Below, in pieces: positions 1 through 52,552 of a DNA stretch of 52,552 nt. Each line of letters starts with the position of its first letter. Within the stretch, counting starts at the first letter, position 1. The position numbers were made by a program, and so were the translations under genes. The stretch spans positions 1 to 52,552 of IMG/VR virus record IMGVR_UViG_3300018080_000030, one strand, 5' to 3'. Origin of the DNA: a virus (taxonomy: Duplodnaviria; Caudoviricetes). The notes beneath the pieces were generated by a model. That model worked only from the letters and a program-made list of their open reading frames with translations. It was not told the DNA's origin and searched no databases.

Positions 1-123
1 CCTGAGCGGTAGAAAGAAGCTGACAAAGAGTTCCAACGGAGGATTGTTTCTCCAGGCTCTTGGTGAGCTGGGATTTTCGTTAGCGTTAATCGCTAATGAT
101 ATAACCCAGTTGGTTGGTATGAA
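1..123. repeat. Terminal overlap, identical to 52430-52552
   Basis: cctgagcggt...ggttggtatgaa is present at both ends; typical of assembly overlap of a circular or permuted genome. Confidence 0.97.
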
Positions 124-472
124 AGGCGTGCTAAAGAGCTTTAAACCACCGCAAGGTGGTGATTTCGAGAGGAAGCCTATTTTGGTATTCCGCGAGATCC
201 TCTCCATGCCTGGTGGTCAGACCTCTCAGCCACAGCAAGAGGTACCGGCAACTGATCCAGCTATTGAGGATTGGGCAAAGCAGACTATAGCGCCATTGCT
301 ACAGCAGGCGCAACCTAATGGCTTGCCAGTAGCTGACGTAAATCAGCAGGTGGTAGCGGCTGCATATGCACAGCAGAAGGACGCAGCATCTGTTCAGAAG
401 CTGTTTTCCGGAGACAAATGGCTGATGGATAACTACATCATCAACAATGGTGTGGTGATGCAGCCTAAATGA
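1..472 (+). CDS. 3' part of the ORF starting at 51987 and crossing the junction; hypothetical, possibly ssDNA-binding
   Basis: The frame is open from 51987 through the overlap into the 44..472 ORF. The SSB idea rests only on position before recombination genes and a Q/P-rich linker. Confidence 0.7.
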   Translation, partial: LSGRKKLTKSSNGGLFLQALGELGFSLALIANDITQLVGMKGVLKSFKPPQGGDFERKPILVFREILSMPGGQTSQPQQEVPATDPAIEDWAKQTIAPLLQQAQPNGLPVADVNQQVVAAAYAQQKDAASVQKLFSGDKWLMDNYIINNGVVMQPK

Positions 473-478
473 GCAGGC

Positions 479-547
479 GGCAGCAGGGTGTTGACCTCTG
501 CACTCCAGCGCAGTTAGCCTGTCATTAACGCATCCTGCTGCCTTTTT
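479..547 (+). terminator. Structured hairpin followed by a T-run (terminator or attenuator-like leader)
   Basis: ggcagcagggtg (479-490) pairs with catcctgctgcc (531-542), followed by ttttt; the loop is long and may itself fold. Confidence 0.5.
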
Positions 548-584
548 AAGTACAGTGAACATTTAACAGTGAATGGAGGACATT

Positions 585-905
585 ATGGCTGACAAAATCG
601 AATTGGCAAAGCTTCTCCTCAGAAGAAAACAATTACAGGAGAAGGTTGATCAACTGAGGAATATCAATGTACCTGACCTGTTTAAGATAAAGGCAACCAG
701 GAGGCGTGCTTCGGAGGGAATCGATGACGTAGTAGCTGAGATTCCTAAGATTGCGATGCAGCAGGTAACTGCCGCATATGATTGGCACGCAAAAAGATTG
801 CGAGAAGTTGATGCAGCTATTCAACAGGCGAATTGGGTGACTATGATCGAGTACGAGAAGACTTGGATGGAAGACTACGTGGATCCTTATGCCAAAGCTG
901 AATAG
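585..905 (+). CDS. DIP1984/septicolysin-like coiled-coil protein
   Basis: RBS GGAGGA at 575-580. N-terminal ELAKLLLRRKQLQEKVDQLR and C-terminal LREVDAAIQQANWVT resemble the family ends as I recall them; the protein is shorter than typical members. Confidence 0.6.
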   Translation: MADKIELAKLLLRRKQLQEKVDQLRNINVPDLFKIKATRRRASEGIDDVVAEIPKIAMQQVTAAYDWHAKRLREVDAAIQQANWVTMIEYEKTWMEDYVDPYAKAE

Positions 906-908
906 CTG

Positions 909-1237
909 AAAACATCCAGATGGAAGCGGAGGGGCAAAGGCGGGCAACCAGGCCTTAACTGGTTAGGTGGAGCGCGACACCGTTGCAATTATTATTTGTT
1001 AGCTCAATGGTAGAGCAACTGACTTAGGATCAGTAGGTTGTCGGTTCAAATCCGATGCATTACGGCACTGTAAATGCCTATAAAGTCGTCTGCGGACTTT
1101 AAGCGCAGGGTATTCCGAATGACCGAATTTTTAACAGTGAATATCCGAATACCCGACTAACGAGCTGCGGCTCCAGAACATCCAGAGACCGACTAAGAGA
1201 AATCCGAATAACCGCGCCCCTGCACCATCTGGTTTTT
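909..1237 (+). ncRNA. Putative ~330 nt structured RNA with a closing stem, an embedded tRNA-like domain and repeated motifs
   Basis: ccagatgg 916-923 pairs with ccatctgg 1225-1232 and aggggc 930-935 with gcccct 1216-1221, followed by a T-run. No ORF on the + strand; several internal hairpins. Confidence 0.65.
1000..1059 (+). tRNA. tRNA-like domain (anticodon TAG) lacking a normal acceptor stem and CCA
   Basis: D arm gctc/aatggta/gagc, anticodon arm actga/cttagga/tcagt, T arm gtcgg/ttcaaat/ccgat; only about 3 acceptor pairs form. Confidence 0.75.
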
Positions 1238-1262
1238 AACCTTTAACTACGGAGTAATACAT

Positions 1263-1910
1263 ATGATAGTAACAGAAATAACAGAACAAAGGCCGTTTTT
1301 GTTCCGCGAAGATGTTTCAAGGGACAGAACTAAGCCGCATGTTTCCGGACTCATAAGACAGCATATTCTGGATACTGACCCAAAGAAGTCGTATCCCGAG
1401 TGGGAGGATATGACTGCCGAAGAAAGACGTGATACTTTGATGGCATGGGAGCTTGGATTCATGTGGGAGGATGCTCTTGCCAGAGAATTTGCTGGTAGAT
1501 GTAGTGGGATTCCAGCAGCCCCGCGAGAGGTCGATGGAATCATCATGACACCGGACCGGCTATGGCTTCCAGATAAGGAGGAACCAGTGAGGGTTCCTGA
1601 GAATGGCGATATGATAGAGATAGACGAATACAAAGCCACTAAGTACTCCATGAAGAACATGCCAGAAAACAATATGCGGTGGATGATGCAGACAAAGAGT
1701 TACTGCTATGGATTCAAGACCACAGTAGCAAACATGCTCATCCTTTACATAATGGGTGACTATGGTACCACCACAAGAGGGATGACCTACAAAGCCTTCA
1801 GATTTGAGTTCTCTGCTCAGGAGTTAGCAGAAAACTGGGCAGTGATGCTGGCTTTGAAGGAGAAGTGGTATCTCGCTCACGAAGAGCAAGACCATAGCAT
1901 GGATGGGTAG
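1263..1910 (+). CDS. PD-(D/E)XK exonuclease (RecB/Cas4-like phage type)
   Basis: Motifs HVS, GFMWE, TPD and DEYKAT, with downstream QTKSYC. Confidence 0.75.
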   Translation: MIVTEITEQRPFLFREDVSRDRTKPHVSGLIRQHILDTDPKKSYPEWEDMTAEERRDTLMAWELGFMWEDALAREFAGRCSGIPAAPREVDGIIMTPDRLWLPDKEEPVRVPENGDMIEIDEYKATKYSMKNMPENNMRWMMQTKSYCYGFKTTVANMLILYIMGDYGTTTRGMTYKAFRFEFSAQELAENWAVMLALKEKWYLAHEEQDHSMDG

Positions 1911-1932
1911 AGAGAGAGGAGGTGATGCGGTT

Positions 1933-2064
1933 ATGTGGAAAGCAGAATACAATGACGAAGAAATGAGGTGGATGATAACAAATGGCGAGGCGGCATTCTG
2001 GTGTAAACGTCAAGAGGATGCTGAGTGGCTGGCCCAGATATTGAATATGACAAACAACCTATAA
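1933..2064 (+). CDS. Hypothetical protein, 43 aa (not in the ORF track)
   Basis: RBS GGAGGTG upstream; MWKAEYNDEEMRW...MTNNL. Confidence 0.6.
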   Translation: MWKAEYNDEEMRWMITNGEAAFWCKRQEDAEWLAQILNMTNNL

Positions 2065-2103
2065 GCAGCTCACCTCGGAATCAAATGGCATGAAAGGAGA
2101 ATC

Positions 2104-2838
2104 ATGGACTATAAACCGCTAAACTTAACTGGGTATGTAAAGAGGATCATCGTGAATGAGTGGGGAGAGGAGAAAACTGGCAAAAGTCACTTTGGTCTAA
2201 CAGGACCAAAGCCTCTGTTCTATATGAATCTCGATAAGGTATCCGGAGAAGATGTGTTGCCTAAGTTTGTAGGGCAGATGGTAGAGGCCAGAAACTACTG
2301 GACTACTGAGCCTGATAAAGAGCAGGGTATAATGGTGAGGAACAGGTTTATGGCGGATTGGAAGGAAGCCCTGCATGATGGTGCGACCAGAACAATTGTA
2401 GTAGATACCTTCACTGAGCTTAGAAGCTTGCTACTCCTTGCTGAATATGGGAAGACACTACAGGTTGGAAACAAATTCATGTACACACCTATCCATATGC
2501 ACTTAAGGCAATTGTTGAATGAGGCTTATACTACACCGAAAAACCTTATCCTCATACACAAGGCAAGGTCTAAGTACGTGAATGGAGAGGCTACTGATAC
2601 ACTGGAGATGAGTGGGTACAGTGAGGTACCGTATCTTGTGCAGACCAATGTCCAGACATTCAGGGAACCGGTGAGGAGTAGCGACAAAGTAGACTACCCA
2701 TTTGGGTTTCGTATTATTAACTGCTCACTGAATGGGAAATCTGACCTCATAAACCTGGAGTTTGTAGGAGCGATATGTAACTTCCAGATGCTGGCGTGTG
2801 CGATATTCCCTGGGACTACGTTGGAGGAGTGGACGTGA
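2104..2838 (+). CDS. Sak4-like / AAA_24 P-loop ATPase (single-strand annealing recombinase type)
   Basis: Walker A GEEKTGKS, Walker B TIVVDT and LILIH; adjacent to the exonuclease. Confidence 0.7.
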   Translation: MDYKPLNLTGYVKRIIVNEWGEEKTGKSHFGLTGPKPLFYMNLDKVSGEDVLPKFVGQMVEARNYWTTEPDKEQGIMVRNRFMADWKEALHDGATRTIVVDTFTELRSLLLLAEYGKTLQVGNKFMYTPIHMHLRQLLNEAYTTPKNLILIHKARSKYVNGEATDTLEMSGYSEVPYLVQTNVQTFREPVRSSDKVDYPFGFRIINCSLNGKSDLINLEFVGAICNFQMLACAIFPGTTLEEWT

Positions 2839-3602
2839 TCTATATTGACAGCAGGAGTGGTAGTAAGGAGCTATATCCGTTATTCCCTTCAGGGAGGGCA
2901 ATACTTACAACCCTTGACGCAGGTGATTTTATGTGGTTTGGATGGGGGCGGGAAGGGAAGCCTGTGAGGGTTGGTGTAGAGAGGAAAACTATAGGCGACT
3001 TACTTAATTCTATGACCAGTGGGAGGTTAGCCTCTGTGCAGGCTCCGAAGCTGGTAAACAGTTTCCACATAGTTTATTTACTTATCGAAGGAGACTATAG
3101 GAATGAGAGGGAGTATCTACAGTGGCGTAACAGGCCCAGAGAAAGGTGGCAGATTGATAGGAGGACATATGGTGGTGGGTATCTATACAGCTCCTTTAGT
3201 AACTTTATTGCTACATTGCAGGAGCAGGCTGGGTTCAGGGTATGGCACACTTCTGACATGGAAGAAAGCGTTGTGTGGATGCTTGGAAGGTTTTCTTGGT
3301 GGCAGAAGCAGTGGAATGAGCACTCAGCGATGGAGCAGATGCATGACGTCAGGACAGGTAGCACCTTTGCTCCACCGACATTCCTACGAGAGGTGGCTGC
3401 AAGGTTGCCAGGGATAGGATGGAAGAAAGCGAAGGTGATTGAGGAGGCCTTTCAAAGTACCTATGAGTTAGCGTGTGCTAAGGTTGAGGATATTTCGGAG
3501 CTGACTTACATAGACAGTAGAGGGAACAGCCGGAGAATCGGTGAGGTTGTTGCTAAAAAAGTGTTAGATGCTATACATAACAACAGACAGGAGGGAAGAT
3601 GA
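2835..3602 (+). CDS. ERCC4 (XPF/Mus81-like) structure-specific nuclease with C-terminal HhH
   Basis: IDSR, GDF, VERKTIGDL..S...GRL and LLIEG motifs; LPGIG HhH; GTGA overlap with the upstream stop. Confidence 0.85.
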   Translation: MIYIDSRSGSKELYPLFPSGRAILTTLDAGDFMWFGWGREGKPVRVGVERKTIGDLLNSMTSGRLASVQAPKLVNSFHIVYLLIEGDYRNEREYLQWRNRPRERWQIDRRTYGGGYLYSSFSNFIATLQEQAGFRVWHTSDMEESVVWMLGRFSWWQKQWNEHSAMEQMHDVRTGSTFAPPTFLREVAARLPGIGWKKAKVIEEAFQSTYELACAKVEDISELTYIDSRGNSRRIGEVVAKKVLDAIHNNRQEGR

Positions 3603-3769
3603 AAACCGAAGAGGAAATTAGGAATGAGCTTAAGCGGGTAAAGTCTGACGAAAGACTGAATTATAAGACTGCAACAGTATCTGAGAATGTGCCTCTTGCC
3701 CTCATACAACTGGAACTTGAGGCCAGAGTAGCTACGCTGAGGTGGGTATTGGCTAATAAGGAGGACTGA
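3599..3769 (+). CDS. Hypothetical protein, 56 aa (not in the ORF track)
   Basis: ATGA overlap upstream and TGATG overlap downstream; MKTEEEIRNELK...LRWVLANKED. Confidence 0.75.
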   Translation: MKTEEEIRNELKRVKSDERLNYKTATVSENVPLALIQLELEARVATLRWVLANKED

Positions 3770-5046
3770 TGATGAAACTGTTAAGCGCTGAAGTCTCGAA
3801 CTTCAGGAAAATAAGAATGGCAAAGGTGGAGTTTCCAAATGATGGAGTAGTGATGATTACTGGTCTCAATGAGACCGGCAAGACTACCTTTCTGAGGGCG
3901 ATAGAGGCTCCGCTGAGAGGTAAAGGTAACCTACCTCATACACTGCTATCTCACGATGAGAAATCTGGCGTGGTTAAGTTAGAAATAGGTGATGAGGATC
4001 GGAAACCACTGTACACAGTAGTCCTCAACTACACAAAGGTAAGAGGACCAATGCTGAAGCTGTTCAAGGCTTCTGGTGAGACTGTGTCAGGTCAGCAGTC
4101 TATACTCAACACGTTTTGGAATACCGTGGCAATGAGGCCATTGGACTTCGCTGAAGCCAAACAGGACGAGCAACGCAGAATACTGTTGGAGTCCAGCATA
4201 CTTCACGTGGGGGAGGATTTTACTGAGAGGACGGGCTTAGCTGAGCCGGAGAAGGACGTGTTGGCACAGCTTAAGCGTAGGGAAGACCACCTGTTTGAGT
4301 TACGCGGAGATGCTAACCGTATAGTGAAGGATTTGAAGGGTAAGCTGGAAGCTTACAAAGATGTCCCTGATGGGCTGGGTGATGTGTCAATGCAAGAGTT
4401 GTTAGATGAGCAAACAAGGCGACAGTCTCTTCAGACCCAGAGGATGTCTATTATCAACGAACTGGCAGGGAAGCGTAGCAGGATTATCGAGCTTGAGAAG
4501 ACGGTAGAGCAGTTGAAGAAGGATGTAGGCGTGCTGGAGGAACGGCTCAGCGCTATCCCAGAGCAAGACCTCGTTGGGATTAAGAATGAGCTTCTTAAGG
4601 CTCAACAGGCAAAGCAGTCCCAGGAGAAGGCTCAACTGGAAAAAGAGTTGGAGGCCGCGGAAAAGGAAGCCGACGAGAATAACAAAGCTCTGGAGGATGT
4701 CAGGGAGTATACAAAATCACTCACAGACACTATGGAGTTACCGTTGCCGGAGCTGGGGTTTGATGAGGACGAAGGCTTTGTGACGTATGAAGGAGAGCCG
4801 CTGGATGCCAGAGGTGACAGTAGGTGGATTAAGATAGGTATGGCTGTGGGAATAGCCACCGGAGCAGAGGTTGACCTCATACTGATAAAACAGGGCAATG
4901 ACTTGGACAAAAATTCTGTGAAGGAGATAATGGAGCTTGCACAAAAGCATGGGAAATTAGTGATAATGGAGAGGGAGAATCCAGTAGATGGAGCGCTGTT
5001 ACTCGAAATTGATGAAGGTGAAGTAAAGGAGGTCCCTGATGAGTAG
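3769..5046 (+). CDS. SMC/Rad50-like ATPase with coiled coil
   Basis: VSNFRKI strand, Walker A GLNETGKT, long coiled coil, degenerate signature and Walker B (LILIKQGNDLD). Confidence 0.8.
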   Translation: MMKLLSAEVSNFRKIRMAKVEFPNDGVVMITGLNETGKTTFLRAIEAPLRGKGNLPHTLLSHDEKSGVVKLEIGDEDRKPLYTVVLNYTKVRGPMLKLFKASGETVSGQQSILNTFWNTVAMRPLDFAEAKQDEQRRILLESSILHVGEDFTERTGLAEPEKDVLAQLKRREDHLFELRGDANRIVKDLKGKLEAYKDVPDGLGDVSMQELLDEQTRRQSLQTQRMSIINELAGKRSRIIELEKTVEQLKKDVGVLEERLSAIPEQDLVGIKNELLKAQQAKQSQEKAQLEKELEAAEKEADENNKALEDVREYTKSLTDTMELPLPELGFDEDEGFVTYEGEPLDARGDSRWIKIGMAVGIATGAEVDLILIKQGNDLDKNSVKEIMELAQKHGKLVIMERENPVDGALLLEIDEGEVKEVPDE

Positions 5047-5182
5047 TAAGAAGACCAGTAACTGGTGGGGGTACAACACTAAGAAGCAAAGCGAGAAAAG
5101 GAAGTCAAGTTCATCTCTTCGCTGGCTGTTTATTCTTATCGCTGGAGCGTTGTTATTAGCATCATTCGGAGGATTCAGATGA
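5039..5182 (+). CDS. Small membrane protein, 47 aa
   Basis: RBS AAGGAGG; basic N-terminus and hydrophobic WLFILIAGALLLASF. Confidence 0.55.
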   Translation: MSSKKTSNWWGYNTKKQSEKRKSSSSLRWLFILIAGALLLASFGGFR

Positions 5183-5292
5183 TCGTTACACGGATTAGGA
5201 GACTACTGTGCTCAGCTCGGGGTAGGACGGTAATTATTTATTTTGTGCTATTTACAATGTTTGCATTTGCATTGGTAATATTAACTACGTAG
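5179..5292 (+). CDS. Small membrane protein, 37 aa
   Basis: RBS GGAGG, ATGA overlap, hydrophobic C-terminal half. Confidence 0.5.
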   Translation: MIVTRIRRLLCSARGRTVIIYFVLFTMFAFALVILTT

Positions 5293-5300
5293 GAGGAGCT

Positions 5301-5561
5301 ATGGCTACTAAGAAACCTGAAAAGGAAAACCTGTTGGAACAGACAGGTGAAATGCTCTCCCGAGAGGTTGAGTTGGAGACTGTGGAGAAAGTTAGAGAGG
5401 ACTTTAAGCGGAAAATTGGGAATTTGAAAGCCAGAATAGCTGACTATGAGAGACTTGCGGCTGAAACGCGTGATAAGCTCAGAACTCTGGAAAGTAAGAC
5501 GGTTGATGAGTACTTGCAGAGCGTGAATATCGCGGATTTTATGCATGAGAGGGAATTATGA
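5301..5561 (+). CDS. Hypothetical coiled-coil protein
   Basis: RBS AGGAGG; ATGA overlap with the polymerase gene. Confidence 0.7.
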   Translation: MATKKPEKENLLEQTGEMLSREVELETVEKVREDFKRKIGNLKARIADYERLAAETRDKLRTLESKTVDEYLQSVNIADFMHEREL

Positions 5562-8071
5562 ATCTGGTGCCAGCTATAGGACCAGTTCCTGCTGACATAT
5601 TGCTGGTAGGAGAAGCCCCTGGTAGAGAGGAGGCAGCCAGGGGTGCTCCATTTGTCGGCGAATCAGGGCAGGAACTGACACAGTATTTGAGTAATGCAGG
5701 AATCAACCGTTATTCTCAATGCAGAATTACGAACCTGGTTCCATTCAACCCTCCTAAAAATAGAGACCCAAGTGCTGCTGAGATATTGGAGCACAAGGGC
5801 GCTTTGATAGACGAGATTGTAAATACCAGGCCAAAGGTGATAGGAGCGGTTGGCCGGCTATCTGCATCTACCCTTGCCATGCGTAATGTGGTGATGGAGA
5901 AGGAGCATGGTATCCCATTTATGTTTGGGAGTATACCAGTTGTCCCTATGTATCATCCCGCGGCAGGGTTACGGAGCACATGGCTGATGAGCAGGATACG
6001 GTCCGACTTTGAGCAGCTAAAGTTATGCTTAGATGGAAAGCTGAAGCCTGTAGAATGGGCTGCGCCAGCTATGGACATAGTTGAGCTTACTCCGGACAAC
6101 ATGATTACTGAAGCCTGCTTCTTCTTAACAGAGATGAATAGTACAGGTATAGTAGCTATAGATACTGAGAATCCGGATGACATACCTTGGAGCATACAGA
6201 TTTGTGCTACTCCTGGAACTGTGTTCTTTATTAGAGCCGCTGATATGGTACATCCTTCATTTGCTCGGCAAATCAAAGAAGCCATAGAGAACTCTCTATG
6301 CGTGTTTCATAACGCCAGGTATGACTTGGCTGTGCTGAGGAAGATGGATATACAGCCAACACGGTTTGTGGATACGATGAACATGGCTTACTTGTTGGGT
6401 GAGGTACAGAAGTTGAAGTATTTAGCATACAGACTACTCCATGTCCAGATGCAGGATTATGAAGAGGTGGTGAGAAGTTCTACGGAGTCCAGGGCTTTTG
6501 ACTATCTGACTAAGGTGTTAAGTATGGAGTGGGAAACTCCTGCACCTGTTCTTGAGCTGAAAGGCAGGAAACTACATACCAGAAATCCACAACACATCCA
6601 TACCAAGGTCCGCAGGCTGATGAAAAAGTGGTCTAATGATCCTATGAGTCTGCGGGATAAATGGGTTGACATGAAAGAGAAGGAGTATGTGGAGGCCAGG
6701 ATTGGTGAGATGCCGTTAGGGTCTGTAGCAAAGATTGACTTACAACAGGCTATGAATTATGCGTGCAGGGATGCTGATGTCACCATGAGGGTATATAGGA
6801 TTATGTCTCAGATGCTGAAAGACAGAGGGCTGGAGACCCCTCTTAAAATCGATATGGCTGCTCTGCCAATGGTGGTACAGATGGAGGAAAACGGTTTTCA
6901 ACTGGACTCAGGACACCTTATCCGGTATTCAATTCAGCTCAACCACAGGATGGAGAAGATTAAACATGAGTTGGATTGTCTGCTGCTGGAGAAGGGGTTT
7001 CTCAAAAAGGATGAGTATTATAATCCGAAGTCGCCGAAAGTGGCGATGGAGATGCTAAAACATCTGAAAGTTAGAGTCAAGACCACAGAGGCAAAGTACC
7101 TGATCCCGCATAAGGGCAGGCATAAGGCGATAGCTCTCCACCTGGATTTCAAAAAGCTGGCTAAGCTGGAATCCACATATACTACATCTTTGGTAAAACA
7201 GGTAAAGGATGGGAGGATTCATACCTCACTGCCTATGACTGTTGCTGACACGTGGAGACTGGCAAGCAGGAATCCGAATCTACAAAACATCCCTGTGCGT
7301 GGAATAGATGGTAAGACGATCCGCGAGGCGTTCATTGTTCCGAAAGGATGTAAGCTGCTAAGTGTGGATTACTCACAGATTGAGATGCGGGTAGCCGCAC
7401 ATATGAGCGCTGATGAGCGAATGATAAAAATCTTCCGACAGGGCAAAGACCTGCATAGTATGACCTCAGAGGCTATCTTCGGGGATACCACCTCTGAGCA
7501 TCGCTATCCTACAAAACAAGCAGGTTTTGGAATCTTATATAAGATTAGTCCTATGGGATTACATGAATTACTTGAAGCTGAGGGTGTGAAGAGTTGGACT
7601 GAGGAGAGGTGCGCACAGTTGATCCTTGACTGGTATAAGCAATATCCTGGGATAGCTGCTATGCAGGATAAGTTTGAGTTAGAAGCATTTAATACGGGGA
7701 GAGTGATGGACTTATTTGGTAAGCCTCGCATGGTTCCTGAAGTCTACTCTGCCCATGCCCGGGTGCGTAATGCTGGGGTGCGACAGGCGTGTAATGCCCC
7801 AATTCAAAGTAGTGCAGCCGGTATTTTGAAGAGGGCTATGGCTAAACTATTGCCAGTTTGTGAGATGTTATCGCAAGCTGGACACTTCAAACCACTCTTA
7901 CAGATACATGATGAGCTATTATTCGAGGTAGGTGAGGACATCTTGGACATGGCAGTGGAGTGGATTGTGTCTGCAATGGAAGACTCCGTGAATTTGATTG
8001 TTCCAATTAAATGCGATGTGGAGGTGGGGGATAACTGGGGGTCATTGGAGAGTTATTATGAAGATGGTTAG
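5558..8071 (+). CDS. polA: Family A DNA polymerase with N-terminal family-4 uracil-DNA glycosylase and 3'-5' exonuclease domains
   Basis: UDG4 motifs GEAPG and YHPAA; exonuclease DTE, HNARYD and YACRDA; polymerase motifs NPNLQNIP, DYSQIEMR and QIHDEL. Confidence 0.93.
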   Translation: MNLVPAIGPVPADILLVGEAPGREEAARGAPFVGESGQELTQYLSNAGINRYSQCRITNLVPFNPPKNRDPSAAEILEHKGALIDEIVNTRPKVIGAVGRLSASTLAMRNVVMEKEHGIPFMFGSIPVVPMYHPAAGLRSTWLMSRIRSDFEQLKLCLDGKLKPVEWAAPAMDIVELTPDNMITEACFFLTEMNSTGIVAIDTENPDDIPWSIQICATPGTVFFIRAADMVHPSFARQIKEAIENSLCVFHNARYDLAVLRKMDIQPTRFVDTMNMAYLLGEVQKLKYLAYRLLHVQMQDYEEVVRSSTESRAFDYLTKVLSMEWETPAPVLELKGRKLHTRNPQHIHTKVRRLMKKWSNDPMSLRDKWVDMKEKEYVEARIGEMPLGSVAKIDLQQAMNYACRDADVTMRVYRIMSQMLKDRGLETPLKIDMAALPMVVQMEENGFQLDSGHLIRYSIQLNHRMEKIKHELDCLLLEKGFLKKDEYYNPKSPKVAMEMLKHLKVRVKTTEAKYLIPHKGRHKAIALHLDFKKLAKLESTYTTSLVKQVKDGRIHTSLPMTVADTWRLASRNPNLQNIPVRGIDGKTIREAFIVPKGCKLLSVDYSQIEMRVAAHMSADERMIKIFRQGKDLHSMTSEAIFGDTTSEHRYPTKQAGFGILYKISPMGLHELLEAEGVKSWTEERCAQLILDWYKQYPGIAAMQDKFELEAFNTGRVMDLFGKPRMVPEVYSAHARVRNAGVRQACNAPIQSSAAGILKRAMAKLLPVCEMLSQAGHFKPLLQIHDELLFEVGEDILDMAVEWIVSAMEDSVNLIVPIKCDVEVGDNWGSLESYYEDG

Positions 8072-8115
8072 TAAATCATATGAAACCTTATAAAACTATG
8101 AGAGGAGGTGAAAGG

Positions 8116-9471
8116 ATGTGTATTGATAAGTTTGAAGAAGGAAAGCTGTATAGGTATTCTGGGATAGCCAGAGGAGAAGGGTGGAATTCCGAGGGAGATA
8201 TGGATTATCTGCTTGAAGGTGGTCTACACTATTGCCAGGAGGTTCAGAGCGTAGATGAGAAATACACCGACATTTTGTTTTATGATGATCCTGAAGGGAC
8301 AAGTTGGGCTTTCGATTCCATAGACATGTCTATGTTCCATGAAGTGTGTACTGATGATCTTCTGAACGCATGGGTTACCTTTGATGGACATCTGTGTCAT
8401 AAGTATGACCTGGATCCGAGAAGGGCATACAAAATCAATGAATGTGATCTCTACAACGAAACGGCTACCGATGGACCTATATTGGCACTATACCTGCACA
8501 GTGTGCATAAGGGGCAAGTAATGCTGATGAGTATCGATATGGATGAGGTATCTGGTGTGTTTGTTGTCCCTGAACTTGGAAAGTCCAGCATCGGTATTGA
8601 CAGGTTTGAAGTAGACCGGTATTATATGTGGGCTGGGAAAACTAAGCCGCCTGTAGGATGGGTAGAACCTATGTTCAGTGTCTTGGAAGGGCGGCCTCAC
8701 AGGTGTCTTGATGTGAGAGAATCTGAAGGTTCCGCAGCTGTCCTGTCAGGAGTCCGAAGGAGGGAAGGGAGTACTGGCCCATACTGGTATTACGGAGTCA
8801 GTGTTGGATGCTTTGTGGAAGTGTCGGACGAGTATGTTGCCAGGGTATTAAACAAAGAAGTCATAGGAGACGAAGTATTAACTAAAGCAGCCATAGTGGA
8901 GGAAGATGAGATGGTTGAGCCTGTTGCTGAGCGTGAGATCGTTGAAGAAGAAGAGGCTGAACCTATTGAACAACCAACCACAGGAGAAGAATCCTGTAGA
9001 GAGGAGAGACATTTTATGGAAAATTTAAGAGTATTGTTTGAGGAAATTAATGTAGGGGACGCAGTAACTTACTTAGGCGACAACGGACAGATCAAGAGTG
9101 GTGACCAGTGCATAGTGCTTAAGAAGCAAGATCATCACCTCAAAGTAGCTGGTCCTACTGGTGAACTCGTAGATACATGGTTACGAGAAGAAACCTTTGA
9201 CACTGTGATCAAAAAGCCTCTGCCTGAAGCCTACGTCATCATCGGACATCGGTGTGAAAACGTGTCTGAACTACTTTCGGACATTAAGGCTATGGAGCAA
9301 ACACTCAGAGACATCAGAACCAATTCTGCATGGTCAGGCAGAGTTGTGGGGTATAAGCTGACTCCTGTATTGGAAGCTACTGTGCAAGTCAAAGGTGTTC
9401 AGGGACAGCAAGTCCTGCAAGACTATGGTCATAGCTCACAGGATGACGGTCCCGCAAACCGTACCATCTAA
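8116..9471 (+). CDS. Hypothetical multidomain protein with an internal duplication
   Basis: RBS AGGAGGTG before ATG 8116; IDKFEEGKLY..GW..LLEG..H.C recurs as IDRFEVDRYY..GW..VLEG..H.C. Confidence 0.7.
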   Translation: MCIDKFEEGKLYRYSGIARGEGWNSEGDMDYLLEGGLHYCQEVQSVDEKYTDILFYDDPEGTSWAFDSIDMSMFHEVCTDDLLNAWVTFDGHLCHKYDLDPRRAYKINECDLYNETATDGPILALYLHSVHKGQVMLMSIDMDEVSGVFVVPELGKSSIGIDRFEVDRYYMWAGKTKPPVGWVEPMFSVLEGRPHRCLDVRESEGSAAVLSGVRRREGSTGPYWYYGVSVGCFVEVSDEYVARVLNKEVIGDEVLTKAAIVEEDEMVEPVAEREIVEEEEAEPIEQPTTGEESCREERHFMENLRVLFEEINVGDAVTYLGDNGQIKSGDQCIVLKKQDHHLKVAGPTGELVDTWLREETFDTVIKKPLPEAYVIIGHRCENVSELLSDIKAMEQTLRDIRTNSAWSGRVVGYKLTPVLEATVQVKGVQGQQVLQDYGHSSQDDGPANRTI

Positions 9472-9538
9472 GTAGGTGATTAACTGCTGCGTAGTTATGG
9501 AAGCTACGCAGCTTCACTTTAACTGGAAGGAGAGAGAT

Positions 9539-10048
9539 ATGAGCACTTCTAAGCTTGTTGGGTGTATAATGCTCGCACTTGTGTACATGTTCCTGTTAGG
9601 ACTATGTGAGGGGTTACTTGATAGATTAGAGGCTGGAGAACGGCCAACTGAGACTATAGTGGGGATTAAGTGGCTGGAGCAGCCGGAGTTGAATGGTTGG
9701 ACACTCTGTCATATAGGTTTTGGAACGCTCACCTATGTAGGTGTGGACTTACTCTCTACCCACGTGGTGGAGCGCTGGTTTTTATCAGATGACTGGCATG
9801 TGCCGAAGTGGTCGAGATTATTGATTGCCTTTGGCGTGGGAGCTGGGTTGGAAGTGTATACTGATGGCTTGAATAACAAATATAGAATAAGTACATACTC
9901 ACAAGATGAAGGTGCCGACCTTGCTGATATTGTGGCGCATGGAATTGGGTGTATGCTTGGGATGGTTACTATGGACGTCTTAAAAACAAAGCGAGTGTGG
10001 GTATGGGTTGATGGGCATGGATGGGTGAGAGCGGAGGTCAGATTTTGA
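9539..10048 (+). CDS. Hypothetical membrane or exported protein
   Basis: RBS before ATG 9539; several hydrophobic segments. Confidence 0.6.
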   Translation: MSTSKLVGCIMLALVYMFLLGLCEGLLDRLEAGERPTETIVGIKWLEQPELNGWTLCHIGFGTLTYVGVDLLSTHVVERWFLSDDWHVPKWSRLLIAFGVGAGLEVYTDGLNNKYRISTYSQDEGADLADIVAHGIGCMLGMVTMDVLKTKRVWVWVDGHGWVRAEVRF

Positions 10049-11002
10049 ATGACGGAGTTTAACAGATATAAGACATACTCATTACAGGTTCTGAGAATGG
10101 CGGATCCACCAGGGCCTCAGTTTTATGTGAAAGACCTTATTCCAGAGGGTGTGACTGTGATAGCAGGACCACCGAAACACGCAAAGAGTTGGATGGGGCT
10201 ACAGCTATGTGTGGCTGTGGCCTCCGGAGGTACAGCGCTCGGTGCTTTTGAAGTTAAAAAGTCCAAGAGTCTGTACTTTGCTTTGGAGGACAATGCTGGT
10301 AGGTTAAATCAGCGAATGAAGCAGCTAATGAGCGATGAGGAATGGCCGCCTGACTGCTTTTTCCAGTTAGGCATACAGGCTAATGAGATGCTGAGTGACC
10401 CTGTTAAGCACTTAGATAGCCTGCTTCAGGAGGTTGACGCCAGCTTTATTGTGATTGACACTATGAGTAGGTTTATGTTAGCTGTCCCTAAGAAACGAGA
10501 TGTCAATGCTTATTATGTGGAGTATGCTATGATGGAACCGTTCCAGACGTATGCTCTGGAGAAGCATGTAGCTGTGGTCTTCATCCATCACTTTAGTAAA
10601 AGGGAAAATACTAACGACGTGTTTGAGAGATTCAGTGGGACACAGGCAATCAGTGGAGGTGCGGATAACCTGGTAGGAATTGTCCGTGCGCCTGCTGGAA
10701 TAACAGTGGCAACTCAAGGTAGGGATATTGGTAGGAATGAATGGCCGGCTGAATTTGATATGTCCACAGGGCTATGGACTGTTCATACAGGTGAGTACCA
10801 TGTTGACATTACGAAAGAACAGTTCAAGGTATTGGAAGTTCTGGGGAAAGGAGGTAGCACTGGGATGTTTCCGGAAGCTGTAGCTAAGCAACTAAGAAAG
10901 TCCGATGATGCTGCCAGGAAGCTGTTGTATCGGCTGGAGAGAGATGGGAAGGTAGAGAAGACGCCTTATAACACCTACAAGGTGAAAGAGACTATAGTGT
11001 AA
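10049..11002 (+). CDS. RepA-like (AAA_25, RecA-fold) helicase with C-terminal winged helix
   Basis: Walker A GPPKHAKS, LYFALED, IVIDT, IHHFSK and SGTQAISGGAD motifs. Confidence 0.85.
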   Translation: MTEFNRYKTYSLQVLRMADPPGPQFYVKDLIPEGVTVIAGPPKHAKSWMGLQLCVAVASGGTALGAFEVKKSKSLYFALEDNAGRLNQRMKQLMSDEEWPPDCFFQLGIQANEMLSDPVKHLDSLLQEVDASFIVIDTMSRFMLAVPKKRDVNAYYVEYAMMEPFQTYALEKHVAVVFIHHFSKRENTNDVFERFSGTQAISGGADNLVGIVRAPAGITVATQGRDIGRNEWPAEFDMSTGLWTVHTGEYHVDITKEQFKVLEVLGKGGSTGMFPEAVAKQLRKSDDAARKLLYRLERDGKVEKTPYNTYKVKETIV

Positions 11003-11009
11003 AAGTATG

Positions 11010-11134
11010 GGGCATGTGGCGGAATTGGTAGACGCACGGGTAATGGCATACCCCGTCTCGGTTGCCACGCAAAAGTGCGCCTTTTAGGATGAGCAAGCGA
11101 ACGCCGAGTGCTGGTTCAAATCCAGCCATGCCCT
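11010..11134 (+). ncRNA. Non-canonical tRNA-like RNA with an expanded variable arm
   Basis: Perfect acceptor gggcatg/catgccc, class II-type D arm, T arm gctgg/ttcaaat/ccagc; no 7-nt anticodon loop, ~52 nt variable arm, no encoded CCA. Confidence 0.75.
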
Positions 11135-11161
11135 ATAATAACATGGAGAGAGGAGTAGGAA

Positions 11162-12043
11162 ATGAGTAAAAAACCAAAAGGCATGTATGAACAGTGCCGT
11201 GGGTGTGGTGAATGGCTGACATTAGAGCAAGTTGATGCAAGTTATAACCAACACAAAGCCCTGTATTGTGATAAGTGTGCTGCTCTTGTTGAGGAGCTTG
11301 AGGCAACAAGAGGCGTTACTGGAACGGGAACCGTCGCTTGCCGCTTGTGGAATACACTAAATGGGTTAGTACAAAGGCACCAGCTTCGTAGTTCTACGGT
11401 AGAGATTAGTTTTTCCGACAACTCCACTACTGAATTTGATTTCGAGTGTGGAAATTGTGGTTGTGATTATGTTGAGCGTCCGTTTAACTATTGCCCTAAT
11501 TGTGGGATAAAAATAAAGTGGGTGGAGAGGAATAAAATTTTGAGTAATAAGCAAAACATACAAACCCAACAAACTAAAACTGGCACAAATAATTTTTGTC
11601 CGGTTGATGCGTTTGTTGGGCAGCCGTCTGTACATTTTTCATCTAAGACCGATGAATGGGAAACACCGAGCGAACTATTCAACAAACTGAATGAAGAATT
11701 TAATTTTACTTTAGATCCGTGTTGCACAAAAGAAAATGCCAAATGCGAGCGGTACTTCACAATTGCCGAGAATGGTTTGGCGCACGACTGGAGCAACGAT
11801 GTAGTTTTTATGAATCCTCCTTACGGTAGAGAAATTGGCAAATGGATTGAAAAAGCATATAGAGAAAGTTTGAGAGGTGCGATAGTAGTTTGTTTAATAC
11901 CAGCAAGAACCGACACTAAATATTGGCACGATTACATTTTTAATAAAGCAGAAATAAGATTTCTGAAAGGGCGAGTTAAATTTAGCAATAAAGGGAGTGC
12001 GCCTTTCCCTTCGGCAATTGTGATTTACGGAATGCCGAAATGA
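11162..12043 (+). CDS. Zn-ribbon region in frame with a phage N6-adenine DNA methyltransferase (phage Dam-like)
   Basis: Four CxxC pairs at the N-terminus; DEWETP, FTLDPC, FMNPPY and IPARTDT in the C-terminal half; alternative TTG start at 11540 with RBS GGAGAGG. Confidence 0.85.
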   Translation: MSKKPKGMYEQCRGCGEWLTLEQVDASYNQHKALYCDKCAALVEELEATRGVTGTGTVACRLWNTLNGLVQRHQLRSSTVEISFSDNSTTEFDFECGNCGCDYVERPFNYCPNCGIKIKWVERNKILSNKQNIQTQQTKTGTNNFCPVDAFVGQPSVHFSSKTDEWETPSELFNKLNEEFNFTLDPCCTKENAKCERYFTIAENGLAHDWSNDVVFMNPPYGREIGKWIEKAYRESLRGAIVVCLIPARTDTKYWHDYIFNKAEIRFLKGRVKFSNKGSAPFPSAIVIYGMPK

Positions 12044-12101
12044 AAAGCAAGGTCTGCCCAACGGACAAGGCTGAGTTGCGAAAAAACAAAGGAATCAAAA
12101 T

Positions 12102-12512
12102 ATGAAGTGCGATGAAGATGGATGCAATAAAGAGGCAAAGTATTGGGCTACTGGTAATGGGATTACACCAACTCACGGAGTATGGTGTGCTGAACATATT
12201 TTGCAATTTATAAAGAATAGGGGGGAATCGGGTCAGCACATGAGTAGAATAATAATACCATCGGCATTTAAAAAAGACGAAGAAGTCGCACAGACTTTTT
12301 CGTCAACTCCAGCCGATTGTTATAATTTTGGGGTGGAAGATGTTGAAAAAGCAATGAAATTAATTGAAGAATATGCAGAAAAAACAAAAAGCAAATACTT
12401 TATTTTAAAAGCTGGGGGAAATGGATTAGAAGCAAAACCCATATCTGAATTTGCGGGCGAACATCTTTGGAGTGGATTAAGGATGATGCCGCCAGATGGG
12501 GGAAAATTATAA
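12102..12512 (+). CDS. Hypothetical protein spanning an attC-like junction
   Basis: Starts in the attC loop, crosses GTTATAA at 12319, and stops in the inverse core AATTATAAC. Confidence 0.65.
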   Translation: MKCDEDGCNKEAKYWATGNGITPTHGVWCAEHILQFIKNRGESGQHMSRIIIPSAFKKDEEVAQTFSSTPADCYNFGVEDVEKAMKLIEEYAEKTKSKYFILKAGGNGLEAKPISEFAGEHLWSGLRMMPPDGGKL

Positions 12513-12649
12513 CGTTAGACGCGTTAGCCGCCGTCATACTTCTTCGTGCTTTTCCGAGGACGGCTGCACGCGATGATTATACTGCCGTTTGTAAATTACA
12601 AAAAACACTAAAATGAGAAAACTGAACTAAAATAAAAAGGAGTTGGGCA

Positions 12650-12886
12650 ATGTCAAAAGCAAAACCGATACCAGTAAGCAAAGCGAAAGAAATTGCTAAT
12701 GAATTTGGATATGAACAAGTAATAATATTTGCACGACTAACTGGAAATGCCGGAATGGAACACATGACCACTTATGGCAAAAACAAAGAACATTGTAATA
12801 TTGCTGCCCAAATAGGGAATTTTCTGAAATATAAAATTATGGGGTGGGTGGAAGAAAACGTGACAGACCACGAAAAGGCAGTATAA
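12650..12886 (+). CDS. Hypothetical cassette protein
   Basis: RBS AAGGAG; stop codon lies within GGCAGTATAAC. Confidence 0.75.
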   Translation: MSKAKPIPVSKAKEIANEFGYEQVIIFARLTGNAGMEHMTTYGKNKEHCNIAAQIGNFLKYKIMGWVEENVTDHEKAV

Positions 12887-12952
12887 CGGTTCATAATAAC
12901 CGGTGCAGGTGGAGAAGATAGACTTTAACTAATAAAAGAGAGGAACAAGATC

Positions 12953-13282
12953 ATGAAGAATTTGAAACAAAGTAGCATTGGCCGGTGGGTGTGGGCATCC
13001 GTGTTCATTATTATGTTAGTTGCCGCCTGTTCCAGCGAGGAAGAAGGTCAAAGCTGGAAGAAACAAAAAACATTCGTTGGCATAATTAAGGATGCCAATG
13101 TAGTGCCAACTTCATTTAATGAATATATCAAAACACAAATAAAAACGGATAGAATGTTTTTTGTTGTGAGGGGTTTGCCCAATGTGGCAATCGGAGACTC
13201 ATGTTTTATTTATAAACGAAATGATGGTAGAAAATATGTCTCGTGGGCAAATACACAAACATTGTATTTCATAGGCAACTAA
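12953..13282 (+). CDS. Putative lipoprotein; signal peptide encoded by the attC-like arm
   Basis: Hydrophobic WVWASVFIIMLV followed by lipobox-like VAAC; stop within GGCAACTAAC. Confidence 0.7.
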   Translation: MKNLKQSSIGRWVWASVFIIMLVAACSSEEEGQSWKKQKTFVGIIKDANVVPTSFNEYIKTQIKTDRMFFVVRGLPNVAIGDSCFIYKRNDGRKYVSWANTQTLYFIGN

Positions 13283-13311
13283 CATAGTATTCAATAACAT
13301 AGGAGAGGTAT

Positions 13312-13614
13312 GTGACAAATGATACGAAGAATCATAGCAAGCTATTGGAGATTTACCGAACATTTGGGGAGTGCGGGCTTGATCTGGTCCAGCGTGAGTT
13401 CGGATGTAGGGACACCGCGCTCAGGGAAATCATGTGGCTCGCAGACCAGGTTGAGCAGCATGGGAAGGTGGTTGACATAAAACAGTATATCCAAGACACT
13501 GAGGAAGCTATCGTGCTTAGCACGTATGAAACATGTGGAGAGAACATATCAGCTACTGCACGAGCGCTTAATGTAGAGAGGTGTTATGTGCGTAAGAGAT
13601 TGAAGAATGCCTAA
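13312..13614 (+). CDS. Fis-type helix-turn-helix protein
   Basis: C-terminal EEAIV...CGENISATARALNVERCYVRKRLK matches the Fis/NtrC HTH pattern. Confidence 0.75.
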   Translation: MTNDTKNHSKLLEIYRTFGECGLDLVQREFGCRDTALREIMWLADQVEQHGKVVDIKQYIQDTEEAIVLSTYETCGENISATARALNVERCYVRKRLKNA

Positions 13615-13828
13615 GTACGGAAAAACAATCACATGGACTCAACACCGAGAGACTGTGCAGGTATCTGTGCGGGGTTGCGAGTCTATTAGAGAAGCCGCCA
13701 TGCTTGTTATAGGGGAGGCGGTTTTGGATGGTTGGCTGCCTCCCCGAAGGTGGCAATGATGGCGACGCGGGGATACGACGTTAGCAGAGTTATTGGAGTG
13801 TACTAACAGTGAGGAGGACTCAGCATGA
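13607..13828 (+). pseudogene. Small ORF with an in-frame TGA at 13757-13759
   Basis: PPRRWQ*WRRGDT; the frame continues to an ATGA overlap with the next gene. Confidence 0.5.
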
Positions 13829-14073
13829 TAATTGAATCTATCAAAATTGGCATGATATTAATATTAAGTAGTTTCGTTGGAGCAAGTCTCGCAATGATGG
13901 CTTGGGGCTGGTTTGAGAAGCGTGAGAACACAGCCCGACTGATAATCAGGCCTTACAAGTCATTGCCAGACAGGAAAGTCGTGGTCGAAGTATATGGAGG
14001 TGTAGCAGATATAATAGAGTGTCCGGATGATGTAGACGTAGAGATTAAGGAGGACAACAGTGATGAAGGATAA
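13825..14073 (+). CDS. Hypothetical membrane-anchored protein
   Basis: RBS GAGGAGG; N-terminal transmembrane segment. Confidence 0.65.
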   Translation: MIIESIKIGMILILSSFVGASLAMMAWGWFEKRENTARLIIRPYKSLPDRKVVVEVYGGVADIIECPDDVDVEIKEDNSDEG

Positions 14074-14857
14074 GACCATAGGTAAAAGCATATTAGTCCT
14101 GTTAGGTATCATAATAATCCTTGTAGTATACTTGGCCCTTTGCGTGTCATCTGCGCGGAGTCAGGCGTTGGTGTTGGAAGCCTCGTGCGGCGGGATTTCA
14201 GTAGACAGTATTCCTGTACCGCGATACCAGCCGATCGAGGTTATATGGGGGGACCTTGAGACAGTGATAGGGACGACTACCACAGGAAACGGCTTCCCAC
14301 TTGAAGCTGATAGCAATAAGTTTGTAGTAAATTTAATGATAGACTCGGTGCTTGATTCCGTCGTGATATATGCAATAACAGTGGATGACGTGATTTATCT
14401 CTCTCCGCCGATAGCTGTCAAGATTGTGGGCGCTGGATTCTACAGTGCGGAACTTCCTAAATGGGAGTTATTCTACCATACACCATCGTTTGACACTACT
14501 GCGCTGGACGTTAAGATAACGGTAGGTTGGCTCACACCTACTACTTATATCTCCGGTGCCCCGCTTGACAGCATTCATCACTACGAAGTCTGTGTAAAGG
14601 AGGCTGGTACAGGGACAGAAAGTAACTTTGTCCTATACCCCACAGATGTCATAGCTGTGCAGGGACGGAGTTATGGAGAGTTCCTTGCCAGCCTCAAACT
14701 CAGCACAGACTATATGGTGGCTATGACGGTCACTGCATGGTGGTATGGGCAGGCAGGCGTCGAGAGTGCTTACAGCAATTGGTATGATTTTAAGTCTCCT
14801 GATATACCACAGGCTCCTGGAGAGGTAGCTGTGCAGGAGATAGTTATTGACTTTTGA
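14060..14857 (+). CDS. Exported beta-rich protein (possibly Fn3/Ig-like)
   Basis: Signal or anchor sequence; W..P, Y.V and ES.YSN pattern reminiscent of fibronectin type III. Confidence 0.55.
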   Translation: MMKDKTIGKSILVLLGIIIILVVYLALCVSSARSQALVLEASCGGISVDSIPVPRYQPIEVIWGDLETVIGTTTTGNGFPLEADSNKFVVNLMIDSVLDSVVIYAITVDDVIYLSPPIAVKIVGAGFYSAELPKWELFYHTPSFDTTALDVKITVGWLTPTTYISGAPLDSIHHYEVCVKEAGTGTESNFVLYPTDVIAVQGRSYGEFLASLKLSTDYMVAMTVTAWWYGQAGVESAYSNWYDFKSPDIPQAPGEVAVQEIVIDF

Positions 14858-14870
14858 AGGAGGTGATTTG

Positions 14871-15077
14871 ATGAAGTCAGTAATCAGGATAGAGACGGCT
14901 ATAGAGAGTGGTAGCAACGATTCTTGTAAATATACTTTGGAGCAGCTACTCACAGTATTACGGCAAGGTCTTGGCAACTACCTAACTGCTCCGGTTGTCT
15001 CCCTAAATATGGTGTTAAGAACGCCTTTCGTAGTTGAAGAGGTGGCAAGACACGTTGACGATGATCTGCCTTTTTAA
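14871..15077 (+). CDS. Hypothetical protein
   Basis: RBS AGGAGGTG; ends in DDDLPF. Confidence 0.6.
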   Translation: MKSVIRIETAIESGSNDSCKYTLEQLLTVLRQGLGNYLTAPVVSLNMVLRTPFVVEEVARHVDDDLPF

Positions 15078-15083
15078 CAACTT

Positions 15084-15099
15084 TGGCACGATATTTGAT
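15084..15099 (+). promoter_or_regulatory. Sigma54-like promoter upstream of the packaging/structural genes
   Basis: TGGCACG-atat-TTGAT: perfect -24 element, -12 has GA instead of GC. Confidence 0.5.
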
Positions 15100-15112
15100 G
15101 TAGAGGTGAGAT

Positions 15113-16051
15113 ATGGTGAGATTCACTGCTAATGGACGTTACGTACATGTAGTGAACCAATATGGAGAACTGGTAAACAAAGTGTTCGTTCCGACTTTCA
15201 TGTACGCTGCTGCCCAAGGGATGAAGTACAAAAAAGACTGGCGAAATGCCTATAATCTTCGTATATTAGAATCAGGGGACAAGGTTGCTTGTGATGATGG
15301 CTATGTGGTTACTGTGGTTAAAATCAGCTACGGCTCTACAATCAACAAGATCACTACAGAAGTCAACTCAATCGTAGAGCTGCCACCAGGGCAGCCTCCG
15401 TTAGACTTGGAAGGCTGCTTCTTGACCACGAATCCACAGATACTTGGAGGGTACTTTATAGCTCCTCCAATGATGCCTGCTAAGCGGTTACTGGAATATA
15501 CGAAGATCGCACAGGCTTTCCTGAATACCCTTGACTTAGAGAAAGCCTACAGAAGTGTTCGGCCTGGCAGGACTACGAAAGCTGACATCGAGAGGATACT
15601 ATACAAAGACGAGTTTAGGTATATACTTATGGCGCACATTTTAGATTACTTTCACAAAAGCGGTGTGACACCTGATGCGGTGTTAGCTCTTGTCCATGAG
15701 AGGATGGCTGATGAGGCTCCTGTTGACACACTACTATCTTACCTGGAGTTGTATGCTAAGATTCACCCAGATATGCACGTTGATGGTGTACCAAGAGATG
15801 GGCTACAACAAATCACTGCTGTAGCCAGACCTGTTGGCTATATTGAAGACACCAGATATATCGACGCACACATTGAAGGCACGGCTTTGGAGGAAGCATC
15901 CTCATCGGATGAGGAAATCAGTCAACTCCAAGAGAATGAAATCATAACAAAGGAGGATAGTGATAGTGTGTACTCTATGCAGTTTGATGAGATTAACAGC
16001 GCTTCTGAAAATGAGGAGCTTCCTCTTAATAAACCTGTAAAGGAGACATGA
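15113..16051 (+). CDS. Putative terminase small subunit
   Basis: Position upstream of the large subunit; helical segment LDLEKAYRSV...GVTPDAVL; acidic tail. Confidence 0.45.
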   Translation: MVRFTANGRYVHVVNQYGELVNKVFVPTFMYAAAQGMKYKKDWRNAYNLRILESGDKVACDDGYVVTVVKISYGSTINKITTEVNSIVELPPGQPPLDLEGCFLTTNPQILGGYFIAPPMMPAKRLLEYTKIAQAFLNTLDLEKAYRSVRPGRTTKADIERILYKDEFRYILMAHILDYFHKSGVTPDAVLALVHERMADEAPVDTLLSYLELYAKIHPDMHVDGVPRDGLQQITAVARPVGYIEDTRYIDAHIEGTALEEASSSDEEISQLQENEIITKEDSDSVYSMQFDEINSASENEELPLNKPVKET

Positions 16052-16398
16052 TGAGACTCGGTAAAATTGAGGAGAGTGTGTTAGAAGTATCACACATGGG
16101 AGAACCTTTTGTTGGGTTGGTAGTGGAGATTTTGGATCAATTCCATGAGGATGGGATGTTGATGTACTTCTGTAGAGGATATAGTAGACAAACACACACA
16201 TTCAACGTGCCCGCAAAGCATGTAACGGAATTGCCAGATCCACCGAAAGTAAAGCGGAAGAAAGCGAGACGCAGTGAACAAAGACCGGTCAGGACTACAA
16301 AGCCTGGTGGAGGCAGTAAGCAAGCCGCCTCAACAAAAGCCAAGAAGCCAGGTGCAGCCGCCTCTAAGTCAGCCTCCTCAGCTAAAGCTGGAGCGTAA
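16048..16398 (+). CDS. Hypothetical protein with a Lys/Ala-rich basic tail
   Basis: RBS AAGGAG and ATGA overlap; low-complexity C-terminus. Confidence 0.65.
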   Translation: MMRLGKIEESVLEVSHMGEPFVGLVVEILDQFHEDGMLMYFCRGYSRQTHTFNVPAKHVTELPDPPKVKRKKARRSEQRPVRTTKPGGGSKQAASTKAKKPGAAASKSASSAKAGA

Positions 16399-17422
16399 GT
16401 CATTTACAAAGGCTGATTTCAGAGAGAAAGCTTGGAAAGATCACATATTCTTTTGTAATGAGCTGTTTCCTGAAGCGTTTTTTGTACCGTTCTGTGATGT
16501 GCATAGGAAGTTATTTCAGGTGGTGTTTGGTCCGGACCCTTATGTCAGCGTTATTGCCCCAAGGAAGCTGGGCAAGACACCGATAATCTGTTTTAGCTAC
16601 CCTATTAAGTTGGCGCTGTATGACGTTGAAACTTACATAGTCATAGCAAGTGAGACTATGGATGAGAGTAGGAGACATATCCAGAAGCTCACGAGAGCAT
16701 TGGAGTCCAATGAGAAGATTCATTACTACTATGCTAACCTCATTGACCGGAAGAACAGGGAGACTCAGAAGGAGTCAGTGCAGCTCTCGACAGGGCTGTG
16801 GTTTAGAGCTAAGTCCTTTATGTCACAGATCAGAGGAACTGCTGGTGATTGGACGCCACCGTCACTCATCATTGTTGACGACCCTCAGAGTAATAAAGAT
16901 GTCAAGACGGAGCGGTCACTTAAAGATGCGCAGAACTGGTTTGATGATGAAGTCATTTACTCCAAGGCGAAGAAGTGGAGGCATCCACGTCATGGAGCTG
17001 TGGGAAGTGGAAAGGTCAGGTTTCTTGGAACTTCCCTTCACCCGCAATGCTTAGCTGAGATAGTAGATGCCGACGAGAGGTTTGTTTCCAGGAGATATTC
17101 AATTCTGCAAAATCCAGAGACGGGGGAACCGGATACTGTGCATGGAGTGAGTATTTGGGAGGACATGTTTCCAACTAAAGAGTTGTATGCTGAGATGCGG
17201 AAAGCTGAAAGGGTGGGGAAGTTAGGGAACTGGCTTCAGGAACGTATGAACATGCCATACAAGTATGGAAGCAGGACTTTTGATGTGCAGGATATGAGGT
17301 TCTGGGATGAACCCGGGAATAGGTTTGACATTATAAATGATACGCCGGTGTTAGTAGTAGAAACGCCATTGTTATTTGATGAATATGAGCACAGGGAGTT
17401 TGAAGATGTTAGCACGGAATGA
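16274..17422 (+). CDS. terL: Terminase large subunit, ATPase domain only (start uncertain)
   Basis: Walker A APRKLGKT, QIRG, Walker B LIIVDDP, coupling motif GTSLH, and WLQERMN. Confidence 0.88.
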   Translation: MNKDRSGLQSLVEAVSKPPQQKPRSQVQPPLSQPPQLKLERKSFTKADFREKAWKDHIFFCNELFPEAFFVPFCDVHRKLFQVVFGPDPYVSVIAPRKLGKTPIICFSYPIKLALYDVETYIVIASETMDESRRHIQKLTRALESNEKIHYYYANLIDRKNRETQKESVQLSTGLWFRAKSFMSQIRGTAGDWTPPSLIIVDDPQSNKDVKTERSLKDAQNWFDDEVIYSKAKKWRHPRHGAVGSGKVRFLGTSLHPQCLAEIVDADERFVSRRYSILQNPETGEPDTVHGVSIWEDMFPTKELYAEMRKAERVGKLGNWLQERMNMPYKYGSRTFDVQDMRFWDEPGNRFDIINDTPVLVVETPLLFDEYEHREFEDVSTE

Positions 17423-17672
17423 TTACAGGTGTAAGAAATGTGGGAAGGTAAGTGAGTATTACGGAGCACCGCCATCCAGGTGTACCTGTGGTGGTGAGTG
17501 GGAGGTAGTGTTCACTGAGCCGGCAGAGACTATCACAGAACACGCAAGCACTGTACTCCATGTGATAGACCAGAACAAGAAACTGATGGAAGAGGTGTAT
17601 GAGGAGGATGCAGCTGCTAACTCTGAGGCTATGAAGGATTTAGAGAGTATTACTCATAGGAGTGTTGTTTAG
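17406..17672 (+). CDS. FmdB-like zinc-ribbon protein
   Basis: DYRCKKCG...CTCGG; GGGAG upstream of ATG 17406. Confidence 0.6.
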   Translation: MLARNDYRCKKCGKVSEYYGAPPSRCTCGGEWEVVFTEPAETITEHASTVLHVIDQNKKLMEEVYEEDAAANSEAMKDLESITHRSVV

Positions 17673-18020
17673 ATGACTACTGAGAACATAGTAATTAAGG
17701 CGCTGGAAGAGCCGGAGGAGCAGGAAGCAAGAAGTAAAATTATGCCTATAGTTGAAGTACCTGTATATGATGAGTTTGCTGAAGAAGGTTTCGAGGTAAG
17801 CACTCTTGGAATCGAGTATTCCCATCAACCTGATCCCCCAGACGCGGCAACTGCAACTTTAATGACGTATGGTTTTGAGCCTCACAATGCTGTGGTACCC
17901 TCTTTCAGGCAAACCCAGGAGTTTTATAGAATGGAGCATGAAACCAGAAGGATAGTGGGGCGGGAGTATGAACATAGTGACTTTGATGCTATAAAAGGTT
18001 TAGAAAAACCAGAAGAATAG
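17673..18020 (+). CDS. Hypothetical acidic protein
   Basis: Contiguous ORF with AGGAG upstream. Confidence 0.6.
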   Translation: MTTENIVIKALEEPEEQEARSKIMPIVEVPVYDEFAEEGFEVSTLGIEYSHQPDPPDAATATLMTYGFEPHNAVVPSFRQTQEFYRMEHETRRIVGREYEHSDFDAIKGLEKPEE

Positions 18021-18029
18021 GAGGACCAA

Positions 18030-18644
18030 ATGGCAAAAATTAAAGTGAAAACAGCTACTGTAGCTGAAGTCCATGAGGACATAGATAGTCTTCATGCTCA
18101 GCTTATTGCACAAGCTGAGGAGCTTGTGTCTGATGGGACTACACAACAATTAGAGGTATGGGACAAGATGCTTGAACGCGGCTTCTGGAAAGTTCCTGGA
18201 GCTGATGAGGGTAAAGCACAGATGCAGAAGTTCCAGCAGGCTAAACGTATGGGTGAGTTAGCTCTAAACTATAGGGATAAATACCCACACAACAAATTCG
18301 TAACAGTTAAAGGTGTGGAGTATATCTGTAAAAAGTATGCCCTGGTATACGGCCCTGCCCACAGGTTTGTGTCAGAGATTCCTGATAAAAATAAGCAGGA
18401 GATTGCTGACTTCAAAGTTGACGGAAATGATCGGGAAGATGTGGTTATGCAGGTTATTGGTAAGCCAGAAGACTTTGACCTAAGTGGTGATTGGGAAGTA
18501 CGGGGTTACAAAGTTGTAGACGCTGACCCCATCGTATTACAGCCAGTGCGTGGAGGGTTCTTAATCGTAAGTAAGTGGGGTGAAGAGGCTGACATCAAAG
18601 AAGCGAAAGGTGTGGGTCCGTTCAACCCGAAAGATGAATCATAG
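18030..18644 (+). CDS. Hypothetical phage protein
   Basis: RBS AGGAGG; C-terminal DPIVLQPVRGGFLIVSKWGEEA motif. Confidence 0.7.
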   Translation: MAKIKVKTATVAEVHEDIDSLHAQLIAQAEELVSDGTTQQLEVWDKMLERGFWKVPGADEGKAQMQKFQQAKRMGELALNYRDKYPHNKFVTVKGVEYICKKYALVYGPAHRFVSEIPDKNKQEIADFKVDGNDREDVVMQVIGKPEDFDLSGDWEVRGYKVVDADPIVLQPVRGGFLIVSKWGEEADIKEAKGVGPFNPKDES

Positions 18645-19344
18645 AAGACTGATAACCTTGAGAACGTTTACTGCGGCTGACTTGGCCAGCAGTGATAGCG
18701 AGACTTCAGATGATACTGTCGTGATGACCTGCGGGGTATCTAAACAGGGCTACCGCTTCTTTTTTGACAAATGGGTCTCGAAGGATGCGGAGCCTACGGA
18801 GATACTCCGTGAGGTTATTAGGCAAATGATACACTACAAAAGCTCCAGGGGCTTCATCGAAAAGAACAGGTTTGAATCGATAATGAGAACCTGTAGGAAA
18901 CTGGTGCAGAGGGGCTTTTATGGCGACCCGGCCCAAATTGGCAGGGTTATTCGTAGAATAAGTATGGTACCACATTATGGTAGAGAAGGGAAACAGAATC
19001 GTATCGTAGACGGTATCTCACAGGAGCTGAAAGCTCACATGCTTTACTTCCGTGGAGGTGAGGATTGGAATGACGTGCGTAATCAGATCCTGATGTATCC
19101 AGCTGTTTCATTTGATGATATATTGGATACCATTGAAATGTTGATCTCTAAGAGCTATGGACCATCGGTGGACGTGGTAAACCAGCACAGTCCAGCCGAG
19201 GATGTGTATAGCCGGCCTGACAACAAACCATTAACAATTAACGAGGTACTTGCACAGAAAAGGTATAATGTTTGGACAGGAGGCTTTGTAAATAATGGCT
19301 CAAAGAGACGAGAAGCCTGTAGTTACGGAAGAATCACAAAATAG
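18634..19344 (+). CDS. terL: Terminase large subunit, RNase H-like nuclease domain
   Basis: AADLAS...SDDTVV, FIEKNRF, KQNRI and DDILD motifs; directly upstream of the portal gene. Confidence 0.82.
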   Translation: MNHRRLITLRTFTAADLASSDSETSDDTVVMTCGVSKQGYRFFFDKWVSKDAEPTEILREVIRQMIHYKSSRGFIEKNRFESIMRTCRKLVQRGFYGDPAQIGRVIRRISMVPHYGREGKQNRIVDGISQELKAHMLYFRGGEDWNDVRNQILMYPAVSFDDILDTIEMLISKSYGPSVDVVNQHSPAEDVYSRPDNKPLTINEVLAQKRYNVWTGGFVNNGSKRREACSYGRITK

Positions 19345-21418
19345 TACCCCACATAAAAGTGATGAAGCTCAGAAACTCTATGATGAGTGTGCCTCAATCG
19401 TAAACTCCCCTAAGAGGCAAGAAAGAGTTACTCAGTGGAAAAGAGAGACTGGATTCTACTTTAATGCTCAATGGGAGAAGGGGGAGAGTGATGACTTAGA
19501 GGCAACAGGACAAGTAGACATCGTACTTAACACCCTTCGCAGGGCTATTAGGACACTGTTGTCACAGATGACGTTGAACCTTCCAAGCGCGCAATTCCTA
19601 CCGCGCCATATGTTACCACGATCAGCACAAGATGAGCAGTTTCTCGAAGAGATGAGAAGCCGCGTGAACTCGGTTTCTGGGCTATGGGATCATTGTTGGT
19701 ATATCAGCGGTGGTCCAATAATCACCAGGCGAGCAATCAAGCACCAACTTGTATGCGGACTTGGATACCTCGCCACCTACCTTGACCCACAAGCTGACTT
19801 CTATAGAGGTGAGCTGAAGTTTGAAAGCCGTATCCCCTGGGAAGTAGTAGTTCCACTAAACGCCTCAGATTTTGACTTTAATGATGCCCATAGACAGTTT
19901 TACCGGAAACAAATTACCCTTGGGGAGGCTGTGAGGATAGTAGGTGAGGGCCACAGGGACTTACTGAGGAACAACGCAATCGTATTAGTCAATGATCTTG
20001 ATCCGGATATTGGCATGTATGCCCCAGACGCTTCTCCGGTGTTTGCTATACCTATCACAGAATCACATGAGACTGACAAAGGAGATGATGACCTCATTAT
20101 TGAGTGGGTTGAGTGTGAGGAGAAGATAGCACATCCTGCGTTCCTGTATAAGGTAGAGACTTCTGATGTTGAGGTGGACACAATTATCTATGAGCCTTGG
20201 GGTGATGCCACCGATGGGGAAGAAGAAATCAAAGCCAGATTAAAGGCAAGAGGTATTAAAGCAAATATCAGTAAAGCCGATATAGACATACCAAGAGTTC
20301 AGCAGACAACCATCGCTGGCCGTGAGGTAATGGTGAGTAGGGAGTTACTACCTACTTCTCAGTATACATCAATACCAGTAATCGATGAGGATACTCATAA
20401 CCCATTATGTTATGGAGAGATATTTTTTGTAGCGCCGGCTCAGAAGCTGCTTAATAAGGTGTTTAGCCTGGCGATACTCCATCTTCAGACCAGTGGTAGT
20501 GGAGACAAGCTGATTGGTACAAAAGGCGCGTTTGGGGATACTCTTGAACAGGTAGAAGCTTTCCAGAAAACCTACACCAACCCATCGTCAGTGACTGAGC
20601 TGGCATCTGAGAACGTAGATGAGAAGAGCATTGGGGACATCATTATGCGCCTCCAAGCTACCCCGTTACAGCCTGCTGCAATCCAGGCTATCTCGTTGAT
20701 TACCAGCTGGATTGACAGGCTTACCCTGCATCCAATCTCATGGGGTGACCCATCCTCGGCACCCCGTACCGCAAGTGCGACGTTCGGTTTGAAGGAGTGG
20801 GGTGACGAGCCTTCCAAAATTCCAGCACTCCACCTCAACTATGCTATGCAGCGATTAGGGCAGACCTGGTTAGATAGGGTAGCGCATCACTATACTGTCC
20901 AAAAATCATTTGGTGTTCCGAATACTTATGGACAGATGAAGCAGTACATGATCAACACTCCGCAGGAAGGCGGGGCTATTTTAAATGACATCAGAGATTT
21001 CAAGGCAAACATATTTATAGCCAGCAGCAGTACGGTAATGATGAACAGAATGAGTATACTTATGGTGCTGAAAGAGTTGATGCCGATACACCCAGCATTC
21101 ATAAAGATGTTCCTACTGTATTCCGATATACCAGAAAAGTTTGAATTAATCAAAGAAATGGATTATACAAAGGGGCTGGAGCAACAAGTCGAGCAGTTTA
21201 TGCCGATGGTGGAGAAACTGCAACAGGAGTTAGCGTCAAAGGATGAGGAAACACAAAAGCTAATGTCAAAGGTAGAATTAACTAAACTAAAAGGTACGAT
21301 TAGTCAAATCACCACCAAGTACCGTGAGTGGCTCAAATACACACAAAAGGAAAAAGAGATGAGAGACCAAGTGATGCGGGAACAGGCCAGTCAACGAGTC
21401 GTAGGTGGTGGAGAATGA
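19295..21418 (+). CDS. Portal protein (P22-like)
   Basis: 707 aa following terminase; FYFNAQW...LN.LR N-terminal motif, GLGY, C-terminal coiled coil. Confidence 0.85.
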   Translation: MAQRDEKPVVTEESQNSTPHKSDEAQKLYDECASIVNSPKRQERVTQWKRETGFYFNAQWEKGESDDLEATGQVDIVLNTLRRAIRTLLSQMTLNLPSAQFLPRHMLPRSAQDEQFLEEMRSRVNSVSGLWDHCWYISGGPIITRRAIKHQLVCGLGYLATYLDPQADFYRGELKFESRIPWEVVVPLNASDFDFNDAHRQFYRKQITLGEAVRIVGEGHRDLLRNNAIVLVNDLDPDIGMYAPDASPVFAIPITESHETDKGDDDLIIEWVECEEKIAHPAFLYKVETSDVEVDTIIYEPWGDATDGEEEIKARLKARGIKANISKADIDIPRVQQTTIAGREVMVSRELLPTSQYTSIPVIDEDTHNPLCYGEIFFVAPAQKLLNKVFSLAILHLQTSGSGDKLIGTKGAFGDTLEQVEAFQKTYTNPSSVTELASENVDEKSIGDIIMRLQATPLQPAAIQAISLITSWIDRLTLHPISWGDPSSAPRTASATFGLKEWGDEPSKIPALHLNYAMQRLGQTWLDRVAHHYTVQKSFGVPNTYGQMKQYMINTPQEGGAILNDIRDFKANIFIASSSTVMMNRMSILMVLKELMPIHPAFIKMFLLYSDIPEKFELIKEMDYTKGLEQQVEQFMPMVEKLQQELASKDEETQKLMSKVELTKLKGTISQITTKYREWLKYTQKEKEMRDQVMREQASQRVVGGGE

Positions 21419-22697
21419 CAATCGACCAGAGGAGGACATATTGCCAATAACACTTGACACTGACGACAAAGGGAGACCAATTACTGGGATAAAAAGCGCA
21501 CTCCCACATGGGGATTTGCAGTCTTATGGTGACAAAGTTCACACTGTTGATGCTGAAGACGCCTTCGGAGACTTGGAGTTTGAAGACATCCCTGTCGGCA
21601 AACCTGAAGAAAATCAGGGGAATGGTAAGCAGCAACAACAGGCAGCTAAAGGTGATAACGAGAGTGCTGATGATGCGGCATCAGAAGATGAGGAAGAACA
21701 GCAGCAACAGCAGCAAGATGACGATGATGAGGCTGGAGATGAGCAGGGTACTGAAGATGCAGGTGACGCTGGGGATGATGAGGGCAAAACTGTAAGGGGA
21801 GTTAAGGTAGACATAAGTGAGGAGACTTACCAATACCTCATCAAGCTCCCAAAGGACCAACTTATCGCCAGGGGAGAGAAACTGAAGAATGAAGTCTCCA
21901 AAGTAGGCACACGGCTGGGGCAGCTGGAGAAGGTAGTGGGTCCCACTGTTATGAAAGCTCTGAATGATGGTGAGGATCTAACTGTGGTTAAGAATCTGAT
22001 GGCTGATCTACCTGACCCAGCATTTCAGGAACATATAAGTCATTTCTATGAGGAGCATCAACGTGGCGCTGATGGTAGCTGGAAAAGGTCTGCTGATTAT
22101 GTGCCGCCTAAGCCGGTGTTGGATGAGATTTTGAGGCTTAATGCCGAGAGAGATAAGCTGACGGTGATGGATTTCTTTGAAGGAGAAGCAGGAGAGTTTG
22201 ACTTCAATGAAGCACACACTTCTCCTGGCAGTAAAAGTGGCATTGCATTAAAAAAGTTTGAACAAAAGAAGGCGGAAATAGAATCCAGCTTACAAGAGTT
22301 GGCTTCAAGAGCAACGCAGGCTTCTCAACAGAGCGCAGTGTCTGCTGAGGAGCAGGTAAGAAAAACACAGGAAAATTGGAAAGCGTTAGAAGCTAAACAC
22401 CCAGAGCTTGTTGACCCGCACGTTAGAGCTGAATTCGTACAGTACCTGAAGACTAATAAAGGTAATCTGTATGATGTATATTTTGAGGCTTTTAGGGCAT
22501 CAAAGCATGGACAGAAGACTACGCGCACATTGGTACTGGAAGAGTTGTCTCTGGTCAACAAAAACCGGAGCAAAAAAACCAGACCTAAGCAGTCGCGAGG
22601 GACTGATAAACAGGGTAAAAGTTTCCATGACGTTGATCCTAAACAACGCGAGGTTGTGAAATCTGATGCTGATTACTTCGGTGATTATGAGGAGTGA
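21405..22697 (+). CDS. Capsid scaffolding protein
   Basis: Acidic/Gln-rich N-terminus and coiled coils; lies between portal and capsid genes. Confidence 0.65.
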   Translation: MVENDNRPEEDILPITLDTDDKGRPITGIKSALPHGDLQSYGDKVHTVDAEDAFGDLEFEDIPVGKPEENQGNGKQQQQAAKGDNESADDAASEDEEEQQQQQQDDDDEAGDEQGTEDAGDAGDDEGKTVRGVKVDISEETYQYLIKLPKDQLIARGEKLKNEVSKVGTRLGQLEKVVGPTVMKALNDGEDLTVVKNLMADLPDPAFQEHISHFYEEHQRGADGSWKRSADYVPPKPVLDEILRLNAERDKLTVMDFFEGEAGEFDFNEAHTSPGSKSGIALKKFEQKKAEIESSLQELASRATQASQQSAVSAEEQVRKTQENWKALEAKHPELVDPHVRAEFVQYLKTNKGNLYDVYFEAFRASKHGQKTTRTLVLEELSLVNKNRSKKTRPKQSRGTDKQGKSFHDVDPKQREVVKSDADYFGDYEE

Positions 22698-22768
22698 TGA
22701 CAATCCCGCACACTGTCGTACAAATGGAGGACGTGGATGAAGCTGTGTAATAAACGGAGGAATAAGGT

Positions 22769-24172
22769 ATGGCAGCGACAACTGTATTAGGATTGACGGG
22801 TGTGTCAAGAACTGATGGAGCTGCGCCCCCGCTACAGAACCGTAGAAAATATGATCGTTCTGACAAGATCATAATGAAGGGCTTAGCCGACGCACCGTTA
22901 CTCCATATAATGATAAAACGAGGCCAAAAGCGTGCAGTAGGCGACATCAAATACTATATGTTTGAAGACGACTACTTTGTGCAGTCAGGAACACTCAAAG
23001 GGTGTACGGCTGCTGGCGCCGATGCGGCCTTAACCACTGGTCTTCAGTATATGTATATTGCTGGAGACGCAAGTGAAAAGGGCAACACTTTATTACGGCC
23101 AAATGACATCATTCATATTCCTGCCTTTCAGGATAATCAAACCAATACTAAAGGTACTGGTAATGGAACTACTGACGGTGCGGTAGGTATGGCTGGTGAA
23201 GATGTTCGGATTCGTGAGTTTGTCACAGATAACGTAGCACTTGTTACCCGAGGCGGTGGTGAGGGGACACTTACCACAAACATCACAGCTGGTAGTGGGA
23301 ATACCTTGAAGTGGGAATACAAGGGTAATGCACTTCCAGACGCCTCTGCAAGCCCTGTCGCCAGAGCGCAGGCTATCGATGAAGACTACAACTATCGTCA
23401 GGTCATGCGACTCTCATGGGACGTCTCAGGACGTAACTTGATGCAGGACATGTATGGGCCAAGTGATATTCAAAGGTATGCTGTGAAGAACAGAACTCAG
23501 TTCCTGAGAAATCTGGAGCGGACATTCTGGACAGGTCACAGATACATTGCATACTCTGCAAACGGGTTGGAACAGTCAACAACTGGCGGTGCTTTCGAGT
23601 ATATAGTAGATACCTCCACTACTCGTAAAGCTGTATATGATGCCAGCAAAGACCTCCTTGAGGGTGACGCTTCTCAGCGAGTCTGGAAAGTGAATAAAAA
23701 CTTTGGACTGGATAACTACAATCGGTTTATGGAGAAGGCATTAAAGTACGGCAGTAGAAATAAGCTTGGTGTCGGAGGCCGAGAATTCTTGGTTACTCTG
23801 GAATCAATGCTACGTCCGTACTATGGCAGCTTTGACTGGGATGTGGACTCTTTCGGTTTTGGAGTTGTCATGGCAAGATGTTCGTTTGGTAGAATCCCGA
23901 TCGTAGTTGAGCAGGAATGGTCAGACTGCGCCGCGGGATATGGTTATTTCTTTGCATCCGTTGACATGGATTACATGTGGTATGTGTATGGCGCAGGCCC
24001 ATGTGCCATCAAGGGATGCGGAAATACCAATAGCGATGTACATTTACATCAGGAAATTCAGGGCAATGATGAAGCTCATCGCAAAGATGAGTTGTTTGCA
24101 GACTTTGGTTTCGACCAGAGATTCCGCAAAGCTCACAGCTTAATCGTAGCCGAAGCCTCAACCATTAGTTAA
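22769..24172 (+). CDS. Major capsid protein
   Basis: Strong RBS, position after scaffold; YNYRQVMR, LERTFWTG and TTGG pattern typical of SU10/DUF5309-type capsid proteins. Confidence 0.8.
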   Translation: MAATTVLGLTGVSRTDGAAPPLQNRRKYDRSDKIIMKGLADAPLLHIMIKRGQKRAVGDIKYYMFEDDYFVQSGTLKGCTAAGADAALTTGLQYMYIAGDASEKGNTLLRPNDIIHIPAFQDNQTNTKGTGNGTTDGAVGMAGEDVRIREFVTDNVALVTRGGGEGTLTTNITAGSGNTLKWEYKGNALPDASASPVARAQAIDEDYNYRQVMRLSWDVSGRNLMQDMYGPSDIQRYAVKNRTQFLRNLERTFWTGHRYIAYSANGLEQSTTGGAFEYIVDTSTTRKAVYDASKDLLEGDASQRVWKVNKNFGLDNYNRFMEKALKYGSRNKLGVGGREFLVTLESMLRPYYGSFDWDVDSFGFGVVMARCSFGRIPIVVEQEWSDCAAGYGYFFASVDMDYMWYVYGAGPCAIKGCGNTNSDVHLHQEIQGNDEAHRKDELFADFGFDQRFRKAHSLIVAEASTIS

Positions 24173-24183
24173 AGGAGGTCGGT

Positions 24184-24870
24184 ATGCCACTTAACACAAC
24201 AAAGCAGAACAGACGACGTGGTGACTATGACAGAAATGTCAAACGTAAGAAGATATTTGTCCCCGCATTGCCGTCAGGAATACCTGCTGGTGCAGTGGAG
24301 CATAACGGTACAACCACCACGACTGCTCTATTCTATGCCGTAGGTGATCAGGTAGCTGCTTTCGCCGATCTCAACAGTACCCGTCAGGTCTTTCCAAGAC
24401 TGGCCACACAGAACGATGAAGTAAGTATTAACTGGAAAGTACCTGATGACTACTATAATGGTGAGGACATGTTTGTCTGGGTAGTATTTGCCCCTGACGG
24501 GTGTACGACTACCAGTGCGCAATTATCGTACATAGTTTACTATGATGCTAAGAAGGTTGTGGATTATGGACGGAAGCCTGGTACCAAGGATACCCTTACA
24601 GGCGAGGCTGCTACAGAGGCAAGCACTGCAATGGATGATGCGATTGATCAGGACATCTACATGGATGGGCTTACTAAGTACGCGATGTATCGCGGTGAAC
24701 GAGGTAAGATTAGTGGGTCCAAGGTGCATGTGGAGGACTGGATGACCTTTAAGATTAAGTGTGATGCTGCTATCGTAGATAGCGCCGCTATGTCTATCGT
24801 AGGTCTTGAAATCGATTATGCATTGCGTTACCGCAATCCTGATGGTACAGAAATTTACTTTGAAGAGTAA
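24184..24870 (+). CDS. Putative virion structural (capsid accessory) protein
   Basis: Follows the capsid gene, beta-rich, strong RBS. Confidence 0.5.
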   Translation: MPLNTTKQNRRRGDYDRNVKRKKIFVPALPSGIPAGAVEHNGTTTTTALFYAVGDQVAAFADLNSTRQVFPRLATQNDEVSINWKVPDDYYNGEDMFVWVVFAPDGCTTTSAQLSYIVYYDAKKVVDYGRKPGTKDTLTGEAATEASTAMDDAIDQDIYMDGLTKYAMYRGERGKISGSKVHVEDWMTFKIKCDAAIVDSAAMSIVGLEIDYALRYRNPDGTEIYFEE

Positions 24871-24882
24871 TAGGAGGTCGTA

Positions 24883-25278
24883 ATGACACGATATGGAAGA
24901 GGTAGTCAGCATGGCCACGCTATGGACTCTACTTTACGGACACCGGCAGGGGGTGTTGGTAAGATGGTATTCGAGTTCGTTAAGGTAAGCCCCAGTAGCG
25001 ATACTGTGTACGTCTACAACAGAAACAAAACCGCCTACGGGCAGGACCCAACTGATGCGACGACTGGTGCGGCAATTGTGAACGACATTAAATATGTCGA
25101 GCACATCACCGTGACACCGTACATGGTGACTGGTGCGCCGTCCACAACTACCGCACAGAGGCCACCTGTGGTGAAGTATATAAATGGGCCTACGACACTT
25201 GCCCTTATTTACACGATGGGATTGGCTGCCGCTGGTGGCTCAGGTGTTACGATAGGCATCTTTGGTAAGTCATGGTAA
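24883..25278 (+). CDS. Putative virion structural protein
   Basis: Thr/Gly-rich, strong RBS, within the structural module. Confidence 0.5.
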   Translation: MTRYGRGSQHGHAMDSTLRTPAGGVGKMVFEFVKVSPSSDTVYVYNRNKTAYGQDPTDATTGAAIVNDIKYVEHITVTPYMVTGAPSTTTAQRPPVVKYINGPTTLALIYTMGLAAAGGSGVTIGIFGKSW

Positions 25279-25287
25279 ACAACAAAG

Positions 25288-26358
25288 GTGGAGCTGCTGA
25301 ACTATATGGCAGCTCCGCCGCAATTATGGAGGACCATTATGAGATATTGTCTTTATGCTCAACCGCAGTGGTTGATACAAAGCTATGGACTTAGTCCAAA
25401 CACTGTGACACCTATTAAGCATCTCGCGCTGCCAAGGGTGATGCACAGCGGTCTGGTAAACTGGATGAAGGTATTAGAAGGTGTAGCGTGTGTTCCTGCT
25501 AATAAGGAAATGTATGAAGCTGTGGATGTTATCAACGTAAACTTGCCTACCAGGAACATCGGCTGTATCAAAAAGATACACCAGCATCTTCGTGATTTAC
25601 AGATGAATGGTAAGGCTCCAATGGTTATCGCTAACCCTGATTATGCCGTAGAGATGTGGTGGTATGAAGGACGCATTGACTTGTTTTTGAAGGACATAAA
25701 TCTGGCTGATAAAATCTTCTGTGTACATCCAGCGATGAGTGAGACGTTGGAGGTGTTGCTGGAGAAGCAGGTGTGGACAATCCCACATCCAACAGATGTG
25801 CAGACGTTGCGTACTGAGTTTTTTGAAAAAAGATACAGTGACCCATTTAATTTCATCACTGTACTCGTCTTAGCCCATAGTTATGATAGGAACTATATTA
25901 TACCAACTGAGGTAGTGCAGACTATTCAGAATAACGATGCTGTGATGAGGACCGCGATGGTCGGTAAAGTCGGCAGGGATTCAATGTACCTTAAAGACAG
26001 GTATGACGAATACTATGAGGCAATGCCCTTTCCGGATCTAATGAACCTGATTAGTAGAGCTGATGTAGTTATCGACACATCGTTCTTTCACAGCTATGGC
26101 AGGGTTCCGGTAGAGTGTGCTGCTGTAGGAACACCTTGCATCACACACAACACAGTCTATTCTGGGAAGCTATTGTTCCCTGAGTATCAGTGTGATATTA
26201 TGGATGGGAAGCAGCTGTTTCAGAAGATCAACCAGGTGTTGTTTAATGAGCCACCAAGCAAGTCCACCCGGGAAACATACTCTAAGGAGGCTGAGAAACA
26301 CTTTGGCTATGAAACTTCACGTAGAAAATTTACCAAAATGGTAGAGGAGGTTATATGA
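25288..26358 (+). CDS. GT-B fold glycosyltransferase (GT4-like)
   Basis: SRADVVI...SYGRVPVECAAVGTPCI nucleotide-sugar binding motif. Confidence 0.78.
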   Translation: MELLNYMAAPPQLWRTIMRYCLYAQPQWLIQSYGLSPNTVTPIKHLALPRVMHSGLVNWMKVLEGVACVPANKEMYEAVDVINVNLPTRNIGCIKKIHQHLRDLQMNGKAPMVIANPDYAVEMWWYEGRIDLFLKDINLADKIFCVHPAMSETLEVLLEKQVWTIPHPTDVQTLRTEFFEKRYSDPFNFITVLVLAHSYDRNYIIPTEVVQTIQNNDAVMRTAMVGKVGRDSMYLKDRYDEYYEAMPFPDLMNLISRADVVIDTSFFHSYGRVPVECAAVGTPCITHNTVYSGKLLFPEYQCDIMDGKQLFQKINQVLFNEPPSKSTRETYSKEAEKHFGYETSRRKFTKMVEEVI

Positions 26359-27245
26359 AAGTAGCCATTGTTGCAATAGATGGAAGTTGGACCGCCTCTA
26401 TAGGGTATGAGTATGCGATTAATACTACAGGTGCAGAATGCCAATGCTTTTATCAGCTACCTAATCTTTATGGTCACAATAATCCCCAGGGAGAGTATTT
26501 CACTGACCTGAAAGATGTCCCTCACAAGTATGACTTGTTGATATTCGCAGGTACAAAGCTGTTCCATGAAGCCTACCTAAGATGCCCTGAGCTGCTAAAG
26601 GCTTACAAGGGCTGTATAAAGGTCATTCCAAGTGGCAGGTACTACAGAAAAAACCACGAGATGTTGAATGCCGCATTCAAAGATGTCGGTGTTGAGTTAC
26701 ATGTGATGCCGGATTTATTCCGATATTGTGAAGGGGAGCAGGTCCCGTTCTATCCACCCATGGAACTGGTTCCTACATTCCAGGCACCATATATAACTGT
26801 GTGTCACTCGCCATGTAATGTACAGAAGATGATGACAAAGGGTTCACATATTATCTGCCCTACGGTTATGAAGTTTACAGTAGCATTTGATGTAATACTG
26901 TATACTCCATGGCCACAAGCCATACAGCGTAAAGCTCGGTGCCATATTTTCATAGATCAGATAGTGAGTATACGTGAGTACACTGGCGGCATAGGTAAAT
27001 CTGGTCTTGAAGCTATGTCTTTAGGACTGGCAACTATCTCCAGTGGGGAGCCATACACATCAGACTTGCTGCCTTCTCCACCGGTGCTGTGGGCTGATAA
27101 GGACACCTTGAAATATGCGCTGATTAATCTGTTACAGAAAGCCGATTACAGGAGAAAGGTGATCGAGGAGCAGCGCTCATGGGCCAGAGAGTTTCTCAGC
27201 TATGAGTTTGCTGGAAGACTACTGATGAAGGGGGGTAAGAGATGA
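26355..27245 (+). CDS. GT-B fold glycosyltransferase
   Basis: HSP...KG, HIFIDQ and GKSGLEAMSLG motifs. Confidence 0.78.
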   Translation: MKVAIVAIDGSWTASIGYEYAINTTGAECQCFYQLPNLYGHNNPQGEYFTDLKDVPHKYDLLIFAGTKLFHEAYLRCPELLKAYKGCIKVIPSGRYYRKNHEMLNAAFKDVGVELHVMPDLFRYCEGEQVPFYPPMELVPTFQAPYITVCHSPCNVQKMMTKGSHIICPTVMKFTVAFDVILYTPWPQAIQRKARCHIFIDQIVSIREYTGGIGKSGLEAMSLGLATISSGEPYTSDLLPSPPVLWADKDTLKYALINLLQKADYRRKVIEEQRSWAREFLSYEFAGRLLMKGGKR

Positions 27246-28270
27246 AGAAGAAAGTGTTGATGTTTGCTATGTATGATTGGGCTAACTCAGGGTTCAAAAC
27301 CTCAGAAGCTGTAAATAGATGTTCTGATGACTATGAGGTAGAATATTTTGCTGTGAATCCTCACGTCTTTGGATATGAGAGGGGGAGCAATATAATCCTG
27401 GAGAAGGTTGATAGCAAGGTATATCAAAACAATGAGGTGGTAGCAAGGCTCAGGAAAGTGCTGGAGAAGTGTGATATTATGCACTTCAAAGGTGATGAGG
27501 GAGTGCCAAAGACAGTAGCTGAGATTGAAATCGATAGATTAAATAAGCCCGTGGTATGGACTGTGTGTGGTAGGGTATGGGAAGCTAAGCATTCAGAGCT
27601 ATGGGATGAATATGGTAAGTACACCGATGCATTATTAGCCACTACTCCAGACCACTTACAGCATGGGATTGAAGGGACATGGATGCCGCTTCCTATAGAT
27701 GTAGAGAGGTATAAGCCTATACCACGGGCTGATGACTGTATTGTGATTCAGCATTCCACTACTGCTGAGAGAAAGGGAACTGAGCTGATTAACCAGGTCT
27801 TTACTGGGCTGTACGAAGAATATAGCAAGGTCTTTTGCAGTATTCACAGTAATATTCCTTTCCAGTTAGCCATGCAGCTGAAGAGGATTTCTCACATCTT
27901 CGTAGACCAGATAAACAGGTACAATATATATGCAAATAGCGCTCTGGAGGCGATGGCCATAGGAGCTGCTACAGTTGCAAGTTGTGATTGGGCTGATGGG
28001 ATTACTTATGCTACTGAGAAAACGCTGCACGGTGTCCTAATTGAGTTGATAGAGTCACCGGAGAAGCTGCTTGAGGCCCAAAGGTTAGCAAGGGAGTATG
28101 CAGAGCAGGTTCATAGCTACCATGCAGTGTCTGCAAAGCTATGCAAAGTATATGATAGAGTGTTAAAGCGCGGAACGGTGTCTGATAATTCTAAGGTAAT
28201 TGGTCCTCCAGCCACTGTACGACAAGACACCGTTTCCGCTTATGAGAAGGAGACCAAAGATGACGGTTGA
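27242..28270 (+). CDS. GT-B fold glycosyltransferase
   Basis: PLPID, HS...RKGT, HIFVDQ and YANSALEAMAIG motifs. Confidence 0.82.
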   Translation: MKKKVLMFAMYDWANSGFKTSEAVNRCSDDYEVEYFAVNPHVFGYERGSNIILEKVDSKVYQNNEVVARLRKVLEKCDIMHFKGDEGVPKTVAEIEIDRLNKPVVWTVCGRVWEAKHSELWDEYGKYTDALLATTPDHLQHGIEGTWMPLPIDVERYKPIPRADDCIVIQHSTTAERKGTELINQVFTGLYEEYSKVFCSIHSNIPFQLAMQLKRISHIFVDQINRYNIYANSALEAMAIGAATVASCDWADGITYATEKTLHGVLIELIESPEKLLEAQRLAREYAEQVHSYHAVSAKLCKVYDRVLKRGTVSDNSKVIGPPATVRQDTVSAYEKETKDDG

Positions 28271-28877
28271 TGAGATGTTGGCAAGGTTAGGGTATAGGTT
28301 AGATGATGAAGATGCTGGAAGGTTCACAGAAGCTGTTAAGTTAGGAGCGTTAAATGTTGTGCAGGATGTGGTGGCTGGCACTGTTACCACCTCACTGTTA
28401 AGAGTACTCCATAACACTGTTAATCTCACCTGCTCAAATGATGGCAATGCCTTGCCGGCTGATTACTTTCGGTATGTTGGTGGTGAGCTGTATAAGCTTA
28501 GTCCTGTGAAATGGGTGACTAAGTTGTCGGAGGATAATTTAGGAGTGCTGGATAGCTCACTCACTAAGGGCACTGATAAGGATCCAGTGTGTTATGTATG
28601 GGGTGATAAGATATACCTGAAGATTAACCTTAGCACCTATGGTAAGAATGGCTCAAAGTTGAAGCTGTATTATGTGAAGGAGCCAACAACACTTATATCC
28701 GGTGGTACCTGTGAGATAGCCTCAGTCCTGCACCCATATGTAGTGGACTGGGCTGAGAGTTATCTCAGGAAAACGTATAAGTATGGAAGCCTGGAAGAGG
28801 CGGACAAGATGAACCTGTATGCTGAAGAGCGCATTAAGGTTATTTCAGAGCAATATAAAACAGGAGCTTTGTTATGA
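28260..28877 (+). CDS. Head-tail adaptor-like protein
   Basis: MTVDEML start, ALPADY, LYYVKEP and LHPYVVDWA pattern typical of podovirus adaptors. Confidence 0.65.
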   Translation: MTVDEMLARLGYRLDDEDAGRFTEAVKLGALNVVQDVVAGTVTTSLLRVLHNTVNLTCSNDGNALPADYFRYVGGELYKLSPVKWVTKLSEDNLGVLDSSLTKGTDKDPVCYVWGDKIYLKINLSTYGKNGSKLKLYYVKEPTTLISGGTCEIASVLHPYVVDWAESYLRKTYKYGSLEEADKMNLYAEERIKVISEQYKTGALL

Positions 28878-31690
28878 AAAAGATATTATTTATCATCTTG
28901 GTGTTGGCAGCTGCTGGGGGAGTGCTTGGGCAAACTGACACCGCTACCGACTCACTGTTCAGGATTATAGATGATCTACCGGCGGCACAGTTAAGTGGCA
29001 TGGATGATAACACTATTCCCAACACCGATTACTGGAATGAGCACGCTTATCTATGGCTGGAATACACGATTGCTAAGGTCAAGCAGATGGACTCGCTTAC
29101 CATGGTGTCCAACAACGTGTGGAATGCGTTGTGGTTTGACTCGTTGGCAGCAGCAGTTGATGACTTTGTGGCAAATGCGCCGGATACTGCGATCTTCTAT
29201 ATTCCTGCGGGCGAGTATTTGATTAGTGATAGTTTGAATTTTGAGTTCTGGGGTCCTAATCAAGCAGACTGGGCTATCATAGGCGACCCTGGTGGGACCG
29301 TGATTAAAGCACGCAGTGCAACGAAGATGGACTCTACAAGGAATATGGTTAATATCTGGACGAGCGGGCTGTCAAGTGATGTAGATTCTACGTTTAACAA
29401 CTTCCTGATATATGGTGTCACATTTGACCACAATGGCGGTGGCGGTACTCGGTTCTACTGGGCTAATGTGAATCACGATAGCTGTGGTCACGCATTGCGC
29501 ACATACAGGTATGATGGTGGTTCAAGCGTGTTTCAGGACTTTGGGCCGTTTCATACAGGACAATCTTTTTATCCGCGTCCACAGGCGTCGTTCGACCTGC
29601 CGGAGTCGCACGGGTATATGGTGAGAGTGCTTGGAACGGTGTATCAGATGCATATTATCAACTGTGTATTCAGGAACTCGAACGGCGGCGCTATTTACAA
29701 TCACGGCTACCGTAATGGTGACAACTCAGGTTGGGGTAATGCTATTGAGGGCGGGTCTATCACTAATTGCACGTTTAGGTTTGTGCGAGGTGTTGCTATT
29801 TCCAATTTGCAGAACGGCCCAAGCTCAATCAGTAACAATTACTTTAGATGGGTAGGAGTTGCGTACTACGCGTCCACCGGTGGGTGGTCTTTTGCGAATA
29901 ACCGCGTTGAGGAGTATGATTCATCTGCGGTGATACTTAGCTCCGCAAACTGGATGTCGGTGAATAACAACATCTTCTCTGAAGGCGCTGGTCCGGCGAT
30001 AGTGTGTCATGCTAACTGCTCTGGATCAATACAAGGTAATACATTTATTAATCTTATGGCTGATAACGCACACTTAGGATCGGGATGTTCTGGGGATTCA
30101 CTGGATGCTGCAATACAGTTTATTGGATATTTTACAAATCAGACGACCGGTGCAGGAGTATGGCCGCATGGTATCTCAATTACCAACAACTATTTTCAGA
30201 CTCACTCTGCATCGTATGATGCGCCTGTGCAGTATTTTGTGTATGGGCTGTATAGGAATGTCACTGGCGCAGGCGGTATCTACGAAACACTCACAGGGGG
30301 TGATCCTGCAATGCCGGATAGTTGTGATGGAAATATTATTGCTAATAATATCATTGGTTGGGGAAGGACGTCAAGATCGGAAGCGGTGCTTGGTATAACT
30401 AACTTGCCGTTATCTCGAAATAATGTGCATGACAATTTCTATGTAAGGTCAAGCAAGTATAATCCATATGGGTTGCCAACTGTCTACGGTAATTCGAGGA
30501 AGTCACTGGTTGACCTTGTAGCAAGTGTGGGAGATAGTTGTGAGATAGTATTGCCTGCTGGGGTATATACGATAGCTGAGAGCCTGGTGATTAATAACAA
30601 CGCTGTAACATTGAGAGGGGTAGGCAAGGCAACAGTTATCAGACTCGCTGATCTTAGTTCACCAAGTAGTGTTATCTTCGCACGAGATAAATACAGAATA
30701 ACTATACGTGATTTACGCATACAGGGAAGGAAATACCTCCAACCTGCGGATGCCTCAAATGTTACAAACAACGGGGTTATGCTACATGGCGGGTTTGGAC
30801 ACAGGATTGAAAACGTGTTCTTTCAGGATATTAAGAATGCCGCTGTACGACTTGACTCAGGTGCTGTAACTATGGAACGTGTGGTTGTCGAAAACTGCGA
30901 GATTGACTCATGTGGTTATGGTATTTGGTATAGCTATGGCGCATCTGGCCACATCACCAATAACCATATTCGTGATACTGATAATATAGCAATCACGCTT
31001 AGTGGTGTGAGTGGTACTACCATTACTGGCAACTCTATCGATGAGACCAGTGATGTCGGATGCTACTTGAGTTATTCAAACGCAAACACAATAGCAGGCA
31101 ACAGTTTCGGGAACACTGGTAAAGAGTGTATCAAGTTAGCCGCCTCAAGTAGAGTAGCTATCACAGGCAACAGGCTTGATGGCGCTGGTAGTGCTGCTAA
31201 CAACACATACAGTGCCATTAATCTTGTGCATGATGGAACTGCTGGGTGCAAAGATAACACTATTGTAGCCAATACCTATAATGATGCTGGAGGTGGTAAC
31301 AAAGCTAAATATTTGGTAGAGATTGAGGATAATGCCCTCAACTGTGACAACGTAGTAGGTTTTAATGCGGGGCTTGAAAATGACTTCACTGTAGCGCTTG
31401 ATGGCACTGAGTATTCATATAACTATGTAATAACCACTGATTCTACTGGTAAGAAGTTTGTGTATCATGCACCCGCGTACCACTCATTCAAGATAGACGG
31501 CGCTGAAGCATTAGCGCTCGGTGGTGGATTTTTAGCATTCGGCAGTGGCGTGTTTCCTGTGCTTCAGACCAAAACACCGCCTGCATCCAACTCTACAGGA
31601 ACGGCTGGACAGTTCGCATGGGATGGAAGTTATTTATATATCTGCACAGCCACTGATACATGGGAGCGTGTAGCTGTGGCAGCTTGGTAG
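28874..31690 (+). CDS. Tailspike / pectin-lyase-like protein with two beta-helix domains and a signal peptide
   Basis: Two IPAGxY...G..TVI beta-helix caps, many IxxN repeats, C-terminal GTAGQFAWDGSYLYIC phage fibre motif. Confidence 0.8.
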   Translation: MKKILFIILVLAAAGGVLGQTDTATDSLFRIIDDLPAAQLSGMDDNTIPNTDYWNEHAYLWLEYTIAKVKQMDSLTMVSNNVWNALWFDSLAAAVDDFVANAPDTAIFYIPAGEYLISDSLNFEFWGPNQADWAIIGDPGGTVIKARSATKMDSTRNMVNIWTSGLSSDVDSTFNNFLIYGVTFDHNGGGGTRFYWANVNHDSCGHALRTYRYDGGSSVFQDFGPFHTGQSFYPRPQASFDLPESHGYMVRVLGTVYQMHIINCVFRNSNGGAIYNHGYRNGDNSGWGNAIEGGSITNCTFRFVRGVAISNLQNGPSSISNNYFRWVGVAYYASTGGWSFANNRVEEYDSSAVILSSANWMSVNNNIFSEGAGPAIVCHANCSGSIQGNTFINLMADNAHLGSGCSGDSLDAAIQFIGYFTNQTTGAGVWPHGISITNNYFQTHSASYDAPVQYFVYGLYRNVTGAGGIYETLTGGDPAMPDSCDGNIIANNIIGWGRTSRSEAVLGITNLPLSRNNVHDNFYVRSSKYNPYGLPTVYGNSRKSLVDLVASVGDSCEIVLPAGVYTIAESLVINNNAVTLRGVGKATVIRLADLSSPSSVIFARDKYRITIRDLRIQGRKYLQPADASNVTNNGVMLHGGFGHRIENVFFQDIKNAAVRLDSGAVTMERVVVENCEIDSCGYGIWYSYGASGHITNNHIRDTDNIAITLSGVSGTTITGNSIDETSDVGCYLSYSNANTIAGNSFGNTGKECIKLAASSRVAITGNRLDGAGSAANNTYSAINLVHDGTAGCKDNTIVANTYNDAGGGNKAKYLVEIEDNALNCDNVVGFNAGLENDFTVALDGTEYSYNYVITTDSTGKKFVYHAPAYHSFKIDGAEALALGGGFLAFGSGVFPVLQTKTPPASNSTGTAGQFAWDGSYLYICTATDTWERVAVAAW

Positions 31691-31703
31691 GAGGTGATTC
31701 TGT

Positions 31704-31883
31704 ATGCCTAAAAAGAAACATGCTGAGCTTGCACGAAGAGCGCGTGCGCTGGGGCTTACAGGAGACGCATATAACTCTTATGTGTATGGGACACTGAGCA
31801 CGATAAAGAAACGCAGAAAAGCTAAGCAGAAGAGGACGAGCAGGAAACCTAAAAAGTCCACACGGAAGAGGAGGAGACGATGA
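31704..31883 (+). CDS. Very basic 59-aa protein (not in the ORF track)
   Basis: RBS AGGAGGTG; ends KKRRKAKQKRTSRKPKKSTRKRRRR; ATGA overlap downstream. Confidence 0.75.
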   Translation: MPKKKHAELARRARALGLTGDAYNSYVYGTLSTIKKRRKAKQKRTSRKPKKSTRKRRRR

Positions 31884-32068
31884 CAAGACCAGCACAGCCG
31901 ATGCCTAAAGGCAGAAGAAAGCCTGGAGTGACCTCAAGGCCGGTTGGGAGACAAGTTATAGGAGCTAAAGTATTTCCGGAGGCAGGTGAGGACCCACGCC
32001 AGGGCTGCCATGTGCTGAGGGATGACAGTAAAGTAGAGACGACTTTTGCTAAAAAGGACGATGAATAA
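31880..32068 (+). CDS. Hypothetical protein
   Basis: RBS GAGGAG; overlaps both neighbours. Confidence 0.55.
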   Translation: MTRPAQPMPKGRRKPGVTSRPVGRQVIGAKVFPEAGEDPRQGCHVLRDDSKVETTFAKKDDE

Positions 32069-32952
32069 TGAACTTACGGGAAGCACAAGATCATGTTAAG
32101 GCGCTCCTGACTCATCATGGAGTTGGCCAGACTGACAGGATTTCTGCTGGGCTGATCGACTCTGTACTAAATGCGTCTATGGAGCAGCATTTTGAGTACC
32201 TGAAGTTTGAGAAGGTATACTGGCATTCACTGGTTACACAAGGGCAGGATGAGTATCAGTTACCGGATGGGCTGATTGGTGTTAGTATGATCAAAGTAGC
32301 TGGTGAAAGGTACTATCCCGCAGCATTCCCCTTTGTAGAAGATGCTAAGAGAGTTGCCACCGACCGGACAAGAGTAACCGAGGAGGGCACTGAAGTTAGT
32401 GCAGTTGCCGATAGATGGTACTGGCTGAGGAGATATATGTTGCAGATATATCCAGAGCCGGAGGAGGATACCCCGACCGACACGTCTGGAAGCTGCACAG
32501 TGTCTGGTTCTACGGTGACTGTTACCTCCGGATCACTTGGGACTACAAATAGTTTAAAGAGGATGTTAGCATTAGTAGGTAGCAATTACTTTGTGATACT
32601 CAGCAATGACGGTGATGAGTTCTCCGTTGATGGGACACCGAGTTCTTCAGCAACCACCTACGAGGTCTACAATCCAGGCTTACAGATTTGGGGGACTATG
32701 AGGCCATCAGAGCTGACGGAGGATAGCGATGACCTGCCTGGTAGTTATGTGGATCAGATGGCTGTGGTACTTCAGACTGCCTATATAGTAGCACTGATGC
32801 TACCTAACAAGCAAGGGATTAATATCAATGGGTTAGCTGATACGTATCAGAAGTTCAGGAAGCAGTCAAAGCAGACTGAGATGAATCGAACATTTACACC
32901 AAAAAATGTGCAGCCTTTTACCTTCAGAAGTGATCATGCGGGGTATAAGTAA
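32068..32952 (+). CDS. Second adaptor/tail ring-like protein with an inserted beta domain
   Basis: GQDEYQLPD and LQIYPEP motifs typical of adaptors. Confidence 0.6.
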   Translation: MNLREAQDHVKALLTHHGVGQTDRISAGLIDSVLNASMEQHFEYLKFEKVYWHSLVTQGQDEYQLPDGLIGVSMIKVAGERYYPAAFPFVEDAKRVATDRTRVTEEGTEVSAVADRWYWLRRYMLQIYPEPEEDTPTDTSGSCTVSGSTVTVTSGSLGTTNSLKRMLALVGSNYFVILSNDGDEFSVDGTPSSSATTYEVYNPGLQIWGTMRPSELTEDSDDLPGSYVDQMAVVLQTAYIVALMLPNKQGININGLADTYQKFRKQSKQTEMNRTFTPKNVQPFTFRSDHAGYK

Positions 32953-35393
32953 TGGCTGACTTGATAGTGTCTGTTTTCAGGGGGTGTTATGAAAAGGCTT
33001 CAGAGTTTGATCTGCCGGTGGCTTTTAGTGAGGAATATAAAGACTGGTATCCTACCTATGAAGGTAAGCTGGTGAAGCGCCGTGGGTATGAACCCGAGTG
33101 GCTGGATTCCGACGAAGCCACCACTACAGCAGCTATCACTACTGGGCTGGCTGGTAACATTATCAATATGTTTGAGTTGGTGACTGGGAGATCAGAGACT
33201 ACTGCTCCTAACGAGGCAATAAAGTATTTGTGTCAAACTGATGATGGTCTTGGCAAAATTTACTACTTTGATGAATCTGTGCCGACATGGACAAGGTTGG
33301 ACTGTGGGGCCACAGATACCACGACCACTGCATTGACTGACTTCAGGGACGCTAACAGCGTTGTGCAGAAATGCAGGTTTATGGCAGAGAACGGTGTTGT
33401 AAGGGTGCTGGCTGGGAATAGAAGTGTGAACCAGCCTCTATGGTGGGGGTATTGTGGGGCAAGGTTCCCCAATGCCATTTCAGATAACTCCGGTACTAAA
33501 GCGCCTATTAGTGGAGGATTCCTCAGCACCGCTCAAAGAGCTAAGATTGAATCTCCTGTTATGCCTACAATAATTGATCATACAGGTATCCCAGAGCCGA
33601 CTGGGGTGACGTGGAACAGTGCCTTAGAATTAAAGGCTACTGGTAATTGGCAGTATAGATATTATCGGTACAGGATGGCACTGCAATATGACCATAAACA
33701 ATGGAGTCCTCCAAGCCCTGCCGATGGGGATATGTTGGCAGCCTTGTCAACACTTAATGACAACTACAGGACAAGGACATCATTGTTGGTGGAGATAGAC
33801 TCTTCCATTATAAGTAGGCGAGTTACTGGGTTTGCTATATTCAGGTCAGATGAGTTGACCGGAGCTGCTATGGGCCGGCGAGAGTATGGCACATTCAGAT
33901 TACTGACGTATGCTACGTTCTCCGATAACTGGGGTAAGATTATTAAGTCCTCTGGCATCTCGTTGTCTATAGCTGAAAGGCTTATCTGGCCATATACCAG
34001 TCAGTGGATATTCGCTACTTATACTGATGCAACCAAAACTTTTGCCATAGGCTCCACAGAAGCAGGTGATGATGCATTAGCTGACGATATGCTAAATGGG
34101 GGAATGCTGATAGCATGGCACCCAACCAGTAACACCTTTTACTATTGTTTAATAGCTGATACTGATTTCACGGCTGTTGATGACCAGAGCATAGTTATTG
34201 ATACAGCATTAGGTGAGAACGATGGGGAAACTTTTGTTATCCAAGCTGTGAGTGGTTGGTACGAAGATTCTGGGACATACAAGTACTTATTTCTGGACGA
34301 CGTCCCAAAAGAGGTTATGGATTATTCAGTGACAATGAATGACTTTCTTGGCATATCTCAAGATGACTATACTGTCATGTACCCAAAGTATGGAACTACG
34401 ATACAGGGGCAGGCATTTTATGCCAATGGCTATCATCTGGATGAGCAAAAGGAGCACCTTATCTCGTATGGAATGCTGACGAACTCCGGGCTGTTTGCTA
34501 ACGATACACACCTCACGAGGAATGTTTTTACCTGCGGGGTACCGATAAAAGGTTTGGCATCCATCGCAGATAGGCTTATTGTGTTCGCAGACACTGGCAT
34601 CTTTATAGGCATTATCCCGAATGCTAATGAGGCCAGCTGGGACTTTGAAAAACTGTTTGATCAGTTTGGGTTGATGGCTGAGGAGTCCCTGGTATCGATT
34701 TCCGGAAGACTGCTCTTCTTAGCCTCTGACTGGGATGTCAAGATGTTTGATGGTACTCAGCGTCCTAAGTCTATTGGAGGTGGGATATATGATGTATTGC
34801 GTGATGCAGGTGATGCGTCTATTGATTACTTGAAAAATGCGATAGGCTTTCAGATGCCAAAGCACAACATGTACGTACTGAGGATACAGACGGGGGCGAC
34901 AAGTTATGAGTATTGGGCTTATCCCCTCGATGGGGACGTAGGATGGATCCAAATCAGGTGGGCTGACACCTTCACAGGATTCTTCAGCACCAGTACTGGC
35001 GAGACCTTTGCATTCAAAGCTGACGACTTAATGCGTCTTAATAAAGGGACTGATGATGATGGCACAGCCATCAATCCGGAGTGGAAGTCATTACCACTAT
35101 CGTTGGACAAAAAACTTATCCATCACTTTGAACAGATGGTGGCGGTGTATAAGTCTAATACAGCTATTCAGTGTCAGATTTATTTGGATGGCAGTGTATC
35201 TGCTCATGGTACCGTTTCTCTGGATTCTCAAACTCTGCTGAAAGCGGTATCTAAGAACGTTCCTCTGAGCACAATGGCCAGGACTATTCAACTGAAATTC
35301 AATATACCATTAGCAAACAGGGCAAGTAATACGCAGTGTGAAATAGATGAGGTTATTCTGCCGGTGGAAAAGACGTCTGGAGGTCATGTGTAA
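32952..35393 (+). CDS. Tail nozzle / DNA stabilization protein (P22 gp10 or T7 gp12-like)
   Basis: 813 aa, beta-propeller-like; N-terminal GKLVKRRGY; position after the adaptor. Confidence 0.65.
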   Translation: MADLIVSVFRGCYEKASEFDLPVAFSEEYKDWYPTYEGKLVKRRGYEPEWLDSDEATTTAAITTGLAGNIINMFELVTGRSETTAPNEAIKYLCQTDDGLGKIYYFDESVPTWTRLDCGATDTTTTALTDFRDANSVVQKCRFMAENGVVRVLAGNRSVNQPLWWGYCGARFPNAISDNSGTKAPISGGFLSTAQRAKIESPVMPTIIDHTGIPEPTGVTWNSALELKATGNWQYRYYRYRMALQYDHKQWSPPSPADGDMLAALSTLNDNYRTRTSLLVEIDSSIISRRVTGFAIFRSDELTGAAMGRREYGTFRLLTYATFSDNWGKIIKSSGISLSIAERLIWPYTSQWIFATYTDATKTFAIGSTEAGDDALADDMLNGGMLIAWHPTSNTFYYCLIADTDFTAVDDQSIVIDTALGENDGETFVIQAVSGWYEDSGTYKYLFLDDVPKEVMDYSVTMNDFLGISQDDYTVMYPKYGTTIQGQAFYANGYHLDEQKEHLISYGMLTNSGLFANDTHLTRNVFTCGVPIKGLASIADRLIVFADTGIFIGIIPNANEASWDFEKLFDQFGLMAEESLVSISGRLLFLASDWDVKMFDGTQRPKSIGGGIYDVLRDAGDASIDYLKNAIGFQMPKHNMYVLRIQTGATSYEYWAYPLDGDVGWIQIRWADTFTGFFSTSTGETFAFKADDLMRLNKGTDDDGTAINPEWKSLPLSLDKKLIHHFEQMVAVYKSNTAIQCQIYLDGSVSAHGTVSLDSQTLLKAVSKNVPLSTMARTIQLKFNIPLANRASNTQCEIDEVILPVEKTSGGHV

Positions 35394-36367
35394 TGTCAAG
35401 TTATAAGCCAATGCTGACATTTGAAAAAGAATCTGACGTCAATCCTGAAATGCTGAACTTGTTGGTACAGGAGGTCAGGAAGGTAGGCTCAAGACTAAGC
35501 CCAGCTGCGAGTCCTGGTGGTGGTGTAGTTATAGATAACCTTGGAGGTAGTGGCGGGAGCAGCGGAGGCAGCTCAACCTTCACAATCTCAGAAGATCTTA
35601 ATATGAACAACTATGACATTATCAATGTAACTGAGGTTGATGGAGTTGACGTGTCTGCGATTGCGTTGGATAATATGCCCGCTGCTGCCGCAGGAGATAT
35701 TGATTGCGGTGGTCAGGCTGTCACCAATGTAGGTAACGTGGATGGGGTAGATGTGAGTGCTATAGCCTTAGACAATATGCCGGCAGCATCTACTGGTGCG
35801 ATTGACTGTGATGGCCAATCGATTTCGAATGTTGGAACAGTAGATAGTAGAAACATCAGTACCGATGGCGCAAAGTTAGATAGTATTGAAGCCGGCGCTG
35901 ATGTGACAGATTTCGCTAACGTGCGTATTGCACTTGCTGCGGCTACTGCATATGTTGACTTCAATGGCCAGAATATTCAAGGCGTTGGATCGGTTGATGG
36001 GAGGGATGTGAGTGCTGATGGCTCTAAGCTGGATAATATTGAGGCGAATGCTGACGTTACTGATTTTGCTAATGTCCAGACTGCATTGGCAGCTGCTTCA
36101 GGTGCAGTGACTTTTAATAGCCAAAACCTAAGCAGTATTAATCAGTTATCCACACCGACTGTTGTTACCGGCACACTCACTGAGTACGGTCTTGGCAGTG
36201 GTATTACTATAGCAAGTGATGTTGGATTCCATAACACATCACCAACGTCGCAAGCATCACATATTTCCGACCCTGCTGGAGGAGCTACACAGGATGCTGA
36301 AGCAAGGTCAGCTATTAATAGTATCCTGGTGGTGTTAGAGAATCATGGATTAACTGCTTCATCTTAG
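35393..36367 (+). CDS. Tail fibre or needle protein with internal repeats
   Basis: VDGVDVSAIALDNMPAA twice; DG.KLD.IEA.ADVTDFANV..ALAAA twice. Confidence 0.7.
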   Translation: MSSYKPMLTFEKESDVNPEMLNLLVQEVRKVGSRLSPAASPGGGVVIDNLGGSGGSSGGSSTFTISEDLNMNNYDIINVTEVDGVDVSAIALDNMPAAAAGDIDCGGQAVTNVGNVDGVDVSAIALDNMPAASTGAIDCDGQSISNVGTVDSRNISTDGAKLDSIEAGADVTDFANVRIALAAATAYVDFNGQNIQGVGSVDGRDVSADGSKLDNIEANADVTDFANVQTALAAASGAVTFNSQNLSSINQLSTPTVVTGTLTEYGLGSGITIASDVGFHNTSPTSQASHISDPAGGATQDAEARSAINSILVVLENHGLTASS

Positions 36368-36375
36368 GAGGACAT

Positions 36376-36540
36376 ATGGACGAGTATACTATAGGTAAAG
36401 ATGTAGGGGAGTTACAGGCACTGATGACACAGCACGCACGAAAGATTAACGTTTTAAGCGCGTCTATTGATGCGCTTATATTGAGAGTGGATAGGCTGGA
36501 GGCGCAGAACACTCAGAGTGATAAGGAGCCTGAGAAATGA
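36376..36540 (+). CDS. Small coiled-coil protein, 54 aa (not in the ORF track)
   Basis: RBS AGGAGG; ATGA overlap downstream. Confidence 0.7.
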   Translation: MDEYTIGKDVGELQALMTQHARKINVLSASIDALILRVDRLEAQNTQSDKEPEK

Positions 36541-37067
36541 TTTACAAAACTGCACATAACCAACACATGCCTGGCATCTCCGGTGCCTCTGGTAAATCTG
36601 GTTCAAACTGGCTTAGATCGCTGGGCAATATTGACTGGAAAACAGCAGGTAAAGTTGGTCTGGGTCTTGGTGCTGCCGGAGGACTGCTCGGGTATGCCTC
36701 AAGCGGTATCGACTTTGACCCCACACTTACTGAGGAGTCTGTAAGGGAGGCAATAGATCAGCACAGAAGCATAGGGGGCAGAGCTATCAGTAGGAGATCA
36801 ACGTTTGGCAAAACAGACGCTGCGTCACAATTCTACGCCAGAGGCTTAGGGTCATCCGGAGCTGTTATTGGAGATATAGCAGGGTATGACCAAGCTGCGA
36901 TGGACGAGATAGCTCAACTGGAAGCAGCGTTATCTGAGGAGTTGATGAAAGCTTTGCAGTATATTGATCAAAGGGATTTACAATTAGCGATGGCTGAAGC
37001 TGAACAAGACCAGGGTATCTTCAGCACAATTGGTGAGCTAAGTGCTCTTGGCATGTTCCTGATATAG
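36537..37067 (+). CDS. Putative ejection (internal virion) protein
   Basis: Gly/Ala-rich N-terminal helix, RGLGSSG motif; first of three ORFs of increasing size. Confidence 0.6.
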   Translation: MIYKTAHNQHMPGISGASGKSGSNWLRSLGNIDWKTAGKVGLGLGAAGGLLGYASSGIDFDPTLTEESVREAIDQHRSIGGRAISRRSTFGKTDAASQFYARGLGSSGAVIGDIAGYDQAAMDEIAQLEAALSEELMKALQYIDQRDLQLAMAEAEQDQGIFSTIGELSALGMFLI

Positions 37068-37077
37068 GAGGTACGTG

Positions 37078-37935
37078 ATGGCATATGAAGTGCTCAAGAA
37101 TGTGTTGGGGAGCGCTGTTCAGCAAAAACTGCAAGCAGCTACTCCTATAGGCAAGGCTCAACTGTTGAGTTTACAGTTACAGAACAAGCTTGCTGCGAGA
37201 ACTCTGGATGACCTGTTTCCCCTTCAGATGAAAAGGCTGGAGCGGGAAATCGAGACTATGATCGATCCTGAGAGGGCACTACAACTAAAAAAGCAGGAGA
37301 TTAAAGCTCAGCAGGATGCGATACAGGCGCGAGAGGAAGCCGTTATCCCGCTACAAAGGGATGCTGATATAGCAGTAAAGCGGGAGCCTTCTGTCCATGT
37401 GACTAAGACTGATAGGCCCAATACCTCGATTAGACAGTTATTCGTTGATGAGGAAGGTAAACCCAGTCAGAATGCTTATGACTGGCTAATAGACACCTCG
37501 ACTGGAGAGCGTATACGTCCTATCGGGCTTGCAAGGTGGGGTGAGCCGCCAAGCCCTGAAGGGTCAGGCAGCCAAGACCTGAGTAATCAAGAAATCGGCT
37601 TATTAATAGAAGGTGTGGTAGGCAAAGTGACAGCTGCTGGAACAATCTCTAAGGAAAGCTCTGAGCTGAAAGAGCTTGTCGAATCTTTAAGGGAAGTTGG
37701 GATATACGATGAGGAGTTCAAAGAAGCCAATCCAGAGCAAAAGTTGCTGTACTTAATCACCTCAGATTTCCCAGAAGGGGAAGTCTTTAGGAAGCTGGGA
37801 CCCCCTGGTGAGTTGTATAATAAGTACCCAGTGGTGACATCAGCTGTGCAGCAGCTGAAAAAAGCAGGACCATACGAAACCTTAATGGAGTTGAATAAAC
37901 ATGCTAATGCAAAGCCCCCGTTCTTCTCAAACTGA
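37078..37935 (+). CDS. Putative ejection (internal virion) protein
   Basis: Helical and Gln-rich; synteny. Confidence 0.5.
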   Translation: MAYEVLKNVLGSAVQQKLQAATPIGKAQLLSLQLQNKLAARTLDDLFPLQMKRLEREIETMIDPERALQLKKQEIKAQQDAIQAREEAVIPLQRDADIAVKREPSVHVTKTDRPNTSIRQLFVDEEGKPSQNAYDWLIDTSTGERIRPIGLARWGEPPSPEGSGSQDLSNQEIGLLIEGVVGKVTAAGTISKESSELKELVESLREVGIYDEEFKEANPEQKLLYLITSDFPEGEVFRKLGPPGELYNKYPVVTSAVQQLKKAGPYETLMELNKHANAKPPFFSN

Positions 37936-40900
37936 TGAAGCTCCTCCTATGGATGCGGCAGCTCCAGGTAACGGTAAAAGTAAGTCATTTGGTGTTGGTG
38001 GTGGATATGAAAAGCCTCCTCGACCTGTGGAAGAGATTGCTGACAATATCCTGAAGGCATATCAGTTTATGAGTCTAAAGTTTGATGTGGGTACGCCGGA
38101 TGAGTTCTTAAAACGTCTTGAGGATAAAGGTGATCGTGAGCAGGTTTTTAATTACATGAGGAGTTATTTTGAAGTCGGGTCATTTGAGGACTTCACGGAC
38201 AGAATGACTACTCCAAAAATGCGCGAGGGATGGAGCCATAAGGCGTGGAGGTGGGCTAATACGCCATTACCAGAGAAGGCTCTGAGGTATATACAGAGTA
38301 TCCCTGAGCAGGTTTCAGATGAAGCTGCAATAGTAGGTACCGGCACAGAAAACCTTAGCTTTCTTGGTAAGAGAGGCCAGGATGTTGCAGCTCAAGTATT
38401 ATATGGGGCTTCACGATCTCTGGCAGAGACGTTGCTTGGACTCACAACCCCTCTCAACCTCACGCTACTTGGGACTATGGGTATTGGAGGGGCGTTGTTC
38501 CCAGCAGCCGGCAGAGTAGCTTCTGGAGCTTTCACAATAGATATGGCCAGGCATATTCCAGATCAGATATTAGCCATACGCGATGCTATCCAAGAGGGGG
38601 ATCCTTATAAGATTTCCAAAAGTGTGACAGACTTAGTCACTACCAGCTACTTTGTCAAACAAGCTGGGCAACACGCACTAAAGAAGCCGCCTCCAAGAAT
38701 GAAAGCTAAGATTGAGGAAGCTGAGAAGGTTGTTGTGGATGCTGCTCAGACTAAAGCAGTAGCTGAGGCTCTGAAGAATCTTGACCAGGCATTGGCAGAG
38801 GAGCCTGGAACGCTAAGTCCTGTAGACAGCGCTGTCCGTGCCAGAGCTATTGAGCGTGAGTTGGCTTATATCGATTACGTCAACCAATCCCCTCATGGTG
38901 GGAAATTGTTAAAAATGCGCCTGGCTTTTGAGGAAGCAATGGCTGAACGCGATGCCGCTTTTATCAAAGAGGTCAATACACCTGCATTGTTGAGAACAGG
39001 AGAAGGCCCCGAGTTTGGGGCTAAACAAGCGTCATTAGAAAAAGCTTGTATGCAAAGCCGGCTTGGAAGTAAGCTGTTGCGGAGGCGTCTACTTCGGATG
39101 CAGCAGGAAGCTGTGGAGCAGTTGGAAGGTGTTGAGAAAGTCAGCACTATGCCATCTGAGGTGGAGGGTGCTAAGTTTGTAATGCCTGAACCTTCAACTG
39201 AAAAAGGAGTAGTTACCTACCCTGACCCACATAGACGAGCGTTGGAAGCCAGAATCAATGAAGACTTAACGCGGGCTGAAATAGCAAGGTCTAAAGATGT
39301 TGCTGGTAAAGGGTTTATTGAGTTAATGGCTGAAGTAGCTGAAAAGGAAGCTGCTAAAGAAGCTGCAAAGGCTGAGGGGATGAAGCCAGAGAATATGGTG
39401 GTGAAGTCTCCTGAAGAGACCGTTCCACGGGTGTTGAAAGGGTTAGGAGAACCTGAGGTGCCTGGAGGGCCTGTGAAGCCTGGCGAGATTCTCAGAGCTG
39501 CCAGCAACAGCGTCGCTGAATCTGTAAGGGCGTTATATGAATTAATGGGAGGTGATAGGTTAGGTATTGTCCCATTCTCGGAAGCTAACTATGAAGCCGC
39601 AAAGCCTCACCTCCAGAAAGCTTGGGCTGAATATGAGAAGGTCAAAGCTGGGTTTGATGTGTTCTCAAAAGATATGCTGGATAAGCTTGGGGATAGAGGT
39701 ATTCCTTATTTGAGGGCATTTCAGGCTGAGATAATGCCGGAAGCTCCCACCAAGCTGACACTCAGTAATCCAGGTCCGGACCCAGCTAAGCACAATGAGC
39801 AGTTTGTGAATAAGGTGGTGGACTATATTTATGAGAGGAGAGGTGAGACCCCTCACCCCAAGCAGAAAGAGCATAAGCAGAGACAGGTACGCCAGATAAT
39901 TAATGATGAGGCGATGCCTATCGATCAAGGAAAGGCTATTGAGATTCAGCGGGCAATGGAGCTGGTTGATTTACGCACCAAGCAAGGAGGTAAGATATTA
40001 CCAGATGTTCCGGATGAATTCCCAGCGTTCTCACGCAGGAGAAGTCCAGATGGGCTGTTACTGCCACAGGTGTCATATGGAGATATGAGAGCTGTGATGG
40101 AGTCTCGGAAAATGCCGGAGACCAAATTTGGCTACAAATACACCACTCCAAGGAGGTTTATGACGGAGATGGGTGACAGAGTTAAAGAGACTTTTTATGA
40201 TGGGCTGGATGATTCTGTACATGCTGGCAAGATTGTCGAGAGTCAGGTTAAGAGGGCGTACAGTAATCGGTTGAGGGAGTTACGAAAGTTGCCGGCTGGC
40301 CAGCGCTTATTACCCGGGAGGAAATCGTTCAATCGCATAGGTATTTATGGTGACTTCAAAAGGTTTGAAGCTATGGAGCCTGGGAGGGGTTATGAGTACC
40401 TGAAGTTGTTAAAGATGAAAAAGCCACCAAAGCTGAATAAAGGAGAAGCTGAGCTGTACTCCATATACAGGTCGTACTTTGACCAACTCCATGAGATGGT
40501 GAACGAGGGACGTAAGCAGTCTGGTATGAAGCCTATAGGGTATGCTGAGGACTATTTTCCATTGATGAGAGATATGGCTGAGTTTGCTCAAACTCATGGG
40601 AATTTAGCTACCGCTAATGTTAGAGAGTGGAATGAGTTTATACATCCAAGGTCAACCAGGTTCCCGTTTGAGAAGGAAGCTCGTGGTACTGTGGCCCGGG
40701 TTGCTACTGATGCTGACGCAGTGTTTCAGGCTTATCTGGAAACAGCCACCAATCACGCATTTGTTGGCCCAAAGATTGCACACTTACGCGAGATTCTGAA
40801 GGAAGTCACTGATAGTAAAGGGGAGCCAGTATTTAGTTTGAAGACAGCTAACCCACATGCCCACAACTATCTTACTAACTGGTTAGACTTTGTCGCAGGT

Positions 40901-42019
40901 AAGCGCTTCCTGAGCTTTGAAAGCTCAGAGTGGTTAGACAAGCACATCTTCCAGAAGCTGCATAAGCATGTTGCGAGATCTATTCTTGCTGGTAATGTGA
41001 GGTCTGCTGGAGTACAGCTTACAGCCTATGCGCCTGCATTTGCTGAGATTGGCACTAAGTACTTAGTACAGGGGATATATGATGCTGCAAGCCTTATTGG
41101 AAAAGATGTGAAGTCAGTAGTTAAGAGAGGGGTGCCCACTGCCAGAGCGCTTGCCCATGAAGGAGCTTCAGCACTATTGGGGAGAACGTATGATGCAGCC
41201 CAGGTAGAGATTATGGGTAGAAGACTACGAGGGAAGGCTATACCGATTAAAGACACAGCTTTAGCTAAAGTTGTTGCAGGATCAAAGAACAGTATGCAGA
41301 GTGTGGAGCAGGCTATGACGTGGCTCGCCAAGCAGGGGTTGACGCCACTAACTGTGAATGACATGTTCACCGCTGAATCCGTGTGGCATGGCGGGTATAG
41401 GTATGCTACGCAGCATTTGAACCTGAAGCATAAGCCTGCTGTCCGGTGGGCTAATGATTTGGTAACGAGGACACAGGCATCAGCTGCCAGACACAACCTT
41501 GCCCCTATTCAGTATACAGCGTTGGGAAAAGCGATGACATTGTTTCAAACTTACGTCATTCAGCATTGGGAGTGGTTGACTAAGGATGTTATGGGATATA
41601 AGACAGCTGTAGTTAATCCTGATAGAGCTTTGATTATGCTACGCTACATGTTGGCATCCACAGCAATGAGCATTGTGTTTGAGGGGTTATTAGGGCAACA
41701 ATCTCCATTCCCTACTCCGTTGGCTGCTTTCATCAATGAGTACAATGATAATGGGAGTGTTGGCAAAGCTTCTCTCCTGGCACTGAGAGAGTTGGCAGAG
41801 CCTATACCGATAGTAGGAGGGGCATTCAGGTGGGGAAGTTCGCCAGCGGGTGCAGTAATCACAGCTGTTCAGGAGTTGGCTGAGATTTCACAATTTGAGG
41901 AGTACGGATGGAAGCCGTATACTTGGGAGGTTGTCGGCAAATTATTAGGTGTCCCTGGGACATCACAGGCGGCTAAAGTGTATAGAAAGCATGAACGAGA
42001 AAGGAAGTATGAACGATGA
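37901..42019 (+). CDS. Large internal virion / DNA ejection protein
   Basis: 1372 aa, helical; EDYFP, FEKEARG and TLFQTY pattern; synteny with podovirus ejectosome genes. Confidence 0.65.
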   Translation: MLMQSPRSSQTDEAPPMDAAAPGNGKSKSFGVGGGYEKPPRPVEEIADNILKAYQFMSLKFDVGTPDEFLKRLEDKGDREQVFNYMRSYFEVGSFEDFTDRMTTPKMREGWSHKAWRWANTPLPEKALRYIQSIPEQVSDEAAIVGTGTENLSFLGKRGQDVAAQVLYGASRSLAETLLGLTTPLNLTLLGTMGIGGALFPAAGRVASGAFTIDMARHIPDQILAIRDAIQEGDPYKISKSVTDLVTTSYFVKQAGQHALKKPPPRMKAKIEEAEKVVVDAAQTKAVAEALKNLDQALAEEPGTLSPVDSAVRARAIERELAYIDYVNQSPHGGKLLKMRLAFEEAMAERDAAFIKEVNTPALLRTGEGPEFGAKQASLEKACMQSRLGSKLLRRRLLRMQQEAVEQLEGVEKVSTMPSEVEGAKFVMPEPSTEKGVVTYPDPHRRALEARINEDLTRAEIARSKDVAGKGFIELMAEVAEKEAAKEAAKAEGMKPENMVVKSPEETVPRVLKGLGEPEVPGGPVKPGEILRAASNSVAESVRALYELMGGDRLGIVPFSEANYEAAKPHLQKAWAEYEKVKAGFDVFSKDMLDKLGDRGIPYLRAFQAEIMPEAPTKLTLSNPGPDPAKHNEQFVNKVVDYIYERRGETPHPKQKEHKQRQVRQIINDEAMPIDQGKAIEIQRAMELVDLRTKQGGKILPDVPDEFPAFSRRRSPDGLLLPQVSYGDMRAVMESRKMPETKFGYKYTTPRRFMTEMGDRVKETFYDGLDDSVHAGKIVESQVKRAYSNRLRELRKLPAGQRLLPGRKSFNRIGIYGDFKRFEAMEPGRGYEYLKLLKMKKPPKLNKGEAELYSIYRSYFDQLHEMVNEGRKQSGMKPIGYAEDYFPLMRDMAEFAQTHGNLATANVREWNEFIHPRSTRFPFEKEARGTVARVATDADAVFQAYLETATNHAFVGPKIAHLREILKEVTDSKGEPVFSLKTANPHAHNYLTNWLDFVAGKRFLSFESSEWLDKHIFQKLHKHVARSILAGNVRSAGVQLTAYAPAFAEIGTKYLVQGIYDAASLIGKDVKSVVKRGVPTARALAHEGASALLGRTYDAAQVEIMGRRLRGKAIPIKDTALAKVVAGSKNSMQSVEQAMTWLAKQGLTPLTVNDMFTAESVWHGGYRYATQHLNLKHKPAVRWANDLVTRTQASAARHNLAPIQYTALGKAMTLFQTYVIQHWEWLTKDVMGYKTAVVNPDRALIMLRYMLASTAMSIVFEGLLGQQSPFPTPLAAFINEYNDNGSVGKASLLALRELAEPIPIVGGAFRWGSSPAGAVITAVQELAEISQFEEYGWKPYTWEVVGKLLGVPGTSQAAKVYRKHERERKYER

Positions 42020-42633
42020 GAGCTAATCACGATTTACATTGGACGGTGGCGGTGCTGATGGCTGTGGCACTGCTATTTGGTGCAGCAAGTGCGTTTGGTC
42101 AGAATGCATTTGTCACAAACTATTCTCCGTTTTTGACTGTGACACTAACGAATACGGAGACTGAGGTAGTGTATGTGCTGTTTCCGGCTGAAGGAAGTTC
42201 ATGGACAATAAGTACGACATTGCCCACGAAGTACAGGGCTAATGCGACCAGCGGGCGCCGGAGACCGACGAGTGGGTTTGAGCAATTCGGTGACCTCACG
42301 TTGAATATTGAGCCTACAACCACCAGTGGGACGACAGATTCGTTGGCAGTGTGGATGAAGCCACTCATCTGGGACCCTGTGGACGAAGAATTTGCAGTTA
42401 TCGAGAGTGACTCAATGCTGATGATGTTTGGGCAGACTAACCTATACTATGCAGATAGTACTGGGCAGTCTGGACATTACTTAGATTGGGATACTACGGT
42501 GGAGTATTCATGCCTGCTGACTGGATGGGTATGGCCACACGCAGGACTTGCGGTGTACTTCAGGCAAGAAAGCGCGGCAGCGGTGATGACAACAACTATA
42601 TGGTTCAGTTGGACTGAACTACTGTTGAGATAA
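42016..42633 (+). CDS. Beta-rich protein with a signal peptide
   Basis: VAVLMAVALLFGAASAFG followed by QN. Confidence 0.65.
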   Translation: MRANHDLHWTVAVLMAVALLFGAASAFGQNAFVTNYSPFLTVTLTNTETEVVYVLFPAEGSSWTISTTLPTKYRANATSGRRRPTSGFEQFGDLTLNIEPTTTSGTTDSLAVWMKPLIWDPVDEEFAVIESDSMLMMFGQTNLYYADSTGQSGHYLDWDTTVEYSCLLTGWVWPHAGLAVYFRQESAAAVMTTTIWFSWTELLLR

Positions 42634-42640
42634 GGAGGCT

Positions 42641-44500
42641 ATGATGAGAAGGTTTATAATTCTGGCAATGCTGCTTATCCTATGTACCTCTCAGGTGTTT
42701 GCGGATGGCAGCGCTCTTAAAGGTAACAATACGCGGCTGCCGTTCCTATACGTGTCTGGAACGATCAGATGTGCGACGCTGAATGCTGCGTTGATTAACC
42801 TCAGTAATATGGTGATTGAGGATTCGTTGGTAATTGAGTCTGGAAGTAATAAGGTGTACATTGCGCCGGATTCGTCTGATTTTAACAACATTATTAACAT
42901 TAGTAGCGCCGGATTTGTAAATATTGGTTCTGCCTCTGCATCAAGTGTTTCGGCAAGTGGAGAGGTTGCGTTTGGTGGTAACACTGAGTTTTTAGGAACA
43001 ATATACCCGCGTGGAAACATTTTCGGGAGAACTACTGGACAGTCAACATTTGGGTATTATATAATGCCGTTGGCAGGGCAACAACTCAGTCTGCTTTTAA
43101 ATTCAGGTGCAAATCAGACAAATAATGTACTTGTGCTTGGAGATATTGATTTTGGGTATGATAAAAACTATGACCACGGGGCACAAAGCAACCCTTTGTT
43201 TGCAATACACACGGATGATGATCCGGATGTATCAAATAATTACTGGGGCGGATTTCAGCACGACAATACCGGACTTACTATACAGACAGGGGCGAATACA
43301 GGCGCAGGTTCTGCGCCTGCAACAATAGATAATTACATTTCTTTGCAGCCACGCGGAACAGAACAATTTCAGCTTGAAGGTGATGGCGATTTGGTGTTGT
43401 TTGGCGGGACGGCGGATAAGGATTTTACGATCACCTTAAACGGCGAGACTAATGATGGCGTGCTGACGTGGCATGAAGACGAGGATTCGTTGTCCATTGC
43501 ATGTGACCTCGGGGTCAGTGGCGAGATAAGAGGAAGTACCCATATCTTGAGTGGGAACTCAGGTAACGCGAGCCACACCTTTATAACACTCACAAACACC
43601 GATGAACCAGCTTCTGGAGAGACGAGCCAAACGGCAGACATTGTTTTTAAAGTAATGGGCACAACGGATGATGGAAGCAGCTTTGCCGCGCATGAGGTTG
43701 GGAAGATTTCAGGACGTAAAATTGATGATTTTTTCCACGCCACAACCGAAGAAGACCATGAGGGAGGAATTAGTGTGTGGGGTGTTGATAATGGTGCTTA
43801 TGCAGAAGCATTTTACACTTTGGGCAGTGCAACATATTTTGAGGGAAAAGTGCGGTTTAAGGCTAATGATGTTCGGATGTACGATAATTGTGGGGTTTAT
43901 TTTGGCACAAACGCATCAAACGCTCTTGTACTTGAAGGCGCAGACCCTAATGCCCACACAGTACAATTTCAACTTGGAGAAGGTGATGCGTATGGCGTAC
44001 CCGTTTTAATTCTCGGCGACAGGTCAATAAATAATGTGAATTTAGGTTTATTTGACGGTATAACCGAGCCTCGTTTTGAGGTGTTCGACGATGACGCAGA
44101 TAGTCATGTCGGTATTGGATTCTATGGTGATGATGAACCTGGAATTACTACAGATAACGATGATTTTACAATTGATACAGGAACGGGCGTATTGGCTGTT
44201 AATGATATGAAAGTCTTAACATATCGTGATGATGATATCGATGACAACGACTCATTCAACCTCCCTGATGGTGCAGTAGGGCACGGAGTTGTGTATATCG
44301 GCAATGACACCAACGAAGAAGGTGCCACATTTGCCATTTATGATGATAATGTTGTGCTTATAGCGAATACCGCAAATTGTCAAGAAGCCGATGCGGATAA
44401 TAAGCTTGTCATAATGGATGGCGGTGATACAGTAACTATTAAGAATACGTTAGGTGATGACTACAAGCTAACACTGACTCTGTGGTACTATGTACCGTGA
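42641..44500 (+). CDS. Tail fibre-like protein with a signal peptide
   Basis: MMRRFIILAMLLILCTSQVFA; G/D/T/N-rich beta composition. Confidence 0.6.
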   Translation: MMRRFIILAMLLILCTSQVFADGSALKGNNTRLPFLYVSGTIRCATLNAALINLSNMVIEDSLVIESGSNKVYIAPDSSDFNNIINISSAGFVNIGSASASSVSASGEVAFGGNTEFLGTIYPRGNIFGRTTGQSTFGYYIMPLAGQQLSLLLNSGANQTNNVLVLGDIDFGYDKNYDHGAQSNPLFAIHTDDDPDVSNNYWGGFQHDNTGLTIQTGANTGAGSAPATIDNYISLQPRGTEQFQLEGDGDLVLFGGTADKDFTITLNGETNDGVLTWHEDEDSLSIACDLGVSGEIRGSTHILSGNSGNASHTFITLTNTDEPASGETSQTADIVFKVMGTTDDGSSFAAHEVGKISGRKIDDFFHATTEEDHEGGISVWGVDNGAYAEAFYTLGSATYFEGKVRFKANDVRMYDNCGVYFGTNASNALVLEGADPNAHTVQFQLGEGDAYGVPVLILGDRSINNVNLGLFDGITEPRFEVFDDDADSHVGIGFYGDDEPGITTDNDDFTIDTGTGVLAVNDMKVLTYRDDDIDDNDSFNLPDGAVGHGVVYIGNDTNEEGATFAIYDDNVVLIANTANCQEADADNKLVIMDGGDTVTIKNTLGDDYKLTLTLWYYVP

Positions 44501-44520
44501 ATAGCTGAGGAAGGGAAAGT

Positions 44521-44874
44521 ATGGGAATCGAGACAGCTCTTTTTAAAAGTATTCTGGAGTACGTGGCAGCAGGTGGCTCATTCGGTGTTGCGGTTCTAAC
44601 TGGGCTGCAAATCTGGTACCATGTGAGGTTGAGAAAGCTTGAAAAATCACAACATGGAGGATGTAGTGCTGTGGTAAAAGCGCAAGAGGCTGTTGACAAG
44701 GTGAAGCAGGATTTGAAGGACTGCACTGAGAGTGTAGATCAAAAGCTGGAGACTATTAAGGACGGTGTGCACGGCCATGAAGTAACGTTGGCCACAATCA
44801 ATGCACAGTATGAATCTATAGCAAACATGCAGAAACTTATTCTACGACGCCTGAAACTAAATGGCGGAAGTTAG
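44521..44874 (+). CDS. Membrane-anchored coiled-coil protein (lysis-cassette type)
   Basis: One transmembrane segment followed by a coiled coil. Confidence 0.55.
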   Translation: MGIETALFKSILEYVAAGGSFGVAVLTGLQIWYHVRLRKLEKSQHGGCSAVVKAQEAVDKVKQDLKDCTESVDQKLETIKDGVHGHEVTLATINAQYESIANMQKLILRRLKLNGGS

Positions 44875-44882
44875 GAGGACTG

Positions 44883-45059
44883 ATGAAGTTATTAACCCGG
44901 GAAGAGTATGAAGCTGCGGAGGAGACAATCAGGGAAGCTAAATTGTTCATTGAGCGCAACACAACCAGTGTGGCTGTGAATCCACAGTTTATGACGCTGA
45001 AGGTGCTTACACTCAATACTGAATTGGCGTTGAAAGCTCTTAGAAAGGAGTACACATGA
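44883..45059 (+). CDS. Hypothetical protein, 58 aa (not in the ORF track)
   Basis: RBS AGGAGG; ATGA overlap downstream. Confidence 0.65.
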   Translation: MKLLTREEYEAAEETIREAKLFIERNTTSVAVNPQFMTLKVLTLNTELALKALRKEYT

Positions 45060-45355
45060 ATCTCGGACCATTAGGAACACAGGTGTTCATAGGCGGCTTT
45101 GTATTGACATTGCTGGTAAAGTGTTTAGCATCAGCTTTAGCAGATGCACTGCCTTCCAGCCCTGACCGTTGGGACTCAATGTGGGCCAAGAAGCACTTAG
45201 CCCGCTGGGTAGATAGATACGTGCTGCCTGTGTATGTAGTCGTGTGGATCTGTGACTATGTAGGTTGGGCATACCTTCTGTTCTTCGCTGTGCTCGGGGC
45301 TGTATGTTGGAAGTTGTGGAATTATGTATACACTAAATGTGGAGGTGTGAAATGA
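45056..45355 (+). CDS. Membrane protein (holin candidate)
   Basis: Two or three hydrophobic segments. Confidence 0.5.
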   Translation: MNLGPLGTQVFIGGFVLTLLVKCLASALADALPSSPDRWDSMWAKKHLARWVDRYVLPVYVVVWICDYVGWAYLLFFAVLGAVCWKLWNYVYTKCGGVK

Positions 45356-45570
45356 AAATTACACTTAGTCATGCGTTAGAAGGGTATAGAAAGCTTATAC
45401 TTGGGTTGCTATTTCTGGTGCTGACATATTTGCTGGCAGTGCGAGCTATGAATAGCGGTGCTGACCTGCTGGGGACTGCATCGATTATTGCGGCGATGGC
45501 AGCTGGGGTGCTGACAATTGTGCAGGGGAATGTCCAGGAACATAGAACTAAAAATGGCACCCCAAAGTAG
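45352..45570 (+). CDS. Holin candidate
   Basis: RKL followed by two transmembrane segments; last late gene. Confidence 0.55.
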   Translation: MKITLSHALEGYRKLILGLLFLVLTYLLAVRAMNSGADLLGTASIIAAMAAGVLTIVQGNVQEHRTKNGTPK

Positions 45571-45583
45571 TATCAGGGGTGCC
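45550..45583 (-). terminator. Hairpin with a T-run on the minus strand
   Basis: ggcacccc 45556-45563 pairs with ggggtgcc 45576-45583; aaaaa on + at 45550-45554. Confidence 0.5.
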
Positions 45584-45766
45584 TATACCTGCCTCTTATT
45601 TCGATGTCCCTTGGGGCTTCTTCTTCGCTGTACCTTCATCAAACATAGCCTCTGGTCCTCCTTTTAAAGCGAAGAGGCAGGACCGTGTGCCGCAGCCCTG
45701 CCAATTCTGTGCTAACAACCTAACTACGGGAGTGAGGTAGAAAGAATGAGTAAACGCTAAAATAGT

Positions 45767-45782
45767 TGCAAAAACCTTGCCA
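45767..45782 (-). promoter_or_regulatory. Sigma54-type promoter
   Basis: Minus strand TGGCAAG-GTTT-TTGCA (GG-N10-GC). Confidence 0.6.
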
Positions 45783-46097
45783 GAATCCCAACTAATCACA
45801 TAAATTCAGCTGTATTTTAAAGTTTTCTGAGCCAGCCTCCTATAAATGAGCTATGCAAAAACACGATTTTTTGAATTCGAACGCCGGACCGATGAAATCC
45901 AGCCGGATTTTGTAAAATAGGACGTGGCGTCCCCAGAACGTGGCGTCCTGTTACCTGGCCATCTTGTGGCTAAGGCGTCCTGATGACATGGGGATGTGGC
46001 GTTGTGACGTCCTGACGACGTAAAATCCACCATTTGGACAGCTTCGGACTCCCTCTGTGCGTGTCTGTGCGTGCGCCCCTTTAAAAACAAGTACTTA

Positions 46098-46215
46098 TGT
46101 CCGGACATTTGAGGACAAACCCGGACATTCCTGGACAAACGTGGACATGTCCGTATTTGTCCGTATTTGTCCTCGTTTGTCCCCATTTGTCCATATATAA
46201 GTATATATATATAAA
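46098..46215. repeat. Palindromic 10-bp-period iteron-like array next to an AT tract (candidate origin or packaging site)
   Basis: GGACA at 46103, 46113, 46123, 46133, 46143; TGTCC at 46148, 46158, 46168, 46178, 46188; then atatataagtatatatatataa. Confidence 0.85.
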
Positions 46216-46570
46216 GAACTTAAGTAGTTTTTAGGGGGAGAGGGCAGGTAGTAGGCTGTTTTAGCATGTCATCCTGTCCTGATGACACCACGTCCTAACG
46301 TCCTGACGTCGTAGTGACATGGCGTCATGGTGTCCTGACGTCCTGTTTGTGGAATTTTGTGGAATTTTTTTAGCACAATTGTTGTGTAGGGATTATTAAA
46401 ACTACAGGTGGCGCGGAGTGCCGAAGTCCCCCTGCCGGTCGATCACTCGCTTGAAAAAACAATCCTTTTTTCGACGGCAAAGTGCTAAAAATTTACCATA
46501 GTGGTAAAAAATTAGCAGTTAGCAGCGAAAAATCCCGCTCGGTTTGGCGCTTTTTCATTAATAAAATCTT

Positions 46571-46586
46571 TGGCACGCTGTTTGCC
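46571..46586 (+). promoter_or_regulatory. Sigma54-type promoter
   Basis: TGGCACG-CTGT-TTGCC. Confidence 0.6.
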
Positions 46587-46764
46587 ACACGCTTCGGTGC
46601 TAAAAAAGCAGCTTGCGCAAGTGCAATAAAGTCAGTAGCTTGCGGGCTGCTAAAAGTTTTAGCAAAAGCGGCTTGTGCAACCCGTTGTTTTTACTGAGCT
46701 TGCGAGCGTGTGATAAAAAAGTTATCAAAAAGTGATTATAAAATTAACAGGAAACGATTGCGGC

Positions 46765-46780
46765 TGCAAACACCATGCCA
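46765..46780 (-). promoter_or_regulatory. Sigma54-type promoter
   Basis: Minus strand TGGCATG-GTGT-TTGCA. Confidence 0.6.
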
Positions 46781-46786
46781 ACGTTG

Positions 46787-46811
46787 TAAGTCATTGAAAA
46801 TTAAGCACTTA
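46787..46811. promoter_or_regulatory. Dyad of IHF-like sites
   Basis: TAAGTCATTGAAA and AATTAAGCACTTA are each one mismatch from WATCAANNNNTTR, in opposite orientations. Confidence 0.4.
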
Positions 46812-46828
46812 CACACTAAAAAAATTTA

Positions 46829-46844
46829 CGGCAAGCATTTTGCG
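46829..46844 (+). promoter_or_regulatory. Sigma54-type promoter upstream of the first early gene
   Basis: CGGCAAG-CATT-TTGCG (GG-N10-GC). Confidence 0.45.
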
Positions 46845-46938
46845 GCAAAAAAAGCGACAATTTCGCGTCGTGTCTATGCCTTGTGCCCTGGGTGTGTAGA
46901 CACGGCAAGTTTATAACCCCTAACAAGCGAGGTGAATC

Positions 46939-47280
46939 ATGAGTGAAACAAGAGTAAGTGAGTTAGAAGAGCAAGTGCTAAAAGACTTGAATGCACTTGG
47001 TCTTGATTACGCTGGAGACAATGTGAAAGCCGTATATCTTTCTTTGGCGAAAGTGCTGATCACAGTGTCTGACTGTTCAGGCAAAAATGCCTGGCTGACA
47101 GGCCAATATCACAAGGCTGAAGCAGATCGCGGAAAGGAAGTAGGATTTGCAAAAAGCAAAGCCTCAAGAATTGCCGGATTTATTTTGAGGCACACAGTCA
47201 GTAAACCTAATCCACGATATAATGGTGGAGCGACAAGTGCTGAAGTTCCGGACGACGTGCGTAAAGAACTTGGCATATAG
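46939..47280 (+). CDS. Hypothetical early protein
   Basis: RBS GAGGTG; followed by a terminator-like hairpin. Confidence 0.75.
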   Translation: MSETRVSELEEQVLKDLNALGLDYAGDNVKAVYLSLAKVLITVSDCSGKNAWLTGQYHKAEADRGKEVGFAKSKASRIAGFILRHTVSKPNPRYNGGATSAEVPDDVRKELGI

Positions 47281-47308
47281 CTTAACTCGCTAAAAATCAT
47301 GTACTTAG

Positions 47309-47338
47309 GGCAACCCCCCTGATGGGGGGCTGCCTTTC
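47309..47338 (+). terminator. Rho-independent terminator
   Basis: ggcaacccccc-tgat-ggggggctgcc followed by tttc. Confidence 0.7.
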
Positions 47339-47627
47339 GTACATTCAAAATGGGAGGTAAAGGTATGAAAAGACAGGCTATACATCAAAAAGCTGACAAT
47401 GTTCGATATAGGGACTCTATGGGACTTCCCTACACACAAAAAAAATCATATCTGAAAGTCTCTTGTTATTTTTTTTTGGTGCTGGCTCTCAAGTTACTTC
47501 AAGTTATCCTGTCTTAATTTATTTTTTTTTGTCTTTATTTTCCCTATAGGGTACACTAATGAGGAGTGACAAGTGCATAGAAAACAGGTGTTTACGAAGA
47601 ACTATAATAATCATGGGAGGTTGCATC

Positions 47628-48395
47628 ATGGAGTCTATTGAGACCTATTACTACAGAGGCTACAGTATTGGCATATATCAGGATATTGATCCCCTTAACC
47701 CCAGAGAATTTGACAGTCTGGGGACGATGGCTTGCTTTCATACAGGATACAGTCTGGGTGATGAGGAGACACCTGATTATTATTCCGACTGGCTCGCAGA
47801 TATGGCGGACTCGATCGAGGATTTACCGGCCACCATAGAGGACATGGTGGTTAATGGCGCGCCTGTCCAGGAGCTGGGAAAAGTCTTGCTCCCACTTATC
47901 CGCAAACATTTCTTCATACTCCCGCTGTTTTTATATGACCACAGTGGTTTATGGATGTCAACATCTAACAGGTCTTGGCCATTCAACTGTCCTTGGGATT
48001 CAGGGCAGGTTGGGTGGATATACGTGAGCAGGAAGAGAGTAAGGGAACAATATGGCATCAAGAGGATTAGTAAGAAGTTGCAAGACAAAGTACTTGACAG
48101 GTTAGTAGGTGAAGTTAGGACGTATAGTCAATACTTGTCAGGGGACATCTATGGGTATATAGTGTGGGATGACGATGGGGAGGAAGTAGATTCATGTTGG
48201 GGGTACTATGGGTCTGACATCCATTCCAATGGACTAATGTGGACTGCGAAGGCAGCCATTGATGCAGACATCGAAGACCGCATAAAGAAACACATCAAAA
48301 AAGTGAAGGCGTGGATAAGAGGGCATGTGCCGTTTACTTATAGAGCGCCTTTGGTAAGTGGGGGGTTGAATAACAAGATTTGGAGGCTAATATGA
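47628..48395 (+). CDS. Conserved phage/mobile-element early protein of unknown function
   Basis: RBS GGGAGGT; LYDHSG, WDSGQVGWIY and DSCWGYYG motifs that I recognise as recurrent in mobile-element hypothetical proteins. Confidence 0.7.
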   Translation: MESIETYYYRGYSIGIYQDIDPLNPREFDSLGTMACFHTGYSLGDEETPDYYSDWLADMADSIEDLPATIEDMVVNGAPVQELGKVLLPLIRKHFFILPLFLYDHSGLWMSTSNRSWPFNCPWDSGQVGWIYVSRKRVREQYGIKRISKKLQDKVLDRLVGEVRTYSQYLSGDIYGYIVWDDDGEEVDSCWGYYGSDIHSNGLMWTAKAAIDADIEDRIKKHIKKVKAWIRGHVPFTYRAPLVSGGLNNKIWRLI

Positions 48396-49231
48396 TACCA
48401 CAAGACGACCTAATTGAGAGTTTTGCACAAGGGTATAGGTCTGGAGAAGCATCCAATATGTTCATCGATGGTGATGCCATATATAGTTATGGCTACCGCT
48501 TCATACTGGCAATCCGTAGATGTGATTTTCTAATCAATGGGGACACATACTCACCCACTACCACCCAGCACACCATGAAGTGTATTTGTGGGCTAAGGCC
48601 GAATGTACAAATACCGTTCTCGGCACTGGAGCAAGTCTTCCGAGACAACACCTTATATCTTAGGGACGACTTCATAAATAACGCACATAGGATAGTTGTT
48701 GTGGACACGCAGGGGGATAAGTACAGGGAGGTACGGTACTTGAATCCGAAAACTGGTGAGCGGGAGACGAGGCAGGAACACTTACTGGGCGCTACCCTGT
48801 TTGAGTTTGATGGGAAGTACTTCCTATCAAGCACTGATAGTGGGGCGATCTGGGGGAGAGGCTATTTCTTAGTAGAGTTGCCTGGCAAGCCCTGTACAGT
48901 TGATAACGCCTTCGAGAGCTTGTTGCCAAATTATGTCAGGAAATATCCTGACGCACCATATATTCGGCAGGGCGAATTCTTCTTTGTGCCGGATTTAAAG
49001 AAAAAGGTGGCGGAAGGGGAGTACTCTAAACAAGTTGATCTCTCTGAAGCCTTTGGAAATGGTGGTAATCCACACTATGCCAGAGATTTCTACCGTCAAA
49101 AAAGGACAATCTGGGTACGGGGGACAGTACGTCATCCGGAACATAGAATGTGCAAACTTGGGGAGGTTTGGCACAAGGTCTACATAAATAGGGCTGTTAA
49201 AAGTTACAACTCTGCTGGGGGTGTTGACTAA
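48392..49231 (+). CDS. Hypothetical early protein
   Basis: RBS GGAGG; IYSYG, RQGEFFFVP and VRGTVRHPEH motifs. Confidence 0.7.
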   Translation: MIPQDDLIESFAQGYRSGEASNMFIDGDAIYSYGYRFILAIRRCDFLINGDTYSPTTTQHTMKCICGLRPNVQIPFSALEQVFRDNTLYLRDDFINNAHRIVVVDTQGDKYREVRYLNPKTGERETRQEHLLGATLFEFDGKYFLSSTDSGAIWGRGYFLVELPGKPCTVDNAFESLLPNYVRKYPDAPYIRQGEFFFVPDLKKKVAEGEYSKQVDLSEAFGNGGNPHYARDFYRQKRTIWVRGTVRHPEHRMCKLGEVWHKVYINRAVKSYNSAGGVD

Positions 49232-49242
49232 CTAAGGGAGGT

Positions 49243-49476
49243 ATGAAGATGAAGCAGGAAATCAGCTTTCTGATAAGCAGTATTAATGGCTACTATGGGG
49301 TTGAGGTAGCCACCAACAAACACAGTCTCCGAGACTTATGGAAGATGAGGAGGGAGATTGAGGAGGCTGAACACCGCAAACCTAACAAAGGGAGGCCACA
49401 AAATGGCGAACAAAGATCAAGTTATGAAGGCCGTCAATACTGCGGCGGAAAACTACCTTACACACGTGAAGTGTGA
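49243..49476 (+). CDS. Hypothetical protein
   Basis: RBS GGGAGG; 3' end overlaps the next gene. Confidence 0.5.
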   Translation: MKMKQEISFLISSINGYYGVEVATNKHSLRDLWKMRREIEEAEHRKPNKGRPQNGEQRSSYEGRQYCGGKLPYTREV

Positions 49477-49873
49477 GGCAGAGCGAGAGCGTAGACGTCT
49501 ACAAGAGAGGGAGGGGGAAATGACAAAAGCTCTAAAAGAGCTTGCAAAGAAGGCACTCAAAGAGATACTAAGACCTCATGCCTCTACGATGAGGGACGCT
49601 GGTTTTAAGGTAGATGTGGATAACCTGGATGTCGATTTTCCACCTAAATGTGGGTGGCACTCAAAGCCACACATCGTCTTGGACAAAAGCTTGGGACTAA
49701 AGGATATAGAGAAGCAGCAGGATGAGGTAAACGAGAAGCAACGTCAGATAGTCAAAAGTGTTTGCAGGGAGCGTGACTCCCTCTTGCAAACAATTGCTCT
49801 GTTTGGTGTGTCAGAGAAACTCGCATCTATGGTGCAGAGTTTCTTCAAAAAAATGGAGGTGAGTGATGAGTGA
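49403..49873 (+). CDS. Hypothetical coiled-coil protein
   Basis: RBS GGGAGG before ATG 49403. Confidence 0.7.
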   Translation: MANKDQVMKAVNTAAENYLTHVKCEAERERRRLQEREGEMTKALKELAKKALKEILRPHASTMRDAGFKVDVDNLDVDFPPKCGWHSKPHIVLDKSLGLKDIEKQQDEVNEKQRQIVKSVCRERDSLLQTIALFGVSEKLASMVQSFFKKMEVSDE

Positions 49874-50594
49874 AAGGTTATATGAGGTAGAGCTGATACT
49901 CTTCAATGGGGTGAATACCCCATTTTTGGAAGGGTTAGACTATGGATCTGCTACTTGTGCAGCCAAAGATCTGCACACGCAGGCACAGGAGTTCAGAGAG
50001 AGTCATGGGCTTAGCATGGGGGTAGATTGTTTCTCAGTGGTGACACACGAAGACATCATTTACTTTGCCGATCCTACTAAGCTGATGGTAGGCTTTGAGC
50101 TTATTGGCTCAAAGCTATCTCAAGTCTTAACAGATTTAAAGACCAGCTTCAATAAAGCTACGGTTGGTGGAGCACTCAACATGACACTATTTGCAGAACT
50201 TATGGCTACAATGGGTATTGCGAGAACGAAGGAGCTGTTGGATACATTTTACGGATTCTTCGCTTTTCCACATAGGACATCCCCAGCTTGTGGTGGATTC
50301 AGCGTTGATGAAGACGAGGTTTTCAGACTGGGCACTAAGCGGATAGACGATGCTCCGGAAGATGTGCGCAACACACTACCGACGCTTTTGGTGACGGACT
50401 CCTTGAGCATGGTTAAGAAGGCATACAATGCTTACCACGACTTAAGCCACGTGGTTATCGGGACTCTGTTGCACGAAGTATTAATGGATGTAAGAACAAC
50501 TTACGGCGGTTACTTCGACGTCGATAGCGAGGGTTTTGACAACGACGAGTTCTGGCATCGCTTTAAATGTGAGCATGAGCCGTCAAAGCAATAA
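49866..50594 (+). CDS. Hypothetical protein
   Basis: RBS GGAGGTG. Confidence 0.7.
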   Translation: MSERLYEVELILFNGVNTPFLEGLDYGSATCAAKDLHTQAQEFRESHGLSMGVDCFSVVTHEDIIYFADPTKLMVGFELIGSKLSQVLTDLKTSFNKATVGGALNMTLFAELMATMGIARTKELLDTFYGFFAFPHRTSPACGGFSVDEDEVFRLGTKRIDDAPEDVRNTLPTLLVTDSLSMVKKAYNAYHDLSHVVIGTLLHEVLMDVRTTYGGYFDVDSEGFDNDEFWHRFKCEHEPSKQ

Positions 50595-50677
50595 TGAATC
50601 AGCATCCCTGCGCCTCTGACCCCACCTCCCATGTTAGGGTCAGGGCGTGGGTGATGCTGTTAAGGTGAGGAGGTTTT

Positions 50678-50971
50678 ATGATCAGGAACATAGTGATGCT
50701 GGTACTTCTAATAGTGGCACAGTTATTGCTAAACTGCGGCTGTGCAAGCAACGACGATGCAGGCTATACGGCGACACTTACCAGTAAGACTGGGCAAGTC
50801 ACAAGCTTGAGCTGCTCAGGATACCGGATACGCAAAAATTACATAAGGCTATATTTCGACGATACAGGTAATGATGGGTTACCAACTCGTACCTACACAG
50901 ATTATTCAAGAGAGGGTTACGACATCACTATCACAAACAGTCTTGGTAGGAATGTGGTAAAGGGTTTGTAA
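50678..50971 (+). CDS. Putative lipoprotein
   Basis: Hydrophobic leader followed by LNCGC. Confidence 0.6.
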   Translation: MIRNIVMLVLLIVAQLLLNCGCASNDDAGYTATLTSKTGQVTSLSCSGYRIRKNYIRLYFDDTGNDGLPTRTYTDYSREGYDITITNSLGRNVVKGL

Positions 50972-50990
50972 CTATATAAGGAGTCTCAGG

Positions 50991-51335
50991 ATGTCTAAGC
51001 GCCATACTATACAGCGTACTATCAAGATTATTATGATGTTATCGGGATGCACCCTATACATGGATTGGGTGCTCCCAACAAACCCGAGAAGCAAGAACCC
51101 TGTAATCCGCAAACTGATGGGAAGGGGTAAATCAAGTTATCTTAACTGTAAGGATCGTCTGCTGTTCGTGGTTGTATACCTGACAATACACATCACTTTT
51201 GGTGTGTCATTTTACTTGTCAGGCTCTCATATTGAGAACATTTTTTTAAACATCTATCCAAGCATGATTCAGTTATGGATAGGGTATCGTATATGTGTTG
51301 TTTTGAGACATAAGCATCGGATACAAAACTTATAA
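50991..51335 (+). CDS. Hypothetical membrane protein
   Basis: RBS AAGGAG; hydrophobic segments; AT-rich. Confidence 0.6.
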   Translation: MSKRHTIQRTIKIIMMLSGCTLYMDWVLPTNPRSKNPVIRKLMGRGKSSYLNCKDRLLFVVVYLTIHITFGVSFYLSGSHIENIFLNIYPSMIQLWIGYRICVVLRHKHRIQNL

Positions 51336-51379
51336 CACAGACACTTATTGGCGGGCTACTGTAATTTCTAAATAATTAT

Positions 51380-51583
51380 ATGCTACAATCAGACAATAAC
51401 CCTAATTCACGCAGTAGCTCGCCTTTAACTGGAGGAGGCAATATGGCTGAGCTATTAAAAGAGCCTGTTCTTTGGGCATTCCTCGCTGCGGCGTTTATCC
51501 TAAAGTTAGTACTCGGATACATCAAAGCTCCTTGTGAGAAGTTTATGCGTAGTGGGGAGCATTGGTGGGATATAGGAGGTTAA
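51380..51583 (+). CDS. Small membrane protein (start at 51380 or 51443)
   Basis: RBS GGAGG before ATG 51443; one transmembrane segment. Confidence 0.55.
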   Translation: MLQSDNNPNSRSSSPLTGGGNMAELLKEPVLWAFLAAAFILKLVLGYIKAPCEKFMRSGEHWWDIGG

Positions 51584-51584
51584 T

Positions 51585-51956
51585 ATGAGTGAAGAAACTA
51601 CTGAAGAAAAATTGAAGCGTATACCAAGCACAGAGAGGTTGAGCGTGTTTGAGACGACTTCAGATCCACACCCTTACTGTATAACCGAAAAGCATGTAGC
51701 TCATGCAAGCAAGCATTGTTGCGGGTTGCTTACAACCGAGTGCATCAGAGAAGCAGAGGCAAATGGAGCAACGTGTGGGGTAGAAGGGTGTATGTTATCG
51801 GTAGACGAGCACAAGCTCGTGCTGCTTGTCCAGGTAAAGAATCCGCCGGATAATCTAAATGATATAGCGGATGAACTACAAGCATATCTTGTGAGAATAA
51901 AGCCGATAGTCGAGGAGGTATTCCCAAAATGCGCGGGATTTGGATTTATAAAGTAA
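51585..51956 (+). CDS. Hypothetical Cys/His-containing protein
   Basis: RBS AGGAGGT; PHPYCI..H and C....C......H motifs. Confidence 0.7.
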   Translation: MSEETTEEKLKRIPSTERLSVFETTSDPHPYCITEKHVAHASKHCCGLLTTECIREAEANGATCGVEGCMLSVDEHKLVLLVQVKNPPDNLNDIADELQAYLVRIKPIVEEVFPKCAGFGFIK

Positions 51957-51986
51957 ACACAACTAACTAAACCATAGGAGGATACT

Positions 51987-52552
51987 ATGCAGAAATCAGA
52001 GGGGGTGATGCAGCAGCTCGGAGCTGTGCATGTACGGCAAGAGATTTTTGACTTTCTAAAATCTCTACCGTTGGGGCAATCTGCTCGCTGGAGGCGGAGG
52101 GCGTATGACCTTCTTTTCCAGCAGCAGTTGGAGAGTGCAGAGGCTACAGAAGATGTCTCCGCAGCAGAAGCGGAGGAAGAACTATTAGTAAAAGGAGAAG
52201 ATATGGGAACATTTGATGATTTGACAGATGGCATGTTTCTGGAAGGCATCGAGATTACGATCACCAATGCCAAGACGCTGGTTTTTGATTACGGAGGATC
52301 CAAGACACCGGCTCCTGGCATTATGTTGACGTACCAATCACCTTCATTGCAGAAGCCGGCTGAACAATTCTATAGCTGTGGTGATATAAAGGACTTAAAG
52401 CCAACAGCCGATGGAAAAGACTTTGAGTTCCTGAGCGGTAGAAAGAAGCTGACAAAGAGTTCCAACGGAGGATTGTTTCTCCAGGCTCTTGGTGAGCTGG
52501 GATTTTCGTTAGCGTTAATCGCTAATGATATAACCCAGTTGGTTGGTATGAA
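51987..52552 (+). CDS. 5' part of the junction-spanning ORF (about 304 aa in total, ending at 472)
   Basis: RBS AGGAGG before ATG 51987, second in-frame RBS and ATG at 52203, no stop before the window end. Confidence 0.75.
   Translation, partial: MQKSEGVMQQLGAVHVRQEIFDFLKSLPLGQSARWRRRAYDLLFQQQLESAEATEDVSAAEAEEELLVKGEDMGTFDDLTDGMFLEGIEITITNAKTLVFDYGGSKTPAPGIMLTYQSPSLQKPAEQFYSCGDIKDLKPTADGKDFEFLSGRKKLTKSSNGGLFLQALGELGFSLALIANDITQLVGM
52430..52552. repeat. Terminal overlap, identical to 1-123
   Basis: Direct sequence identity. Confidence 0.97.

What the first reader, a model, noticed from the sequence alone, without database searches (positions are those of the whole stretch)
585..1237. DIP1984-like protein gene paired with a closed-stem ncRNA carrying repeated motifs: candidate new ribonucleoprotein module
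Seen: immediately after the stop of a 106-aa coiled-coil gene lies a 330-nt non-coding segment whose ends pair (916-923 with 1225-1232; 930-935 with 1216-1221). Its 3' half carries repeated CCGA(A/C)T units at 1115, 1123, 1145, 1153, 1189 and 1204, several 8 nt apart, and AACATCCAGA occurs twice (911 and 1177). Inference: the repeats are binding sites for an oligomer of the adjacent protein, as in CsrB-type sponges or type III toxin-antitoxin RNAs. I know of no characterised RNA partner for this family. The family call is from memory of motifs only.
Basis: partly seen in the sequence, partly recalled or inferred. Interest (0 to 1): 0.88.

Follow-up and report, generated by a model that had tools for sequence, protein, structure and literature searches.

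The report
Phage tRNA-mimic RNA with partner protein
A small phage gene of unknown function is nearly always accompanied by an elaborately folded, uncatalogued RNA that carries a tRNA look-alike and a row of short repeats, so the two most likely work together as an RNA-protein particle.

Summary
The window is a complete 52.5-kb phage. Bases 585-905 encode a 106-aa short form of Pfam DUF6847 (the DIP1984 family). Bases ~916-1232 are a conserved structured RNA, not just a closed stem with repeats. It also has six CCGAHT units at fixed positions.

A covariance model of the 5' domain finds one copy, always on the gene's strand, in 50 of 52 distinct IMG/VR loci and 8 of 8 bacterial-genome loci. It also gives weak hits in 2 cultured Vibrio phages. 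Flanking genes are not conserved, so protein plus RNA is a two-part module.

The middle insert varies: normal-order tRNA-like, permuted (sub-threshold Rfam YrlA hits), or absent. No Ro60 gene is present and no Rfam family covers the core. Full-length cellular DUF6847 genes also carry a conserved uncatalogued RNA downstream, but it lacks the CCGAHT repeats.

The ribonucleoprotein reading is therefore well supported. That the repeats are the protein's binding sites is unproven. The type III toxin-antitoxin analogy fails. Expression and binding were not tested.

The parts
585..905 (+). 106-aa short-form DUF6847 / DIP1984-like protein gene (RBS GGAGGA at 575-580)
   Evidence: Pfam DUF6847 28.7 bits, cut-off 27. 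32 of 32 aligned homologues match DUF6847. Profile hit to PDB 3kdq, E = 6.5e-4. 17 invariant residues across 32 sequences.
916..923 (+). P1, 5' strand of the closing helix (pairs with 1225-1232)
   Evidence: In relatives P1 varies in sequence and in length (roughly 8 to more than 25 bp) but stays complementary within each locus.
930..935 (+). P2, 5' strand (AGGGGC; pairs with 1216-1221)
   Evidence: The G-run / C-run pairing recurs in relatives.
937..964 (+). Pseudoknot 1: AAGGC (937-941) pairs with the first five loop bases (952-956) of hairpin P3, whose stem is 946-951 / 959-964 with loop GCCTTAA
   Evidence: P3: 5 of 5 pairs show changes on both sides, and 0 of 500 shuffles reach the covariation score. 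Pseudoknot pairs 1-4 show compensatory types in 43 distinct sequences (parsed).
966..981 (+). Hairpin P4 (966-969 / 978-981), followed by the conserved GTTGCA at 982-987
   Evidence: 3 of 3 counted pairs show changes on both sides, with 97.9% of cells paired. There are 22 G-U or U-G cells against 3 non-standard cells, which points to the + strand.
992..1063 (+). tRNA-like insert: D arm 1002-1016, anticodon arm 1018-1034 (loop triplet TAG at 1025-1027), T arm 1040-1056; degenerate acceptor stem
   Evidence: ARAGORN. Rfam tRNA 52.4 bits covering only model positions 8-63. By my reading only 3 of 7 acceptor pairs can form.
1082..1108 (+). Pseudoknot 2: AAAGTC (1082-1087) pairs with GACTTT (1095-1100), which lies inside the loop of hairpin CTGCG (1090-1094) / CGCAG (1104-1108)
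   Evidence: Read. An equivalent pseudoknotted hairpin lies just 5' of the first CCGAHT unit in relatives. It was not quantified.
1115..1213 (+). Array of six CCGAHT units (1115, 1123, 1145, 1153, 1189, 1204), ending in the terminal motif CCGAATAACC (1204-1213)
   Evidence: Clustering statistics. Fixed positions in 44 aligned relatives. RNAalifold predicts no consensus pairing in this domain.
1216..1232 (+). 3' strands of P2 (1216-1221) and P1 (1225-1232)
1233..1237 (+). Run of five T directly after P1, a possible 3' end
   Evidence: A T-run follows P1 in 21 of 44 distinct loci, against 17% of random 40-nt windows. It is therefore not universal.

Best explanation
Bases ~916-1232 encode a structured non-coding RNA on the + strand. 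It belongs to an uncatalogued family that travels with a short-form DUF6847 (DIP1984-like) protein gene as a two-part module in tailed phages and prophages.

Shown:
- The fold is conserved and covaries. It has a closing helix P1/P2, two H-type pseudoknots and hairpin P4.
- A middle insert holds a tRNA look-alike in normal or permuted arm order, or nothing recognisable.
- The 3' domain looks single-stranded and carries about six CCGAHT units at fixed positions.
- RNA and gene are linked on the same strand across unrelated genomic backgrounds.

Inferred:
- The RNA is transcribed together with the gene, because P1 starts 11 nt after the stop codon.
- It is released by cleavage at the long P1 duplex or ends at the T-run after P1.
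- A self-associating DUF6847 oligomer binds it, giving a stable ribonucleoprotein.
- The particle presents a tRNA-shaped arm to host tRNA-recognising factors, as Y RNAs do for Ro60, and acts as a tether or decoy early in infection.

My odds for each step: the RNA is real and structured, about 0.95. RNA and protein function together, about 0.8. They bind each other physically, about 0.6. The CCGAHT units are the protein's binding sites, about 0.3.
For: Structure:
- Model R1 of the 5' domain hits 50 of 52 distinct sources. Every hit is on the + strand and there is one per locus.
- On that alignment P3 shows double changes in 5 of 5 pairs and P4 in 3 of 3. Standard pairs fill 83% of cells against 61% in shuffles, and 0 of 500 shuffles reach the covariation score.
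- Pseudoknot 1, pair 1: C-G 21, U-A 14, G-C 4, A-U 2, and 2 wobble pairs, in 43 sequences.
- Closing arms: own partner -35.1 against -19.3 kcal/mol for arms of other loci.
- Strand: P4 has 22 G-U or U-G cells against 3 non-standard cells. The P1 duplex is more stable on the + strand in 25 of 41 loci, by up to 22 kcal/mol, p = 0.03.

Linkage:
- The best-conserved flanking gene cluster occurs in only 17 of 57 loci.
- An RNA-first motif scan gave 40 loci, and 31 of them carry the protein gene on the same strand.
- 19 of the 40 lay on contigs not found before. Ten of these have both an R1 hit and the protein. The other 9 have neither.
- 8 of 8 loci from bacterial genomes and MAGs of several phyla have an R1 hit downstream of the gene.
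- Cultured Vibrio phages 1.264.O and PS32B.1 have an unannotated 373-nt and 302-nt gap after the homologue. R1 is weak there (E = 0.026 and 0.014). The motifs are visible by eye in 1.264.O, the one I read.
- 16 full-length DUF6847 genes in Firmicutes are each followed by a stretch with shared motifs, and 10 of the 13 distinct ones examined end in the same G-rich tail. Rfam has no match there in the 13 of 16 loci I scanned.

Likeness to Y RNA:
- Sub-threshold Rfam YrlA hits fall on the middle insert: L003 41 bits (E = 1e-5), L020 36 bits, L034 30 bits.
- By regex, 14 loci have D-then-T arm order and 12 have T-then-D, of 46.
- Passages of Chen et al. 2014 (PMC4201824) state that both orientations occur among bacterial Y RNAs.

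Oligomer: four copies score 0.74, with the best of 3 controls at 0.00. That mark was reached by 20 of 30 proteins solved as pairs of one chain and by 1 of 23 solved as single chains. The runs share at least 72% of contacts, and the partner's pLDDT is at least 73. The job used four copies and my own alignment, unlike the calibration.
Against: - There is no expression or binding data.
- The window's tRNA-like insert lacks an acceptor stem. Nine of 46 loci show no tRNA-like arms at all, so tRNA mimicry cannot be the core function.
- The RNAs beside cellular DUF6847 genes lack CCGAHT arrays. This weakens the idea that the repeats are the protein's sites.
- The predicted oligomer interface uses the most conserved residues, 2-13 and 82-95. 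Their conservation may therefore reflect self-assembly and not RNA contact.
- The oligomer pass may come from memory of 3kdq, which was solved with four chains.
- The protein model is only moderately confident (pLDDT 71) and gives no informative fold match.
- The pseudoknot parse required complementarity, so its 99% paired figure is inflated. The variety of pair types is the real evidence.
- The window's own fold z-score is only -1.9.
Confidence: 0.6

Rival explanations
1. The RNA acts on a host factor and not on the neighbouring protein. In this reading the CCGAHT array is a sponge for a host RNA-binding protein. The DUF6847 protein acts in the same pathway without binding the repeats, or binds only the conserved core.
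For: - Cellular DUF6847-linked RNAs lack the repeats, so the array is a phage-lineage addition.
- Pure 8-nt tandem arrays of CCGAAT or CCGACT plus two bases occur in other phage contigs that have neither this protein nor the 5' domain: L062, L071, L072 and L094. The motif therefore seems to be used on its own.
Against: No candidate host factor is known. The array always sits inside the P1/P2-closed RNA next to the gene: 31 of 31 genuine hits.
Confidence: 0.2
2. The RNA has no protein partner. It would be a processing or expression scaffold for phage tRNA genes, or a structured 3' UTR or terminator of the upstream mRNA, and its adjacency to DUF6847 would be inherited synteny.
For: - Some inserts are good tRNAs: 63.7 and 64.5 bits with full-length model matches in L010 and L055.
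- The long P1 duplex resembles a processing stem.
- A T-run follows P1 in 21 of 44 loci.
Against: - Nine of 46 loci have no tRNA-like arms, and many inserts have poor acceptor stems or loop triplets that I recall as atypical for bacterial tRNAs (aat, atg, tta).
- Linkage survives complete turnover of flanking genes.
- It survives a change of gene order: the RNA lies upstream of the gene in L040 and L051.
- It also survives transfer across phyla.
- Remote cellular family members also have an RNA downstream.
Confidence: 0.12
3. It is a DNA-level element. It would be a replication origin with iterons, a packaging site, or a mobile element bounded by inverted repeats.
For: The element lies in the replication and recombination gene block. 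It has short repeated motifs and flanking inverted repeats.
Against: - Compensatory changes maintain hairpins and a pseudoknot.
- G-U pairs are tolerated on the + strand only.
- The model hits one strand only, 50 of 50.
- The element contains tRNA-type D and T arms.
- The repeat spacings of 8, 22, 8, 36 and 15 nt (from the starts) do not follow a helical repeat.
Confidence: 0.03
4. It is a type III toxin-antitoxin pair. The protein would be the toxin and the repeat RNA its antitoxin.
For: A small protein gene lies next to a repeat-bearing RNA, and the protein is predicted to oligomerise.
Against: - No direct repeat in 400-1400 has more than three copies or exceeds 20 nt.
- The repeated unit is a 6-nt motif inside a complex fold.
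- The RNA lies downstream of the gene.
- No nuclease or other toxin family matches the protein in Pfam, NCBIfam or PHROGs.
Confidence: 0.03

Closest known systems
Bacterial and phage Y RNAs (YrlA, Rfam RF02553; Yrn1), partners of Ro60/Rsr
   Same: - A long stem is formed by the 5' and 3' ends, with an internal tRNA-like domain bearing T and D arms.
- Both arm orders occur, as Chen et al. 2014 report for YrlA against Yrn1 (PMC4201824, passages read).
- Rfam YrlA gives sub-threshold but non-random hits on the insert of three relatives.
- Both are found in phages.
   Different: - No hit reaches the gathering score of 69 bits. The window scores 18.6 bits and the best relative 41 bits.
- The complete phage has no TROVE/Ro60 gene, and none appeared among the neighbouring genes scanned.
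- The conserved core (two pseudoknots, P4, CCGAHT array) has no counterpart in the YrlA model.
- The tRNA-like domain is dispensable.
- The linked protein is DUF6847.
DIP1984 family / Pfam DUF6847 (PDB 3kdq, deposited as 'uncharacterized conserved protein')
   Same: The N-terminal LAEAL..R motif and the C-terminal R.LD..IQ..NW motif align to 3kdq. Pfam matches 32 of 32 homologues.
   Different: The phage proteins are about 100 aa, against about 141 profile positions, and match only the C-terminal 55% of the profile as one stretch. They fall below the NCBIfam cut-off. I found no function for the family: none of the 20 papers listed of the 35 found contains the terms DUF6847 or DIP1984.
The roughly 200-nt RNA downstream of full-length cellular DUF6847 genes
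   Same: - It lies downstream of a DUF6847 gene on the same strand.
- By eye, it has a GGCGA-type box followed by a hairpin with a 7-8-nt loop ending in UAA or AAA. The first bases of that loop match an upstream strand, so it resembles pseudoknot 1.
- Several copies have a T-arm-like hairpin.
- An ACUACC box near the 3' end resembles the phage's ACUAACC.
- R1 gives marginal hits in the expected place in 2 of 17 loci.
   Different: It has no CCGAHT array and no full tRNA-like insert. It carries a conserved G-rich 3' tail that the phage RNA lacks. Homology between the two RNAs was judged by eye and not tested statistically.
GOLLD and ROOL, large ornate RNAs of phages and prophages
   Same: They are phage-borne, complex, pseudoknotted RNAs of unknown function. 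Their association with tRNA genes is from my recollection; for the papers I saw only the search listing and abstracts.
   Different: Neither family gives an Rfam hit. This RNA is much smaller (about 290-500 nt including the insert) and has a dedicated protein neighbour.
CsrB/RsmZ-type protein sponges and type III (ToxIN-like) antitoxin RNAs (recalled)
   Same: Several copies of a short motif, or repeats, lie in an RNA next to or acting on an oligomeric protein.
   Different: The motif is CCGAHT, not GGA in hairpin loops, and no CsrA is involved. There are no long tandem repeat units, the RNA lies downstream of the gene, and there is no endoribonuclease.

Membership tests
Pfam DUF6847 / DIP1984 family (protein) | Score at or above the Pfam gathering cut-off | tested here: met
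   28.7 bits against a cut-off of 27. 32 of 32 aligned homologues match, best E = 4.8e-9.
Pfam DUF6847 / DIP1984 family (protein) | NCBIfam NF038048 score at or above its cut-off, with full-length architecture | tested here: not met
   24.5 bits against a cut-off of 70, matching only profile positions 111-147 of 149. The Pfam match covers positions 63-139 of 141. It is a short, divergent subfamily.
Pfam DUF6847 / DIP1984 family (protein) | Sequence relation to the solved family member 3kdq | tested here: met
   The profile of 32 sequences hits 3kdq_A at E = 6.5e-4, aligning both terminal motifs. The fold comparison did not return 3kdq among the top rows, so that part is inconclusive.
YrlA / Y RNA | Rfam RF02553 gathering score (69 bits) | tested here: not met
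   The window scores 18.6 bits, E = 0.76. Relatives score 41, 36.3 and 29.7 bits.
YrlA / Y RNA | Stem formed by the 5' and 3' ends, enclosing a tRNA-like domain with T and D arms | tested here: met
   P1/P2. D and T arms in the window. Permuted T-then-D order in 12 of 46 loci.
YrlA / Y RNA | Encoded beside, and bound by, a Ro60/Rsr (TROVE) protein | tested here: not met
   The complete phage record has no TROVE match, while the control genomes did give matches. None appeared among 19 neighbouring genes scanned. Binding by a host Ro60 cannot be tested with these tools.
tRNA (functional, decoding) | Rfam tRNA score above the gathering score | tested here: met
   52.4 bits against a gathering score of 29.
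tRNA (functional, decoding) | A 7-bp acceptor stem, and for a Leu anticodon a long variable arm (textbook knowledge) | tested here: not met
   The Rfam match covers only model positions 8-63. ARAGORN's acceptor stem has unpaired positions, and I count 3 of 7 possible pairs. The variable region is 5-6 nt.
Type III toxin-antitoxin (ToxIN-like) | Tandem array of roughly 30-40-nt RNA repeats upstream of an endoribonuclease toxin gene (recalled definition) | tested here: not met
   No such repeats in 400-1400. The RNA lies downstream of the gene. The protein matches no nuclease family.
GOLLD / ROOL | Match to the Rfam models | tested here: not met
   No match at E <= 1 in window 400-1700, nor at E <= 0.1 in 10 relatives.

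The most novel reading that the evidence does not exclude
DUF6847 proteins and the pseudoknotted RNAs beside their genes form a new, Ro60-independent class of ribonucleoprotein. It would be shared by cellular organisms and phages. In phages the RNA core would have gained two additions. One is a swap-in tRNA mimic whose anticodon-like loop changes quickly: near-identical bodies carry GTT, CCT or TCT in L013, L015 and L022. The other is a CCGAHT array. Together they would act as a decoy or trap for host tRNA-targeting defence nucleases or tRNA-sensing factors early in infection.
Probability: 0.15. Interest if true: 0.92.

Novelty: new variant of a known kind. Interest (0 to 1): 0.8.

Why it matters
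If protein and RNA do form a particle, this gives a first functional handle on DUF6847/DIP1984, a protein family that has a crystal structure but no known role. It would also add a second kind of tRNA-mimicking ribonucleoprotein beside Ro60-Y RNA.

The RNA is a compact, strongly covarying fold with two pseudoknots and an insertion site that accepts tRNA-shaped modules in either topology. That makes it attractive for structural work and as an RNA scaffold.

The module sits among early replication and recombination genes of unrelated phages and crosses phylum boundaries, which suggests a general role in taking over the host. Cultured Vibrio phages carry it, so the hypothesis can be tested directly.

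Tried and rejected
- Expression: the look-up of sequencing runs listed no RNA holder, only 5 DNA runs.
- Protein function:
  - PHROGs gave no match.
  - A single-sequence PDB search gave nothing.
  - Foldseek against PDB gave nothing at E <= 0.001; the top row was prefoldin at E = 0.2.
  - The VIA-align wide search gave only generic helical hairpins, Z <= 6.8.
- RNAalifold on plain MAFFT alignments recovered only 4 pairs in the 5' domain and none in the 3' domain. I therefore built a model from a hand-given structure.
- My first column assignment for pseudoknot 1 on alignment A2 was off by one for many rows, because the linker varies by 1-2 nt. It gave 68% paired cells (helix 1). A second script mis-parsed many rows. 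Both were replaced by the per-sequence tally.
- The G-U against A-C count from RNAduplex is biased by over-extension. It was replaced by the plus-against-minus strand energy comparison.
- Searching with the downstream 215-aa gene found 1 weak locus.
- The sigma-70 and terminator scan found no + strand promoter-like site and nothing beyond chance.
- TTAACAGTGAAT and TCCGAATA are not enriched genome-wide.
- Model R1 on 17 cellular DUF6847 loci gave only marginal hits.
- Literature:
  - None of the 20 listed papers (35 found) contains DUF6847 or DIP1984.
  - Fremin et al. 2023 (PMC10690425): passages and 6 supplementary files contain none of the family names, but three files could not be searched. 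Its catalogue of 8,495 candidate RNAs may still include pieces of this RNA.
  - The Minerva preprint (passages) does not mention it.
- Earlier-findings look-ups by place, by combined words and by sequence returned nothing.
Full report
**What the window is.** The window is a complete virus record of 52,552 bp with direct terminal repeats. Almost all genes lie on the + strand. Recognisable products include:
- a P22-like portal, an SU10-like capsid protein and a beta-helix tail protein;
- a family A DNA polymerase fused to a uracil-DNA glycosylase domain, a Dam methylase, a Sak4-like ATPase, an ERCC4 nuclease and an SbcC-like ATPase.

The finding lies at the start of the replication and recombination block.

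**The observation.**
- The ORF 585-905 (106 aa from the ATG at 585) is followed by 357 non-coding bases.
- The pairings 916-923/1225-1232 and 930-935/1216-1221 exist and appear in the minimum-free-energy fold.
- Six CCGA(A/C/T)T units start at 1115, 1123, 1145, 1153, 1189 and 1204. They are 6 of only 21 plus-strand copies in the genome. None of 2000 random placements gave such a cluster.
- AACATCCAGA occurs at 911 and 1177.
ARAGORN calls it 'Leu', anticodon TAG. Rfam tRNA gives 52.4 bits but covers only model positions 8-63, so there is no acceptor stem.

**The protein.**
- It matches Pfam DUF6847 just above the cut-off (28.7 against 27 bits) over the C-terminal 55% of the profile.
- It falls below the NCBIfam DIP1984 cut-off (24.5 against 70 bits).
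- A protein-led scan of IMG/VR found 56 loci with homologues of 31-62% identity.
- In an alignment of 32 of them, 17 residues are invariant. These lie mainly in an N-terminal motif and a C-terminal motif.
- All 32 match DUF6847. The profile hits PDB 3kdq, an uncharacterised protein, at E = 6.5e-4 across both motifs.
- The AlphaFold model (pLDDT 71) has a strand, a helix, a beta-hairpin, a helix and a strand.
- Fold searches returned only generic helical hairpins; the top Foldseek row was prefoldin at E = 0.2.
- Four copies are predicted to associate. The score is 0.74 and the best of 3 controls is 0.00. That mark was reached by 20 of 30 proteins solved as homo-pairs and by 1 of 23 solved as single chains. 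The runs share at least 72% of contacts and the partner's pLDDT is at least 73. The job differs from the calibration in using four copies and my own alignment. Because 3kdq was solved with four chains, the pass may be from memory.
- The predicted interface uses residues 2-13 and 82-95, which are the conserved motifs.

**The RNA is real and conserved.** Most of the 56 loci have a 250-640-nt gap after the gene. Reading the downstream sequences showed a shared architecture:
- A closing helix that differs in sequence from locus to locus but is complementary within each. It can be long, for example more than 25 bp in L020, L034 and L039.
- A GCG box, then a G-run that pairs with a C-run near the 3' end (P2).
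- A purine strand (AAGGC in the window) that pairs with the first five bases of the 7-nt loop of hairpin P3. This makes an H-type pseudoknot.
- Hairpin P4, followed by GTTGCA.
- A variable insert.
- A second pseudoknotted hairpin.
- An apparently unpaired 3' domain with CCGAHT units at fixed positions, ending in CCGAHT(A/G)ACC just before the 3' strands of P2 and P1.

*Model search.* I built a covariance model of the 5' domain. It hits 50 of 52 distinct sources, once each, always on the gene's strand. By eye, the two misses (L042 and L054) carry divergent versions.

*Covariation on that alignment.*
- P3 has double changes in 5 of 5 pairs and P4 in 3 of 3.
- Standard pairs fill 83% of cells, against 61% in shuffles.
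- None of 500 shuffles reaches the covariation score, and all slid registers score far lower.

*Pseudoknot 1.* It shows four Watson-Crick types at pair 1 (C-G 21, U-A 14, G-C 4, A-U 2) and compensatory types at pairs 2-4, in 43 distinct sequences. The parse demanded complementarity, so the variety of pair types is the evidence and the 99% paired figure is not.

*Closing arms.* They bind their own partner at -35.1 kcal/mol on average, against -19.3 for arms from other loci. Eighteen of 44 loci have their own arm as the single best partner. Most of the remaining loci belong to one subfamily that shares the same P1 sequence.

**Strand, and RNA against DNA.**
- P4 holds 22 G-U or U-G cells but only 3 non-standard cells.
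- The P1 duplex is more stable on the + strand in 25 of 41 loci. The gain is 10-22 kcal/mol where P1 is long (p = 0.03).
- Model hits are all on one strand.
- The insert has tRNA-type D and T arms.

An origin or iteron reading does not explain any of these.

**The middle insert varies.**
- ARAGORN finds a tRNA 90-300 nt after the stop codon in 17 of 56 loci. The anticodon triplets differ: gat, gtt, cct, tct, ttg, gct, ctg, atg, aat, tat and tta.
- Many have imperfect acceptor stems.
- L013, L015 and L022 have near-identical bodies with GTT, CCT and TCT.
- In loci where ARAGORN finds nothing, Rfam gives sub-threshold YrlA (Y RNA-like) hits: L003 41 bits at E = 1e-5, L020 36 bits and L034 30 bits, against a gathering score of 69.
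- In the downstream sequence of L003 the order is a T arm, a hairpin, then a D arm. This is the permuted topology of YrlA.
- A regex survey of 46 distinct loci gave D-then-T in 14, T-then-D in 12, T only in 10, one D-T-D, and neither arm in 9.

The tRNA-like module therefore looks like exchangeable cargo at one insertion site, and the conserved core is everything else. Passages of Chen et al. 2014 (PMC4201824) state that bacterial Y RNAs also occur with both orientations of the T and D arms.

**Linkage of RNA and gene.**
- Flanking genes are not conserved. After the DUF6847 cluster, the commonest neighbouring cluster is in 17 of 57 loci. Neighbours are replication and recombination genes of different kinds.
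- I ran an RNA-first scan of IMG/VR with a pattern of three CCGAHT units. It returned 40 loci, and 31 encode the protein on the same strand.
- Nineteen of the 40 lay on contigs not seen before. Ten of those have both the 5' domain and the protein. The other nine have neither.
- The nine are other things: 8-nt tandem arrays, a CCGACTAAC-rich intergenic region, or coding sequence. Two of them also lack upstream sequence.
- In L040 and L051 the RNA lies upstream of the gene. In several other loci an ORF separates the two.
- Eight loci in bacterial genomes or MAGs carry the gene, and all eight have a model hit downstream. They come from Legionella, Desulfosporosinus, Latescibacterota, Acidoferrales, Hyphomicrobiaceae, Fluviicoccus and Sansalvadorimonas.
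- Thirteen cultured Vibrio phage records (Zobellviridae in the two examined) encode a homologue.
- In 1.264.O and PS32B.1 the gene is followed by an unannotated gap of 373 and 302 nt. Model hits there are weak (E = 0.026 and 0.014).
- In 1.264.O, the one I read, pseudoknot 1, P4, CCGAAT units and a terminal TCCGAATGACC are visible by eye.

**Wider family.** I tested this in part.
- Among 301 genomes of one phylum, 16 had a DUF6847 match over the family cut-off.
- I read the downstream sequence of 16 full-length gene copies from 14 of these genomes. They share recognisable motifs over about 200 nt. Ten of the 13 distinct loci examined end in the same G-rich tail, and several have a T-arm-like hairpin.
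- Rfam has no match there in the 13 of 16 loci I scanned.
- By eye, this RNA shares three features with the phage RNA: a GGCGA box, a pseudoknot-1-like hairpin, and an ACUACC box near the 3' end.
- It has no CCGAHT array.
- The phage model gives only marginal hits there.

This strengthens the claim that DUF6847 proteins work with a neighbouring RNA. It weakens the claim that the CCGAHT repeats are the protein's binding site.

**How it most likely works.**

*Shown:* a conserved, covarying RNA fold on the + strand that is tightly linked to the gene.

*Inferred:*
- It is transcribed together with the gene, because P1 starts 11 nt after the stop and no + strand promoter-like site was found.
- It is released at the long P1 duplex or ends at the T-run after P1. 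The T-run is present in the window and in 21 of 44 loci.
- A DUF6847 oligomer binds it.
- The particle presents a tRNA-shaped arm to host tRNA-recognising factors, in the manner of a Y RNA.

The phage has no Ro60 gene. The partner is therefore the DUF6847 protein, a host factor, or both.

**Novelty.**
- No Rfam 15 family covers the core.
- None of the 20 listed papers (35 found) contains DUF6847 or DIP1984.
- The large IMG/VR catalogue of candidate RNAs does not name the family in the parts I could search. Three of its supplementary files could not be searched.

I file it as a new variant of the Y-RNA-like, tRNA-mimicking ribonucleoprotein theme. It is not a member of YrlA, because it fails both the score test and the Ro60 test. 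No expression or binding data exist. No RNA run was listed for this sequence.

Noticed in passing
L071, L072, L094, L062 (IMG/VR loci): Pure tandem arrays with an 8-nt period lie in intergenic DNA of other phage contigs. Each unit is CCGAAT or CCGACT plus two bases, and I count about 12, 7 and 10 copies in L071, L072 and L094; L062 has only three tandem units. These contigs have neither the DUF6847 gene nor the RNA 5' domain. The period equals the spacing of the paired units in the RNA.
   Followed up: partly
L066, L074, L079: A non-coding region carries more than ten copies of CCGACTAAC(C) or CGACTAAC. It is a different repeat landscape built on the same core motif.
   Followed up: no
window 557-574 and 1125-1142: An 18-nt near-repeat contains TTAACAGTGAAT. 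One copy lies just upstream of the DUF6847 ribosome-binding site and one lies inside the RNA's 3' domain. These are the only two exact copies in the genome. It could be a phage promoter or an operator.
   Followed up: partly
window 479-547: A 12-nt inverted repeat (479-490 / 531-542) with a 40-nt loop is followed by a run of T after the upstream gene. It is probably that gene's terminator.
   Followed up: no
L013, L015, L022 (about 120 nt after the stop): Near-identical tRNA bodies differ at the anticodon (GTT, CCT, TCT). This looks like rapid anticodon switching within one scaffold.
   Followed up: partly
L112-L125 (Firmicutes genomes): Full-length DUF6847 genes are followed by a non-coding stretch of about 200 nt with shared motifs. 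It matches no Rfam family in the 13 loci scanned. Ten of 13 copies examined end in the same G-rich box, and several have a T-arm-like hairpin.
   Followed up: partly
control genomes of the genome search: Of the 14 control genomes, only Deinococcus radiodurans has a DUF6847 match. It is also one of the two with a TROVE/Ro60 match. The position of the DUF6847 match relative to the Ro60 gene could not be examined.
   Followed up: no
L055, L056: The most divergent proteins (31-36% identity, with a 13-nt-free, 12-13-residue insertion) sit next to an RNA that keeps P1, pseudoknot 1 and a good tRNA. In L055 its 3' domain has ACTAAGAA-type repeats instead of CCGAHT.
   Followed up: no
window 5558-8068; L019 380-2896; L003 3664-5505: The window's family A DNA polymerase carries an N-terminal uracil-DNA glycosylase domain. 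In relatives the polymerase and the clamp-loader genes carry LAGLIDADG insertions.
   Followed up: no
window 920-945 against the Rfam YrlA consensus printed: The 5' region of some relatives (GGCGAAUG followed by a G-run, for example L047 and L049) resembles the 5' strand of the YrlA consensus (cggCgaAUGC..ggGg). This may be chance and was not tested.
   Followed up: no

What the first reader, a model, noticed from the sequence alone, without database searches (positions are those of the whole stretch)
11564..13286. Phage-borne array of integron-type cassettes without an integrase
Seen: four consecutive units each begin and end with mutually complementary cores that differ between units. They are GTTGGGCAG 11615-11623 with CTGCCCAAC 12054-12062; GTTATAATTTT 12319-12329 with AAAATTATAAC 12503-12513; (A)TTATACTGCC 12576-12586 with GGCAGTATAAC 12877-12887; and GTTAGTTGCC 13015-13024 with GGCAACTAAC 13274-13283. 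Three ORFs stop on the TAA of the inverse core. Between units lie imperfect inverted repeats with single extra bases on one arm, for example ggctgagttgcgaaaaa (12069) with tttttcgtcaactccagcc (12296), and ataataaccggtgc (12893) with gcatccgtgttcattat (12995). Established: this is the signature of attC sites and of cassettes integrated as circles. No tyrosine recombinase is visible, so a host integron integrase acting in trans, or a relic array, is inferred. The cargo looks phage-like (Dam methylase, small hypothetical proteins).
Basis: partly seen in the sequence, partly recalled or inferred. Interest (0 to 1): 0.9.

Follow-up and report, generated by a model that had tools for sequence, protein, structure and literature searches.

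The report
Integron-type gene cassettes in a phage
A complete 52.5-kb phage genome carries what looks like a short array of four integron-style gene cassettes but no integrase of its own, a rare arrangement already described in other phages.

Summary
All four core pairs sit at the stated coordinates, and three ORFs stop on the TAA of an inverse core.

I first read the region as an ordinary low-GC accessory island, because three left cores lie inside ORFs. Comparative data reversed that reading.

- **Cassette family.** The ORF4 lipoprotein family is a true integron cassette.
  - Metagenome locus L016 places a homologue in an array of at least four attC sites beside an integron integrase (TIGR02249, 271.8 bits).
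  - Three other contigs share only a ~399-nt segment, bounded at ...TAAC on both sides, with unrelated flanks.
- **Strand.** The top strand lies opposite the gene.
- **Window array.** Read that way, the window holds four abutting cassettes:
  - A, 13282->12887
  - B, 12886->12513
  - C, 12512->12062
  - D, 12061->11570
  - A, B and C each hold one whole reverse-oriented gene. In D the Dam domain is fused to an upstream phage ORF.
- **Statistics.** Starting from A's end, the chain extends by three cassettes. None of 5000 shuffles did this.

Weak points:
- My substitute attC model finds only 1 of the 4 sites.
- attC_C is 270 nt.
- B's R'' reads AAT.
- Nothing shows activity.

The phage has no tyrosine recombinase. 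Phage CALINs are already published (PMC9892861), so this is a new member of a known kind.

The parts
12887..13282 (-). Cassette A. On the minus strand it runs from TT (13282) to the G of G|TTATAC (12887). It holds the whole ORF4, reverse-oriented.
   Evidence: The start GTTAGTTGCC complements its own R'' GGCAACTAAC. The same architecture appears in homologous cassettes of L016, L013, L010 and L024.
12881..13021 (-). attC_A, 141 nt. Layout: R'' AACTAAC, L'' arm, an 88-nt loop holding ORF4's ribosome-binding site, start codon and signal-peptide N-region, L' arm, then R' GTTATAC.
   Evidence: It is the best match of attC model R1 in the window: 15.4 bits, full length, minus strand. E is 0.12 over the window, 0.22 over window plus L006, and 0.005 over the 2-kb island. 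The DNA fold is no better than shuffles (z -0.5).
12953..13282 (+). ORF4, 109 aa. A predicted lipoprotein with a signal peptide, a lipobox Cys26 and a conserved VVPTSFNE core.
   Evidence: Nine metagenome loci and one MAG contig encode relatives. All eight full-length metagenome homologues (the ninth, L017, is cut by its contig end) carry a signal peptide and a Cys. Pfam and PHROGs gave no match.
12513..12886 (-). Cassette B. It holds the whole ORF3 (12650-12886, + strand, 78 aa) and its upstream region.
   Evidence: Its start TTATACTGCC directly follows the G that ends cassette A, and complements GGCAGTATAA at 12877-12886 / 12577-12586. ORF3 matches phrog_38816 at 2e-29.
12507..12582 (-). attC_B, 76 nt. 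R'' reads GTATAAT (AAT instead of AAC). It has an imperfect 14/16-nt stem and R' GTTATAA.
   Evidence: The hairpin at 12520-12572 is in the minimum-energy fold, at z -1.4. Model R1 does not find it.
12062..12512 (-). Cassette C. It holds the whole ORF2 (12102-12512, + strand, 136 aa, Cys-rich N-terminus).
   Evidence: The start GTTATAATTTT complements its own R'' AAAATTATAAC over 11 nt. A 92%-identical relative, P0011, covers aa 47-136.
12056..12325 (-). attC_C, 270 nt. Layout: R'' TTATAAC, L'' GGCTGGAGTTGACGAAAAA with two extra bases, a 210-nt loop holding ORF2's 5' half, L' arm, then R' GTTGGGC.
   Evidence: The gapped repeat scores 15. The long-range stem is in the minimum-energy fold of 12050-12330, at z -3.0 with 0 of 200 shuffles as good. 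Its length exceeds the usual attC range. Model R1 does not find it.
11570..12061 (-). Cassette D. It holds the Dam methyltransferase domain (aa ~154-293 of ORF 11162-12043).
   Evidence: The start GTTGGGCAG complements its own R'' CTGCCCAAC over 9 nt. Dam homology starts at aa 150-159, just after the core, in nearly all of the 150 listed relatives. Pfam PF05869 matches at 6e-29.
11564..11621 (-). attC_D, a 58-nt hairpin. It has canonical cores (GCCCAAC ... GTTGGGT on the minus strand), a 10-bp outer stem, an internal loop, and an inner stem with one bulged base.
   Evidence: DNA fold z is -3.3 on the plus strand and -2.5 on the minus strand. It is the only site in the island that fits strict RYYYAAC..GTTRRRY spacing. 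Model R1 gives only 3.3-3.6 bits. It is translated in frame as the linker of ORF 11162-12043.
11162..12043 (+). Fusion ORF, 293 aa. An N-terminal CxxC zinc-ribbon part of normal GC, a linker encoded by attC_D, then the Dam domain.
   Evidence: There is no in-frame start codon near the start of the Dam domain.

Best explanation
**What it is.** Window 11564-13283 is a cluster of four integron-type gene cassettes without an integrase (a CALIN). It sits in the early/replication region of a complete phage genome with direct terminal repeats.

**Strand and boundaries.** The top strand of the recombination sites is the window's minus strand. On that strand each cassette begins with TT after a G and ends with its own attC:

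| Cassette | Span | Gene | attC |
|---|---|---|---|
| A | 13282->12887 | lipoprotein ORF4 | 141 nt |
| B | 12886->12513 | ORF3 | 76 nt |
| C | 12512->12062 | ORF2 | 270 nt |
| D | 12061->11570 | Dam domain | 58-nt hairpin |

**Gene orientation.** The genes run opposite to the attC top strand. They are therefore co-oriented with the phage's own genes and can be transcribed with them.
- The 5' parts of ORF4 and ORF2 lie inside their attC.
- attC_D is translated in frame and fuses a phage zinc-ribbon ORF to the cassette's Dam domain.

**How it got there (inferred, not shown).** Either a host integron integrase inserted the cassettes in trans at a GTT site and then at the resident attC, or the block was copied from a host array.

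**Current state (inferred).** At least some sites are probably decayed, given AAT in B and the oversized C.

**Likely functions (inferred from family names only).** Orphan Dam methylation would protect against restriction. A lipoprotein may act at the cell envelope.
For: 1. **The signature is real in true arrays.** 15 of 15 cassettes of the integron in Vibrio phage Va_90-11-286_p16 have 8-11 nt of complementarity between cassette start and own R''.

2. **The ORF4 family is a cassette.**
   - L016 has an integron integrase (TIGR02249, 271.8 bits, cut-off 265).
   - It also has attC sites of one sequence family at 5772-5665, 4828-4706, 4322-4211 and 3964-3842. Model R1 gives 21.3 and 18.2 bits for the first two; the other two were read from the sequence.
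   - It forms a chain of 7 strict GTT..AAC pairs.
   - The ORF4 homologue lies antisense in one cassette, with its start and signal peptide inside the attC.

3. **The cassette moves.** L013, L010 and L024 share only about 399 nt at about 90-97% identity. The shared part begins right after ...TAAC and ends at CGCTAAC, and the flanks are unrelated. The shared unit is the gene plus the palindrome on its 5' side. This fixes the top strand as the one opposite the gene.

4. **The repeat is conserved with changed sequence.** An inverted repeat links signal-peptide nt 42-60 to the stop region in several lineages:
   - window: p<0.0005
   - L013: p<0.0005
   - L016: p=0.018
   - L009: p=0.06
   - L010: p=0.08

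5. **The window fits.**
   - Model R1 was built from 15 Vibrio attC sites. It finds all three attC sites that Qi et al. describe for phage TJE1, at 22-28 bits.
   - Its best window match is exactly 12881-13021 on the minus strand, at 15.4 bits.

6. **The chain extends from A.** From the end of A it runs through B, C and D. Of 5000 shuffles, 0 reached 3.

7. **Strict pairs are enriched.** Strict GTT..AAC pairs less than 600 nt apart number 3 in the 1.7-kb island and 2 in the other ~51 kb.

8. **The region looks acquired.** GC falls to 0.37-0.41 across the array, against 0.44-0.50 in the flanks.

9. **No recombinase.** PF00589 gave 0 matches.
Against: - **Model detection.** Model R1 finds only 1 of the 4 proposed sites. 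attC_D scores 3.3-3.6 bits, and B and C get nothing meaningful. Two attC sites are the usual minimum for calling a CALIN. The curated IntegronFinder and HattCI models could not be run.
- **attC_C length.** At 270 nt it is about twice the usual upper length of attC sites.
- **B's inverse core.** B's R'' reads AAT where the conserved AAC is expected.
- **Folding.** attC_A and attC_B fold no better than shuffles, at z -0.5 and -1.4. Three real 127-nt Vibrio sites also gave only z 0 to -1.3.
- **Bulge asymmetry.** My reading of the pairings points to the minus strand for A and C but to the plus strand for B and D.
- **No outside support for B, C or D.**
  - 0 of 6 ORF3 homologues in cultured phages have such flanks.
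  - 0 of 3 Dam homologues have them.
  - ORF2 has only one partial relative, with no DNA available.
- **ORF4 family is not uniform.** Four ORF4-family loci (L011, L012, L014, L015) lack the repeat.
- **Gene orientation.** All four genes run opposite to the usual cassette orientation.
- **No variants seen.** No variant, circle or rearranged form turned up. The other runs hold the phage at depth 2-4 only.
- **Blind tiling.** The blind tiling test was not significant at the low threshold.
Confidence: 0.68

Rival explanations
1. Only cassette A (ORF4 with its palindrome) derives from an integron cassette. The other three core pairs are chance inverted repeats in an AT-rich, horizontally acquired accessory island of ordinary phage genes.
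For: - Outside validation exists for A only.
- Model R1 finds only attC_A.
- ORF3 and Dam homologues in other phages are ordinary, tightly packed genes without such flanks: 0 of 6 and 0 of 3.
- The region has other strong inverted repeats outside the scheme, at 11757/12011 and 13062/13152.
- The blind tiling test was not significant at the low threshold.
Against: - B starts at the very base where A ends and has a 10-nt complement 300 nt away. Only 22 of 5000 shuffles give even one such extension, and none gives three.
- The junction sequences of C and D resemble real sites of L016: AACAATCGG... and ...CCGTTGGGC.
- Three consecutive stop codons fall in TAAC.
Confidence: 0.17
2. The inverted repeats are RNA or single-strand structures that close each cistron into a domain, affecting mRNA stability or translation. 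They are conserved in the ORF4 family for that reason, and the modules move by some recombination other than integron integrase.
For: - Each repeat-bounded unit folds as RNA better than shuffles: z -3.05, -3.85, -2.07 and -4.97.
- The ORF4-family repeat keeps pairing while its sequence changes.
Against: - Those windows were chosen to end on the repeats, so the low z values follow from that choice.
- On a fixed grid of 300-nt windows, the island's z values (+0.56 to -1.56) are ordinary. This compares with a mean of -0.73 and sd of 1.32 over the 81 windows computed, which cover 1-24300 only.
- An RNA helix does not explain several observations:
  - the GTT/AAC ends in every lineage;
  - the module boundaries at TAAC in L013, L010 and L024;
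  - the integron integrase next to the L016 array.
Confidence: 0.07
3. Everything is coincidence plus post-hoc selection. The region is an ordinary low-GC moron island with no integron-derived part.
For:
- There is no integrase.
- Three left cores fall inside ORFs when read on the plus strand.
- The strict RYYYAAC/GTTRRRY consensus fits only one core.
Against: - The strict consensus also misses most real sites: only 3 pairs in a 13-kb true array.
- The conditional chain test is also independent of it.
Confidence: 0.05

Closest known systems
Clusters of attC sites lacking an integron integrase (CALINs) in phage genomes (Qi, Rajabal, Ghaly, Tetu, Gillings 2023, PMC9892861)
   Same: - Cassette-like units with attC sites sit in phages that have no intI, including virulent phages.
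- DNA methyltransferases are among the cargo.
- The authors suggest that GTTRRRY-like motifs at the boundaries helped the elements into phage genomes by off-target or illegitimate recombination.
- The paper reports 17 CALINs in 10,705 phage genomes, and 5 of 6 tested sites recombined with IntI1 (sections 2.1 and 3.4 and passages read).
- My model R1 finds three sites in TJE1 at the places the figure legend describes.
   Different: - Here only one of four sites reaches a comparable model score.
- All genes are reverse-oriented to the sites, and two genes overlap their attC.
- One attC is translated as a protein linker.
- One site is 270 nt.
- Activity is untested.
- The paper's supplementary tables hold the attC coordinates and could not be opened, so my TJE1 and P12002L sites are inferred.
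Sedentary chromosomal integron arrays, with the fragment carried by Vibrio phage Va_90-11-286_p16 (MK672802) as the example
   Same: - Cassettes are bounded at G|TT.
- Each cassette's first 8-11 nt complement its own R'' in 15 of 15 cassettes.
- attC sites are imperfect palindromes with bulged bases on the 5' arm of the top strand, and 8 pairs covary.
- Stop codons often fall in ...TAAC.
   Different: - Vibrio sites are about 127 nt and homogeneous in sequence. The window's four sites differ from each other in sequence and length.
- An intI is present in that record.
The integron of metagenome locus L016 and the arrays of L013, L010 and L024
   Same: A homologous lipoprotein cassette with the same layout:
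- reverse gene;
- stop codon next to the cassette start;
- start codon and signal peptide inside the attC;
- cores complementary.
   Different: - L016 has its own integron integrase and GC-rich sites of one family.
- Protein identity to ORF4 is only 28-44%.
- DNA similarity is limited to a 66-90-nt core in L010, L011, L013 and L017; L016 and L024 gave no DNA match to the window.
Phage moron or accessory-gene islands with orphan Dam methyltransferases
   Same: - Low-GC block of small genes between replication and packaging genes.
- The Dam domain is 59-75% identical in protein to Dam genes of Staphylococcus and Lysinibacillus phages.
   Different: Morons are not bounded by G|TT cores and attC-like palindromes. 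Dam and ORF3 homologues in those phages have no such flanks.

Membership tests
Integron cassette array / CALIN | Two or more attC sites within about 4 kb, detected by a curated attC covariance model (IntegronFinder, or HattCI+Infernal at >=20 bits) | not testable with these tools
   - The curated models are not available here.
- As a substitute I used model R1, built from 15 Vibrio attC sites.
  - It finds 1 of the 4 proposed sites: 12881-13021, minus strand, 15.4 bits.
  - On controls it finds 3 of 3 TJE1 sites at 22-28 bits, one P12002L site at 11.3 bits, and 2 of 4 L016 sites at 18-21 bits.
Integron cassette array / CALIN | attC anatomy: R'' (..AAC), L'', loop, L', R' (GTT..), as an imperfect palindrome with extra bases on one arm | tested here: inconclusive
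   - The AAC...GTT frame is present in A, C and D. B has AAT.
- L-arm pairings with 1-3 extra bases are present in A, B and C, and D is a clean hairpin.
- The side carrying the extra bases agrees with the minus strand in A and C only. This is my own reading of the pairings.
Integron cassette array / CALIN | attC length about 57-141 nt (range recalled, not from a call) | tested here: inconclusive
   A is 141 nt, B 76 nt and D 58 nt, all within range. C is 270 nt and outside it.
Integron cassette array / CALIN | The first bases of each cassette complement its own R'', a trace of the circular form | tested here: met
   - Window: 9, 11, 10 (outermost pair missing) and 10-13 nt.
- Positive control: 15 of 15 cassettes at 8-11 nt.
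- The chain from A extends by 3, with 0 of 5000 shuffles matching.
Integron cassette array / CALIN | The same cassette occurs in different arrays with boundaries at G|TT | tested here: met
   - Met for the family of cassette A. L013, L010 and L024 share about 399 nt bounded at TAAC, with unrelated flanks.
- Not testable for B, C and D, which have no relatives with DNA context.
Complete integron | An integron integrase (intI) adjacent to the array | tested here: not met
   PF00589 gave 0 matches in the complete 52,552-bp record, while all 14 control genomes matched. The homologous cassette in L016 does lie beside an IntI.
Integron cassette array / CALIN | The sites are recombined by an integron integrase | not testable with these tools
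   This needs an attC x attI assay. Contigs of three other runs show no rearranged form, but depth is only 2-4.
Integron cassette array / CALIN | One, usually promoterless, ORF per cassette, oriented with the attC top strand | tested here: not met
   One ORF per cassette holds for A, B and C. All four genes, however, are on the strand opposite the inferred top strand. The validated relatives in L016 and L013 show the same reversed layout.

The most novel reading that the evidence does not exclude
Integron cassettes build new phage genes here.
- A host integrase acting in trans stacked four reverse-oriented cassettes into a phage that has no integrase.
- The attC sites themselves are used as coding sequence:
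  - one attC stem encodes the hydrophobic core of a lipoprotein signal peptide, as in the homologous cassettes of L016 and L013;
  - one 58-nt attC is translated as the linker that fuses a phage zinc-ribbon protein to a cassette-borne Dam methyltransferase.
- At least the two canonical sites (A and D) would still be recombinogenic, so the phage can trade cassettes with host integrons during infection.
Probability: 0.2. Interest if true: 0.65.

Novelty: new member of a known kind. Interest (0 to 1): 0.5.

Why it matters
**Why the case is useful**
- Integrons are best known for stockpiling resistance and defence genes in bacteria. Phages carrying attC clusters were reported only recently and are rare: 17 in 10,705 genomes (PMC9892861).
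- This is an uncultured, complete phage. One of its cassettes can be tied by homology and exact boundaries to a real integron and to three other arrays. That is stronger evidence of cassette traffic between integrons and phages than model scores alone.

**Two further points**
- It shows a layout in which genes overlap, and are partly encoded by, their recombination sites.
- It shows a possible gene fusion through a translated attC.

**If the sites are active**
- The phage would be a vehicle for cassette exchange.
- The orphan Dam cassette would be an anti-restriction gene acquired in this way.

Tried and rejected
**Superseded reading**
- Up to I read the region as an ordinary accessory island with chance repeats.
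  - Three left cores lie inside ORFs.
  - ORF2's relative P0011 and ORF4's relative P0013 run across the cores.
- Reading the array on the minus strand removed this objection.

**Tests that proved insensitive**
- The strict RYYYAAC..GTTRRRY scan gave one site in the island, but only 3 in a true 13-kb array.
- A rule-based 'AAC:GTT-closed hairpin' scan gave 70 sites in the true array, of which about 10 are real. It is not specific.
- A relaxed chain finder built long chains in negative controls and was dropped for the strict version.

**Folding**
- DNA folds of the inter-unit stretches were mostly unremarkable.
- The RNA folds are biased by how the windows were chosen.

**Inversion (phase switch) idea**
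- For ORF4, the inverted form hits stops quickly in the window, L013 and L010. I rejected it.

**Relatives of the phage**
- Nothing for the helicase, polymerase, ORF2 or ORF4 in viral contigs.
- Nothing for ORF2 in metagenome contigs.
- The helicase's best relative is 36% identical.
- tblastn of ORF2 and ORF4 against the phage records found nothing.
- L004 and L005 (ORF3 relatives) show no flanking repeat.

**Sequencing runs**
- Runs X2, X3 and X4 hold near-identical short contigs at depth 2-4, with no rearrangement.
- One joint, 11343->13739 in X4, has only 21-nt sides and unlike flanks, so I do not trust it.
- Parts without cover say nothing.

**A broader attC model**
- A MAFFT alignment of 13 sites from four sources gave no consensus structure. 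No second model was built.

**Other points**
- The Dam-internal repeat 11757/12011 is only 8 of 13 complementary in a Staphylococcus phage homologue. It remains unexplained.
- The supplements of PMC9892861, which hold the attC coordinates, are closed. The positions of the TJE1 and P12002L sites are my inference from model hits and the figure legend.
- The Loot et al. preprint on insertion outside att sites (10.1101/2022.09.11.507474) was seen only as a search listing with the start of its abstract.

Full report
**The record.** The window is a whole virus record of 52,552 bp.
- It has direct terminal repeats, estimated completeness of 100 and no tyrosine recombinase (PF00589: 0 matches).
- All long ORFs lie on the plus strand.
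- The region of interest follows a family A DNA polymerase and an AAA_25 helicase. It precedes the terminase, portal and tail genes.
- Its GC is 0.37-0.41, against 0.44-0.50 on either side.

**The observation.**
ORF2, ORF3 and ORF4 each stop on the TAA of ...TAAC.
- Short-range inverted repeats are enriched. There are 11 of >=9 nt against 4.1 in dinucleotide shuffles, and 3 of >=13 nt against 0.02. Codon shuffling and a Markov model gave similar figures.
- A blind test for abutting repeat-bounded units was unremarkable at a low threshold. It was unusual only at a threshold chosen afterwards.

**First reading, later abandoned.** Several results pointed to an ordinary accessory island.
- On the plus strand three of the four left cores fall inside ORFs: the linker before the Dam domain, the middle of ORF2, and the lipobox of ORF4.
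- Relatives of ORF2 (P0011, 92% identity) and ORF4 (P0013, 53% identity) run across those points.
- The strict attC consensus fits one core only.
- Folds of the inter-unit stretches were mostly ordinary.
- The phage has no close relatives that could show indel boundaries.

**Controls.**
- Qi et al. 2023 (PMC9892861; sections 2.1 and 3.4 and passages read) report 17 attC clusters without an integrase in 10,705 phage genomes. Methyltransferases are among the cargo, and 5 of 6 tested sites were active with IntI1.
- I took the integron in Vibrio phage Va_90-11-286_p16 as a positive control.
  - Its 15 aligned attC sites have the expected structure, with 8 covarying pairs.
- All 15 cassettes show 8-11 nt of complementarity between cassette start and own R''.
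  - The strict consensus found only 3 pairs in this true array, so failing it means little.
- Covariance model R1 was built from these 15 sites. It gave:
  - three sites in phage TJE1 at 22-28 bits, each just after an ORF, as that paper's figure legend describes;
  - one site between the two methyltransferase genes of P12002L, at 11.3 bits;
  - in the window, a best match at exactly 12881-13021 on the minus strand. It scores 15.4 bits with E of 0.12-0.22, or 0.005 within the island.
  - The best hit away from any known or proposed site, over about 177 kb searched (window, the non-array part of L006, L007, L008), was 12.9 bits.

**The turning point.** A profile search of metagenome contigs with ORF4 returned nine loci.
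- The family is a ~100-aa lipoprotein with a conserved VVPTSFNE core.
- In several lineages an inverted repeat of GTT...AAC type links the signal-peptide coding region (ORF nt 42-60) to the stop codon. The arm sequences differ between lineages:

| Locus | Left arm / right arm | p |
|---|---|---|
| window | TATGTTAGTTGCC / GGCAACTAACATA | <0.0005 |
| L013 | GTTAGCGGTAGTGCT / AGCATTACCGCTAAC | <0.0005 |
| L016 | GTTCGGCCT / AGGCCGAAC | 0.018 |
| L009 | TTTAATCA / TGATTAAA | 0.06 |
| L010 | GTTAGTGGTA / TACCGCTAAC | 0.08 |

- Four loci have none.

*L016 is a real integron.*
- An ORF at 5846-6910 passes the curated cut-off for integron integrase (TIGR02249, 271.8 against 265 bits).
- To its left, on the opposite strand, lie attC sites of one sequence family at 5772-5665, 4828-4706, 4322-4211 and 3964-3842.
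- Their cassette-specific cores form a chain of seven strict GTT..AAC pairs.
- The ORF4 homologue sits antisense inside one cassette (4216->3848).
  - Its stop codon lies six bases from the cassette start.
  - Its start codon and signal peptide lie inside the attC.

*The cassette occurs in three other contexts.*
- Three further contigs (L013, L010 and the MAG contig L024) share only about 399 nt at about 90-97% identity.
- The shared part begins right after ...TAAC and ends at CGCTAAC. Everything outside is unrelated.
- The shared unit is the gene plus the palindrome on its 5' side. This is one canonical cassette if the top strand is the one opposite the gene.

**Re-reading the window on the minus strand.** The region resolves into four abutting canonical units.

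| Cassette | Span | Start | Own R'' | attC | Content |
|---|---|---|---|---|---|
| A | 13282->12887 | G\|TTAGTTGCC | GGCAACTAAC | 141 nt, ending ...GAACC G | whole ORF4 |
| B | 12886->12513 | TTATACTGCC | GGCAGTATAAT | 76 nt | whole ORF3 |
| C | 12512->12062 | TTATAATTTT | AAAATTATAAC | 270 nt | whole ORF2, 5' half in the attC loop |
| D | 12061->11570 | TTGGGCAG | CTGCCCAAC | 58-nt hairpin 11621->11564 (z -3.3/-2.5) | Dam domain |

- The L arms of attC_C pair over 17 bp with two extra bases (z -3.0).
- Dam has no start codon of its own. It is read through the hairpin in frame with a phage zinc-ribbon ORF.
- Dam homology begins at aa 150-159, just after the core, in nearly all of the 150 listed relatives. 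Many of them carry unrelated N-terminal extensions.
- Taking A's end as a fixed starting point, the chain rule finds three more cassettes. Of 5000 shuffles, none reached three, 3 reached two and 19 reached one.
- Strict GTT..AAC pairs closer than 600 nt number three in this 1.7 kb and two in the remaining ~51 kb.

**What remains weak.**
- Only A has outside validation, and only A is found by my substitute model.
- ORF3 relatives in six cultured phages, and Dam relatives in three, are ordinary packed genes without such flanks.
- B's R'' has AAT.
- attC_C is far longer than usual.
- The side of the bulged bases is not consistent across the four sites.
- A and B fold no better than shuffles, as do long Vibrio sites.
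- All genes are reverse-oriented.
- Other sequencing runs hold the same phage only at depth 2-4 and show no variants.
- Whether the sites are active, and how the array entered the phage, is inference.

**Verdict.**
- Its interpretation is supported with corrections to strand, cassette limits and gene orientation.
- Phage-borne attC clusters without an integrase are already in print, so this is a new member of a known kind. Its twist is coding sequence that overlaps attC sites and a possible fusion through a translated attC.
- I put about 0.68 on the four-cassette array and about 0.17 on 'cassette A only'. The rest goes to RNA structure or chance.

Noticed in passing
window 11010-11134 (+): Rfam's tRNA model matches at 39.7 bits. 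The acceptor, D and T arms are intact, but a 64-nt stretch sits where the anticodon arm should be. ARAGORN does not call it. It lies between the helicase gene and the zinc-ribbon-Dam ORF.
   Followed up: partly
window 992-1063 (+): An ordinary tRNA-Leu gene (anticodon tag), found by both ARAGORN and Rfam.
   Followed up: no
window 14401-14700 and 18601-18900 (+): These are the most structured 300-nt windows of the first 24 kb on a fixed grid, with RNA fold z of -5.5 and -4.1. They are far stronger than anything in the island. A palindromic hairpin lies at 14521-14542.
   Followed up: no
window 11757-11769 / 12011-12023 and 13062-13075 / 13152-13165: Two perfect 13-14-nt inverted repeats lie inside the Dam domain and inside ORF4. 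They are not part of the cassette scheme. The Dam repeat is only 8 of 13 complementary in a Staphylococcus phage homologue. Runs X2 and X3 show a 1-nt deletion at 13065, in the A-run of the ORF4 repeat, at depth 2.3.
   Followed up: partly
L014 3896-4201 and 6985-7296: One AT-rich 20.9-kb metagenome contig carries both an ORF4 homologue and a Dam homologue (45% identity), 2.8 kb apart on the same strand. Nothing else in the 8.1-kb stretch fetched is shared with the window. Its ORF4 copy lacks the flanking repeat.
   Followed up: partly
L011 242-525 versus L010 4050-4333 and L013 1187-1470: L011 shares with L010 and L013 only the stretch between the two cores (85% and 83% identity). Its signal-peptide N-part and upstream palindrome differ. 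The ORF4 unit therefore also exists with a different attC attached.
   Followed up: partly
window 3769-5046 (+): A 425-aa ORF matches phrog_1499 (5.5e-46). It also matches, more weakly, an SbcC-like subunit of a palindrome-specific endonuclease (phrog_77, 5.6e-10). This may bear on how the phage tolerates hairpin-forming DNA.
   Followed up: no
L004/L005 3620-4202: In two IMG/VR contigs the ORF3 homologue (73% identity) appears as the C-terminal part of a longer reading frame, split across two frames. This suggests a fusion or a frameshift.
   Followed up: no
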